The position numbers and the translations under genes are program-made. From positions 1,054,001 to 1,118,000 of the forward strand of contig JBLDXI010000009.1 of NCBI GenBank assembly GCA_047495785.1: a DNA stretch of 64,000 nucleotides, in the 5' to 3' direction. A model generated the notes under the pieces. The model made no database searches and had not been told where the DNA came from. It worked only from the letters and a program-made list of their open reading frames with translations. The stretch comes from Lepidodermella squamata (taxonomy: Eukaryota; Animalia; Gastrotricha). Below are positions 1 through 64,000 of the stretch, piece after piece. Position 1 is the stretch's first letter. The number at the start of each line of letters is the position of its first letter.

Positions 1-304
1 TTATTGGAAGCGCGTTCAATCCCATTTCACTATGTTTCTACAATTTATTATTAATTAATTTTTAGTTCAATTTGTTGACTTGAAGACTTGAATTGTTTAC
101 GGAAAGATCTACAGAAAAATTCAAGGGCCCCATATTTAAAAGCTCTTTTAGCCGGATTGATATTTTAGAATTGCAGACATTGACTTAGGTTGAAGGCCGT
201 AGGCCGTCATGCAAATCTGTTGAATTAGATAGAACTCACGAATTACGGCAATACAGATGCTGATGTTTAACTGCTTTGCATGAATTTTTTGGGTAATTTT
301 TCAG

Positions 305-3300
305 ATGAATCGGAATCTTACCTCAGCATGACGTTCACCGAGGAAACGATAATTATTACCAAAGATTTCGATGAAAAGTTGAAGTTGGCGTTGTCATCTT
401 TTCAAACTAACATCTCATCGTGGATCTCGGAGTTATTGGAGAAAAGGAAAATGGTTTCATTGGAGGATACGGCAACAATGGAGCGTATGCTTCGACTCGG
501 GATGAATGACGATAAGGTGGAACAAAAGCAAGTTTTAAAGTTGATAGTGGTTGAAATTACTGCTTGGGGGAAAATCAGCTATGTTTTTCGGAGACATTGC
601 GATATGAATAATGTGGGGACATTTATTTCAGGAAGCAGAGAAAAATGCTGGCTGGGAAATGGCTGAAAGTTCTCGGTGATTTATCACTGTTTGTTGGCAA
701 TTTAGCAGATGCTGAGCAGTACCTGCAGAGAGCAACTGAGCAGTTAAAAGGAACGTTGGATCCATGGCTTGCAGGTTTGCGGTTTTGTGGAAGAGTGCTT
801 GAAATCACCTTCAACCTTTAATCCTTTACAGGCGCCAAAGAATCTCTAGTAGCTGCTTCTTTAATGTCTGCTCTAAAATCTAAAACTCTACCGGATGCTT
901 GGCGTAATGATTGAATTGTAACAATTAATCACCGCTTGGTTTGCTTATTTTAGCCCCTAGTGGAGCGATCAGTAGCAAAATGTGGACCAATTGGACAAAC
1001 ACGTACGAAGAAGCGGTCAACATTTATCTGAACAACAGTTCTTGCAGCAGTCTCTATCTGGAGTCTTTACTTCGCATGGTTCATTTGCAATTGCTTGCCA
1101 ACAATAAGTGCAGCGCCGCTAAAGCTTTAGCAATATTTTGCAGCCACGAAATAACGGTCTCGCCTGGATCTTACATTCGGAACTTCCTTGAATATGATAA
1201 ATCTTCACGCTATTTGAAAGCCGCGAGAACGTTCGAAAGTTTTGGGTGGTATCGGAAAGCTGCCTTTTACTACAGAATGGCGGCAGTTCTACGCATCACA
1301 AATGTATCCGACTTATCCGAATGGGCCAATTGTCATCATTTGCTCATGAAAGCTGTGCGCGGATATGGGTTGGCCAGCTTCTCTAGCGGAGCCTCGCAAG
1401 CATCGACGAATGGATTCGTCCAGCTCCAAGCTCGCCTTCTCATGGACTTGTACTCGGCCGCGCTTGCCTTCAGAAACTATCCTCTAACGCTTCGCCATAT
1501 ATGCCACGTTCTGGATATTGGAGGACACACTCTTTACCCTTACCAGCTATCTCAAATTTTGAGCGATATGCGGAAACTCTCAAGTTATGGTGCTACTTTG
1601 GATTCGCCTTTGATAATTGATAAAGAGCTGGTTTTACTCCCGGTTGGTCCAGCGCCATTTCCTAAAATCACGTCAGTTTCATTTCACACCGAGACCCATG
1701 CGCGGTCTTCGTCAATTATTCGGCCTTCATCGGCAGAAACTGGAACTGCGATAAGAAGTTCTTTCATTTACTCACCATTCAGTCATCCAGATAAATCAGC
1801 GGCTGCTCAACCCATGTGGACGTGTTTGGACGAGGAAATAAAACTAGTCGTAGAATTCGAAAACACGTTCGTATTGCCCATCAAAGTCGATTCAGTGACA
1901 TTGATTGCATCTACTTCGTCTGATGGCATTGAATGCGTCCCAGTGACAGATCAAACGTTGTTCCCCGCTGATCCGCTTAGTTTGGAGCTTAGGTGTATTC
2001 CCCGATCACCTGGTTCTATAGTATTCACGGGTTGCCATATCACTATTTGTGGTGTCAGTCGGAAACTGAATTTCACAGGGTCTCCAAGTTGTGCTAGCAA
2101 GCTTGCAACGTCGCCTTCCAACTTCGAAATTCAAGTTTTACCTGTAAAATTACCATACCTTAGCGTGACGGGTGGCGATGCTGAAATCAACGTTTACTTG
2201 GGTGAGATTTTCGAAGCAAAACTGGAAGTTGTAAATAGAACTCAGTGCAAACCGAGTTATGTTGATGTGACTCTGAAAGGAGTGCCTGCAGCAGTGGAAA
2301 AAGCGCTGTCTCTCAACTTCATAAGTGATTCTTCATTGAATGTTCGACTCGATGGAACTATGCTACCGCTTCGTTACTCGTCGATTTTTGATGTGACAGC
2401 TAAATTCATTTATTCGTCGTCTGTGCTCGGCTCAGAAGTCAATGAGCGTCAAAAATATTTCAGATCTCTTTCATTCTCATTTCGAACCTCCGTCTCTGCG
2501 GCTATCTATGGCACTGTCGTCGGGATAGAGAGAAAAAATCGCCATGAGCTTGTTCTAGACATCAGATTTGAACACGCCAGTTCCACCTTCAATAATCAAG
2601 CAATTGAAATACAGCAGCGTGGAATCAGGGATTCTAGCAGATGTATCATACGCCCGGGTGAAAAGCGCCACGTACATTATCCTGTTAGTAACGACCTGCT
2701 TGTTTCTCATTTGCCGAGTAACTTGGAAAGTAACATTGCTGTTACTGACTGCCTCGATCTATCTTCCAGCGTTAAATTTGACTGGATTCTATTGGATGAA
2801 GCTGGTGATAGTTCTGGGCGAACGGGACTATGTTCCATTTTGGTTTGTGGCCAAGCTTTGATCTCACAACTTGACGTGCCACCTTTTGACACTGAGATAA
2901 CATGGTGGTCATCTAACAACAGCAATTTTGGTGGAAAATTTGAAGCAGTGAACAAATACGGTAAACTCTAATATAATGCTTTAATAACGTAATACCACCT
3001 TGAAATTTCCATCAGATTACGGCAAACCGATTCCATCAAGGCTCGCCGAACCTTTTACGATATCAATATCGATGCAGAGTTTCGATTGTTTTGCCACTGC
3101 TCGTCTTAGCGTTCAGCAGTCTCTGGAACGGAACGATGATTCCCGTTTTCACAGCCACATACCGTACATCATCTCAGGAGTCACTAATTCGCAAGCAGCT
3201 TGCGTTGAAAAGGACGACAGGATCAATTTTACATTTTGTGTGATACCTACAGCTACAGGAAGGCATCGTTTGTCTGTCAATGTGGTGACTATGAAAGGCA

Positions 3301-3344
3301 CCTGGGCCATCTGTCCAACAGTTTACATAAATTGTCTTGAGTAG
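305..3344 (+). CDS. TRAPPC9: Trafficking protein particle complex subunit 9 (TRAPPC9/Trs120/NIBP), multi-exon, probably 5'-partial
   Basis: Spliced frames give GKWLKVLGDLSLFVGNLADAEQY...DPWLAGAKE, FGWYRKAAFYYRMAA, SSFIYSPF and VEFENTFVLPIKV, all TRAPPC9-family motifs. Acceptor tttttcag ends at 304; introns ~528-631, 775-831, 904-953 and ~2962-3014. Confidence 0.8.
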
Positions 3345-3704
3345 TAGTGGTTGGTGTGGAAATCGTAATAAACTCATTAATTTATGTAATTATTGTATGC
3401 GACAAGTTGCTGAATGCATTTTGAGGAACACTGAATGAACACAGCTCAATCGATGGCAGATATTCGGCAAAATGAATTCAGATTCTTCCTAGGGTTTGCC
3501 TCGGTATTGGTTCTTTTTTCAGATAAAAAAGTCCGCAATTTGCACAACATCGTTTTTCATTCAAAGTAATAAAAATATTGGCACAGGTGTTTCAACTATA
3601 GGCACTTGTGTCACGACCGGTATATTCTTGTCAAAGGTTCAAAAATGGAAACAAGTAAAATAGTAGGCAACATCAGCTATATATTTTAGGCATGCAAATG
3701 TCAT

Positions 3705-4873
3705 TCATTCACTTGAGATAATGTTTCTGACGATGTTATTGAATTGCTCAGGCTGCTCAACATACAAATGATGCCCAGCCTGGTCTACAACGTGGAAGGA
3801 CACGGCGGCAGCATTTTCATCAACATTATGAAAGGCAGCGCGGGCTTTCAGTATTTGAGCTCCAGTATTTGAGTCGACCCAACTGTCTGAACCTAATATA
3901 ATTGTCATTGGCACGCTACAAAAAAAGTAATTGAGGCATGAAAGGAAAAGCGCCAAAAGTAGCTAACCTAAGTGGAAGTTTGCCAATACTTCGGATCAAT
4001 GGATTCAATGGATACCCTACAACGAGTAAGACATAATGTAAAGTTTATAGAACGAGCCTTGAATTGGTTACCTCTGGGATCAACAAGATGCTTGAAAGCT
4101 ATTTCTCCAGATGGAAATTTGGCGTTACACAAATGAAGATATTTATAAATGATTGGGGCTGCCTCAGGACTTGGCGCATACTTGCGGCCAAGGTCTGGTC
4201 GAACGCTTTTTATAATTTTAGGGCCAAACGGTCCACAGGCTCGTAAAATTGAAAGCGGATTGAAAATGAACATGATGCGAATCACCATCCTGATGAACAT
4301 ATTTCTTTGAATGACGGTCTCTCCTCTCTCATTGCGCAGAGGCTCGGAAAAGCCCCATGGCTCAATCAGCACCAAATGCTAACAGGGAAAGAAGCATAAT
4401 TCTGAAGATAAGGTAGGCAAAAATATGAAATATGTTACCTTAACACGATCTGGATGTTTTAGGGTGTAATGGCTCCCCAAGAAGCCACCCAGACTATGAG
4501 CCAACAAATACATAGAATCGATTTTGACTTTCTCTCGCCATTGCTCAATAAATTCAGCCCAATCGTCAGCAGTGTTCTCGGCACTAATGCGGCCTCGACT
4601 GCTGTGCCCGAACCCAAGTAAATCTATCGCGAAAACAGGGCGGTCACAAGCGAGATCATCCAAATTTCTCATCCAGAGGGCACTTCCAGCTCCGAACCCA
4701 TGCACAAGGACGACAGGGGTTTTATTTTTTATGTGTTCGTTCAAAGTGATGGTCCAAATCATGCGACTAGGATCATTCAGCTCCACAAATCGAGAAGTGT
4801 ATGGCGTTTTAAGTTGCGCCAATAATATTTCTTCGCATTTGCTCAGTTCGGCATCTGCGCTGTTTGATGGCAT
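3705..4873 (-). CDS. ABHD4: Alpha/beta hydrolase ABHD4/ABHD5 (CGI-58)-like
   Basis: PVVLVHGFGAG, AIDLLGFGHSSR, nucleophile elbow AHSLGG, LIEPWGF, SGEIAFK, AGHHLY, spread over exons separated by short GT-AG introns. Confidence 0.85.
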
Positions 4874-5142
4874 GTCAGGTTATGAGCAGTTGCAGATTCA
4901 ACACAATAATTGAATAAGCTCTACAATAGACGAAAGGATAAAATTGTCAACAGCTCAAAAGAAAAGCTCAATTGAATAATAAATATGAACATATTTTAGA
5001 TATGTAGATGGCTCAAGACTAAAATGAAGCAAAAGAATAGGACAACTTTTGGTTTCGAAAATCAATTTTCTGCTTGATCGGTGTGCTGAATTATCTCAAA
5101 TTTCACTTCAATAATGCGTAGAAAATCATGCAATATTCAACA

Positions 5143-6597
5143 TTAGAATCGCGAGAGACGGAATTCGCTCAGGTCGTACTTTTTATCAGGTTCCCCATCA
5201 GTAACGAACTCACATGCGATTTTTCCAATCAAGGGACCAGCCTTAAACCCATGGCCAGAGAAGCCCGCCAAAATGACAATATTCGAAAATTTGGGATGCC
5301 GATCGACAATCCAATTCTGATCTGGAGTTTTCGTATACATGCATCGCTCAACCACAGAAGGAATGCTACTGAGTGTTGGAAAGTGCTCCTTTAGGTAAGC
5401 TTCATATTTTTCTGATAAGCAGCTTTGACTAGGCTGATTTACATCTCTATCATCAGGCGTTGAGCATTTTTCGTTTGTTGACGGGTCGACAAGCTGAGGA
5501 CCAGAAAACAATGGGCGCTGTTTTGAACGATTCAATCAATTAATTCTTACTTTCATAAGACCGGGGTATTCCAGGCTGGGAAGTGCATATATCCCAGACG
5601 ATAAATCAATCAAACAAGGCATTGTTCCAGTTGTTTCGCTACTATTTGAAGAGAGCGCGTTTGACTTCCAGTAGCACACGGAGACGGCCTCTAACTGGTG
5701 TATTAAAAAGGTGAAAGGATAAGAAAAAAAACGTAATTTTCTAGTACATGAACAGGCAAGTCTATGCCCAGTTGATGCGTAAGAGGTCCTGACCATGGCC
5801 CAGCAGCAACAATAAGATTTTTACACTCGAATACGTGCCCAGTTGTAGCCGTCACCGTAATTATTTCTCCAGGTGCAATCGCAGAAACAGGGGTAGAGTC
5901 GACAAATTTACCACCGTATTTGAGATATAAATCCTAATGATGAAAAAAACTTGTATGAAGAATGGCTAGCGGTTATTCCTTACATATATTTTCCTGCAAC
6001 AGGCATCTGCTCGTAGCACTCCACCGTCGTGATCTAACAAACCGGTGTAGTCCCGAAAATTAACTTCAGGACCATACTTTGATGCCAATGCGTCTGCGTC
6101 GAGCAAAGAGTATTTGTATCCAAACTGGTCGTTTACCTTTGAGATATTGGTAATTTTCAGAGCAGGGTTACGCTCCAAATAAAGCAGTCCGACATTCCTG
6201 GGAAAAAGAGCACAGATCTAAATAAAGTGTGTGTATGACGAGTTACGAGGTAAACTTATAGATAATTCATAATATAGGACTTACTCGAAGAGCTTAGACT
6301 CCGTTTCTTTCTCGATCAGTTCCCATAGCTCGTAAGCATGCCGCATCAAATTGGAAATCCTTGCACTTTCATGATAGGCTTTTCTGGTTATTCGCGACAA
6401 ACCGTGCGAGCTGCCACGGGAATGAGGATAAGAAAATTGCTCCAATAAAAGCACCTTATGTTATTGGAATGAATATATTCATTGATCAATCAGAAATATT
6501 CTGAGCATTCATGTATCACCTTTTTCCCCTCCTTACTACAAAACATCGCACTAGAGAGGCCCATAACACCAGCGCCGATAACGATTACGTCATACAT
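5143..6597 (-). CDS. PIPOX: Peroxisomal sarcosine/L-pipecolate oxidase, copy 1
   Basis: MYDVIVIGAGVMG FAD-binding motif, HSRGSSHGLSRI, VAAGPW, CMYTKTPD, GFSGHGFK; C-terminus ...FRLSRF. ATG at 6597. Confidence 0.9.
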
Positions 6598-6640
6598 GTC
6601 AGAAATAGCAAAGGGAACAGTTGGTCAGCCTAAAAAATTA

Positions 6641-7672
6641 TCACCAAGATTCTTTATTGACCGCATCCAAAACACTGTTTTGCACACTAGTTGATCCACA
6701 CGACAGTTTTTCATGTTTACTTGTGGTGTCAGAATGATCAGGTGGTAAATGCAATCGCTCAAGAAGAATTAGATTTCGTCGCCGTTTCACCGCAAATTTA
6801 GTATCCTCCAGCAGATTAGGGTATGAGTTTGTAACGTTTGGGGTTCTGCTGATAGTTAGCAAGCCCAGATGGTCTTGAGCAAATAAAGCGTTATTGGGCA
6901 AAATGTTCCTCGACATTTGATCAAACGATAGCATTGACAGATAATAGTCTACAAGATTGGCTAACCGGGTAATAAGGCGAGGCTTGGTCGTGCCGCAATT
7001 CGCAATTGACATCATGCAAACCGCATTCGAGCAAGCGCTAGAAATGAGCGACTTGATAAGATAAACGAATTGACAGATTTCTGAAGGTGAGTCGTTTTTG
7101 ACATAATTGCAACATCCAACATCAACTAGAAGAATTCGGTAAGATTTATCTGCATCACTTGTCAACAAATTTCGAATGAGGGAAACGATTTCAACAATCT
7201 TCAACTGGGAGCTATCAATCTTAAGAGTACTTTCTTCAGATAAATGAGTGCATGGATGGTCAGAACTTGAAGCAGCACCGTTGACCTGAGGCAAATTCTC
7301 GTAGCGCCACGCTATTTTCATGTTTTCAGATGATTTATTCGAATTGCTCGCGTCATGCTCGGACATTGGATCGTCCACTTTTTCACTGGATAGCCGCGTG
7401 ATAGCTTGAATAGCTGAGCTCTTGCCGACTACTATCACTTTCTCGCCATTTGTCACTCCATTTTGAACAAAATTGAAGAGAAACGTCCGCGTGAGGTACG
7501 ACTCGTAATTGCAATCTTCTAGTAAACATAGGCTTCTATTGGCAAAGCCACCCGAGAGATAATAATCCAGCGTGTTCACTCCAGAGGAATATACGAAGTC
7601 TTTGCAAATTGTAGAATATTTTTGCGACACAGCTGTAGCAGCATCGGCTGAGCCCAGTTTTCGTAGGGGCAT
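6641..7672 (-). CDS. ELP4: Elongator complex protein 4
   Basis: Intronless 343 aa ORF with SSGVNTLDYYLSGG, MKIAWRYE and KRRRNLILLERLHLPP, characteristic of ELP4. Confidence 0.87.
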   Translation of the reverse strand: MPLRKLGSADAATAVSQKYSTICKDFVYSSGVNTLDYYLSGGFANRSLCLLEDCNYESYLTRTFLFNFVQNGVTNGEKVIVVGKSSAIQAITRLSSEKVDDPMSEHDASNSNKSSENMKIAWRYENLPQVNGAASSSDHPCTHLSEESTLKIDSSQLKIVEIVSLIRNLLTSDADKSYRILLVDVGCCNYVKNDSPSEICQFVYLIKSLISSACSNAVCMMSIANCGTTKPRLITRLANLVDYYLSMLSFDQMSRNILPNNALFAQDHLGLLTISRTPNVTNSYPNLLEDTKFAVKRRRNLILLERLHLPPDHSDTTSKHEKLSCGSTSVQNSVLDAVNKESW

Positions 7673-7819
7673 TTAATTCAAATTTGTTAATTCTTTTAAC
7701 AACGATACTAACAACACATTAATTTTCAATTTTAGACTATATACATAATGTAAGAACACCAGCACCATAATCACACGAAAAAACGTGATTATTATTGTTA
7801 AAGTGCGCTTCATCACAAT

Positions 7820-7861
7820 TGTTGGATAGTACCGATGAACCGATGTTGGATAGTACCGATG
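7820..7861. repeat. Short direct repeat (TGTTGGATAGTACCGATG x2, 24-bp period)
   Basis: Two 18-bp copies at 7820-7837 and 7844-7861. Confidence 0.7.
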
Positions 7862-9266
7862 TACTATATCTACTATAACAGCAACATTGGGCGCTAAAAA
7901 CATGAGACCACTAATAAGCGAGATAGTAACATACATTAGCCATCAACCAACAGCCAACTATAGGATATAGGTAAGACGACAAATGAAAAGCAAATGCGAT
8001 TAGTTCAAGTACGAAATAAAGTGAAAAGTGAAAGGTAAGAGGTAAGAAAATATGAGCATGCGAATCCGTGGGCTAACTTACATATCCCACAAGAGTCAAA
8101 TGAGACAAATGCAATTCATTCCCCCACAAAAATAATCGTGCGAAATTTAACTCCGAATAAAAAGACTAGTGAAAGCCGCTGCATCTCCATCTACTAGACA
8201 GTAAGAAGTAAGATCCGAGATCCAAAGCATTCGCGTGAGCCGTGAGGCGTACTTGAGAGATGGGTAAAAACTGATCGCAAATTGAATTGAAAACGGCAAA
8301 CGCAGGCAACTCAATCGAAAAAGTTTCTTTTCACAACTTAAGCTCGTAGGCAATTAACGTCAGCTGTCAGATCGACTCATCTTAAGCCTTCAGCGATTAA
8401 AAGTGCAGCGTGTCCCACGGCGGACATATCAAAATCGTAAAAATCCAGTTCAAATTTCGAAACTTTTCCCGGGACAATTTTTCACATACAATTTTATTAT
8501 GATATTTGCGATTAACTTAATTAGTAATAATGATGTATATTATTTTGAAGCGACTTGGAACTAATATTATTCCCCTGAAATCTAGGTAGTCAAATCTAAA
8601 TCTACCCGGGATAACCCATACGGCGTATAGCTGCATAACGCTTGTTTTTTTCTGCTCCCTTCTCTGCTCTGTTTGAACGCTAGCTCGCGGAATCAATGAA
8701 TGATTCATTCACGACTGGTTCCATCCTGCAAAATACAATGTTTATACAATGAATTCCGCGATCTTTGTTTCATGAATAACGTACGATCTATTGTGGAATG
8801 ATTCTTGTGCTTGGAATGTCATGAAGCAAAAAGTATTAGTTATTAGTAGATCAAATTGTTCGAAGTCATGCAGGAAAAGTCAACATCGAAAGCATGAATC
8901 TTGAAATTAATTTGTTGTTTTGGCACTTCGAGACAATATGCTCTTGATGATATAATTGATATCCTTGTGTAAGCCTTAAGCCTGAACCGTGAATCGTGAT
9001 CGTGTATCACGTTTAGTTATTTATTAATGATTTATTTTGGTGTGCCATTGAAAAATTAAACTTTCGCCTCGTAGCTCCAAACCGTATCCTCCGTGCCGGG
9101 GATGACTAAATTATTCTTAGTCTCCAAACTTCAGATTCTAGCCGCTCTCGACCTAAGAATAGAGCGTCGTCTCAGAAATTTACGAGACCTTCATTTGTCA
9201 TTATTCTGTTCTTTTTACCTCATTTTTATTTTGCGTTAGGTTTCTATTGATTTTTCACGATTAACG

Positions 9267-11092
9267 ATGTCTGTAGGCGTAAACTTGTCTACACATGGCG
9301 CAGATATAAAGAAAACCATTGCAGATGTTATCAACGGGAAAGGAGATGAGTGGTTAGTTTCAATGAGAGAACAATCATGGCTTATCTGGTATCTCGTTCT
9401 CTATTTACAGGGCACTGTTGGGTTACGAAAATAATTACTCCGTTGTCAAAGTTGAGGCTAGCGGAAGTAAGTCGTTTTTTGCTCTTTATTGGCGAAATGA
9501 TGACGTTATGTTTCGCAGAAAATGGTATCGAGGAACTAATTAAAGAATTGAATCCTGCAAAAATTTTATATGGCTATTGCCGAGTCTCATCCGCAACGAC
9601 ACCAAGTGTTGTGAAGTTTGCGCTGATTCACTGGGTTGGTTTTGAAACGAAGATTGCTTTAGATTCTAAATTGCGTATCCATTTTCAGCAAGGTGAGGAT
9701 GTTCCGCACATTAAAAAGAGTCATGTTATGACTCACTTCAACGACATCGCCAGTCTATTCCGGCCAATACATCTCACAATTAACGCCAGAACTGAAGCTG
9801 ATATAGATTTATCTGGCATCACGCAGCGCGTCGCTGCTCTGTCTTTGACTTCAACGCCTTCGCAGAATGGCAGCACTAATGGCCAGAGCTCGAAATCTCC
9901 TGCTGAAGTATCGAACGGGGTATGCACGTAGCTTTCTTCTTTTATGGTTTATTAGATATATTGCTATTTTTCAATAGAAACATTCTGTTCAACGAAATGA
10001 TGTAATTGCTAAGCAGAAGGCCCCGACTGTAACTTGGCAACCAACTGGCAAAGTTTCTGCTGAAAAATGTAGATTTTTATTTATTGGAAGAACTCAGTAT
10101 TACTCAGCATATTGATTTAGCTAATACAGGCAATAGCCAAGTGTCAGTGGGCGTGAATCCCGAAGCAGCAGTAGCCGCTGAAAGATCGCGATGGGAACAG
10201 GAGCAGAAGGAGCTTGAGTCTGAAATGGAGGAACGCCGAAAGCAGTCCGAAATGGCTCGCCGTCAAAGAGCAGCCGAAGCCAAATCCTTGGTTTCTCATC
10301 GCAAAAATAATCCGAAAGCCGTTTTCGAGTCGATGGAGGCTGCAATCTCTGATTCATCTGCACCGAAACCAAAACCCATGCTTCAAGGGAAAGTTACTAC
10401 TGCAAGAAAATTGCGTGATTTTGGTGAAATGGTGGAGCGCACAGCATCATCCGAAAACTCATCTGGATTTGTATCGCCTGATAAGAATCTCCCGTCTGAG
10501 GACGAAAAGTTTGGGAGCGGCTATTCTATTCCACCATCAGAAGGTTACGAGGCAAGTTCTTCAATTTTGTGTTTCGAGCATGCTTAACGTTGCGTTTAGA
10601 ATGGCAATGGCGATCACAACGGAAGCCACTACGAAGAAAAAAATGGCGAGGCTCATGCCGACATCAATGCCAACGTGACATCCTCTGAAAACCGCCAATG
10701 CGAGTCTGATTTTTACGAAAATGGTAAAAGTAATGTTGATGCTTCAGTTAATGAAGAGGTACATAATCTTAACGGCAACGATATTAACGAGGCTAACGTG
10801 CCATCTCCATTGGATGAAAGTGAGTCGCAACTCGCATGCGGATAACGCCTGTATTCTCTTTCTATATTTAGATCAAAATGGCTCGTCAGCCGAATCTGCT
10901 GTTGTGCTGGAATACGTCCAAGCACTATATGATTATCAGGCAGCAGATGAAACTGAAATCACATTTGATCCTGGGGATGTTCTCGCCGTGACTGCCAAGT
11001 TTGATGCTGGTTGGTGGATTGGATTCAATCAGTCTAAAAATGATAACCGAGTGGGAATGTTTCCGGCAAATTATGTACAAGCAATGTCTTGA
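9267..11092 (+). CDS. DBNL: Drebrin-like / Abp1 actin-binding protein (N-terminal ADF-H, C-terminal SH3)
   Basis: ADF-H motifs [45 protein letters not shown]; coiled coil; SH3 [19 protein letters not shown]...GWWIG...GMFPANYV. Multi-exon, ATG at 9267. Confidence 0.88.
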
Positions 11093-11851
11093 AATTCTAT
11101 AGTCTGTGTTACAGCGTCTAGGGCGTTTTTGTTGAGTTCGAAGCTGTCGAATTTTTATTTGGCATTTATTGCAAATTTCAGATTTGCTTGATTTTGATTA
11201 GACGAAAGTGCAACCGATATTATGCTAGTATTGTGTTGATTTTTCTCTTATTATTTGTACCTTGAAAAGAATGTGCTCCATGTGTAAAAAAACCAATGTC
11301 TCTGGCTGCTGCGGGTCTCATGTCTTCCTTTTATCATTGCCACTTTTGGACGTCTTTTAATGTGTAGTTATATTATTCTCTGGGAGATAACACACGTTTC
11401 CAAACGCTTTAAATATGTGCCTTTTCGCAGCTTTGAGCTGCAGCATTTAATTTGTGTATTCCAAGCTGCATACCTAACAGAGATGCTGAACGTTCCGTTT
11501 TATTCACTGCTTCATGACTTTTCAATGCAGGATCTTTTATTGATCAATTATCGATCTGACAAAGAAATTCGCTGTCTCGCTTTATACACTCCTCTTCAGG
11601 GTTTTATGTTATGTATTGTAAGTAATGCGACATCTTCAATGTCCGTTTTTACCATGTCATTTGGCTTGCTCACCTTCTTTGGTTGCAATGGCAAAGTTTA
11701 TCTGCTGTAATTGCATTTAGCAGTGGCTGTATGTCGCCTAAAATTCTGCGGTGACATCCGTATTCTGCTTCAGAAAAAGGCAATAAAGTTGTGTACATTT
11801 TTGTTTAAATGGCGTTGCTTTTCATCACGTAGAGCAGTTAATTTGTTAAAG

Positions 11852-12766
11852 ATGTTTCCACAGCACGCGAAAACTGCGCCGAAAGGGTTCCGACCAGGCG
11901 CTGCTTCATCGAGATTTCGATTCGTTAGGCAACAGAATTCTGCTGAAGGATCCAATTCTACATTTGTGGCTACCAAATCCACTTCAGTAACTCAGTCAGT
12001 CACCGTGCCGCTTCCTTCCATTTCTCAGGCAGCATCTGGATTTCAATCCCGCTACAAGTTGGTTAATCAATTATCAGCCTCTTCAAGCTCCAAGGGGGTG
12101 AATGTCATAAGTCTCAGCCAAACTCAGATAGCAAGTCCTGAGAGGAAGGGTTTTATTTTGAACGCCTCTACTCGCAAATCGTCGTTTTCGAAAACTTCAA
12201 CACCCTCAACTCCTGTTGCTCAAAATTTGGTCCGGCGCATAGTCTCTCGGTACCGGTTGAAGAAAGTCAATAGCCTCATACCCAAAACTCCAGCACCAGT
12301 TCAAAACTACTCGGGCGCTGCCAAGATGGCTCCGCTGCACATTCGTCATCCTGGATTACCTAGACCATGTCCAAAATTTTTGCTATTAGGAGCTTGCCCA
12401 CTGCCGAAAGGCCAGTGCGAATTCGACCATGTCAATTATGGTCCGCGTCTCAATCAGTATTACTTGGCTAAAGCTAACGCAAAGACTTCCGTATCGGTGT
12501 TTTCAAAAACGTTCAAGTTACCTTCTTCTTCATCGCCTGGCCGAACACGCTCGCTGTCTTTCACGCAAAGGCGAAGGATAGTAGTCGGCAGTAGCCAGAC
12601 TATTAGGTTGGCAGACGTTCAGCCGGCTGTAGACGATAGCCAAAAGCTGTCACGCGCGTCAAACTCGAGTACTAACGTGCCTCAAATCATCAAGAGGAGC
12701 CGCGGTCGTAGAAAGCGGGGCTCCCCTCTAAAGAAGAGCCAGCCATCTTATATGCCACTGAATTAG
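11852..12766 (+). CDS. Basic Ser-rich protein with one CCCH zinc finger (ZC3H3-like)
   Basis: CPKFLLLGACPLPKGQCEFDH (C-x8-C-x6-C-x3-H) and repeated SR[FY][RK]x motifs. First ATG at 11852, directly after an acceptor-like ttaaag. Confidence 0.55.
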   Translation: MFPQHAKTAPKGFRPGAASSRFRFVRQQNSAEGSNSTFVATKSTSVTQSVTVPLPSISQAASGFQSRYKLVNQLSASSSSKGVNVISLSQTQIASPERKGFILNASTRKSSFSKTSTPSTPVAQNLVRRIVSRYRLKKVNSLIPKTPAPVQNYSGAAKMAPLHIRHPGLPRPCPKFLLLGACPLPKGQCEFDHVNYGPRLNQYYLAKANAKTSVSVFSKTFKLPSSSSPGRTRSLSFTQRRRIVVGSSQTIRLADVQPAVDDSQKLSRASNSSTNVPQIIKRSRGRRKRGSPLKKSQPSYMPLN

Positions 12767-12849
12767 CTGTATATTTTATCTCTTTTTTGTTACGGCAAAG
12801 AAATAAAAATATGTTATATTTGAAATTAGGTGTTTGCCATTTTATTCTT

Positions 12850-14156
12850 ATGATTACTTGGCCGAGTGTTTTAACTCCTACCGTGGGTATTGTTTGCATT
12901 ATTGGTGCCGCAGCGATTGCTCAGTGGCTGCTCGGCGGTACAACCGTGAAAAAGAGAAAGAAAGGTTATTTTGAATACTTCAGACATTCGAAACTACTGT
13001 TTTATGCGTCATATCAGATTTACCCCCAGGACTGATCAATATTGGCTGGACTACATGCTATTGTAATACTGTGCTTCAAAGCATGGCGTCTCTTGATAGC
13101 TTGCGGGAATGGCTAGAAAAGGTCATGCAAGTCAATCCATCTCCCAATTTACACATCACCACGTGGAAATTGTTGTATGGTAATGAAAGAATGAGTTCCA
13201 CTGCATAAAGTGACAGATTTTAATTTAGAACTTAATCACGCTGATCCTGAGATAAACCTATTATCGAGTGAAAACCTGCTTTCTACTTTGGACCTCCGGA
13301 ATAAGTTCAAATTTTTCACGCAGCAAGTAAACTACAAATAATATATGTTTGCTCATCTAGCGATGATTTCGTATTCATTAGGATTGCCAAGAGTTCCTAC
13401 TGTTCATGTGTGATCAGCTTCAGCCATCTGCAGTCTTAACGAAGAGCCAAGGTTTTGGCCTTCACCATGCTTCAATTTCGACTTCGAAAATTATTCCGAA
13501 GTTTCCGCTTAGTGCAAAGCTGTCATCTCGTTTGAGATGTTTGAAATGTAATCATGCATCGCCAACAACAGTCGAGGCATTCGTTGCCCTTTCACTCGTT
13601 GTTCCCGCTCACCAGTCTGCCTCGAAATCTAATCCTGGGCGCTTTCTGCCTAATCTAAGCGACCTGATGTCATATTTCACTGCTGAAGAACTAGTTGGCG
13701 ATGCTAAATGCGAAAACTGTAATGAAAAAAACTGCTTGAAAAAGCAGGTCAAAATCTTTTCGGTGAGTCGGTCACATTTTTATTAAAATACATTAACAAA
13801 ACCGAACTCGTCAGGCTCCTCAAATTTTGTGTCTACATATAATTCGATCCGGTTGGAGCAACGATACCGCTACAAAAAAAGGCGAGCAAGTTATTTTTCC
13901 GGACACGCTCGACTTGTCACCATTCATGCATTTTAAATGCAAGCAGCTGCTCTACCGGCTACGCTCATTGATTGTGCATTATGGCTCAAAAACGTCCAGC
14001 GGCCACTTCATTGCTTATAGAAGATCACCTTCCGGGCGAAAATGGTGTTACGCTTCTGACGAAGAGGTTCGGTTCGTCGATATAGGTGACGTGCTGGCAT
14101 CTGAGCCTTATTTGTTGTTTTATGAGCGTTATATGCCTCTTGATCCTTGCTCGTGA
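12850..14156 (+). CDS. USP30: Ubiquitin-specific protease 30-like (N-terminal TM anchor plus USP domain)
   Basis: Hydrophobic N-terminus followed by KKRKK; Cys box GLINIGWTTCYCNTVLQ; QQ|DCQEF across an intron; CLKC/CENC; His box VHYGSKTSSGHFIAYRR...ASDEEV...YLLFYE. Confidence 0.8.
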
Positions 14157-14240
14157 AGTCAGCGTATTCAACTCTGGGCGGCAAAAAATCTTTCATTTAA
14201 ATGCTATTTCTTATTTCAGACGTATTTAACAGAAATAAAT

Positions 14241-15767
14241 ATGGAAACTAAGACGTATGATGTTATTGTTGTTGGTGCTGGGATAATGGGTCTGTCAAGT
14301 GCACTTTTTTGTCAAAAATCTGGGCTTCGAACTCTGCTTTTGGAACAATTTGTCTATCCGCACTCTCGGGGCTCCAGTCATGGAGCGTCTAGAATCACGA
14401 GGAAAGCTTATTTGGAATCGAGTGAAATCTCGAAAATGATGCAAGAGGCGCACGATTTATGGCACATGATAGAGACCGAAACGCAAAGTAAACTTCACTT
14501 GTAAGTCCGCAGTGGAATAAATTCAGCAATTTATTTAAAAAATCGAAAATTAGGAAGATTGGAACTTTGTATGTTGAAGCTAATCCGGCGCCCAATTTAA
14601 GTGCGATTGCCGAAGTAAATGATCGCTTAGGCTACGAGTATACCATGTTAGACGAAGACGGTCTGCGAGAGCGTTATGGCAATTCTTTCAGATTTCCGAA
14701 CTATTCAGGCCTATTAGACCACGATGGTGGCCTGCTCCGTGCGGATCTTTGTTGTAAAAAGATTTTCGTTCGTTGGATGTTTCTTTTACTTCACATTAAT
14801 GACTAAATCTACTGATTTGAACAACGCAGGAAATGTTCAAGTCTGCTGGTGGTGACTTCGTAGACCAATTCAAAATTGTGGACATCATTCCTGGACCACC
14901 AGTTCAGGTGAAATCGAGCTCAGGAGCAGTGTGCCATAGCCGTAAGCTGGTAGTATCGGCTGGTCCTTGGGCTGGAGAACTTTTAAAGATCTTACAGCTT
15001 GAATTGCCTTTACAAGTAAACTTGTTATAGATTATTCCAGGAAAAAGCAACTAAAGGGTTATACTCACAGCCGGAAGCTGTGTCAGTTACTTACTGGCAG
15101 GCTATGAATCAAAATTTTGGTCCTGACAAGTTTCCGTGCTTTTACGATGTCACCACGCATGTCTACGCCCTCCCGGCCTTCGAATATCCGAATTTGGTAA
15201 TTGATCAACCAATTATGACAAGACGTTTTTAATTATTGTTTTAGGTCAAGGTAATCGGTTTCAAGCCTTAACAATCTTCACTAGCAATTTTCTACTTATC
15301 CGAAGCTTGTTGATCCACACACAAATGAGGCTGTGTCTTCGCCTGAATCACGAGACGCGAACGTTGTGTCCAAAGAGTCTTTGATGAGCTTTTACGAATC
15401 TTACATGGAGCAGCATTTTCCGAATCTTTCAACTCCCCCAGCTATCATCGAGCGATGCATGTACACTCGCACCCCAGGTAATAACTCTTCATTGTAGCGT
15501 ATCGTTCATTGATTTTGCTACGCCAGATGACATTTGGATAATCGATGAGCATCCAAAACACAAAAATGTAGTCATTTTGGCAGGATTTTCCGGTCATGGT
15601 TTCAAGGCGGGACCCTTAGTTGGCAAGGTATATTTTCATTAATAAATTGCCTTTCGGTATTTCTACCAATTATTTCACTGCAGCTTGCCAGCGAAATGTT
15701 GAGCGGTGCTGGAACCGGGCGTTACAACATGAGTGAATTCAAGATCGATCGTTTTCAAAAGAAATAA
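14241..15767 (+). CDS. PIPOX: Sarcosine/L-pipecolate oxidase, copy 2
   Basis: YDVIVVGAGIMG, HSRGSSHGASRI, SAGPW, CMYTRTP|D, GFSGHGFK; ends ...FKIDRFQKK* with TAA at 15765-15767. Includes a 6-nt exon at 15245-15250. Confidence 0.9.
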
Positions 15768-15861
15768 TTCGATTAGGAGATTTATTCATCAATCAACAGT
15801 AATTTATTATTATATGATCAGAAATTATTGAAAGAAGAGAGGTATTAATAATTTGAGCATG

Positions 15862-17418
15862 CTATGCTTGCCGATTCAGAAAATCATTCAATGTAAATTC
15901 TGTATCTTTGATATCCGTGCCGCATGGTCGTGTGAACTCTTGGCCCCGGCTGAGGACCCATTTATTTACTACCCATTTCTCGCCTTCCAATACCTGCGCA
16001 ATACATACTGAATAATGGTATTTCCAATAAAACAAGCTTTCAATTACCGGACATGCACCATGTAACGACATTTTGTCACCAGATTCAGTATTCCGATCGG
16101 CATTGTACCAAAACAAGGCAGCTTTTGCCATAGGTTTCACCTGAGAAAATGTGAATGTTTTAAGAAGAGAAAAAGAGTCCATTATTATGCAACAATGCGC
16201 AATGATGCACGATCATACAATCATTGAATGCAATGTCATTCCAACTTACACGTAATCCCAAACGCGGAAAAACAGTAGCGCCACCTGATGTGACAGAATT
16301 CAAGTAAAGCAGTATTGTGGCAATCCTCTGACCAACTTTTTGCCGCACTTTGGCTCCATCTTCTATGAAATCATAATGTGGCACATACAAGCCTCCTACG
16401 CCGTAGTGCGCCACTTGAAAGTTTTCCGATGCATCATTTTGCAGATTCAAATTTGTTGCAGCTGATAGCCGATCACTAAGAGATTTGACAAGTTTGCTGC
16501 TCACCCACGCGACATCGGTGCGTCTGGATAAAAACTCAGCCTAACAAAAAAGGCAGCACAGGATAAATCACCAGTAACGTTGGAGCTGATATTGATACCT
16601 GTGGACCCACATTTTTCGAATCACTGATCACTTTAGCTGTGGAAAATTTTTCCCGGGCGAGACTTTTCAGTGATTCGATCTCTGTAGCAGAAACGATATC
16701 GTGAAATAACACTATCAGCGGTTTTACGCTCAATATTTCTTCTTTCGATGGTGAAAGCACAAACAAGGGCGATTCTTTTGGAGAGGAAAGCCTGCAAAAC
16801 CCGGAAGAAAGGCGTTCGGGGGCGGAACCTGCGGAAAACTTAAGCTTAAATAATGTCAAGACACGCGTGAAAGTCGGCTTACCTTCGACACAAAATTTAT
16901 AATGAGATATATTTTGCTGTAAAATGGCAAGACGCCTGAGAGCTTCGATGGGAATCGAATGCGCTGATTTAGAATATGTGTTGAGGACTGCATTTATTTC
17001 GTAATTTAGCTTCAAATCGTTGATCGCATCAGGAAGTGTCGTATAATTTTGAAGACTTAGATACTTTTCCATCCAAAATGCAGCCTTCTTGAATTCCTTT
17101 GCTTCAGCAGCCAAGCGATGCATCCGATCTGCCAAAGCCACCTACATTCCGTCAAAGCAAACTGTTTACCAAAGTATACTGCGAGTGAATCGTTCTATCA
17201 TTTTCTCTCTATGGATTCGATGAGAAGATTTGACTTACTTTTAATTCAGCCTGTCCATCCCATTCGCTTATTTTGCGAAATAAATATTTCCCTTCAATGA
17301 AAGCCATTGCAGGATCTTTATTTTCTTCGCCCAAAAACTTCCGGATGTCTGCCAATTCGAAAGCGCATGTTACCACACAGCTGACAATGAATATAATCGC
17401 CGAAATCTCATTAATCAT
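15862..17418 (-). CDS. P4HA: Collagen prolyl 4-hydroxylase alpha subunit (shortened N-terminal region)
   Basis: Signal peptide; FVLSPSKEEILSVKPLIVLFHD; ENFQVAHYGVGGLYVPHYD; RIATILLYL; GGATVFP; SLHGACPV; GEKWVVNKW. The Fe/2-oxoglutarate ligands His-x-Asp, His and Lys are present. Confidence 0.92.
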
Positions 17419-18759
17419 ATTTATTTCGCAAGCATTGTGAATTGCCTACACTTTTAAAACAGCGCATTTTGAGTTCTGAAGGCATTCGAAATGTGGCCCT
17501 GGGTTCAAGCGCTCACAGCGACCGTCATAAAAGCAAGACAAGCTTCAAAGCAAAGCAAACAAAACAAACATAAAAGCCTTCTTAGCATCTGAGAACGGAG
17601 ACATGCAAAAATCTTTGAACGCTCTAGGTGGCAATTGGCTTTCTCTGAGGTCTGAGGTTAAGAGGGATTTGAGTCACGACCACGATGGCGATGTTGGTTG
17701 GCATTGTGCGACACAGGATACCTTGGAAACCCATGAAGCCTTTCCTATTTCCATTATTTTGAAATCGGCGCCTTTTATTTGTTTTATTTGCTGCAACGCA
17801 GTCGGTATTCTTATAGCATATATTTTGGAGATATGACATAATTCCTTGAAAACCAAATGGTTTCTCCAACTTTATGTATTTTTTTATTTCGCCTTTTTTG
17901 ATGAGGGAGGTCCATATTTCCATATCTTCGACCTGAGACGCCAACTCCCACCTCACCTATATCGAAAATCTTCGGTCATGGTACGTGTAAATGCTTGACT
18001 TCTCCGCGATGCAATCAAACAGCTGGCTAAGAAATACCACTTGGGCTTTGACTTTTGGGCGTTGATCAGTGGCGCAGATGAACCCCGATAGCGATCGTGC
18101 TGTGAACACAGCTTCACTCCTTAACATGACACTTTGCTGGCTGTGTTATTTAACCACAGGATGATTGCTTAGCCTTGCAATTTTCATGCGTTACATTCCC
18201 CAAGACAAAGATTTTTTTAGCCTAGTCATTTGAGATTTGAGCTTCGAGCTCTGCTTTTTGCGTTTTCAAGGGGTGGGGCGATGCGGACACTACCGAACGT
18301 TAGGAGAAAGTAAGTTTGCCGCCAAATGGCGCACATTCAGATTTAATAAAGTAAAACGCGACGTTGTTACCAATTACTCGTACCGTCGATGCTTTTCTCA
18401 AACTTACCCCAACTGACTGCAAGTAGCCAGTAGCCCTTGCCATCCGTGATTGACGTAAGATCATATTATTTGGCCGAATTCAAATGCTATCCATCTTTTT
18501 TAGACACCTTTTGCATCTTATGCATCTTATGAAAAGCCTTCTTATTTGTTTGTTATTCTTTTATTCTTGTTTATTCTCTCTGGTTAATAAATTGAAGCCA
18601 CGGTGCTTCGTTCTTTTGTAAATTCCTTTTTCAAGTCAACTCTTTGACACGCTGCGCGCGGGCTTCAGTCATTCGATGAAACTGATTGATTGACCCTCGA
18701 GCAGCCTTTCTGCTTGAGATGCAGCGTAGCAATACCGACATTTTTCTGCCCAAAAGCTC

Positions 18760-21700
18760 ATGACGGATGCAGTGAGTAGCTAGCATTCATGATGCAAGAT
18801 CCGCTAGGTTCTATATCTAAGTGCATATACAGCTTTGCTTGGGCTACCTATTACCTAATATAAGATAACATCATTGACCCATGTTTTTCAAGCTGCAGAA
18901 ATATTCTGCCTTGCGTTTTCACCTGATTATTTGCCGAAGAGTGTTTCAGTTACCAGTTTTGCCTTAATGAAAGGGATGAGCCCTGCACAGTGTGCTTTTA
19001 TACCTTTTTCCTCGTCATTTGATAACTTGCTTGATTTCGATTACACTTACGAAGCCTAAATTGATTCGCTATTACGCAAGTACATTTTTTGGTTGTGAAT
19101 GTGTTATTGCAACGCCAAAAATGCATTCTAAACCATGAAAGGGTTTGTGACAAGACTTTGAGCTCACGTCATGTATACTTAATCATCATCAAATAATATG
19201 CATCTTGTCAGTTAGATTTCTGTTAACATGTTTATTATCCATAGCTGATGCGTTTGACTGTTATTCGTGCATTCGGACAAAAGGCGGAATCAACTCATTA
19301 AAATTGTTGCACTTGTTCCGAGGAAAACTTTCCTACAATTTCGTCCAACTGCGATATAATTGCAGATAGGTTATCCCAGGCCTTGAACAACGCAGATCCC
19401 GATGTTTTTCTGAAGATCTACGACGAGCTTAAATCCGAGGGCTTCACAAAAGAACAAGTAAGTTCTGATTTATAATTAATTGGTTACATGGTAATTTCCA
19501 CCATCGGTTATACCCATATTGAATTTAAACATGAAATAAGTTCAGACTCACAGTTTATTAGATCAGTCTTAGCCCACTTCTATTTGAGATGATGCATAAA
19601 GTTTCATTTCATTAATACTTTCATTATTTTTTTCATCCAAATCTACCAAAGAATTGTTGTACCAAATCTAAATATATCAAGTATTGGTATTGTTACTGCA
19701 TTTATATGCTTGGTGTAATATAGGATCAGTCGAATACTCACTTGTCGTCATTTATTTTATTGGTATAATTGTTCCCATGTATTACATTTTCGCTCTGACT
19801 TATTGGCCATAGCCATGAGGGCTATATGCGTGTTTTTATATATACGTATATGCCTTAGCTGAATAGTATTATCTTTATTCGGTGTGCTCCTACATAATTG
19901 TACTATCTGCTTGATATAGGTAGACTACATAAAAGAGCAAGCTAGGCAGCGGTTTGACGAAGTGTCGGATCGCGAGCAGTTTGTTTGTTTGCCATCTCCG
20001 TCTTCTCTGTCAGTATCGGAAGGCTACGCTCATATTCTCCTTCACAGCAGCGGCGATAGCAAACCTATTACTACCAATACTACTACCACTACTACTATCA
20101 GCAATGTAAGCACCGCTCATCAGTCTAATCCGCACTTCTTAGCCTGTAATAATGGTATTAAAAATACAAATCATGCACGCCGTGTGTGCATTGCGTTTAT
20201 TGCATTAAGTATTGAATCACATTTTTTGCATTCTGGAATGCCCAGAATGTTTGTTTGAAATAGCCACAATCGACCAAAGGGCACAAAACCCCAATAACTG
20301 TGATTGAAAATTGATATAAAAATGCACGTTGTCGTTCCAGATTGCAGCATTGGAACAAGTTGAAAAGTCGCAACAAATGAAAAGTTCCTATTCGTCAAAA
20401 TACCATCAAGATAGTGATAATCTGTCAGCTGTTGATCCGTGCTTTGCCATCGTCACTTCCAACCCTCACAATGGTGATGACAGCCGGAGCAATGTGACGA
20501 GCTCTTCGGAAGCTGGTGGCTGCTATATGGGCAATGATCTTTATGACTGCAGCGATACCGGTAGCTGCAGCGGTAGCAGTAATAAATTCCAAACGATTCC
20601 TAACAAGCAATATGACGAGTCTTTTCCTTGCCACTCAGTAAGATCGAAAAAAATTGAACCGTGGTGATCATTTTCTGCTATGTTTGCTATTCAGGATGAC
20701 GAATCGTCACCTTCCGAGTCTCCTGAGCGGCATCGTTTTGCCGAATCGGCCGGATTCAAAGATTCTAAGAAGTTGAACAACGATCCAAACGATGAAGTTT
20801 ATATGGTAGACTCGTCGGACGGCGGTGAATCGCCTCGTGGCCAGGCATCGCGTGGAAAATCAAACGAGAAGTAAGTATAAATTTATTAGATGTAACCTTT
20901 CACGTCGATTCGTCATTTGTAGACAAGCGTGGACGCGTGATCACGTGTCAAACAACCGCGGAACTGCTCCTGATCATTGGGGTGGGCCTGTAGCCCCAGG
21001 TATTCGAGGCATGAAGTCCAGTGCAGTCGATGCGGCCACAACATTCTCGTACTTGACGCCTTACCCGCCTACAGTCACCGGCAAACGGTTAGTTATTATT
21101 ACATGCTTGAAATTAAACCGATTGAATCAAATCGTAATCGGGGTGGAAAGGCACAGTATTATAGCGCTTACCGACTTTGAAGCTGTCCCAACCGCTTGCG
21201 ATTAGGATGCAGTGGATTATCGGGATTGAGATGCTATAACTTCTCAAACAGCGGGGTGTATTTTTGGGACGAAGAGGCCCCCGCTGAGTTTTTTGCGGCG
21301 CTCACGTAACAATCGGCCTAAGGCGTAGGCGTAACCCTTTTCTACCGTAAATCTTTCCTAGCTAAACAAATTTGACCATACTCGATTTAGCTCTTACCAG
21401 ACTTTCACACCATTTCCTTATATTGCCGCTGTTTTGGCTTGAACGGGGTAATATAAATAAGGTTAATGTAATTGTTTTATGTATCATCCATCTACGTACG
21501 TATCTGGCGTTTTCCATCAGCGGATCACGCAGAATATTACGTGTGGTGTGGTAACACGCTTGTGTCTGTCTGTGTATTCGTCTGACCGCTCGTAGTATAC
21601 AACTAGGCTCGGCGTAGAGCGAGCTGTGGACTACCTTCAATGCAATATGCAAATTATCACGACGTATCAAAAGACTGCGTCGGCTATCCTAACATAAAGC

Positions 21701-24597
21701 TATGTATTATATCGGTTGAATTATACTTTGAGCCGGAGTGGCTCATTGTTCGCTCAACGCTCAACTACAATTCTTTCATTATCTACCCCTCCTCTATTGG
21801 TTCCCTTTCATGTGTAAATAATGTTTCACGCCAGATAACCTTTTTTTTAAATACTGAGTGTTTCTAGTTATTTTAGCCGCGATAAAATATTTTTTCCGCA
21901 TGGTTTTAACGAATGACCTGCCAAATTGGCCATTTCCTTTCTGCTTGGTAAATTCTCGCTAAAGTTTTAGGGATTGGTTTCAATCTTGAGATATTTCGTT
22001 AAACACTATCATCTATTCGGTTCTCTCTCACAGGCCTGAGAATCTCGTCAGCGGGATCAGCAACTTTGGCAGTCAACATCCATCAGACCGCGAAACGTGT
22101 TCGTCTTACACAATCACTCCCCCACCGGACCAGTCAGCATCTAGTGATTCTGTTGGCCGTCATTTGCCCAACAAACATGGAGGAGCTTCGGTGGTAAATG
22201 GCAGCAGCGGGCTTAACTACTCCCGCCAGGCCGGAATGTCTAAATATTCGTCTGACTATCAGCACGCCAACACGAATGGATCGAGTAAACTTGGCGCTGC
22301 TATAAGCCATCGATCCGGTCAGACTTACGGCGCTGTCGAGCATTCATCGAATGGCTCCGACTACCCGTCAGTTTACGTCCCAAAAGCCGTCCAGCAGCAT
22401 GATGGTTACGGTGCCGCTGATTTTGAGGCAAGAAATGGTGCTCGCACTGTCAGTCGCGGTCAACATGACGAGCATTCAGGCGCCAGTCGATCGCGTTCGC
22501 CGTCCTTCAGCCATGGCAAAACTGCTGACCCCAGGGGCAAAAAAGGGTCCAAAGGGAAGAAAAAGCAAGTCGACGAGTTCAAGGCTGAGCAGGTTGATGG
22601 TTTTCAAGGCAATAAAGATATCGACGAACTGTTGAAATTCATCGATCCCAAGGCTGCGAAGAAGGAGAAGATGAATGTGAGTCCAACTTCTTGGACTCTT
22701 GTTATTTCTAAAATTTGTTTTATGTTTATTTTAGAGAAAAACCAAATCTGCCCCAGCTAAGGGCGCCAAGAAGGGATCGGCCCCCACTGCGGTGGACTCG
22801 GATAGCGATGACACGGTTTCCGTTTTATCGAACCAAACCAACGTTACAATGGTGTCTAATGTCGAGCCGGAAACCGCAGCAACCAAAACTCAATCGTCCA
22901 AGAAAAAAACCACGGGCGCTTCAGAAACCTCTCACAATGTTACTGCAGTTAAGGACATTTCTGCTGTGCCGGCTAAGAGGGCTGATGCTAAAGAGCCTGA
23001 GAAAGTCGAAACAGTCAATGATTCGCCTCCCAGTGCTGAATCTCCGATATCATCGGAGGATTTGGCGATGATCATTGCCAGCGAAGAAATGATCACGCCT
23101 TCGCCGCCATTAGCACCTGCTGTTGAAGAATTTACCCCAGTCGACAGTAAGAAGCGGAATAAAAAGGCAAATCACGACCAGAAGGCACATCATCAGACGC
23201 AATCTCTCCCTCAAAGGAGCAATACTGGCACAAATCGTCGCCCGGTCTCGTCTAACAGTAACAACGATCAGACCTATTTATTACCGAAAACTGTCAACTC
23301 GAAACCTGCTCCGCCGCCTGTCAATCAAGATGCTGCTGATATGAACACCGGAAAAGAAGCCAACCAGCCGAAATCAACTGTTTCTCCGCCAGCTCCAAGT
23401 TCAACGTCTGCTAACGGAAATCAGAGCCATAATTGGTGGAATAATACACGTGACAGTGGTGTGGCTATGATATCTCGTATGATTGAAGCACCTGACTCGT
23501 CTTTTTTGTAATTTTTTATTTTAACAGCTACCGCCAGCAGAGAATCTGCTGCTTCGTCTTCGTCTGCATCGTCGACTTCATCTGTTGGCCGCTCGAGGCC
23601 TGTTTCGGACCTATGTGATCATTCCCCGGTGTCTACAATTCCCCGTCCTGTTTCTTCTCAAGAAACTTCAGCTGCGCCACCAGTTACTTCCTTTTCAGCT
23701 GCAGCCAAAAATAGTTTCGCCCCTACCGTACTACCCGAACAAACCGCACCAGCCACGGAAATCAATCATCAACCGTCTTCTAAGCCAGCTCTATCGACAA
23801 GTCTTTCTTCTACGCCTTTCGAAGTTCCATCTAAGAAAGCGATTCCTCTCACGTTTGGTTTCGCCGAGCCTGCTTCCATTCAGGTAACCATGAGCTATTT
23901 TACTTTTCGAAATGAGCTTGTGATGGTATAAGCTTTACCTTACCTTGTCCATGGATGGGTTACTGGATTTCTAAACTTAGCTGAATTTTCAAATCTCACC
24001 GAAGAAATTTTGGAAAAAAACGTTTCAAGACTTTTGATTTAACCTGAAGCAAGATTGGCTTCTTCCTTTATTTGAAGCCAGATTAATTAATTAACGTTTC
24101 ATCTTGTGTTTTTACAGCTTTCAAGCGACGCAGTTGTTTTCACGGACGGCAAGGATGAGAAAATGGATATCAAACGTTTCGGCATCAGCTTTGCAGGGCT
24201 GAACGACGTACAGCGTCCTAAACCGCAGCAACCGTCACAAGTTGGTGAAGCCTCTCCCATGGCGCCTGCTCCTAGTTCTACCTCGTCTATTTCGTTTGGC
24301 ACGCTGGATGCTAAAATGCTCAACGGTGCGGGCAGTGGTCAGCACCATTATTCAACGTCGTCATCTCGGTCTTCATTTACAACTGCTAATGAAGATGCAC
24401 CGAACGCTAGCGGCGGATTAGTTGCCGAGTCAGTTTCTCGCCGAAGCAGCAGCACTTCTTCCTCATTTGCAGCTGGCAAGACGTTGGGCTTGAAAGACGA
24501 AATGTTGCTTGACTTCCTTGCTCGAAGGTGGCACGAGATAGAAACCGCTAGATCATCGTCTGACGAGCGCCTGCGACCAGTTGTCCTTCAGTGTTGA
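18760..24597 (+). CDS. Uncharacterised large Ser/Pro/Lys-rich multi-exon protein (5' end uncertain)
   Basis: Exons can be joined in frame at GT-AG sites (~19380-19457, 19920-19982, 20341-~20637, 20695-~20870, 20923-21087, 22035-22676, ~22734-~23460, ~23528-23883, 24118-24597). Short ordered-looking motifs FQGNKDIDELLKFIDP and LLDFLARRWHEI sit in otherwise low-complexity sequence. Confidence 0.65.
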
Positions 24598-27500
24598 ATT
24601 AACAACCATTAGCATCTTGAGATGTCAATACTTCAAGATCAAATTCTTCCAATTTTGTTCCTTTTTGTTCGTCCGCCGATTATTGGAATTTATAGAGCGA
24701 TTGCCCGCAAAACGTTACCCTGTAAAGCAAATGAAGTCGAGAATGAACGATGATGAAGACGTATCATAATGTGATGTGATGTGATATTTCAAGATATAAA
24801 ACATTATAATTATTATATTTAAAAAAAATATAGAAAATCTATGTATATTATATCTCTATAAGGTAAATGTATACGTTTACCTAACTAAAATCTAAAAGCT
24901 TACGATTAGATCAGCGTGATTTTTTCATGGAGCGTTACTGTTACCACAACACACCTTGCTCGAACTGCTCTTATCGGGAATCGAAACTCAGTCGTTTATC
25001 TAAAAATAACTATATTATATGTAATGTTTCAAACCGGTTACTCCGCGCTTGTGGAAAGGAGAACTAACAACTTGTCTATTCATTTTTTCTGCTGCTTTTC
25101 TTCACGATTCAATAGCTTCTGGAACTCAAAGCCTCATGCGTTGTTCGTTCGCCTTAGAGTTATGCGTTTTATCTACATCAGCATTACATATTGCTCGAGC
25201 ACATGTTTATTGTGCGTTGCTAATTGATTGCCGCTGCTTGTTCATTTAGCTGCGTCGCTATCAGTTGGCTAGTTCTATTTATGCACGTGTTTTTACTGTA
25301 AATGCGCTGCTCGCGACATCAGCTGTTGCTACCTCGCTAATTGCCGCCTTCAGGTCTGCCAGAGCTCTGGTACACCTATTTGTACAGCCTCAATCGCGCA
25401 ATCCTCAACAGCGGCATGACGGTGATTTCTTACAGTAGAAACAGCTACACAGACTCTCATTTTTGTTGATTGTTTGTTACTACATGTAATGTGCTTCGCG
25501 AGCGAATGTCCCCTCTTGCCAGCCACTTGATTCCCTCCACGCTACCTATTTCAGAGTGAAATCACGCCCTTGTATTTTGGTTGTATGAGAGCCCGGCAAA
25601 AACTTCATATCCTAGTTTTTCATTGATGCATATATATACACAACTGTAGAATATTCATGAAATTTGTCCCATTCGCTGAATATTCTGTTAGCCATCTTCG
25701 TGAATAAATCAATTATTAGTATTTTTCTAAACGCAAATTCGAAGATTCTCTCTTATTTCTCCATCTCTTTCGATTTTCTTGTCATATTGTCATTCTTGAT
25801 CGATACATTTATCCGTATATAAACCTTTGCTAGTATATGCCTCATGCAAAACAACAGAGAGCAAATCGTATATACGTAGCGCTTGAAGCTGCCATATCGC
25901 TGTAACTTCTGTTCGGACCGAGTTCTCTTCGCATTCACGAGGAGCGCTATTGTAATGATAATCACCATGCTTAGCCTTGTGTATTTTTAACTCTGCTTAT
26001 CACGCTATGCAGATCATTGGGAATCCAAATTCGATACAGCGGTCGAGCTTCTCAGTGAATTTGCTTCTCGATTTATAATGTATTTATGGCAGTCTAGCAT
26101 CGCGAATAATTCTTATCTCTTATGGTAGAAAATTAGGATATAATACCATGTTGTTGCTCGGAAAGGTGATATTTCGATAATAATGGATTGGAAAATTGGC
26201 TCGTTAAGTAAGCATCTCTCTACTTTCTATTCTTATCTCGGGTAACAATCGCAAATCGGGCCCTGGACGCGTCGAAAAATGTAAAATGTACATAATTTGC
26301 ATCTGACCATCCTATGTTGTTGGCGATTGCGAATAATCATCAAGTCGGAAATATCATATCTGCCACGCCCTCATTACCCCCCGTGACACAACGCGATGTT
26401 ATATTATCATTTGCTGTAACTATTATTACTAATAATTTTGCTGACTTCACTGGAAATTAATTAGTCGATAATTTTTAGTCCGGTCTTCAATTGTAATACT
26501 GAAATGATATGAGCATCATAGTCGTTTCTACCGAAACTGCTCCTATTACTACCGTGTAGACTCTTCATTCATGTTCTCCTATATGGTCAGTTGTAACTGC
26601 TCGTATTTCGAAGCAGATTTGCACGATGATAGCCCTTACAGCAACAAAACCCGGCCAAAAATGATGTCTTGTCAGCGTAATTTATTTTTGTCTTATATAC
26701 ACGGCAGGCGCAGCGTTAATGTTGCAAAACATTTCGGCCTATCTTCTTCGAATAAATCTTGTAAACCTGGAAGTACCACGATACTGCAACTTTCATTCGC
26801 CGCCTCATCCGCGCTTTGGTTCAAAATTATAATTCTCGTATGAAGGCGGCGCATCCTTTTCTCTTTCTATTTTCCAACATCCTTCAGTCCTAACTATTTG
26901 GCTTTTGAAGCTTCTCAGAAAGTTGGGGCATTTATATGAGCTTGAAGGCTAATTCGAAAATGGCGCAGATGTTTGTTGGGGACATCGCGTCTCATGAACG
27001 CTTAATATTTTTGTTGTGTGCTTACTGCTAGCTAGAAATGATATTCATGTAACATTTATTCGATTAGTCGCATTACTCTTCTTTATACAGTTGATGTTAG
27101 TTGTGTATTTAAATATTTAAGGCGATCGCCAGTGATCTTGGTGGATGAAACACGCTATGGATTGAGCTGAGAGGCCTGCTCCCTGTCCAAGTTCGTTCCA
27201 TGTTTCTTTGTCTTCATCTTTGGAATAAACTCTGTACATGCAATTCATTACTCTTCTATGAAGCTAATCTTGAAAAATCTAAAAACGCAGCATGATAAAA
27301 ATAGTCTCTTGGGGTTTTTGTTTTGTTTTGAAATCACCCTTTCACTTCATTTCTTCAAAATTCTCTTATACATATGATAATGATAATACTAATTGCAGCA
27401 ACATAAACCACCTGTTGATTCAACTTTGCATTCACTTATATGTTCTGTTTACCTAGCTTCACTCTTCAGAGCTAAAAAAATGAAAATTTTCAGTGTTCTA

Positions 27501-28658
27501 TACATGTGGACAAAAAACAATGAATACTATATATATACATATATATTATACATAAAAATGAATAGGTATTATTGCTATAATTGCAAAATGCGATGAAAGT
27601 TGAAATGAGTTTTCTTGCATCTGTGTTACACCGTATAGCCTGTGCCATCAAAATAGCGGAATTGCGTTCGGTAAACACTTTGCAGGTCTGACACTGGTGA
27701 TGATTGATAGCGCGTGTGGCACGTATCATAAGATATCGTCTATATATCAAATATTATGTATCTATTATTATAAACATTATTATTATATTATTATCACTAA
27801 TCTTATTAATTATATCGAAAAATTACTTAACATTGATAATGTTTGAAAGAAGAAAATAAAAACCAGACATTGAAACTCACGACTTATACTTATTTATTTT
27901 AACACCATGGCGAACAATAACGTCGAAATCCCTATGACTTGATGATGGACTTCCATGGCTGGAAGGCCAAATTCGGAAGTTCGCAGTTCCGTCAGTGTGA
28001 CGATTTTTTATGTCGCTCTGCGAGGATTATTATTTTTACTGGTAGCCTGCAAGAATCTGAAATCCAAATCCCATCATTCCGTTTCTTCTCGGAATACCTT
28101 ATTTTCTAAGTTAGCACCTAGTTTTTATCTGTATTGGCTCTGATGAAATTTCGAAAAAGCAACCGTTGTTAAATATTCTAGTTATATTCGTTTATTTTCA
28201 TGTTCAAAGATTTCGACGAAACAAATGCGGCTTTGCTAATAATTGAAGTGCACAAACAATAAGATTTCGAGATAAATATTGATCGCAGCATATATATCTG
28301 TAAACGAACAGTTCAATATTTCCGATCTTATACTGCCATTCAGGCCTTGAAGGAGTGTAAATTAAATCCTTCATCATCATACTTCAATCATAAAAAACAC
28401 GAATAAGTTCAAACATAACAAAATGAAGAGATGCTCTTGGACAAAATCAATCGCGCATGTTTTATTTGGTAGTGTTTTGCTCTTTAAAAGGAGAGAATAG
28501 TCACTCATAGAAAGGTCAAGAAACGATAAGTCGTAGAAAATTGACAACAAGCTGCCAAGTTTTAGCGCATAACTAGAGATAAAGCGGGTACCGATTAGAT
28601 TGGTGTTATTTCAGGTAGAAAAATTAACTCTGAATCAGGCGATAGGTATTCTTAAAAA

Positions 28659-31600
28659 TCATGACTCGAATTTATATGTCATTTGCATCGCGTACAATTG
28701 ATCGATGGCTGAAGATGCCAGGTGAGTAGGCTGTTGCTGCTGATGCTGTTGTGAGTAGGGTGCAAAGCCTACGATGTCACCATTGGATTCGTTGTGATGA
28801 GGCAACAGATGAAGATGACTAGCCAGTGTTGGAAATGTTTGATTGCTGCTGAGTAGATTTGGGGCACAGTCGCTACTCATTTGCTGCTGTTGTTGCTGGA
28901 AATTCGCTAATACATCATCGGTACTGCTGGTCGAAACAGCATCGAATCCTGAATCAGTCCGATTACCGGACATGTTTTTGCGTAGTTTGGGAGCGGATTC
29001 TCCTGTGCTATTAGACTTGCTGCTAGCCGCCTTGCCCTCAACCTGACGCTTAGAGCTTGTTTGCTCGGATGGACTTCGGAGAACTTCATCGTCACTGCCA
29101 GAATTCGAAGCGGAGGAACCGAAGCAATCCCGAGATATATTGAACGATTTGCTTTGATTTGCGCTGTTGCGCTTCGACTTTTTCGCGTCGCCGTTAGATG
29201 GAGGTTTGTTGTGTCGGTCTATTTGTTCACCAGTAAAGTCGAAGGACGAGCGGTCATACGGCGCTGAAGAAGAGGCGCCATCTATCATATCGTCGTCATC
29301 GTCAGATGACATAGAGTCATCCGAATCAATTGAATCCATGTCTTCGTCGTCGTCCTCTTCGAGTGACGCCAGATTCCGTGGTAACGGGACGTTCGCACCG
29401 AGCTGGCCGCCATTCGCCGCCGCTGCCGCTGCCATCTGTTGTTTTCGATTGATTTTCTTTACCTTCGCTCGCTGGTTTTGAAACCAGACTTGCACTACCC
29501 TGGGATGTAGGTGAGTCTCCTCGCCAAGTGCCTCGCGAACCTTGCGACATGGTTTTGGGTTAATGAGAAACGCTGCTTGAAATCGCTTGCGCTGCGCTAA
29601 CGTCAACACGGTCCGCGGCCGCTTTATTGGTTTGCCATCTTTTCCAAGCGGTCGACTGGCTAAGGGACCAAAGGTTATTCGATTTCGTGAGTGATGATTG
29701 TGCGAAGATGTGTTGGGAGCTGCGGAGTTTTGATTATTATGGCCTGTTTTCTCCGGCATTGCAAGCCCATTTTGTTCCCCCGACGTCAACGGCGTGAAAG
29801 CAGACGGTGGCTGTACCAAACTTTGGCCGTTTGGAGTAGAGAAGTGCATCGGATATGGCATGATTTCTTCACCCATGACAGGAACTGTTTTGAAAAAAGC
29901 AAATAATTAAACATAGATAGATTTTGCTATGTTGATTTTAAATTACCCTCCAGCTGCTGTCTTTGTTGGTGGCATGGTGATGGAAACATTGGCTCCCAGC
30001 CATTCGGCCCAGAATTCCGCCGTAGGTGGGAGGTCATGATCACCATATTGGCATGATCGGCGCAGTAAATCTGTCCACCATCAGCGGCGTCCGCGATGGT
30101 GTAACGTTCGCCTCGGGACAACGGTCTGTGGCAAGCGAAGCACGAAAAGCAGTCGGCGTGGTAAAACCCGCCTGTTGGTGTCCAATAGCCGAGGTCGTTT
30201 GTCATGTTCAGCGGCATTCGACAACCACCGCAGAGTTGCGACTGCTGTGAATGAGGATGCCGAACTTCCCCATTGGTTGATGATGGTGACAAGGTGACTT
30301 GATTGCACAATCTATAAGTAAAAGTTGAAATTTCAATAGCAAGGAAATCGTCGATGTTTGATTTTTACTATATGCCTTGCATTCTAAAAATATGAGCGAA
30401 AAAAGCTGAATGAGTTTTTAGTCCTTTATCCTTCAATCTACATCGCTTTTGTTACAAAATGGTGTCGGCAGTTCATCGCAAATTAACCGCTTTTTTATTT
30501 CCCTTCAATTGATTTTACATTCACCGTTACACTTTCACACCACGTTATCTCAAAATAGTCATTGGCTTGTCAAATATATCGATGAATCACCAGCGAATCA
30601 CACCTATTTGAGTTTGCTTCGGATTAACTGCCCTTCCTAGCTGTGTTTGATCGAGTCGAAGCTAACATCCGGAGTGCGGTGCAAAACAAACAAACAGGAG
30701 TGACGAACGCACTTCCTTTTTGCCACTTTGCTCACACGAGGCTGGAGGTCTGCACCTAAATGCCAAATCCCGACTTCTAGCGAAAGTTATTTTGCGAGAG
30801 GTGGTTAAAACGTCAAATTTCACGACGAAATAGTGAAGTAATCAAGGTTTAATTGAAATATTGCGTTTTATTACGCATTTATGGCGAGAGCGCCTGTCAA
30901 CGCGATATAATCCGGTCGGGCAGCGCGCGCCTAATCCAAGTTTTAACGCGCCCAACACTACGCTGCGTATGTGAGAAACCGGGCTGGTCAGCTATTAGTT
31001 CGATATAAGAAAAGATCAACTTTTATGCACAATTGCGTAAACGCCGTTTGGTTAAACAACAATTTATTGTATCCTGTCTTAAAATTTTAATATCCGCCTC
31101 TTCAACGTGTTGCCGTGCCCGAACAAGAGGCGGATGATACCTTGTTGATGCTACTGCAAATCGATCATCGCTGTCTAATCTCCTATCTATCAGCTGCGCG
31201 CCACCATAACGTGCAAAACAATGGAAGTATAAGAGAAATGAGACAGCACGTTGCTCGAGTGTATCGATATAACCGAGCGATGATAGGGGCGTGTTGCATC
31301 TTGTGCGCCAACTCGAGCTTGACAAATGCCTTCAAGTGAGGACACACCGAAACCGCGCTACTTGTTGCCCGAATTTATTACTTTTATTGCCGACGCAACG
31401 TCGCCTCGGGCAGCCAGTTTAAGCGCCGGCGTTCGGCTCAAGAGGGCCAATGATAACAACGAAGAAACTGTAATTATTATGGCAGATATACTGAATCGGC
31501 TTTGAGCGGTGAAAGTGCGCTGGAATGCCGCCTTTGAGCCAGGCCCACAACAAGTGGCTAATGAAGAACGCCTAGTCAAAATTGACGTCTGCACGCGCCT

Positions 31601-32407
31601 CTAAAATGCAATTACTGCACCAAAATGAGTTGCGCAATGAAAACAAGGTAGGGCGCTACTTTGACCTGTCTCAGTAATCACCATTAATCATAAATCAATG
31701 CGGCAACCATTAAATCGATAACGATTAACGGATATCTAATTGATCACTAGTGACTAGCGTCTTGGTAGCGATTAATAACCCCCTTAAAGTTAAAAATGGA
31801 TGGATCCCGATAAAATTCCAAAAATTATGACAGACAAAGGATAAAGGAACGGAAATAACTCTTAGAAGTAAAAAAGTAAGGACATCTCACAGTAAGTGAA
31901 ATGGCGGTGAAAAACGAAAAATCATTTGAAAACTAACGTTACGTAGCAGCATTTGCAGAGAAGCGCTCCAGTTGCCGTTTGTGTGCAGCTTTTTTCGAGA
32001 CTGCGGCCGCACCCGGAACACACGAGACAAGCGTCGTGGAAAGACCGGCCGTCTTGTAGGGTGCTGAATGTCCGATCAAAAATTATTCCATGGCAATTGA
32101 AGCAGAACGGCGCGCAACCAAGCATGTGGCCAGGGTCAGTTCCTGGTATCCGCTTCGTTGGATCGCCACAGCCAAGTGTTGAAAGTTGCCGTTCAAATAT
32201 CGCCAGAGCCGATAATTGCGCGAAGCTGTTTTCGCCATTGCTTTGACCATTCAAGTGCGCGGCGTCTTCCTCGCTCTGCTTGACAGCCATCAAAACCGAT
32301 GCTTGAATGGCCATGGGTGACGAATTTTCGCCGTGAAACCCAATAGGTGATTCTGCAATGTTCAGAGATTGAGGTGGAATTCGGTTGACAGCTGTTTGTT
32401 TGATCAT
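28659..32407 (-). CDS. LMX1: LIM-homeodomain transcription factor LMX1
   Basis: Two LIM domains (CFNC...HDAC..CSGC...CKCC; CGGC...HADC..CFAC...CADH) and the LMX1-type homeodomain KRPRTVLT...PKPCRKVRE...[12 protein letters not shown]. Three exons with consistent phases (~32407-31937, 30311-29948, 29884-28659). Confidence 0.93.
31676..31780. promoter_or_regulatory. Putative intronic enhancer: dense TAAT/ATTA homeodomain-site cluster in LMX1 intron 1
   Basis: gtaatcaccattaatcataaatcaatg...cattaaatcgataacgattaacggatatctaattgatc...gattaata; includes ATAAATCA, the reverse of the TGATTTAT Pbx/Hox-type site. Confidence 0.35.
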
Positions 32408-32579
32408 TATTTAGCAGAGCTAAATCGCGTGTCAACCCTTACGTAGTTCACTACACCCCGTTAATTGAAAAAGACGTAGCGTACTCTTTTTTCGTTAAAA
32501 TATTTCGTTAATTAGCGAATAATTTGCAAGAGGTCAATTAGCTAGCGGAAAAAACGAGCATATCCACGCGATTAATCCT

Positions 32580-32760
32580 TTTCGAATAGAGCACGCGCTC
32601 ACTTCTACTGCGTGTGTGGTTCACTTGCGCAAACGTACCCTATTGGCCACGCGCGCAGCCAATGAGCGCACGCGTAGCTTGCTTACTCATTGCACTCACG
32701 ATGCCGCGCGCAGGCTTCCGTATTGACGCGCCTTCCGCCGGGAAGTGGCAAGCAAACTTC
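32580..32760 (-). promoter_or_regulatory. Putative LMX1 promoter (CpG-rich, inverted CCAAT pair, ETS-like GGAA sites)
   Basis: tATTGGccacgcgcgcagCCAATg at 32641-32664; cttccg and cgggaagt motifs; lies 170-350 bp upstream of the ATG. Confidence 0.35.
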
Positions 32761-33889
32761 GATTTGTGAGCGAACCGCCTTGCTTTCACCTATCGATCGA
32801 TGACATCTGCGACACCTGGCACACACGCTCGGGGCATATGCCGAGCCAACCGATACCACCATATCACTGCTTAGCGAAAAAACAAAGATGGAGGCGGAAA
32901 GAGCCACCTGATACTGGACGTGATTTGTTTTGTAAATATCAAGGTTTTAATTCGGAAATTCGGCCGGTGTACCTGAAACTTTGAACCCAGCCCAAAACCC
33001 AACATTCACTCAGAGATTTACATATTTTTTAATCATTTTATTTGCAGCAAGATATATATAATTGAACACCATACATTTAGTAGACGATACATGAACTTAG
33101 CGTGTACAGTATCTTTCTCGAAAGTTGTACATCTTACGTAATTTTCCATAAAATAAATCCACGCACGTCTATAACGCTACGAATTCAAGCAAACATTCAT
33201 CATGTTCGACCTTAAAATAGAAATAGCAGGTTAATAGCAAATAGAAGACGTAAATGTTATTGTATCAACAGGAGAAGAGATTACGGTTTTACAGAGATTA
33301 CTTTCGCATTCGAATCAGTGAATTTCTTTCTTTTTGCGTTTATAGCAATTGTCGGCAGTTTGAGGAGGAAAATGCTTTTGCCACGAATACTTCAATGCGG
33401 GAATATAAAAAGAGACAAGGTATAACTATAGATATTATAGATGTCCCATAATGTCGTAAAAGAGAGGGTGCAGTTCCAAGCAGGACATTTCGTCATAAAA
33501 AAGGAAGAATTTTGAAATGATTAAGAGGTTTTGAATTTTGGAATTCAACTCGTTGATTACAAAATAAACGGCGCGTCAACGAAAGGTGTGAGTTCAGGGA
33601 CTGTGATAACACAAGAAGACGAAGCAGAACGGAGCTACAAAAGCCTTCTTGTCTGAGATGCCGTTCTTTCATGTCGATCAACAAGGCGTATAAAAACAAA
33701 AAGCGAATAATATACGAATAATTTGCTCAATAGCTGCTTTTCAACTGTAAAAATGCACATTGCGATTTGATAGATTGGTTCAGTTGATCAAAATTAAACG
33801 CTATATTTTTAAGCTATAGTGTAGCTATCCACGTCGGTACATGTTCGGTCACGCTTACAATTACATTGAAAGTAATCCACAACCGATGT

Positions 33890-36800
33890 TTAAGACGTGT
33901 AGACCGTTTTCTGCGTGTGGGTGGCTCGTTCCTGTGCAAAAAAAATCGAATTAGACAAATTGAAATAGCATAGTATAGCAGCCGAAGTATATACCTCGCC
34001 CTTATCGTTGTAGAGGGCTGTGAATACATTGGAGCCAACTCCCCAAGATTCAACATCGCTCTGGACGTCACAGTCGGTTTTGGGTGAATAGCCACGAACC
34101 CAGATTTTGATAGCTCTGTTTTTACCAGGCTCGATCTTAATACGCGGAAGTTGGAAGGCGATCTCCTTCTTGTTGTCAACACTTCGTCGAATTTGCCAGC
34201 CTTCGATCACTTCATCCTTTAATTTTCGAAACATCATTAGGGATGTCATTAGGATTAAAGAATTTGAAAGGGAAACCTTCTTTCCAGTGTTCTCCAGTGA
34301 TATGAATTTGCCCTCGGCACTCACTTCACCGATGGTAATCGGGCCTTTGGCCGAGCGTTGATAAGTTGTCTTAGCCGACATCTCGCCCTTTATGACCTGA
34401 TTGACTGTTTTCAAATGAAAAATTGTTAATAATATTATTGAAATAGAGAAGGCGATAAAAATCAAACTCGAACAGAGATGAACTTGGGTTAAAATTAATT
34501 AAAAGCAGTGAAAAGCAAAAAGCGAACTTCGAGGTGGTAAGTCTCACTACAACAACTAAAGGGAACACGAGTAAGTTTGATCTGCTTCGGTTATTAGCCC
34601 CACATTTGACAGTCGTTGCTGTACCAGTGTGAACGTTGTTATGATCGGTTGGGTTGGTGATAACGTAACTATGGTGTAGGTGATGTCCATGTGGCGAAGG
34701 AGAGCGCCTTCCAATAGTCATTCCGAATCCCGTGGTAATGGCACCGGTACATGCGGATGTAACCACGGTTTCGTTGTTATTGGCAAGGTTCTCCGCTCTA
34801 CTCGACGGTCTGTTATTGAGCGCCTCTGAGCTACCACTGGTGTTTTTGGATAACATGCTTGAATTAACACCGTTGATTCGTGAACAGGATGAGTAAGTGT
34901 TTGACTGTGATCCATTAACGTGGTTGTTGGTGTTATTATTAAGGTTAGCACTACTACCGCCAGCCGCCATCGAATTGGCGTTGCTGCTATTGCCCAGGCC
35001 TGTAACTGCTCCGGTGTGAATAGTCAACAGGCTGTCGGTACTGAAGCCGTGTGCTTTCGACAAGTTTGGCGTCGGCGTTCCAGCAGTTGTGATGAAAGTC
35101 GCTGAATGCGAGGCTGACAACGAGCCGCTTCCCGGCAACGAGTCGCGATAGCTTCGAGCCAGTGTCACCAAACTAGGCAGCCTTGAATGAGCATTTATTT
35201 TCGAAACAGGCGTGATTAAGCAAAGAGGTCGTATAGGGATTTAGATATCGTTAGTGTGAATTGTTAAGCAAGCTATTTTATTGCCAGTTAGTTTTCGCCA
35301 CGCTATCCCGAAACCAGCGGAGTAACCAAATTTTGCAGAGCTAGGGCGAACTGAAACTAAATTTGTCACACTTTTGCATTGTAATAATTTCCTCTTTCCG
35401 TTCGCACACAGGTTTTAAAACTACCGCATAAAGGCGAATTTGAGGAAAGCTATTAGTCAGTTAGGCGGCGGCTCGAGCCAAAAATTCCAAGGCGCAAACT
35501 AAGGCTCTCAAGATAGGCTTGATATTGATGATCGAAGAGCGCTAAACAAGCATTGCGATAACCATTCTACCTGTTCCAAACAGCTTCGGATCTCCCGTAT
35601 TCAACTCGGTTATTCTGTCACACAATCAAAATGGGCCGATGCACAATTTAGATTAATAAAGCAATTTCAGATGGGCTCGGCCTTCATTTTCATTTAATTA
35701 AAAATAATCGATTCTAAACAACCGTTGATTTTTGCACTTCCAACTTCGGAGTCAAAGCCATGCAGGGTTATTGGCATCATATCGTGAGAAAAACATCATA
35801 TCGAGCTTGGGGATAGCTCATGTGAAATTTTTTAGAACAAGTCGGCCATGCAAAGCACGTCGAAACGTTGCGGCCTGTTGACTAGTTAACTCTTCAAATG
35901 ATGTTAGAAAACTCCACACAGTTATAACAAAATACTACAACCGTGTGTGGCTATATAGTCTTGAAATGAACAAAATCGGCTTCATGCAGCAACCGATTTT
36001 GAGCAACTATTAGAGCTTCCGGGGATTACAGGGGGGACTATTCAGAGAAGGGTAAGTATAACAGTATTGCATATGACAAGTTTCGATGTTGCGTGTATGC
36101 GCAAGGAGTGTAGTATAGCTGCAGTTTTATCTTTCATCTCTGAGCCAGGTTGTTCTCATCAGACGCCCGTGACCGTCTTTGCGTGTAACTTACGGACTTC
36201 CTGCTTCGTCTGCAACGCCTGCTGCGTGCTGGCCGAGTAATTTTCAACGGCCTGTCTAAGACCCATGCTACAAGAGGACGGGTTCACAAGTCCAGAATTT
36301 TAGCACAAGTTTACAAAAACCAAACGATAAAGTGCATGTAATTTTTTCGCCTAAGACTTGGGGTAGTTTGGGGACGGAAAAACATACCTCTTCTCCTCGC
36401 CCTCGAGAAGACGGCGGTAAGCTGCGATTTCCAGCTCCAGAGACAACTTCTTGTCGTTGAGGTCGGAGAACTGGCGTGTAAGCTCGTCCAAGGTTTGCTA
36501 GAGAAATTATTCGAACATATGTTATACTATGGCATCGAATGATCAAACAAACCTGAAGTTCGCGTTGCTTGGTGAGAATCTCAACACGCTCCTTGTCCCA
36601 ATCGCGCTCGCGCTCATCAAAGTCGCGCTTCAGCATGTCAAGCTCTTTCTCGAGCAGCATGTTCTATTTAAAAAAAATTGAGAATAAATACATTGTCCAT
36701 TCACTGTGAACAGTAATCTTACCCTGGCGTCCATATCGGACTCGCGACCACGCAGCTCGGTAATCTGGCAGCGCAGCTTCTTGATGTCCTCTTTAAGCTG

Positions 36801-39800
36801 GGCGCCTTCCAAGCCAGTCTTGGTATTGGCGGTACGAACTTCGGAAATCTTCATGTTGTAGTAAGTCTCGTACTCGGCCTTCATCGACGTCATACGGCTA
36901 TCGTATTCGGTCTGAATGTCACGAATAGCCTGGGCCAGTTCGTTGCGCCAGTATTCGCGGTTCTCTGGTGTCGAGTCGCGGTAGGCCAATGCAGCCAAAT
37001 CCTTCATCTCTTGTTCGTGGACGTTGCGCATGAACTCGAGCTCCTCCTCCAAAGTCTGGCGACGGTTCTCGGCGTCGATGTGGTTAAGAGTCTCCGCATC
37101 AAGGTCGAACTTCAGCTTAATAATCTCTTGCTGCAGACGAGAAATCTCCTTGCGGTCTCTTTCGCGATCGTCTTCCAACATGCCAAGGCGGCGCTTCAAC
37201 AACGCGATCTCAGCTTCGTAGTCGCTGAGTTGCTGTTGCTGTTGGATGACAGTTTCCCGGTCCTGATTGCGGAGACGAGTCATCTCCTCAAGGCGGCGCT
37301 TCAAGTCATTCAACTCATCTTCGAGCGAATGGAGGCGAATCTCAAGTTGGGCCTTCTCTTTTTCCGTGCGATCAATCAGCTCACGGGCTTCCTTCAACTC
37401 GCCCTCGTACATGTCCTTAATCCGGGAGGAATCCTTGCCCCATCGATCTTTCAACAGCTCAAGCTCGTTGGCCAACTTGCGGTTCTGAGCCTCGAGGAAT
37501 CGGACCTTTTCGATGTAATTTGCGAGGCGTTCGTTAAGATCTTGCATATCCTTCTTTTCCTTCTCGCGCTCGCTTTTCACCGCAGTTGCGTCGTGATTAG
37601 CAAGAGTACTGTAAGAAGCTGGCGTCAGACCGCTGCTAATCTCAACGGTTCGCTGGTAGCTAACGCCACCACCACCATGATGCCCACCCAGCATTGTAGT
37701 TCGCGAGCTGCTAGGCAACGGCGTGGCTGTCGATCGAGTGATGATAGTAGTCGATCGTGGCGAGATAAACGACCTGTATGAAGGATCTTCAATCTGGGTC
37801 GTACGAACTGCCGAAGCCTTGACGGTCACACCGTCATCATGCGTCTTCTCGGTGTTCGTGCGCAGCATGGAAGAGCCGGATGGCGTTTGGCTACGCGACG
37901 ACGGCTGGTCGCTTCGGTCCTTGCTGGACCCGATGCGGATCTCGGCACCGGACGATGACAGATTCGCTGAGGCCATAGGTCTGTCACTACCTCCTGATAA
38001 TCGACTGTTGATATTGCTGATGGCAGAACGCTGTTGAGCAGCTCCTGCTACACCTGTTAGTTGCGGGGATTTGTTACCCGAAGAGTTCGAGGAAGCTGTT
38101 GATAATGGCCTATACAAGTTTCAAAAACAAACGAAACAAAGTTATAATATATTCAGACCATAAGTTAAGTTATACGATGAGTTAATTGAAACAAGGCCGG
38201 ATAATGTTTTAATTGCACTCGGAAAATGGTATCAGTACCACGTAAGAGGAAAGCGTTGAGATAGCAAGACTGATGACGATGTTACTAATTGAAGTTGTCG
38301 CAAAACAAACGCGAGCGGCACGTTTGACAATAATAATAGTGTGGTTCGTGTTATGAGCGGAGATGAGCGCTGACCAGAAAATAACGAACGCTAAGAAACT
38401 GCGAAGAAAATAATTTCGCGAATGCCAACAAAAGTGTGTCGCTCCATATAAAGCGTTGCGAGATGAGTAAGTAACAAATAAGCTCATGTAAAACATCGCC
38501 GATATGATATTCTCGAGCCACGCATTTGTTGTGGAAAGGTGACCAGTACTCAGGTTTAATAAAGAAAAAGTCGCCCCACATCATGAAGCTCACGTTTCAC
38601 TCGTTTGTAACTGAGCCGCCTCGCGTTTTGGCTCGAGGTCGGCGTTTAGCGCAAACTTTCTTCGCCATCAGCCTTGATGCGGCGATGAAGAGATATACGA
38701 GTGTTGATGAAGAAATTAATGTTATTTGTCGTGCGATCTCATCGCTGGTGTTGAATATAGTTATATACTATATCATATAGCACCCACGAACAATCATCGC
38801 TGCAGGTTAACGTTATCATATTATATTCTTCACCTGCACCAGTACTATTCTTCCCGACCATTGGTGCTGCTATACTACTTATTATTTGTATATCTATGTA
38901 TACATTGAAATTTTATAGTGCAAAATGATGAAAGGAGCGAGTGTAGAAAAAACGTAAACATAGGTTTTGTCATGACAACGTGTCACGTTTCGAATAATAT
39001 ATTGTTATTATTACGAGCAAGCGGCGCGTGGACGTTGATTCAGGAGGTTATATTATAACTGCTGGGGGCAGTGAAAACTTCGAAAAAAGGAGAGAGTTTG
39101 GGCAACGCGCGCGGTACTTTGCCGGTAATATATGCGCAAAAATTTGAAGTGAATAAGTATACCTACATCCAAAAACAACAAACTGTATGTAGAATAATAA
39201 CAAAACAACAGCTCAAGGGCTTTAGTATATCTACCGCTTTGGAGAAACTCTTTAAATATATAAATGCATATAAGCGCAAAAAATGCGAATTGCTCCACGC
39301 TTGGGATGGGAGCAGTTGTATTCATGTTCCTTGAGTTGACACATGACAACATAACTCGCAAGCACCTATCCACGACGCGTACACGCCGACTCATCGGCCC
39401 CGGTCGACGAAGTAAAAACCTTTGCTACATATGAAGTGGTTATACGCTCGGTACGCGGCAAGTGATTGTTTGATGTTGGCGCAAAAATTGAAGGCGAAAG
39501 CTTTGAGCAGGTGAGACAAATACGCGCACATGACGTTGGTATTATATCAAAATAAACAAATTTACATTGTTTATTTTCGAGTATATCAAAACCATCGGGC
39601 TTGATCCTTGTATTAGTTCAATGAGGGGCGCGACGGTAAAAAGTGAGCTGACGGCGGTCAGGTTTGCGTTCAAGCCATTATGCGATGTATTATTTGTCAT
39701 TGTTTATCGACAGAGTGTTAAGCTGTTTTCAATTTTTTATTTTACTAGAAGGGCTGAGTGAATTGCATGAAGGCGCGAGATGGCGCTATACTTTGCTACT

Positions 39801-42619
39801 GAACAATCGCTAACAGAACCATGATAATACAACGCCCTGGCGGTGATGGGGTCTGAGCGCGCCAATAACAAGCAAGAAATAAGCGCGCGAACAGCAGGTT
39901 AATGCCATGCCGGTGTAGTGATAATGGGCTTATCTCGAGTGCCAGTCACCACCTTAAACGTTTTTCTTTCTTCCAAGGTGGCAATTTTTTCATAAGGTGC
40001 TGTGAGGCCCGCTGCGCTCGAGTTCAAGTAGCAAAAAAGCGACAGTGACTCAGCGCGAGCCGGAGGTTGAGTTTACAACAAAAAGCTAATAACGATGCTA
40101 CTGTCTCGACTGCTTCTGCTCGGGGATATATGCCAACTTGGAGCGTAATATAACTTTATTAGCTCTCTGTTTTTATTGAAGGTGACACCCACGCGCGCAA
40201 CACCCGCTGTTCCAAGTTTTAGTAATGTATGTTGAAATCGGAAGCGAAATGCTGAAAGATGAAGTGGAAGAATCAAAGTTGAAAAGTGTTCAACTATACG
40301 TGTGCTCTATGCGTAGGTGGGCGCGAAAGTGACATTTTTTCAAAGTCAAAGTCGGTTCTCACGCAAAGCACGAAGCGGCGCAAGTTTGCGCTCGAAGAAA
40401 TATTGATTGTTGTGCATTCTCAGGGGTATATAACGCGACTCGTGTTCAGCAACCTCGATGATAACAACAGAGAAAAAGCAATGCGATCGCACAAGCAAGA
40501 CGCTAGTGTGTGAGCAACTATTGTTTTGAAATTGAATAATTCTCTGAAAATCGAAGGCCGCCAGGTTTTAGCATTATTTTTGCTTGAGACAGTTATATTG
40601 TGCAAGCGAATTGGCTTTATCGCTGCTGCCGAAGACGTTCATTCAATAATTAATATTCCAGCACGCCTGTTCGCCGGCTGAAATTTCTCGCCACACTACG
40701 TTGTTTTAAATGGCAGATATAATTTATATGAGATTAACATGCAGGTAAGGTTATATAACGAAGAAAAACAAGAAATAATCACAACGATATATTGTGCATA
40801 ATTTATAGTCTGCGAAACGCTTTGAGCTAGTTTGTTATTGTTGTTTTCTAGGCCAGTTATTCGGCAACAAGAGAAGAAAATGTCTCAATTGCGTTTTTCG
40901 GAAATCGTTATAGCTTGCTCCAGGGGAGTTTCCCAGCCGGAAGGGACGCCCTAATATCATTAGCACCTAAATAGCGCAGGTGAGGGGAAACAGCAGCATA
41001 AAAATGTATAGTAAATATTAGGATAATTACTGAGTATGAATCTACTAGAAAATCTGCAATAAAGTTTTCATAAACCAAGGAGGATGAAAAAAACTGAAAT
41101 GAAATGAATCCCATGGCGTGTTGTTATACGAGGCGCATCGTCATCGGCGTTAGTAATAAAATGATTAGCTATGAGTATTCCGCAAAAATGCGGTCGCGCG
41201 CCTTTATTGAACCATAACGCCTGGGAAAAATTGGTGGTTTTCGAAAAAACTCGTGCTGACTAAACGGCTGGGAGAGCCAACAGTAAAACGATAGGAAAAG
41301 TGACAAAGCCTTATGCCGGTGACGAATAGCATGAGAATGGCAAATGACACTTTCATAAAAAAAATGTTATATCAGCACGGCACGTGTTACCAGAGCCGTA
41401 TAGTTGATGGAGATTGCGGTGTTACTAAGTTAAAAATTGGCTGCCTTCATGTTTTGAGGCATGTGGCCGTCAAAAGAAGCCCATCGGTTATGTAACTGTT
41501 ATTATTTGTCACACGGCGCCATTTCTGTTTGATTAACGCTCCGTGCTCATCTTTCCAGGTCACACGGCGCGACCCTACCCAAAACGCGTGAAGCGCAAAG
41601 AACTATGCTAGACATAAGCGCATCATAACAGATCGACGCAACGGCATCTACCGTGTCCTACTCGGCTAGCGCGAAAAATGCAGCTATATGGCGATGACTC
41701 GAAGCCAAAAACAGCGACAAAAACACCGCCGAAAAAACACACACCAAGACGGGTGCAACAGCGATGATGCATCATCACACGGTCAATATAAATAAAATGA
41801 TATTGCTGCAAAGGAGTATCTGTATAGGTGATGAATAATGCCGACAGGAATCCTACCTGCGCATTATCACCTACCGCTCTATGGTGGGAATTTCTGTGTA
41901 AATAATCCTTTTTTACGTCTTGCCGCTGCCTCTCAAAAGGAAATCAAAAGAAAATGACAAACTGCGTAAAAATTTAGGATGACACTATTAAACCGAGAGC
42001 AAATACCGAAGTCATGAAAAACTTCCTTCTGACGCTTCGAACTTATAAAAATATGCGCCGAAACCCCGCTTTAGTAAAAACTATCAAGTTAAGATTCAGG
42101 AGCTGGAGATTCGAGAAAATTTTCCTTGAATTGAGAACAGAGTGGAACCCTCATTTCCACCATGTTACTATGAAGTTGGATTCCAACTGCACATACTAAT
42201 ACTATTCATCAAATGCACACGTACCAATAGTCACTGCGGAACGTCGTGTTTAGTGCATTATTTCCGAAAGCTACCCGGTAAGGTCATTAAAAAACATCGC
42301 TCTCGTAAAAGCTCATTGATACCTGAAAACTTCCAGTTTCAGCCGTAGACTAGGTCTATGGTCTGCCAGTTTAGTAATTCAGAAGCTAGTAAAGTACTAG
42401 TATTTTCATGAAATTCGAAGAAAAAGAATAAGATGATGAAAATACCGAAGCTATCAGGTGAAGTTATTCAAATATGATAATAACTTTTTCAACAACATCA
42501 CCGGTCTTCTTATGTTTCGGTTGTAGGGAATGTGAGATGGATAAACACACACACAAGCCAATCTTAAAACCCCATCATTGAAAAAAAACTCCAAACCTTA
42601 TCTCGACCTTTCGCTGCAT
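33890..42619 (-). CDS. Cytoplasmic intermediate filament protein (protostome neurofilament NF70-like; rod plus lamin-tail domain, no CaaX)
   Basis: Coil 1A EKKDMQDLNERLANYIEKVRFLEAQN; rod end LELEIAAYRRLLEGEE; lamin-tail KTTYQRSAKGPITIGEVSAEGKFISLEN...WGVG...ERATH. Inferred first coding exon MQRKVEI(R) at 42619-42597 joins in phase to the acceptor at 38110. Confidence 0.88.
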
Positions 42620-42649
42620 TGCTGCTAATTCAATATTCACAATTCATCA

Positions 42650-42690
42650 TGAATTGATGTAGAAGTATAAGACAGACAGAGTTTTTATAG
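42650..42690 (-). promoter_or_regulatory. TATA box and initiator upstream of the inferred first exon of the intermediate filament gene
   Basis: Minus-strand TATAAAAA at 42689-42682, CATCAATT Inr-like sequence ~30 nt downstream, ATG at 42619. Confidence 0.45.
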
Positions 42691-44035
42691 GGTTTAGTTA
42701 TTAGGTTAACGGCTCATATCATATAGGAAGTTTGATGTTCCAAGCGAAAGCAAAAAACTTTGAAAAAAGATTTTCAAAAACTTACATCGCTCTGCTTGGC
42801 TATACCAGATTATTTTCTCGCTCATAAACCGCACAAAAGAACCTAAAAAAGATGTCAGAGGCTGAAACACAAGTCGCTTGTGGTTGCAGGTATCACGAAT
42901 AGCAAACAAAACACGCTGAAACTCTTAATAAAGGCAAACTGGTGTAGCCTTTCGTATCGCATGTATAGAGTGATTCATCGCTTCACGAGCCCTGGATCCT
43001 ATGCCGTCAGAGAACATAATAGCCGCAAAGCACCAACAATTTGGCCTAATAAGTTGTAAAACATTAAGCCTGTTCTATAACGCTGCAGGGTGACACTTCT
43101 CTGCGCTCTAGCTATCATTCGCCCCGATTTCTCATTGAATAAAGAAATTATAGTTTCGGCAGTGGGTAATATATTGATATTTAGCGGGGCAAGTAGTAAC
43201 GGTAGATTTGTCAAAGAAAACTTAATTAAAAAAGTTTCAAGACCGGTTCAAGTTATGTTATACATCTGGATAACGTGAATAGCGTTTCCCGAGAACGGCT
43301 ATTAATTTCACGCTGACAGAAAAATAAATGGAGACTCTATTCGGCATTTATTCTGCACTCGCTTCGATGTGCGCTAAAAAAAATGAAATTGAAGAGAGCG
43401 CATCAGCGACAAATGCCAAGGTCAGTCAACACGGCGCCGCTGTCTCTATACCGCGTAAATCGTGTCAGCCCGTTCAAATAATGAAAGGCAGAGAGTCGTC
43501 TCTCTCTCTTAAATTAGCCAGTGTGGAAAAATTACTCCTAGGTATTTGCTTTGCGAACGGTTCACTGAGATTATGGCGACAATAAACTGCATTAAGAAAA
43601 GATAAAACAACTCTATTACCATGTCGCAGAAAATGTTTATTTTTTCGTTCGATGGCAATTGACAAAGCTGAATGTACTGACGATGTTACACTCGAATAAA
43701 CAAGCCATGTGTCTTGAGAGACAGATGCCAAACGCTAGATATACCCGACCTGTTTTGCTATTATCCTGAACTCAATTAGTCATTTTTTAGATAATATAGC
43801 AATAACAAACAAGACTGACTTTTTAGCCAGAATGGGATCACAGATAAATTAGGATCGATTTTATTTTCTATTGATAAATATAGCAAATCTTCCCAATTTA
43901 AGACTGACGTTAATTATTAGGCATCCAATTGCACGTGGAAAACAAAAGCACACAGATCACGCAAAAATTTTATAACAACATCATAATGGCATCGTTGAAC
44001 TGCAGTACAATATAAATTATCATGTTCTGTTTTTT

Positions 44036-46377
44036 TTAAATATCGTCGAATAGATTTCGAGACGATGGAATGTGTTGCTGGCCTGTGTTCGTCGGCTGCG
44101 GTCGCCCAAAGCCGCCTTGCGTGTAGACCGGTGGGTCAGCTGGTCCGCTCAGAAGCTGAGATCGATCGCTAGGATGAGCGGGCAGGCTACTAGCGCCGGG
44201 AAACGAGTTTAGATAAGGATCAGGAAGACTCGGAACGCTGCCAAAATTGTCGTTCGACGAATTAACCCCACCGGGTGGCATGTAATTGCGCCGTTGCCTG
44301 GCACTGATATCAGTATTAGAAGATGAAGCTCCGGCCTCACCTCCGTCACCCCGCGGATAAACCCCAAGGTTTTCCAGCTCTTTGCGCCGTTCGTCGCGCC
44401 TAGCTGCTCGATCGAGGTAACCGCGTTCACGAGCAATCAGCTGCCTGCCCTCTTCAATTAGTTCATTTGTCATGTCGTCCTCGCCAATGAACTGCTGGAA
44501 TCCGAGTGCGTGCAAAATCCTGGAGCCAATGCTGAAAATTGTGCAAAAGCACAGAATAAGAATCGCCATCGGGAAATAGATATTGAAGCCGGAAGATATG
44601 AATGACAGAAGTTGGAGGCGACCCATAATTTGACTGTATGCAGTCTCTGCTGTCATGTTTTTGTTGACGCCTCGCTCGAGATGAATCAGACTAAGGTAAT
44701 TCAAACAAAGAGCTGGCGTGAATCGACACAACAGCCTAGGCAAATAAATCAATAAAAAATCCAGAAAATTTCGGAATCCGGATACACTTACATTCCTGAG
44801 AAAATCAGGCTGTTTTCATCGGTATTGTGATAAGGTGATAAGTGATAATAACTCAAAATCCTGACTTTGAATATGGTGTAATACGCGCAGATTGATAGGT
44901 ATGCCACTGTGAAAGCCGTCAATAGCTCCAAAGTGACAAATGCGTGGCTTTGCTGAGCCTGGTCCATAAAAATTGCGTATAGCGATAGAACCGGATCCGG
45001 GCACCAGAAAACAACTTCAGACCAGACGACGAAAAGCGAACACACCGCTAGAATACAAGCCAAAAGACGGAAGAGCCAAGGTTGGAACAGACAGCGCCAA
45101 TACCATTCAACGCCAGGAGTGCAAATTATTTTGAAAAATCCTTTCCGAATTCCCGTAGTTCTGTGGAAGAAGCCAGTTGTGGCAATACTGTTGACCGTAT
45201 CTTCGTATTTCATTGATTTTGCCACTGAGGCTGTCCAACGAGTGCTAGCCATGGAATATTTGTGTAGGTTTTGTTTCAACTTTTTATGAAGCTTTGCGAG
45301 TGATTTCATCGAAATATCGCCCAGAAGATCGACGTCGGCAGAAGAATCATCTCGACCACTTCTACCTGAGCCACCTCGTCGGTTCATTCGAGTAGAGATC
45401 GACTCTGGTAATTTTTCCAACATTATCGTGATGTACGGCTTAAACTCGGGATGATTAGCGTTGACTGTTACTGAAGTTCGCTTGATTATTTCCGCAATTT
45501 CCGTCAAATTGTCTTCCGCATCGCTCCTATAAATGCACAATGTAGTGAGAAATTATTGATTGGGGAAGGTTCTTACTTTTCTAGGCTAAGCTTTGCCACT
45601 TTGAAATAAGCCTCCTTAAGCAGAGTGCGAACATCGCCTCTTCGCCAGCAGACTCGAGGAACTTCGACCAATCCGTAGCCAAGCAAGAAAACCAAACAAA
45701 ATAGACCCCACGTGTTCGAAGCGGTCACGGCGATGGTGTAGAGACTAGGGCCGTTTATTTCCACGTGCTTGGCAACTAATACAATGAGGAAAATGCCGGC
45801 AAGCAACAAATAAGAACCGTAGTACAACGCGTTGGAAATAATGGCAGTTTTGATTCGGCCCAACACGGTGAAATCGCCAGCGTTTGCGTACGACTGCATC
45901 AACGGCAACACAAGCCAGGTAAGTGCCTGACAAGACCAGTAGACTACTTGCCACAGCACGTATAGAACGTTTTCATCCGCCCCAATAAGAGGTTCCGAAC
46001 AATCAGGATTTACCGGGGTTACCGGGGTTGTTGCGTTAGATGAATCATTGGCAAGGTTTTTCGACGGGCCAACCGTCGTAACAACTAGCGCGGAATGAGA
46101 CTGATTTAGCTTCGATCCATTCGCATTCAAGCATTGTCGGTAATAAGTCTGCGATAAAAAAAATTGATAAACACGCTCACTTCAACAAAAAACGTCAACT
46201 TACATTAGATACATCAAGTGGTAGAACAAATAAAATTAGAAAGCAGAAGTACCAGGCGATATAGGTGACTACAAGAACCACAATGTGATTGCGCCGGATG
46301 TTGATGTACCGCGACAAGAATAAAAAAGCGACAACAGAGACGGCAACCAAGTCGAGGACAAAAGAAACCACATTCAT
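44036..46377 (-). CDS. LMBRD2: LMBR1 domain-containing protein 2
   Basis: WYFCFLILFVLPLDVS; LWQVVYWSCQALTWLVLPLMQSY; ASNTWGLFCLVFLLGYGLVEVPR; LLCRFTPALCLNYL; GFNIYFP; EEGRQLI. Four exons. Confidence 0.93.
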
Positions 46378-47821
46378 TTCAATGTCTTCGATAATATCCT
46401 AAGAAAAACATATTTAATTACTTCACAATTTCAATAACAAATTCGTCAGTTTATTTTTCGAACAAAACGGCATCAGTGATTTTATGCTTCTTCATGTTGT
46501 TTGCATGTTGTTTGTTTTTGATAAGAAATACATTTCAATCTAATCCATTTTTGATAAGCAGGTCATCGATTGCGGCCGCAAATTATTACCAACATTTCAG
46601 AATTCCCAAAAATGACGGATTCGTCAGACAGTTACCGAACTCATCAGATAAGAGAAAAGATCAAAGAGACAAAGTTAAAACACATTGTTTCGAGGAAACT
46701 ATGAAAAAGGTCAAACGAAGAGGTTTTTTAGTCAGATGTAAGGAAATTATTACAAATGTACAAGTTTAAAATCCTTGGTGAAGAAATAGAATATTATTAT
46801 TCAATCATCTGTTACCGTTGCCATCGTTTAACATGCAAAGACTATACGGCTTGTGGCGTGCAAACTATTTCGATTTCCCATCACATGCATTTTCGATAAT
46901 ATCATGTTATACACCGAATAACAAAGCCGTGTACAGCCGGGTGTAGTTTTGGTAATATATCTATATATTTAGAAGTGAAACAAATAACAATATAGTTTTT
47001 ATCATTATTTTTTGTTATTCTGGAGGCAGAAAGGTAATATTAATATTATTTAAAAATCACAGGTGCCAACACAGTTAATGGGGCGTATGAAGCCAGCCGC
47101 ACATTGAATCGTATCATCTATCAGAATCAACACAATGAAAGGTGCAAAGAAAAATTGAGGACAGGAAAGAGAATTTGCGAAAGAAAGAGCGCGCCGGAAA
47201 AACTACGAAGCATCTAATCCCAACTAAAACTATTTTTAAATGATAATATAATTCTCTCGAGACAGTAAGCGTATGAACAAATAACACGAAAATCAAGCGC
47301 AAGAATAGCTCTTTGAGAGATTATAAGAGATTGAAGACATCACCAGATGCTTGTTTAATTAATACAAGTGCCGCAGTAATCCACATTCCACAGCAAAAAT
47401 AACAATCGTCTTGCTCACAGCTGAGACAGGTCGATCATCAAGTGCAGATAATAGTGAGACGAGATCTTGGTGGCAATATAATTGATAGGCTCAGAAAAAT
47501 GACCAGAAGCTGACCCGGAAACATGATACAAAAATGGACGCTTATCGTGAAGACTGCTGCTGCAACTAAGCTACCATCTACGGCCCGTTGTATTGCAGAC
47601 AGACTACGTACGTTTAGTTAATGAGATATCAACGTTTCATGTGATTGAAAATATCATCAAGAAGATGCGTCATGGCCGACCTTGAGCAGTGTGAGTCTAA
47701 GAATGCGCATCACATCGAACAGCTTTACTTATCCTTCACATGCAGCAAGATATTGCAAAAAAGAAGGTTGCTAGTTGGGGAATAAAAAACCGAAATCTAC
47801 TCGCGATTCGAATGACGCAGC

Positions 47822-50450
47822 TCATTTTCTTTTGCCGGCAGCGGCAGCAGCAGTTTGCTGACTGGACTTGGTCTTTTTGACGACCACTTGCTTCGATATT
47901 TCCTCCTCTTTGCACAATTCATTTTGGTAATCACGCAGACGATCGGCCAAACGCTGCAGTGCAGCCTGTTGCTTTACTACCGCTGCGATGGAGCGAGATG
48001 CGAACGCCTCTTGGTCGAAATCGACCGCCCGGGTCGCACGAAACAGCTGTTCAATTTCGCGTTGAAAATTAACATTGGCTTCCATCAACGTTTTCATCTC
48101 ATCAGTAGCCGCTTCCTCGGCTTCGGCGCAGTGATCAACAGCCTCGTGAACGGCGAGAAAATCTTCATCCATTTCAGCAGCGTTTTGGGTTCTCAGCATC
48201 ATCAAATCATGGTTTTGAGGAGAATTCGGGATACCATAACCTTCATTATTATTTTCATAATTTCCGAGAGATTGATCTGCGTAGCCTTGCTGTTGGTCGA
48301 GCGGGTCAGAGGGTCCCAACTCTTTAACACGGTCAGCGTAACGAAGGGTATTGAGCGAATGCTCACAACACGACATTCCTGGGCTGATGGTCGCAATCAT
48401 GCAAGTTTTCGACCGCTCGCCAATGAACGAATCGCGTAAAACTTGCGTCAGTTTACTTGCTCGGAATGGTAAGTGACCACCTGGGCGACCAAGGGCACGG
48501 ATACATTCTTTAAGAGCCAACAAACTTTTGTTAATTTCAGCGCCTTCAAGACGGGTACGCCGGTCTGAAGACATGGTGTCCGCTCCCCGTTCGTTACCTG
48601 CGAGATCGATGAGCGAAAATTTTCCATACAGCGCTCCAGTTGGGCGCTTTCGCAGGACGATTTGGAACACGGCATGCGAACGCGAGGAATGGACGTTCGC
48701 TGAAGTTTGCCCGCTGGTTCTGACCATATTGCCTTGTTGAATGAGCCTGATTACGTCTTCTACGCACTGAACCCGCTCCTCGCTTAGTCCAACGACTTGG
48801 ACAACGCCTCGGGCGTCTTCAAGAACGCGAAGCTTCTCCTTCTCACGCAACAGATCATACACTTTTCCGGAATAAATTTCAAAAAACGAAACGCTGATAT
48901 CAACGTCTACCGGGCATTTGTTACTTTTCTGAAGAGCGAAAACATCACGAGCCGATAGAATGTAAATGCCATTAGTGCAATCTTGCACGCCAGTTTTACC
49001 AGGCTGAAACTGGCCACCCATGGTGTGTGTCTTGCCACTACCTGTTTGGCCGTAAGCGAAACAAGTGGCCATTCCTCCCATAAATACAGATTCAACAAGA
49101 GGGCGAGCAGTGAATTTGTACACACATTCGTTATCGGCTGTTTCATCGAAAGAGTAGTCGAACCGAAATGTTTGGTTTTCCAAATATTTGGTCAAATCGA
49201 CCTTGGTTTTGGGCTCGTGTACAATCACGGTATCACGAGTCGGAAGGGTAATGACATCAATGTCTTTCTTCGAAACCTCTTTGGGATTCATTGGACGTTT
49301 CCTGACGCAAACGCAAATTTGGTGATCCTGCACAACGTCAGCGTTCGTCAGCGGGTGGTAGTCCAGCCGTGACTGGAACTCTCTTATCATGCGCAGAAAC
49401 TCCCAGTTTGGATTTGACCGGTCAAACTCGGCGTCCATTTGCTTTCTATTTGCTTCTTGTTGTGCTCGTCGTTCTTCACGGCGTTTGGCTATTTTTTCAA
49501 TTTCACTGACGACACTAGACTTTGAGGCGGGAACTGCAGCTGCAGCGGCTGCAGCGGCCGCCGCTGCGGCAGCAGCCTGTTGGGCAGCAGCCGGAGCAGG
49601 AACTTCGGCCCCTCCCAACACATTCGATTTTCGGCCACGATTCTGCGAAGCTGCCTTTGTTCTTTTGTCGTAAGCAGCTTCGACTCCTTCCATAGGCACA
49701 ACGCTTGCCACGGCACTCTGAGGCTGCTGAACTGGAGGATTAAATGCCATTTCTTGTTCAATAATGGGCTGCACTTGAGGAATTCCAGAATATTGGTTGG
49801 TAGAGTCGGATGGCTGCTTGTTTCCGACGATTCCCGTTTTCCTAGGTTGCTGACGCGTTTGCTCTTTAAAAATCGAGATCCCAAATATAGGTTTCATTCA
49901 GTCAACCATGCTACTTACGTCTATTCATCTGTGGCGGCGGTGGCTTCATGGAGGTGGCAGTAATTGCTCTTGCTGACGAAATTTCCTGGGGTTGTTGGCC
50001 ACCAGCCAGAACGCGCCGCTCTCTGGCAGAAACTTCGCCACTTCCATTTACACCGGAAGCTGGAACATCGGCACGACCGTTAGGATGCTGGTTTTGTGCC
50101 GCAGACGCCGCAGTGCTAGCTGCCACGTTGGCTATGAGCTCTCGAAGATATTGATTTAGCTGTAAAATAACTCCAAATTCCACCTGTAAATCAGGAATTT
50201 ACATGTTGCAAGAATACTCATGGAATCACGCAATTACTTCTTTGCCCTTAGTTTCGCCTTTTTCAAACCATTCTACACTAGCGGATTTCGCATCCATGTT
50301 GACACCACTAATAACAGCAGAGTGGATACGACCTACGAAAAAGTCAGAACATGGCGCATCATGGAATGGACAGTTCTACTTACCATCGCTTCGCTGAATA
50401 TCAATTTTCATCCCCTCTTTAAGGACAGCAGAGAGACCACCTGAATCCAT
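47822..50450 (-). CDS. KIF2A: Kinesin-13 (KIF2A/MCAK-like) microtubule depolymerase
   Basis: N-terminal IQRSDGRIHSA...VEWFEKGETKGKE, KVDLTKY, GQTGSGKT, SSRSHA, DLAGNER, KECIRAL. ATG at 50450, three short introns. Confidence 0.95.
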
Positions 50451-51353
50451 GACTTACGAGTCTAAGCAATAATCATCAATAAATAAGGTCTAATAATAAA
50501 TAAGTGGGCAGCAACACATTACAACCAAGCTTTGAAAGGCATGTTCAATCAGTCTTACCTAAATCAATAAAACAACCAATACAACTTCAAACTTCAACAA
50601 AGCATCAGGAAATCTGGTTTTCAATTTTCAATATTGATTCAGATTCAGCAATCAGCCATGGAAACAGCAGGAAAAGATAGAAAGCGGGTAGGATTTATCC
50701 ATTCATAGCTACGAAACAAAGGTAGAAGGTAGAAGGAGAACCGAATGGAGAATGGAGTCGGGTAGCCGTTAGTTCAAAGGTCCCTTAAACCGTACAACCT
50801 TTTGCGGAGCTAAAAAAGAGCAGGGCGCGGTTAATGAGAGGGCTAATGATTAATAAATAATATCTTTTAAAAAATAAAAGAACATTTTGATTAACAAAAG
50901 TTATTTTTGTTTTATATAATAGAACTATTTATTAGGTTAGGGTAATAATATTGCCGCATGAGAATTAAATTTTGGACCAAAATTGTTCGGGTACGACGGT
51001 GTGAGCTGTGAGGTGTGAGGGAGTGTGACATCTGGATACCACTATGATCATCTGCCACACAGTACCGACTAACAAGGAGCAACCAGTCACGTTCCGATCG
51101 CAAAAAAACTGTTCGGTGTATTCGGCTGTCCGCAGCGCCGCGGAGAAGCTCCCAAACTGCGTACCATTTAGTTCCTTTCCCGAGTCCAAAATTATAGAAG
51201 CAATCAATTTGTCCAAGCGTGTAGCTGTAGGAGAACATGCAACCCAAAATGTTAACAGCATGCAACATGTATCGTTCACCTCTGCAACTCTTCTGCGACT
51301 CTATAGCACCATTATAAGGATATTGGAATTTGGCATATCTTACCTATTGTCTT

Positions 51354-51391
51354 ACGCTGCGCTTGGCAGCGTGGCGTAATGGGCAGGTCCC
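51354..51391 (-). repeat. 3' subterminal inverted repeat plus terminal hairpin of the Helentron
   Basis: Hairpin ACGCTGC-gcttg-GCAGCGT (51354-51372) next to TGGGCAGGTCCC (51380-51391). Confidence 0.8.
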
Positions 51392-52150
51392 GTAGATATT
51401 TTTATTTTTAATTTTGTAATATTGTAAATAAAGAGGTCTTAAAACGTGACAATGACTACTAATTGTTGAAGGATCTAAAGAGAAACGTAACGTAACGAAA
51501 ACCGACAGTTGTTATGATTTTCGCATGCGGCCAATCTTAGTTTTAATTTCTTAAAAAACATTCGAAATAAAAAAATTTTATATTTGTGTTATTAAAAAAA
51601 TTAAAATTTAGAAAAACAAAGAGAAATGATTTTTCGCGCCCAACTGTTATGAATTTGAATATGTCGTTTAGTCATTCATTTGTCATCGCACTATATGGCG
51701 TCTTGTTTGTTAAACAAACGTTCAGTAAACGAAGCTGTGTGATTATGTTGTGTGTTGCTGGACTTGCGTCTTGTGCCTGTTTTTCATTTGACTTTCAATT
51801 CATTTTTCTCTACTCTACTACTCTACTGACGAGTTCATAAACATAAGAATAAAAAAATAATAAATAAGGCCTTTCTCCGTAAGGAGCCATTAGGGCCTAA
51901 CCTTTTGTATCATTGTCATCCTTTTCATCGTCCTTTTCTCATTTTAGAAATTCATAAAGACAAATGAAGCGATTAAATGTGTTTTATTAAGCATTACGAT
52001 CTAGTAAACGAATGAAGCGCCTGCTGAGGTGCGAGGTGCTGAGAACTGAGAAGAGAAGCTGTGTGACGTATCGAAGTGATGTATCAAAAGCTCTCATCGA
52101 AAAGTCAGGTGTCAACGAAATTGGAACTTTCGGAACGAAGCTGACTAGAA

Positions 52151-52850
52151 TTAACGAATTGCAGGTCGCTTAGCGTTGCCGTGAGGGCGATAACGCTCAG
52201 CTGACTCGTTGACTTGAGTTACAGGGCACCGGTCGTTGATCGTGAGCTGACGGTCACCAGCGAACAGGCCGATCATCGCCTTAAACTGTACGACGGTTCC
52301 TTCGGCTGGTGGGCTTCGATCGCCGAAAGCCACTGCCAACATCACGCGTTCCGTACCGGCAACGAGAAACCGCCAGCGGATGTCGTCTGGTGTTTGTTTC
52401 GGGAAGACATGGGTCACCAGCCCTTTGACAGCAACCTTCTCGCGATGCTGTTTGTCGACTAAATCGTCAACTGTTAAGAACTCATCTTCGTGTCGTCCCG
52501 CGCAATCGGCCGGGTGTTCGACCTTGGCTGCGTCGACCCACAGCTCGTACTTATGGCCGGTCTCGCTATAACGCGATGCAGCCTAGAAAGTCATGAAGAT
52601 TTGAATGAAATTTCAAGCGCCTGTTCAGATGACTAACCGTTATCGTAGGTTCCGTGACGCGGATGGTACACCCGTTAAACACCATCGAACTCAGGCCCTT
52701 GATAACGACCCTGATCGCGGCACTGTCGTCTTTGATGACAACCGCCGTTTGCGACCCATCGCCAATTTTTTGCGGGGCCCCCTGAATGACACCCTCGATA
52801 AAATATGCGAAGTCACCTTGCCACAGGTCACTAATTATTTGCTTCTCCAT
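52151..52850 (-). CDS. Tandem OB-fold, RPA70 DBD-A/B-like ssDNA-binding protein (214 aa, two exons)
   Basis: A 55-nt intron GTTAGT...TTTCTAG (52637-52583) joins the ORFs 52566-52889 and 52151-52417 in frame. Motifs VIKDDSAAIRVV, AASRYSETGHKYEL (compare RPA70 A..Y.....YE), KVAVKGLVTHV and FAGDRQLTIN. Confidence 0.65.
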
Positions 52851-52911
52851 TAGAAGGCGTCGAAGCGAGAACAAAGTGATAAGAAACACAAGACAACGAC
52901 TTGATAAAAGT

Positions 52912-53285
52912 TGATCGAAAAATTGCTAGTTGCGAGTTGTAGAATCTGCGAAATGGCACGGTAGCCGAAGATTCTGACCTACTCGAGTAATTAATTATCG
53001 ATTGGCGGTGAGATCATACGGCCGACCCGTTGACCTGATCGGCTCACCGCTGCCTATTGTCACCTGTTTTATCTCAGAGCCGGTAAGTCATAATATTAGC
53101 TAGTCTTTTGATTGATTTTCCTGTTAATTGTCATTATATTGCGTAGGTGCTGTGGTGACCTCCGTGCTATGGCTGCTGTTATTGGTTCCTAATGACTAGT
53201 TGCGGCGCTAATTACTGGTTGCGTTTGCGTCAAGTCAGGTTACGACGCGAGACGAGTCTGGCCACCTGCGGTGATCAGTGGGTGT
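52912..53285 (+). ncRNA. Candidate structured non-coding RNA with a 64-nt intron-like insert
   Basis: Serial hairpins with G-U pairs on the plus strand; GTAAGT...GCGTAG AT-rich segment at 53083-53146; no meaningful ATG-initiated ORF in any spliced frame. Confidence 0.35.
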
Positions 53286-53330
53286 GCGCGCATCGCTTTC
53301 AAGAATGAAAAATATGATTGAAATGTCCAG

Positions 53331-56300
53331 TTATTGCTGTACTGTATAAAACAAAATATAAGCTTCGCGATAATGACCAAGAAAATTTGCAGCTGTTTTG
53401 ACTGTATCGTCGTTATAGTGGAAATACGTTTCTGTGCCGGGCTTTCGGGCTATTGTTGTGTAATGTCCATTTGTCGCATTTCTTCCGTGATGGCATACAA
53501 TTGCTGCAAGGTTATAGTTTTTATTGGAAAATGTGATTTGTTCGGGATAAATAACATGCGATAGGTTTTTTTCATTTTGAACTAACTCTGCCTGTCGTAA
53601 ATTTCGTGAAGGCTCAGCGTTGAAGTGTAAATAACGATCAAAGCGGCTGAAATGAATAACTAAATTGCGAGATGAATTTCCAAAAACTATTTTTCTGACA
53701 TGTGAGAGATTGTCTTCGCAATCGGCGCAATGTTTAACTATATTGTTATCTCGGCAGTAGTGGTCTAATCTTTCTTGTAACGTACACTGACTGTTGTCAT
53801 TCGGTAGCAACAAATCGATTATTGACGTACGTTCGACCTGTTCAGTTTCTTTGCTACAAATAGTACATGTATCGTGGAAATGTAGATCAACGCTAAAGTT
53901 ATGTGGTAACTCGGGAGTTTCGAGTTGAACCAATTTTATGAAAACTTCTTGACTATCCTGCTGATCGAAGTTTTCAAATATGTTGGGGTATAGTTTACTC
54001 ATAGCTGTCTTGAACAACGATGCATTCACATTGTTTAATCGATTGTTTATGTGCTGCAATGTGAATAATAGACTGCTGAATATATTATTAACAACGGGGT
54101 CATGTTGTGTCTCGTTAAGCCATGAAATTTGCGCTAGCAACCACTCCTTAAACCCTAAACATGCGTCAAAAGCTTGAATCATAGCATTGATGTAGCAAGT
54201 GTTTCCTATATTTGTTAATCCTGAATTACAGTTAAACAGATGCTGGCTAGATGTTGTGTTCAAATTAGTGCTGCTTGTTTCAACAATTGGACGCATTGTG
54301 CTATTTCTGCCTTCTCTCAGCTTCGTTTTGTTTATTTTAACGCCATCGTCTTCAAGATTTGCTGTGATATTACTGACATAATTTCTTATTTCTTCCTCGT
54401 AATTCCATGCATTTTGATCATCATCCTCATCATCGTCACTCTCGGTTATCGTGGTATTATTAATATTATTATTATAATTATTTATTGCCGCAACAAAAGA
54501 GGTGAATTTTTTACCAAATTTTGCTACCATGTTCGATTGTTCTGTTGCCTGTGTCTCGAAATACGAGTCTAACAATGACTCCAATTTATTGCTCAGTTTA
54601 ATGAGGCGTTCATCTTCTTTCAAGGTTGATAATTTCGGCTTGAAAAAATCGTAATCTGCGGCTGAAAGTTGTTTCAACAATATCACTCCTTTCCGAGTTC
54701 TTGCTCTAGATAATGCTAGATACAGGCTATGCACATCTATCTTATTCATGCTTGCTGGCCGTGGATCTGCTATTATTATGCAATCTAGAGTGCTTCCTTG
54801 TACTGAATGACAAGTTGCGCCATATGCTGGCTGTAAGGGGTAATTGTTTATTGTAAAGGTTTTACCATCTCGAGTCAGTTGAATACTACGAGATTCACGT
54901 TTAATCGGCATAACGCTGGCGGGCCAACTTTGGGGTAAACCTGGAAATCTTACTGAATTGTTGTTACCTTCTATGTCAACAAATATATTAATTGGAGGCT
55001 TGCTAGGTCGCCAAAAAACGCCGTCTTGTGTGAATTCAGTACCTTCGCCCCATTGAATATGTTTTATTGTTCCGCTTGAGCCGTTGGAAACCCCTTTACT
55101 TACCGCCTGATTTACCTTGATTTTTACTGGCATGCCTTCAAATACATGTAAAACCGCTGGTATATTTCCGGTTTTATTTTCTGGTAGCTGAAAAATTGAT
55201 ATCATTTCGGTAATATTAGCACCTCGAATAATAGCGGGTATTTTATACACGCGTCGATGCGGGTTTTCCGTTGCTATTTTCTTAAGTGCGGCCATATTTA
55301 CCATGTGTCGCGTTTCATTATCTGGCGAGACAATAGGTGCATTTCCTACTAATGAATTGAGTTGTGCTAAATCTTCAATCACACACCCGTTTAAAATATC
55401 TTTCATTATTTCTGTCCAATTACCTCTGCGTATCTTTTTGAGCTCTTCGCCCCAGACTGGATCATTGATATATCTGTGTTGTTCAGTTAGATATATAACG
55501 TTGTTTATTGACATATACTTCTCATATCCTAGCTGTGCGAATTTTGAAGCTTTTTTGCCTGGTGGTTCGAAGAGAAACTGTGATCTGACAGGCTCGAGCT
55601 GGAACCAATCTCCTAAAATCATAATTTGAATGTCTGGCCAGGGTTTCGTCAAACTGGTCTGTTTTAAAGCGTAAAGAGCCTCTATTGCTATACCGAAAAT
55701 CGCCTGATTCTGCATGCTTACCTCATCTAGTATCAAGCCATGTTTACCTCGCCATTTATTAATCAAATCATCGCTAGGATTTTTCAAATGATTCGGGATG
55801 TCATTTAATGGTGGTTTCATCGCAAATGCTGAGTGCAAAGTTTCGCCTTTGATAAGACTTGCACTGTTGCCTGTAGTTCCTTCATAACTTATTGCTTCAG
55901 CTAAACCCCACATTTTAAAAAAGTGCTGAATTGCTGATATAGTCTGAGATTTTCCACAGCCTCCGCTACCGATTACTAGAATAGGATCGCATTTTGTGAA
56001 AATATCTGGTAAATTCTCTATTTTAACGTCAAAAGATTTGAGTAAAACTCGACCGGCGAATAAAACGAAAACGTAATGCTGTTTCAAATTGAGCTTGAAG
56101 TAAGCAGACACTTCTGCAAGGGTTGGATATATTTTATTACTTATATTGGGTGAATACTCGACACTTTGGTACTGATTTTTTTTTATCGCTTCAGTTATGT
56201 GTTTCAAGATAATAACATGTGTTTGAGGTGAGTCTATATTTTTGTACAGATTACGTGTGACTTCGCATTCACTTCCAGATACTGTTGAAAAGGCGTTGAT

Positions 56301-59300
56301 TTTTGCCTCATCATTGACTTTTTTCAGCTCTTTATTTGTTACTGGCTTTGTTATTTGTAATTCATCTGTATTATCATCTAACTCGTTCCTAATAATACTA
56401 GTTGTGTCTAATGTGTAATTGACTAAACTAGAAATAGACTCGTCTATGTTTTCCTCGTGAAGGGCTTCTACTATGTCAAGACAATTCGCAGACTTCTGAT
56501 AGAACTTAACTAAGCTATCATCATCTATTGAGATAACCTTGTTGCCGCTGTTATAATTTTCGTTTATTATGTACTCACTCTCCACGGTCATATTTTTTTC
56601 TCTTTCATCCTCTTCTTTTCTAAATTTCGAGCTATCTTCCTGGGCAAAATAAAATTGTTGATGATAATTTAGCTTGCATCGAATCTCTCTTGATTGTTTC
56701 CAATTATTATACGCTGATTTTGCACTGTCCTTTTCATCTAAAAAATCGGCTCTAGGATCTCGGAATGCTTTATACAACAATAGTGCACACCTATAATATT
56801 TCTCAGCATCACCTTCATGTTCGTCTAAATTATCTCGATTGGGTAAGCGCGGGCCTACAATACGTGGGACTACCTGTTGTGGTCTGATGAGGACGCGATG
56901 TGACTCGTATTGTGGATGATTAGGATGAAATTTGTAATGGCTCTTCATCTTTTTCGTAACTTTTTTGTAGCCTAAAACATACCAATACCACGGCATATTT
57001 TCTAGTTCTTTAGGTCGATATAAGTAATCGTATATTGCTGCGTTTCTCTCGAACATACCGTGTTTATTCTGTGTGATTATGCATGACAAATCTTTCTCCT
57101 CTAGCATGTTTAAACCTTGGGTTAAAAGCAAAGAAGCGAAATCGTCAGAGAAATACCCGCCCTGTCCTGTAAGCAGAAAATGAGTAACAAGAGGCGATCC
57201 TATTTCCATCACAGAACTCTCATTAATTGACATTGCTATTAATCGTTGAAGTCCCACGCGATGTTCATTTATATCGAGTTCGTTTTCATTTTTCATTCGT
57301 TTGGATAAGCCAAGAGTAGCTACGTATGCAGCATCTCTGATATTTGCAGCTTTCGCGGAATATTTGGCAGCGTAGATAGCCTTAGATATAGCGCCGCTTG
57401 CTACTAGGCAAATGTCTATATTGAAGTCGTAGATGAGCCGAATCTCTGGACAATAGTTATTTACCCAGGCATTTCCCAATGTTCGCCTAGTATGTGGATG
57501 CAAGTTCTTATTGTCTACGCCAGTTTCTGTTATTAATTTTTGAGGGAATTTGAACCTACAAAGCGTTCGCTTTTTACTTGCTTTTCTAGTTATTTTACCA
57601 CACGTGAAAGTATGGGTGTATCCGTGGATTTGGTCTTTTCGCAAACTTTTGGAGAGCTGAACCGCGCGAACGCGTTTGTTTTGTGAAAATCCTCCAGGTA
57701 ATAACCTGATTTTATTTATGTTTTCATCGCTGATTTCAATTTGTTCTTCAGGGGTGAAATTCTCAGTTTTCATTTCGATTGCAGCATCGATAACCTCATC
57801 ATTGGTATGTGATTTTTGGCATGATTTGCACTTGGCGACTATTGGAGGAGGTGTATTTTTCTGTAGAATGTGCGAGTACATTTTGTCGACTTTTACTGAT
57901 TCCAAATAACCGCTGCAGCCGTCAGCATTACACGGTATTGAATTATCCGCTGGTATGTCCCAAAATATCGGTAATTCTGTTTTAATTAATTCGTTGAGAT
58001 ATTTCAGATACGTGTTGCTAAAATCGACGTCATTCATGAGTTTAATGAAATCATCGCGGTCACGAGGGAGTCCTACTATCCAAGCTACGCCGTGACAATG
58101 GATTCTCAGCCTGGCTTGAGACTCTGGCGCAAAATACAGGCTTTCGACATGACCTAATATACCAGGTTCTTTTTTTGGTTGTTTATTTTTCAAATCAAAT
58201 GCAAATAATATTTCCATTATACAGGTTATGCAGAGCCAGTAATATCGAGCTTGAAGAACGGGGTTTTTACTGACTATGCGGATCATTTCCGATGGCGAAG
58301 GCATCATCCAGCTAGCTAGAGCACGGCTCTCATCTGGCAAGTTCTCTCGTTGGCAGTTTGCTCCGTCCCAAAAAGCGACTAAAAGTGAAGAGTCTGGCTT
58401 TGGTGTAAAAGTGAAGAAAATGGACGGTATTCCACGGTAAATAATCATCGAGTCCAATTTTCGCTGAAAATCAGTACGTTCCTCGTTGCTGCCGAGTCGT
58501 GCAGAGACACTAGCCGATACTGTATGTAATATGTCTCTTTCCTCGTTTTCGGTCAAAACTTTTTCATTGAAATATCGTCGCTGTTTGTCAAGAGAATCCG
58601 ATTGAACCGCTGTAAAAATATCGGCACCTGTCAGCTTCGCTAGGTTAGGTATCACGTGCGGTTTTATTTTTGTTTTAACTTTGAGCTGTCTAATTATGCT
58701 TTCTTTGCTAATATAATCGTAGAGCACTAACTTGAATGTGGGATGAGTTGCAAAATTTTCGGTAGATAACATGAGGTAGTGTTTTGCTAATTCAAATAGA
58801 GTGTAATGATGGGCTCGTTTTTCTTTCAAACCTCCGCATCCGTATTGAAACAAAGAAGGAAAAACTTTTTCAAAAAACAAAATGTCAGTAGCCTTTAATA
58901 TTGTTTTTGATCTGTGAGCAACAAATGTATTTTCTTCTGTTGTCCCGCTGAGAAGTAAGTTAACGGCTTTCTGAGTTAATTTATCTTGTTTATGCTTAGC
59001 GTCTATTATTACAACCTCCGTCTCTGTGATAGCATTCGATTGTGAAATAGAATCATCATCAGTTGTATCAGCGACAGATTTTCGTATTTGTCTAGCATTA
59101 TTGATGAGTTCTCGGGTTAAATTGTCCTCTGGCAATCGAAAAATTACATCATTCATGTCGCCTAATGAACCAGTATTTGTTGGAAAGTTTTTAAATAAAG
59201 GATTTATGCGAATGCATTCTTCATGTAATTGTCTGACAATTTGTGGGTCAAATTCCAACTTCTTAGCCATGAGTAATTCCTGATCGCTTGTCATTGGCCC

Positions 59301-60488
59301 AGCCATGATGACTTTGGAGGCGCCGCCTTTCAAAGTTTGAGGTAAGCTTGATGCAATAGTAGCTTCGTGGTTATCCCAACAAATCAAATGGCTGCTGAGA
59401 TTATTACCAACTCCACCGATGACGACACGTATATTACCGGTTACACGAGCCAGTGATATGCACTGCGTTGCAATATAGCCTGCTTCAGCAAATAAACTAT
59501 TGTTTCCTAATACGAAGTGGTCTGCAATCGCAAATTTAGGAATTCTGAATGATTCTTTTGATCCTTTTGCTAATTTTTTCTCGACTTCGTTTAGGTAATT
59601 CAAAATATCTGTGGTAACCCAACAGAAGTATGATTTTTCTGCTTCATCGCGATAAAAAGACCTCGGTGATAAGAAAAGACGATTTAACCTGGAGTCAAAT
59701 TTATTACAGTCGTATGACTCAAACATAGGATCAGTGGTCCACGGCTTATTACCACAGAAATACACGCGAGCTCTGAAAGGAAGATTATCACATCTGACTG
59801 ATGTACATTCAAACATTGGAGTATAGAGATCAGTAATAAGGCATATTTTGTGATCATATCTGTTTCTCAAGTATTCAATCGCTTCAGAAACAAGTTTTTC
59901 GCGGTATTCGTCACTAGCAACAAATATTTCATGGGATTCATTCAATACTGTCATATCATCGTGGCTCAATAGCGAGGAATCATTAAGCATGCCATCATCA
60001 GTGAGTAATTTAGAATTTGAATCGTTGTCACGGGTAATAATATTAGAATCACGAGTTTTCAAGCATTTAATTTCTCGATACCTTTTTCTGTGAGCAGCAG
60101 CGTTTTTGATTCGCCTCAATTCACGCGAGTTGATGTCCTCCGTTGCACGTTCAATCCTCTTGCGATTTCTATCCTTCTCTAACCTTGTGGGATCAGCTTC
60201 AGATGCCCTTAGGGCACCTACCGCCTGTCTCAGATATTTTAAACGCGACCGCCGAGATTCTGGAGTAACCAAAAAATTTCGGCTACTTGATGGAGCAGTC
60301 GTGTTCGTTGGCAAGGAACAGACTGGTGGTTGTGGGCCGCTATTTACGGCCCTACGTTTTCGATTGACTGCTCGGGAAGTCCCAGGTGCCGTAGATGTCT
60401 GAGGGACTTGTTCGGAAGACTGTGTTGACAAGGCGGTGTCCTGATCTGTAACGTTACCAGGTAGCCGTTTCTTCTGACGCGTTTTCAT
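53331..60488 (-). CDS. Helitron-like Rep-helicase (HUH/Y2 Rep plus Pif1 SF1B helicase) with C-terminal USP/peptidase C19 domain, 2385 aa
   Basis: Rep motifs PSIFFTFT, ESQARLRIHCHG, YAAKYSAK. Helicase motifs GSGGCGKS, LILDEVSM, GDWFQLEPV, LTEQHR, GVSNGSSG, ATCHSVQGSTL, YLALSR. USP motifs GLTNIGNTCYINAMIQ, QQDSQE, HHGRNATNGHY, YNDD, AYILFY. Uninterrupted and intronless. Confidence 0.95.
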   Translation of the reverse strand: MKTRQKKRLPGNVTDQDTALSTQSSEQVPQTSTAPGTSRAVNRKRRAVNSGPQPPVCSLPTNTTAPSSSRNFLVTPESRRSRLKYLRQAVGALRASEADPTRLEKDRNRKRIERATEDINSRELRRIKNAAAHRKRYREIKCLKTRDSNIITRDNDSNSKLLTDDGMLNDSSLLSHDDMTVLNESHEIFVASDEYREKLVSEAIEYLRNRYDHKICLITDLYTPMFECTSVRCDNLPFRARVYFCGNKPWTTDPMFESYDCNKFDSRLNRLFLSPRSFYRDEAEKSYFCWVTTDILNYLNEVEKKLAKGSKESFRIPKFAIADHFVLGNNSLFAEAGYIATQCISLARVTGNIRVVIGGVGNNLSSHLICWDNHEATIASSLPQTLKGGASKVIMAGPMTSDQELLMAKKLEFDPQIVRQLHEECIRINPLFKNFPTNTGSLGDMNDVIFRLPEDNLTRELINNARQIRKSVADTTDDDSISQSNAITETEVVIIDAKHKQDKLTQKAVNLLLSGTTEENTFVAHRSKTILKATDILFFEKVFPSLFQYGCGGLKEKRAHHYTLFELAKHYLMLSTENFATHPTFKLVLYDYISKESIIRQLKVKTKIKPHVIPNLAKLTGADIFTAVQSDSLDKQRRYFNEKVLTENEERDILHTVSASVSARLGSNEERTDFQRKLDSMIIYRGIPSIFFTFTPKPDSSLLVAFWDGANCQRENLPDESRALASWMMPSPSEMIRIVSKNPVLQARYYWLCITCIMEILFAFDLKNKQPKKEPGILGHVESLYFAPESQARLRIHCHGVAWIVGLPRDRDDFIKLMNDVDFSNTYLKYLNELIKTELPIFWDIPADNSIPCNADGCSGYLESVKVDKMYSHILQKNTPPPIVAKCKSCQKSHTNDEVIDAAIEMKTENFTPEEQIEISDENINKIRLLPGGFSQNKRVRAVQLSKSLRKDQIHGYTHTFTCGKITRKASKKRTLCRFKFPQKLITETGVDNKNLHPHTRRTLGNAWVNNYCPEIRLIYDFNIDICLVASGAISKAIYAAKYSAKAANIRDAAYVATLGLSKRMKNENELDINEHRVGLQRLIAMSINESSVMEIGSPLVTHFLLTGQGGYFSDDFASLLLTQGLNMLEEKDLSCIITQNKHGMFERNAAIYDYLYRPKELENMPWYWYVLGYKKVTKKMKSHYKFHPNHPQYESHRVLIRPQQVVPRIVGPRLPNRDNLDEHEGDAEKYYRCALLLYKAFRDPRADFLDEKDSAKSAYNNWKQSREIRCKLNYHQQFYFAQEDSSKFRKEEDEREKNMTVESEYIINENYNSGNKVISIDDDSLVKFYQKSANCLDIVEALHEENIDESISSLVNYTLDTTSIIRNELDDNTDELQITKPVTNKELKKVNDEAKINAFSTVSGSECEVTRNLYKNIDSPQTHVIILKHITEAIKKNQYQSVEYSPNISNKIYPTLAEVSAYFKLNLKQHYVFVLFAGRVLLKSFDVKIENLPDIFTKCDPILVIGSGGCGKSQTISAIQHFFKMWGLAEAISYEGTTGNSASLIKGETLHSAFAMKPPLNDIPNHLKNPSDDLINKWRGKHGLILDEVSMQNQAIFGIAIEALYALKQTSLTKPWPDIQIMILGDWFQLEPVRSQFLFEPPGKKASKFAQLGYEKYMSINNVIYLTEQHRYINDPVWGEELKKIRRGNWTEIMKDILNGCVIEDLAQLNSLVGNAPIVSPDNETRHMVNMAALKKIATENPHRRVYKIPAIIRGANITEMISIFQLPENKTGNIPAVLHVFEGMPVKIKVNQAVSKGVSNGSSGTIKHIQWGEGTEFTQDGVFWRPSKPPINIFVDIEGNNNSVRFPGLPQSWPASVMPIKRESRSIQLTRDGKTFTINNYPLQPAYGATCHSVQGSTLDCIIIADPRPASMNKIDVHSLYLALSRARTRKGVILLKQLSAADYDFFKPKLSTLKEDERLIKLSNKLESLLDSYFETQATEQSNMVAKFGKKFTSFVAAINNYNNNINNTTITESDDDEDDDQNAWNYEEEIRNYVSNITANLEDDGVKINKTKLREGRNSTMRPIVETSSTNLNTTSSQHLFNCNSGLTNIGNTCYINAMIQAFDACLGFKEWLLAQISWLNETQHDPVVNNIFSSLLFTLQHINNRLNNVNASLFKTAMSKLYPNIFENFDQQDSQEVFIKLVQLETPELPHNFSVDLHFHDTCTICSKETEQVERTSIIDLLLPNDNSQCTLQERLDHYCRDNNIVKHCADCEDNLSHVRKIVFGNSSRNLVIHFSRFDRYLHFNAEPSRNLRQAELVQNEKNLSHVIYPEQITFSNKNYNLAAIVCHHGRNATNGHYTTIARKPGTETYFHYNDDTVKTAANFLGHYREAYILFYTVQQ

Positions 60489-61860
60489 AATAAATGACCA
60501 AAATGTATCTAAATGATGAAATGCAAAAATTTTAGAGAATGTCTATCCAAAAATGCATTTCTGCGTGTTAATGAGTGGCTCTACGATACAATTCTACTCG
60601 TCCTCATAGGCTATGGTCACTTTGCAAGCGAAAACGTGAGATGCACATTCTATATCGTACAAGTGACGACTGGTTCTTCGGATAGGTAGTAAATATTTTC
60701 TGCACCCTTGCCTTAGGCAAGTTTTGTAGAAAAAAACGCCAACGGCATGTTATAATTGGCCAAACTGGGCGCACCGAGAGGCATCAAAGCTCGATAGCAA
60801 ACCGAGTCGAAAATTTTGCGTGATTTCGCCTCCTAATTGAAAATGCCTAATACCAATTACCGAGCACAAAATTCCATTCTTCGGCACTGAACTAGCGGCT
60901 TTCCATGTCAAACGCCGGCTTTGCGTGGGGGCTGATTTTTTTAAGAAACGACCTGATTTTATGAATTGCAGTTGATGTGGTACAATACAAAATAAAATGG
61001 AAAATTTCCCACGCCTTGAACAACCAGGGCTTAATAAATAATATATAGGGCGGCGGCAATCGGCAGACTATGCTCGGCAGGCTCGCGAATAGGCGCACGA
61101 GTACGGAAGGATGCGGCAGTGCAGCGGACGAGGCGATGAAGGCGGGTTGCCGAGTTAGCGTCATGTGAAGCTGCTCAATGCTCGAAACGGCTGTACCTTG
61201 CTACAATCAAGCTACCTTCTCATTGGTTAGTTGGCAAAGTCTCTCAACGCTCAACGCGATCGGAATGCGGTCCAGCTGAAAAATTCCAAATAACGAGTGG
61301 ACTGAAGTCGACACTTCTCCGAGGCGAACATTGGCCTTTCAACTACAACTACACAAACAACGCTTTGCTGGATGATGCCAGTCGACTGATCAAAGAAAGA
61401 TCGAAAGATCAATGAAGTTTGACAGCCAGCTTGTTCTACATCTAATTATTTGCAGCTAAGATCTCACCCATCAGCTCGCATCGTGTGATGGTGTGAATTT
61501 CTAGCAACTTAACCAGAAGTTGAATTGCAGTAAACCAGAACAGAATAAAATGTGTTTATGTCTGTTTGGCCGTTCCTACGTACGTTTCTAACCGGGGGCT
61601 TGTGGCTTCAAGGGTAGAGAACAGAGAATGGTGGCCACGTAAGCTCACGTAAGAAGTGAGAACGAAAGAAAAATCAATGGCGGACGACGGAAACATGCAA
61701 CCCAATGCGAAAAATTTGAATATTCATAATATCAAAGATATTCAAATTCAGTTTCTGGAAAATATATGTTTATTTATAAAAAAAGAATAGTATTTGAAGT
61801 CTTGAGCTGCCGCAGGTGTTACGGACGGAGAAAAACTAGGGAATCGGCTTCCGCCTAACA

Positions 61861-61896
61861 GCAGTCCCCGGAGGAGTCCGGGGACCTGCCCACTGC
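61861..61896 (-). repeat. 5' terminal inverted repeat embedded in a hairpin of the Helentron
   Basis: GTCCCCGGA-ggag-TCCGGGGAC (61864-61885) overlaps GGGACCTGCCCA (61881-61892). Confidence 0.8.
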
Positions 61897-63115
61897 ATTT
61901 CCTTTGGTCGGTGCATTTCAGTAAACAAGAGTATCGGATGTGTATACCTTCGAAAATACTCTCGCACACCTAATGGGAGCTTATGAAAGCACATCGATGC
62001 CAATCAACAGGTGTGGATATCTAGCGTCTTCGTAAGTGTTTATGATTTGACGTCGGTTTTCATTTTCAAATTGTACAGGTCCCACTGTCTTCTGTCTTGC
62101 ACCCTCCCCGCACCAGAGAGTATGAGTAGTATTTGTAAGAGCTAACCCCGTCAGTATTCCGCCGAGCTTTAAAAATGCTCAAAAAATGTTACACCACGAA
62201 CAGGAGCAATCGGGTTGGACCCACTTAGGAACTGACATGGAATTGACGTGGACATGGAATGACCGAAATTACAAAATCCTAGCTTGAATTACACTTCCAG
62301 TTTAATTTAAAAGGACACATGCCAAAAGGACTCCATGATATTTCGTTTATTAGTATTTTCCACGCTTCAAATCGGAAATTGTGCCAAAGCGGTAACTTCT
62401 CAATATAAAAAAGTCATCACAATTCCTCGGCTGATAAGCACTGCGCAAAAAAATTGCGGTCCCTGATGGTCTGTGATTCGCATGGTGTTTGCGAAAAATA
62501 AACCATGCGGTTGCACCATGACATTTTTTCATATTCTTAAAGTATACCCGATCTCGAAGAATCTGGTAAATTTCACCACAAGCTTTCACCACAGATTCAC
62601 CACGAAGAATGAAGATTTTAATTTACGGTGGACCGGACTTCTTTTGCGCAGTGTAATTGGCTCTTAGCATCCTGAGGGCTGGTTCGCAGCGAACGATGGT
62701 ACATATAGATATGTATTTTATTGAACTTGTGAATCTGAGGGTACGCTTAGTGCGTCTATTGGTGCGAAGGAGCCACTATGTTGAATGAAATTACGGGGTG
62801 TTCGGGAATGTGTCTTATATCTTGTTTTTTTTCTGTGTATCATAAGGCGCCGATAAAAATGCACATAATGCGAAGTTCACATCATTCTTGGGCTGCGATT
62901 TAGCATGGTATATTTGGCAGCAATCAAAAGAATGTCTTATCACAGTATTGAAAAGGCACCATGTTCATCTTCGCTTTCCTCCGATCAATCTCGCTTTGGA
63001 TCAAATAGGCAGCTGCTCTGCATGCTTTGCGCCCATTCTTCGACTTGCTGACCAAAACACCGACACTGAATAAAAGCAAACGGTAAGCACCACTGTCATC
63101 GTAAATTAAGCTATT
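61897..63115 (-). pseudogene. Degenerate coding-like sequence, probably continuous with 50900-51346 before the Helentron inserted
   Basis: Protein-like fragments broken by stops and frameshifts. The reconstructed empty site GGAAAT|TAGgtaag restores an exon end with a GTAAG donor. Confidence 0.3.
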
Positions 63116-64000
63116 TTACCCAGTGCCAAGGTCGCGAAAGTTGATCACAACTTGTTGCCCGGTAGAGCTCATCCGTGCATTCGGATGTAGGGTGCATCGA
63201 ATTTGGGACGATTTGTCTGATGATTCTACGGCGACAACATCGATTACGTGAACGTGACAAGCTCGGCAGGCGACCGCCTCCTCAGCTTGGGCCGATAGGT
63301 TTAGCGTCAGTGTGATCTGCTCGCGTAATTGTGTTGGCATTGATGAAAATGCCTGCCGCTTTACCGCGGCTGAAGTTGTGGATGCAGGCGTAACAGGACA
63401 AGCTTTCATGAAAATAACTGGTGAAAACGCGACAACGTTTGATGCAATTTTTTTGTTTCCAAGCTCAGCCAGCGTAACTTCTCCAAATTTGAGATATTTT
63501 ACAGCGATATTAGTGGTATACTGCACCGCTAGCGGCGGGACAAAGATTTTAACATGCTGCGGAAGCTTGGAAGTATGCAATGGAGATGGAGCTGATTCAG
63601 ATATAGGAGAAATGGGCAGCCCAGATTCAGGTGGCAGCTTATCAAAATCCAGCCGGAATAATCCACCTGTTGCGCTAACTTTGATTATTTGCGTTGTTGG
63701 GTCGCTCATTGAAGCCTCATTCGACGAAAATTTTGTAGCGTTACGTTCTTTCGGGCTTTTCGGTTGGCTGAATTTTCTGAATTGAGTTTCGTTGAGCGGG
63801 GGCGGTGGCAACGGAGGCTGAGCTGAAGCCATTTGGAGCAATCCTGGGCTGACTGTTTCTTCGATATGTGTAGAGTAATCGGCGTCATTTTTCACAGCCA
63901 TCGATGACGGAGGAGCAGGATAACCTGTAACGTTGTTTGCCAGTGGTTGCTCAGTTTTTGAATCAATTGAATTGCAAGAATATTCGCATTCGACTGGTGC
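63116..64000 (-). CDS. Partial ORF with RPA70 DBD-C-like zinc-ribbon OB fold; probably belongs to an older mobile element
   Basis: Frame is open to the window edge. ACRAC...IRCTLH followed by VVINFRDLGTG resembles the RPA70-C pattern CxxC...CxxC, then hydrophobic strand-D-x-TG. CFGQQVEEW follows in a shifted frame, so the 3' end is spliced or degenerate. Confidence 0.45.
   Translation of the reverse strand, partial: APVECEYSCNSIDSKTEQPLANNVTGYPAPPSSMAVKNDADYSTHIEETVSPGLLQMASAQPPLPPPPLNETQFRKFSQPKSPKERNATKFSSNEASMSDPTTQIIKVSATGGLFRLDFDKLPPESGLPISPISESAPSPLHTSKLPQHVKIFVPPLAVQYTTNIAVKYLKFGEVTLAELGNKKIASNVVAFSPVIFMKACPVTPASTTSAAVKRQAFSSMPTQLREQITLTLNLSAQAEEAVACRACHVHVIDVVAVESSDKSSQIRCTLHPNARMSSTGQQVVINFRDLGTG

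Follow-up and report, generated by a model that had tools for sequence, protein, structure and literature searches.

We analysed a window of 64,000 nt from contig JBLDXI010000009.1 of the gastrotrich Lepidodermella squamata (positions 1,054,001 to 1,118,000), in which one long minus-strand open reading frame (ORF) encodes Rep and PIF1-like helicase domains of the rolling-circle type and, in the same frame, a complete USP-family deubiquitinase. We refer to its product as RepHel-USP; the features of the locus are collected in Table 1. The frame is free of stops over its whole length, which by composition has a chance probability of P ~1e-73. Stop codons have a frequency of 6.8% in the remaining five frames of the same DNA and, at this frequency, an open 140-codon linker between helicase and USP would arise by chance with P ~5e-5, and an open 326-codon USP stretch with P ~1e-10. 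Therefore, the open frame through the linker and the USP is not a product of chance. Composition is uniform along the ORF (GC 0.32-0.48 and GC3 0.29-0.41 per 150 codons), with the Rep, helicase and USP parts alike, and the minus strand holds one weak candidate intron, far from the helicase-USP junction. A read-derived contig of 5,706 nt from run X1, which may share its sample with the assembly, covers positions 52001-57086 with 0 mismatches and includes the junction. Two further pieces from X2 (54184-54256 and 54302-54386) are identical to the window sequence.

Table 1. Features of the RepHel-USP locus; positions are those of the window and aa numbers those of the RepHel-USP product.
Feature	Position	Strand	Basis
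RepHel-USP fusion protein	53331..60488	(-)	single uninterrupted ORF, 2,385 codons + stop
Possible very divergent DUF6570-like region, aa 315-436	59181..59546	(-)	weak hhalign match
Rep (HUH nuclease) domain, aa 570-801, HUH motif H797/H799	58086..58781	(-)	Pfam Helitron_like_N 1.3e-14
Catalytic tyrosine pair Y1039-x3-Y1043	57360..57374	(-)	motif match
PIF1-like SF1 helicase, aa 1499-1932	54693..55994	(-)	Pfam PIF1, AAA_19, UvrD_C_2
Linker, aa 1945-2089, 145 residues	54222..54656	(-)	open in frame
USP / peptidase C19 catalytic domain, aa 2090-2385	53334..54221	(-)	Pfam, PDB, AF2, Foldseek, PROSITE
Small two-exon gene, 214 aa, 480 nt downstream of RepHel-USP	52151..52850	(-)	gene model from sequence
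Small gene, exon 1	52850-52638	(-)	
Small gene, GT..AG intron (55 nt)	52637-52583	(-)	
Small gene, exon 2	52582-52151	(-)	
Start of spliced non-coding RNA, antisense to the RepHel ORF	57588..58008	(+)	X2 contig
Antisense RNA, GT..AG introns	57698-57751, 57805-57866, 57953-58007	(+)	

The residues expected of a rolling-circle transposase are in place. In an alignment with three HLE2 relatives, both histidines of the HUH motif are invariant, as are Y1039, Y1043 and K1046 and the helicase columns of the Walker A (G1507-S1514) and Walker B (D1588/E1589) motifs. The Pfam PIF1 match spans aa 1499-1701 (5e-11) and is followed by UvrD_C_2 at aa 1888-1932, and PIF1 helicases in the PDB match the RepHel-USP helicase at 1e-9 to 1e-15. 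Upstream of Rep, DUF6570 gives no Pfam match even at E up to 5. An hhalign comparison with the DUF6570 regions of P0001 and P0002 returned a collinear, weak match (E 0.021, probability 2%), and the matched stretch lies upstream of Rep, at the position expected for DUF6570.

In the linker, a helical stretch precedes low-complexity runs that are rich in Asn or acidic (NNYNNNINN at aa 2003, ESDDDEDDD at aa 2016), and no Pfam domain matches there. Beyond it, positions 53331-54225 hold the USP domain and the stop codon. The Pfam UCH profile (PF00443) matches aa 2090-2381 at 7e-28 over profile positions 2-254 of 254, a full-length match that ends 4 residues short of the stop codon. Each motif named by the sequence-only reading was located in the product, including GNTCY (aa 2095), QQDSQE (2176), CTIC (2208), CADC (2254), NGHY (2340) and YNDD (2358). 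The key residues are Cys2098, His2342 and Asn2359/Asp2360, with a zinc ribbon formed by Cys2208/2211/2254/2257. Across an alignment of 31 USPs, the columns of Cys2098 (C39), His2342 (H283) and Asp2360 (D301) are invariant, and so are zinc-ribbon columns C149 and C195, with C198 nearly invariant. Asn2359 aligns with the third-triad Asn of USP2, Asn574, within an N-D-x-x-V motif. The regular expressions of PROSITE PS00972 (Cys box) and PS00973 (His box) match aa 2090-2105 and aa 2325-2343, respectively.

Structural comparison agrees. USP30 and USP2 in the PDB match the domain at 2e-14, and its AF2 model (pLDDT 82.7, pTM 0.82) matches USP46, USP12, USP4, USP2, USP1 and USP30 in Foldseek at E 1e-21 to 1e-23 (TM 0.72-0.76) and USP clusters of the ESM Atlas at TM 0.75-0.80. 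As modelled, the C-terminal domain has the fingers-palm-thumb fold of a USP, and from its fold and residues it is apparently catalytically competent. Two claims of the sequence-only reading thus hold: that a Rep-helicase continues in frame into a complete USP, and that the catalytic apparatus of the USP is intact.

We now turn to the origin of the USP domain. In an exhaustive search of 1.84 billion representatives (3,456 hits), the best single-domain USP matches were 24-34% identical, at E ~1e-17. The top two hits were not Helitrons; one is a repetitive oddity, and the other a model in which ten tandem USP genes are merged. Of the 13 hits scanned for domains, which included four proteins of more than 1,500 aa, none had Rep or PIF1 domains. 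The window holds just one more USP, that of a host gene (12975-14153), which is ~24% identical to the fused USP, and there is no second USP inside the element. Because the identities to known USPs and to the host USP are this low, and because GC and GC3 are uniform along the ORF, the sequence comparisons indicate that the fused USP is not a fresh capture of a host exon. Its UCH Pfam score is 98 bits, versus 180-260 bits in cellular USPs, and judged by sequence the domain is fast-evolving; its substrate may be ubiquitin or a ubiquitin-like modifier.

The fusion itself was absent from our protein and metagenome searches. A word-indexed search, covering long proteins only, returned no full-length relatives that extend through the USP region, and an ESM Atlas feature search for helicase plus USP returned PIF1-only clusters. 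Scanning metagenomes with the single protein gave no matches; scanning with an alignment gave 80 loci, mostly helicase-only, and a six-frame search of these loci with an HMM from A1 detected a USP in 0 of them.

RepHel-USP is present as a single copy, as no other X1 contig is at least 85% identical across the ORF, and the contig depth in X1 (~58) equals that of an unrelated contig. No repeat of the element's DNA occurs within the window. Searches of both flanks for direct repeats, inverted repeats and hairpins yielded no convincing termini, target site or hairpin; one 10-bp inverted pair (51945/61503) is no more than chance would produce. Related contigs differ from the locus mainly at synonymous sites, with 10 of the 14 differences listed in the helicase region being synonymous versus 21% expected (P = 7e-5), and near-identical pieces (96-99.6%) occur in runs whose labels name other organisms (X2, X3). 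Pieces from a probable cDNA run were placed in 26 of the 30 bins into which the locus was divided, and they also cover the linker/USP junction (54184-54386); they are low-depth and may derive from either strand, and clear splicing is seen for the antisense RNA only. The GC3 of RepHel-USP is 0.35, versus 0.42-0.61 in all nine host-gene ORFs or exons that were measured.

Two neighbouring features accompany the ORF. The small downstream gene has no match in Pfam, PHROGs, the PDB or a homologue search, and its single-sequence AF2 model has a pLDDT of 38. Its language-model features lie nearest to OB-fold clusters (0.89-0.91), which makes its product a putative OB-fold protein, RPA/SSB-like in kind. 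Pieces of cDNA are located on its exon 2, and its GC3 is 0.59-0.63, versus 0.35 for RepHel-USP; its membership in the element is uncertain. The antisense RNA is represented by an X2 contig of 1,419 nt (depth 37, 0 mismatches) that skips the first two antisense introns, and the contig's loose end matches sequence from 58008 onward. Once spliced, the RNA is interrupted by stops in each of its three frames, and Rfam gave no matches on the whole window.

To which group of rolling-circle transposons does RepHel-USP belong? Our searches returned just three relatives of the transposase; they are ~25% identical and all carry DUF6570, with one of them also carrying Herpes_teg_N and Exo_endo_phos. Judged from few sequences, these three relatives, the transposase is closer to HLE2 than to HLE1. 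The PDB matches (E up to 0.01) did not include any Helitron transposase, and hence none of group 1. We rejected Helentron sensu stricto, as no Exo_endo_phos Pfam match was found in the whole protein and the C-terminus is a USP.

Capture of this protease family has a precedent. In the HELIANO study (NAR 2024; PMC11417382), UCH is one of 20 domains that have become stable parts of Helitron-like elements, nearly all of them HLE2, with enrichment in subgroups c and d, which come mostly from the giant genomes of lungfish and axolotl. The study places UCH among 17 domains 'encoded in different ORFs', records Peptidase_C48 in HLE as well, proposes DUF6570 as an HLE2 marker, and leaves open whether captured domains have any role in transposition. 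Consequently, the novelty suggested for this architecture stands only in part. UCH capture by HLE2 as a separate ORF is known; the variation here is a USP in frame at the transposase C-terminus, a fusion that we did not find in print. It is reasonable to read the locus as one more deubiquitinase captured in addition to OTU.

With a probability of about 0.62, we interpret RepHel-USP as the transposase gene of an HLE2 that is low in copy number and very divergent; on this reading the C-terminal USP of the transposase is catalytically competent and occupies the position of the Helentron AP endonuclease. Like the UCH-bearing HLE2 of subgroups c and d, it combines an HLE2-side RepHel with PF00443 and lacks an AP endonuclease; in those elements, however, UCH lies in a different ORF and the genomes are giant, whereas here it is in frame and C-terminal in a compact genome with introns of ~55 nt. 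Helentrons with OTU or VTD likewise have a papain-type cysteine deubiquitinase within a rolling-circle transposase ORF, from a different protease family; here it is a USP, and there is no AP endonuclease. The VTD of the Helentron-type relative P0002 is N-terminal (aa 12-160), whereas this USP follows the helicase. Helentrons sensu stricto likewise encode Rep, then a PIF1 helicase and then a further enzyme at the C-terminus of a single ORF, with the AP endonuclease where RepHel-USP has its USP. The domain also shares its fold, Cys and His boxes, QQD and four-cysteine zinc ribbon with compact-core cellular USPs (USP2, USP8, USP21, USP30, USP12/46), and in USP2, USP8 and USP21 the catalytic domain likewise ends at the protein C-terminus. 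In contrast to these proteins, to which it is 18-29% identical without clear subfamily affinity, it is attached to a transposase.

Several alternatives compete with this interpretation. A former HLE2 transposase-USP fusion could have become an immobile, single-copy host gene, perhaps one that serves DNA repair or replication through its helicase and deubiquitinase activities, and such domestication would account for one fully intact copy with cDNA contigs over it, for the lack of terminal repeats, hairpins or extra copies in the flanks and the window, for the mainly synonymous differences among related contigs, and for the 96-99.6% identical pieces in runs labelled as other organisms. However, the histidines of the HUH motif and the catalytic tyrosine pair have been kept, though domesticated genes may keep them too, and a spliced antisense RNA overlaps the ORF. 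The GC3 of RepHel-USP lies under that of all nine host ORFs or exons, which speaks against a long stay under host codon usage. We consider domestication unlikely. That the USP was fused by chance, and is tolerated as a passenger, useless for transposition and intact because the copy is young, seems to us improbable. Helitron-like elements do capture many host fragments, and HELIANO is undecided on whether captured domains serve transposition (PMC11417382), but a domain only 24-34% identical to any known USP has nonetheless retained all catalytic and zinc-binding residues and both PROSITE signatures, which therefore points to long evolution under constraint since its capture. The composition of the USP also matches the rest of the ORF, and OTU, VTD, UCH/USP and C48 Ulp1-type proteases recur in such elements.

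An artefact is the least credible of these alternatives, and we give it very little weight. Here, the assembly would be chimeric, or mRNA splicing would yield separate Rep-helicase and USP products; a low-complexity linker is prone to misassembly, and HELIANO has UCH in a different ORF (PMC11417382). Yet the X1 contig spans the junction without a mismatch, even if it possibly comes from the same sample as the assembly, the two X2 pieces are identical to the window, all 145 linker codons stay open, and the one weak minus-strand candidate intron lies far from the junction.

If RepHel-USP is the transposase of an HLE2, its USP would travel tethered to the transposase and would remove ubiquitin in cis or nearby. 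It would most likely act on the transposase, or on the long-lived intermediate in which the transposase is covalently joined to DNA through tyrosine, and so spare them proteolysis driven by ubiquitin. As a second possibility, it might act at the nick on factors of replication or repair, such as the PCNA and RPA named in the sequence-only reading. The selective logic would be the same as that proposed for the Helentron OTU and VTD deubiquitinases. Helentron VTD domains are proven deubiquitinases that act on K48, K63 and K11 chains (Erven et al., Nat Commun 2022, PMC9741609), and they have been proposed to keep transposition proteins from proteasome degradation (PMC9741609). A more specific proposal, which we hold as doubtful, is that the USP is a dedicated rolling-circle shield, stripping ubiquitin from a tyrosyl-DNA-transposase adduct that would otherwise be degraded as a DNA-protein crosslink, and that at least three unrelated types (OTU, VTD and USP) were recruited for this one purpose.

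Transposases have been joined to ubiquitin or ubiquitin-like proteases in other superfamilies as well. A chordate ESM Atlas cluster joins UCH with the piggyBac domain DDE_Tnp_1_7, and Mutator-like elements with Ulp1/C48 are another transposase-protease fusion. These belong to different superfamilies with different chemistry, and lack the covalent tyrosyl-DNA intermediate. By analogy, the recurrent joining of transposases and proteases suggests a recurrent benefit.

The catalogue of captured domains is corrected by this locus, as a USP can belong to the transposase polypeptide and not only to a neighbouring gene. Unrelated deubiquitinases (OTU, VTD and USP) and a C48 Ulp1-type protease recur in rolling-circle transposons, and this recurrence suggests that host ubiquitin signalling obstructs rolling-circle transposition. 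Intact, compact and in frame, RepHel-USP is a clean test case in which a point mutation of Cys2098 parts transposase from deubiquitinase, and it could reveal whether ubiquitin-dependent DNA-protein-crosslink repair restrains HUH transposases.

The RepHel-USP ORF, which joins a Rep/HUH domain and a PIF1 helicase through an Asn/acidic linker to a C-terminal USP (peptidase C19), runs from 60488 to 53331 on the minus strand as a single uninterrupted frame of 2,385 codons. Because of the extent of its Pfam UCH match (see the table), the interval 53331-54225 is the USP domain and the stop codon. The sequence-only reading had a Rep-helicase ORF continuing in frame into a USP, and this is confirmed by the absence of a stop, by the Pfam domains and by a 5,706-nt contig derived from sequencing run X1, possibly the same sample as the assembly, that spans the helicase-USP junction with zero mismatches; every short motif it had listed was found at its expected position. 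At the stop-codon frequency of the other five frames of the ORF's DNA (6.8%), the 140-codon linker would be open by chance with P about 5e-5, and the whole 2,385-codon ORF with P about 1e-73. The fusion is real and well preserved.

Features of the RepHel-USP product and locus (aa, residues of the product; other positions, nucleotides of the window)
Feature	Position	Strand	Remarks
Helitron_like_N	aa 570-801		Pfam on whole product, 1.3e-14
PIF1	aa 1499-1701		Pfam on whole product, 5e-11
UvrD_C_2	aa 1888-1932		Pfam on whole product
UCH (PF00443)	aa 2090-2381		Pfam E 7e-28, profile positions 2-254 of 254
Antisense RNA	57588-58008, continuing past 58008	+	X2 contig, several-fold deeper than the locus's other pieces
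Antisense RNA introns	57698-57751, 57805-57866	+	GT..AG, seen in X2 contig
Antisense RNA third intron	57953-58007	+	GT..AG, inferred from the contig's loose end
Two-exon gene, 214 aa	52850-52151	-	55-nt intron; about 480 nt downstream of RepHel-USP
Kinesin, flanking host gene	47822-49897	-	
Flanking host ORF	63116-63901	-	

The PROSITE regular expressions for the USP Cys box and His box match at aa 2090-2105 and aa 2325-2343. When the domain is aligned with 30 diverse USP domains, 23-29% identical to it and drawn from an exhaustive search, Cys2098, His2342 and Asp2360 are among the invariant columns; Asn2359 falls where USPs have their third triad residue, and the zinc ribbon has three of its four cysteines in columns with little or no variation. 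The best solved-structure matches by sequence are USP30 and USP2 (about 2e-14). An AlphaFold2 model built on this alignment (pLDDT 82.7, pTM 0.82) superposes on USP46, USP12, USP4, USP1, USP2 and USP30 in Foldseek (E 1e-21 to 1e-23, TM 0.72-0.76) and matches only USP clusters in the ESM Atlas (TM 0.75-0.80). The domain ends four residues short of the stop codon. Sequence and fold reveal nothing missing, so the element's USP appears complete with an intact catalytic apparatus, as had been proposed; its catalytic activity is predicted.

In the transposase part, H797 and H799 of the HUH motif, Y1039/Y1043, Walker A (G1507-S1514) and Walker B (D1588/E1589) are all present, and these histidines, tyrosines and Walker motifs are invariant in an alignment with three relatives, all that the protein search returned. 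The relatives share about 25% identity with it; all three carry DUF6570, a marker of group-2 Helitron-like elements (HLE2), and one also has the tegument-like deubiquitinase domain and AP endonuclease of Helentrons. Pfam found neither DUF6570 nor, across the whole product, an AP endonuclease in RepHel-USP; profile comparison gave a collinear but weak DUF6570 match at aa 315-436. The transposase's PDB matches include no Helitron transposase of any kind, hence none of group 1. Because the relatives carry DUF6570 and the endonuclease is absent, RepHel-USP is best filed as a probable divergent HLE2-type RepHel. It falls outside Helentrons as strictly defined, which have an AP endonuclease where RepHel-USP has a USP.

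X1 contig depth over the ORF (about 58) equals that of an unrelated contig, nothing else in X1 is at least 85% identical across the ORF, and the element's DNA does not recur within the window. RepHel-USP is single copy, and searches of both ORF flanks found no element termini. With these observations on one side and the preserved transposase motifs on the other, we consider a domesticated single-copy derivative possible though unlikely. Two further runs, X2 and X3, contain short contigs that match parts of the helicase region at 90-99.6% identity; of the 14 differences listed, 10 are synonymous, where random change would give 21% (P = 7e-5). This excess points to probable constraint on the helicase; the variant pieces all lie outside the USP. 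That the USP, which retains its catalytic residues, is a functionless passenger seems quite improbable, and an artefactual fusion, weighed against the open frame and a junction contig from what may be the assembly's own sample, is very hard to credit. We put the probability that RepHel-USP is an element-borne functional deubiquitinase at about 0.6.

X2 is probably a cDNA library: one contig is without canonical introns, and one loose end carries what seems to be part of the SMART cDNA primer. X2 pieces, which carry no strand assignment, fall on 26 of the 30 bins of the locus, and one stretch so covered, 54184-54386, is where the linker meets the USP. The X2 contig of greatest depth (37; 1,419 nt, zero mismatches) shows splicing in plus-strand orientation, antisense to the ORF; once spliced, this non-coding RNA meets stops in every frame. 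It could stem from silencing by the host, be a regulator encoded by the element, or arise from transcription running in from another place. Because it is present, expression of the locus is not simply equal to sense mRNA. In X3, labelled as a third organism, low-depth contigs are 96% and 99.6% identical to the helicase region at 54826-55002 and 55309-55548, and its long contigs do not match; the near-identical pieces could come from a related species, contamination or recent transfer.

The exhaustive USP search, covering 1.84 billion representative proteins, returned 3,456 matches (E cut-off 0.001), among which the best genuine single-domain USPs share 24-34% identity with it (E about 1e-17). 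The two top-scoring entries were rejected as Helitron relatives: one is oddly repetitive, the other a gene model in which ten tandem USP genes are merged. At the loci of the best-scoring matches in two NCBI eukaryote assemblies (L001, 10001-56835; L002, 10001-31629), gene models merge tandem USP arrays, ten domains in one and four in the other, and further USP genes adjoin them. The window's host USP gene at 12975-14153 (+), three exon-like ORF pieces with USP profile matches of 1e-24, 2e-10 and 7e-8, was rejected as the capture source at about 24% identity to the element's USP. GC and GC3 are even across Rep, helicase, linker and USP, and the ORF's GC3 (0.35) lies below the 0.42-0.61 of nine ORFs and exons from host genes in the window. 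From the low identity to known and host USPs, and the even GC and GC3 along the ORF, it follows that the USP was not lately captured from a nearby host exon. It has long evolved together with the transposase or under some other fast-evolving conditions, with every catalytic residue kept.

Language-model features of the downstream 214-aa gene are nearest to OB-fold nucleic-acid-binding clusters, a reading for which Pfam, PHROGs, PDB and homologue searches gave no confirming match. Its second exon is covered by cDNA pieces, and its GC3 is about 0.6 versus 0.35 for RepHel-USP. Helitron-like elements often carry an RPA-like gene, and this may be one, its membership of the element being uncertain. 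Short paralogous pieces of it occur elsewhere in the genome (X1 contigs, depth 91-280). Upstream of the ORF, an inverted repeat at 62439-62653 (24 nt, 88% complementary, 167 nt between arms) could be a small MITE-like insertion. The LMBR1-like host gene at 44036-46130 (-) consists of ORF pieces only about 35 nt apart, and introns confirmed elsewhere are 54-62 nt; the genome of this animal is compact and its introns are very short.

Of the 20 domains that HELIANO (PMC11417382) lists as stable parts of Helitron-like elements, UCH is one, confined almost entirely to HLE2 and enriched in subgroups c and d, which are mostly from lungfish and axolotl. The paper also counts UCH among 17 domains 'encoded in different ORFs', whereas the USP of RepHel-USP lies inside the transposase ORF. 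According to Erven et al. (PMC9741609), the tegument-like domains that lie within Helentron ORFs have deubiquitinase activity, OTU domains occur alongside or instead of them, and such enzymes were proposed to stop proteasomal loss of transposition proteins; they make no mention of USP domains in Helitrons. Further literature searching gave no other description. Neither protein nor metagenome searches turned up a second RepHel-USP fusion, which is weak evidence. The suggestion that the architecture was undescribed thus survives in part: the association of USPs with HLE2 is already catalogued, and within the literature searched the USP as an in-frame C-terminal domain replacing the endonuclease is not described. 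A chordate cluster of 130 members in the ESM Atlas, 69% of which combine UCH with DDE_Tnp_1_7 (piggyBac transposase), is another transposase-USP association.

The sequence shows that a single chain would combine a nickase/ligase and a 5'-3' helicase with a USP whose active site is intact. HUH transposases keep a covalent tyrosine link to DNA while the helicase unwinds kilobases, and ubiquitin is the tag by which cells have DNA-protein crosslinks, and many proteins bound to chromatin, removed. Tethered in cis, a deubiquitinase could prolong the life of the transposase or of its covalent intermediate; alternatively, its targets might be the ubiquitylated forms of PCNA or RPA at the nick. The hypothesis is testable, though the idea of transposon-borne deubiquitinases is already established. 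The recurrence of several unrelated deubiquitinase types in Helitron-like elements, while not identifying the substrate, supports the view that these elements may benefit from removing ubiquitin.
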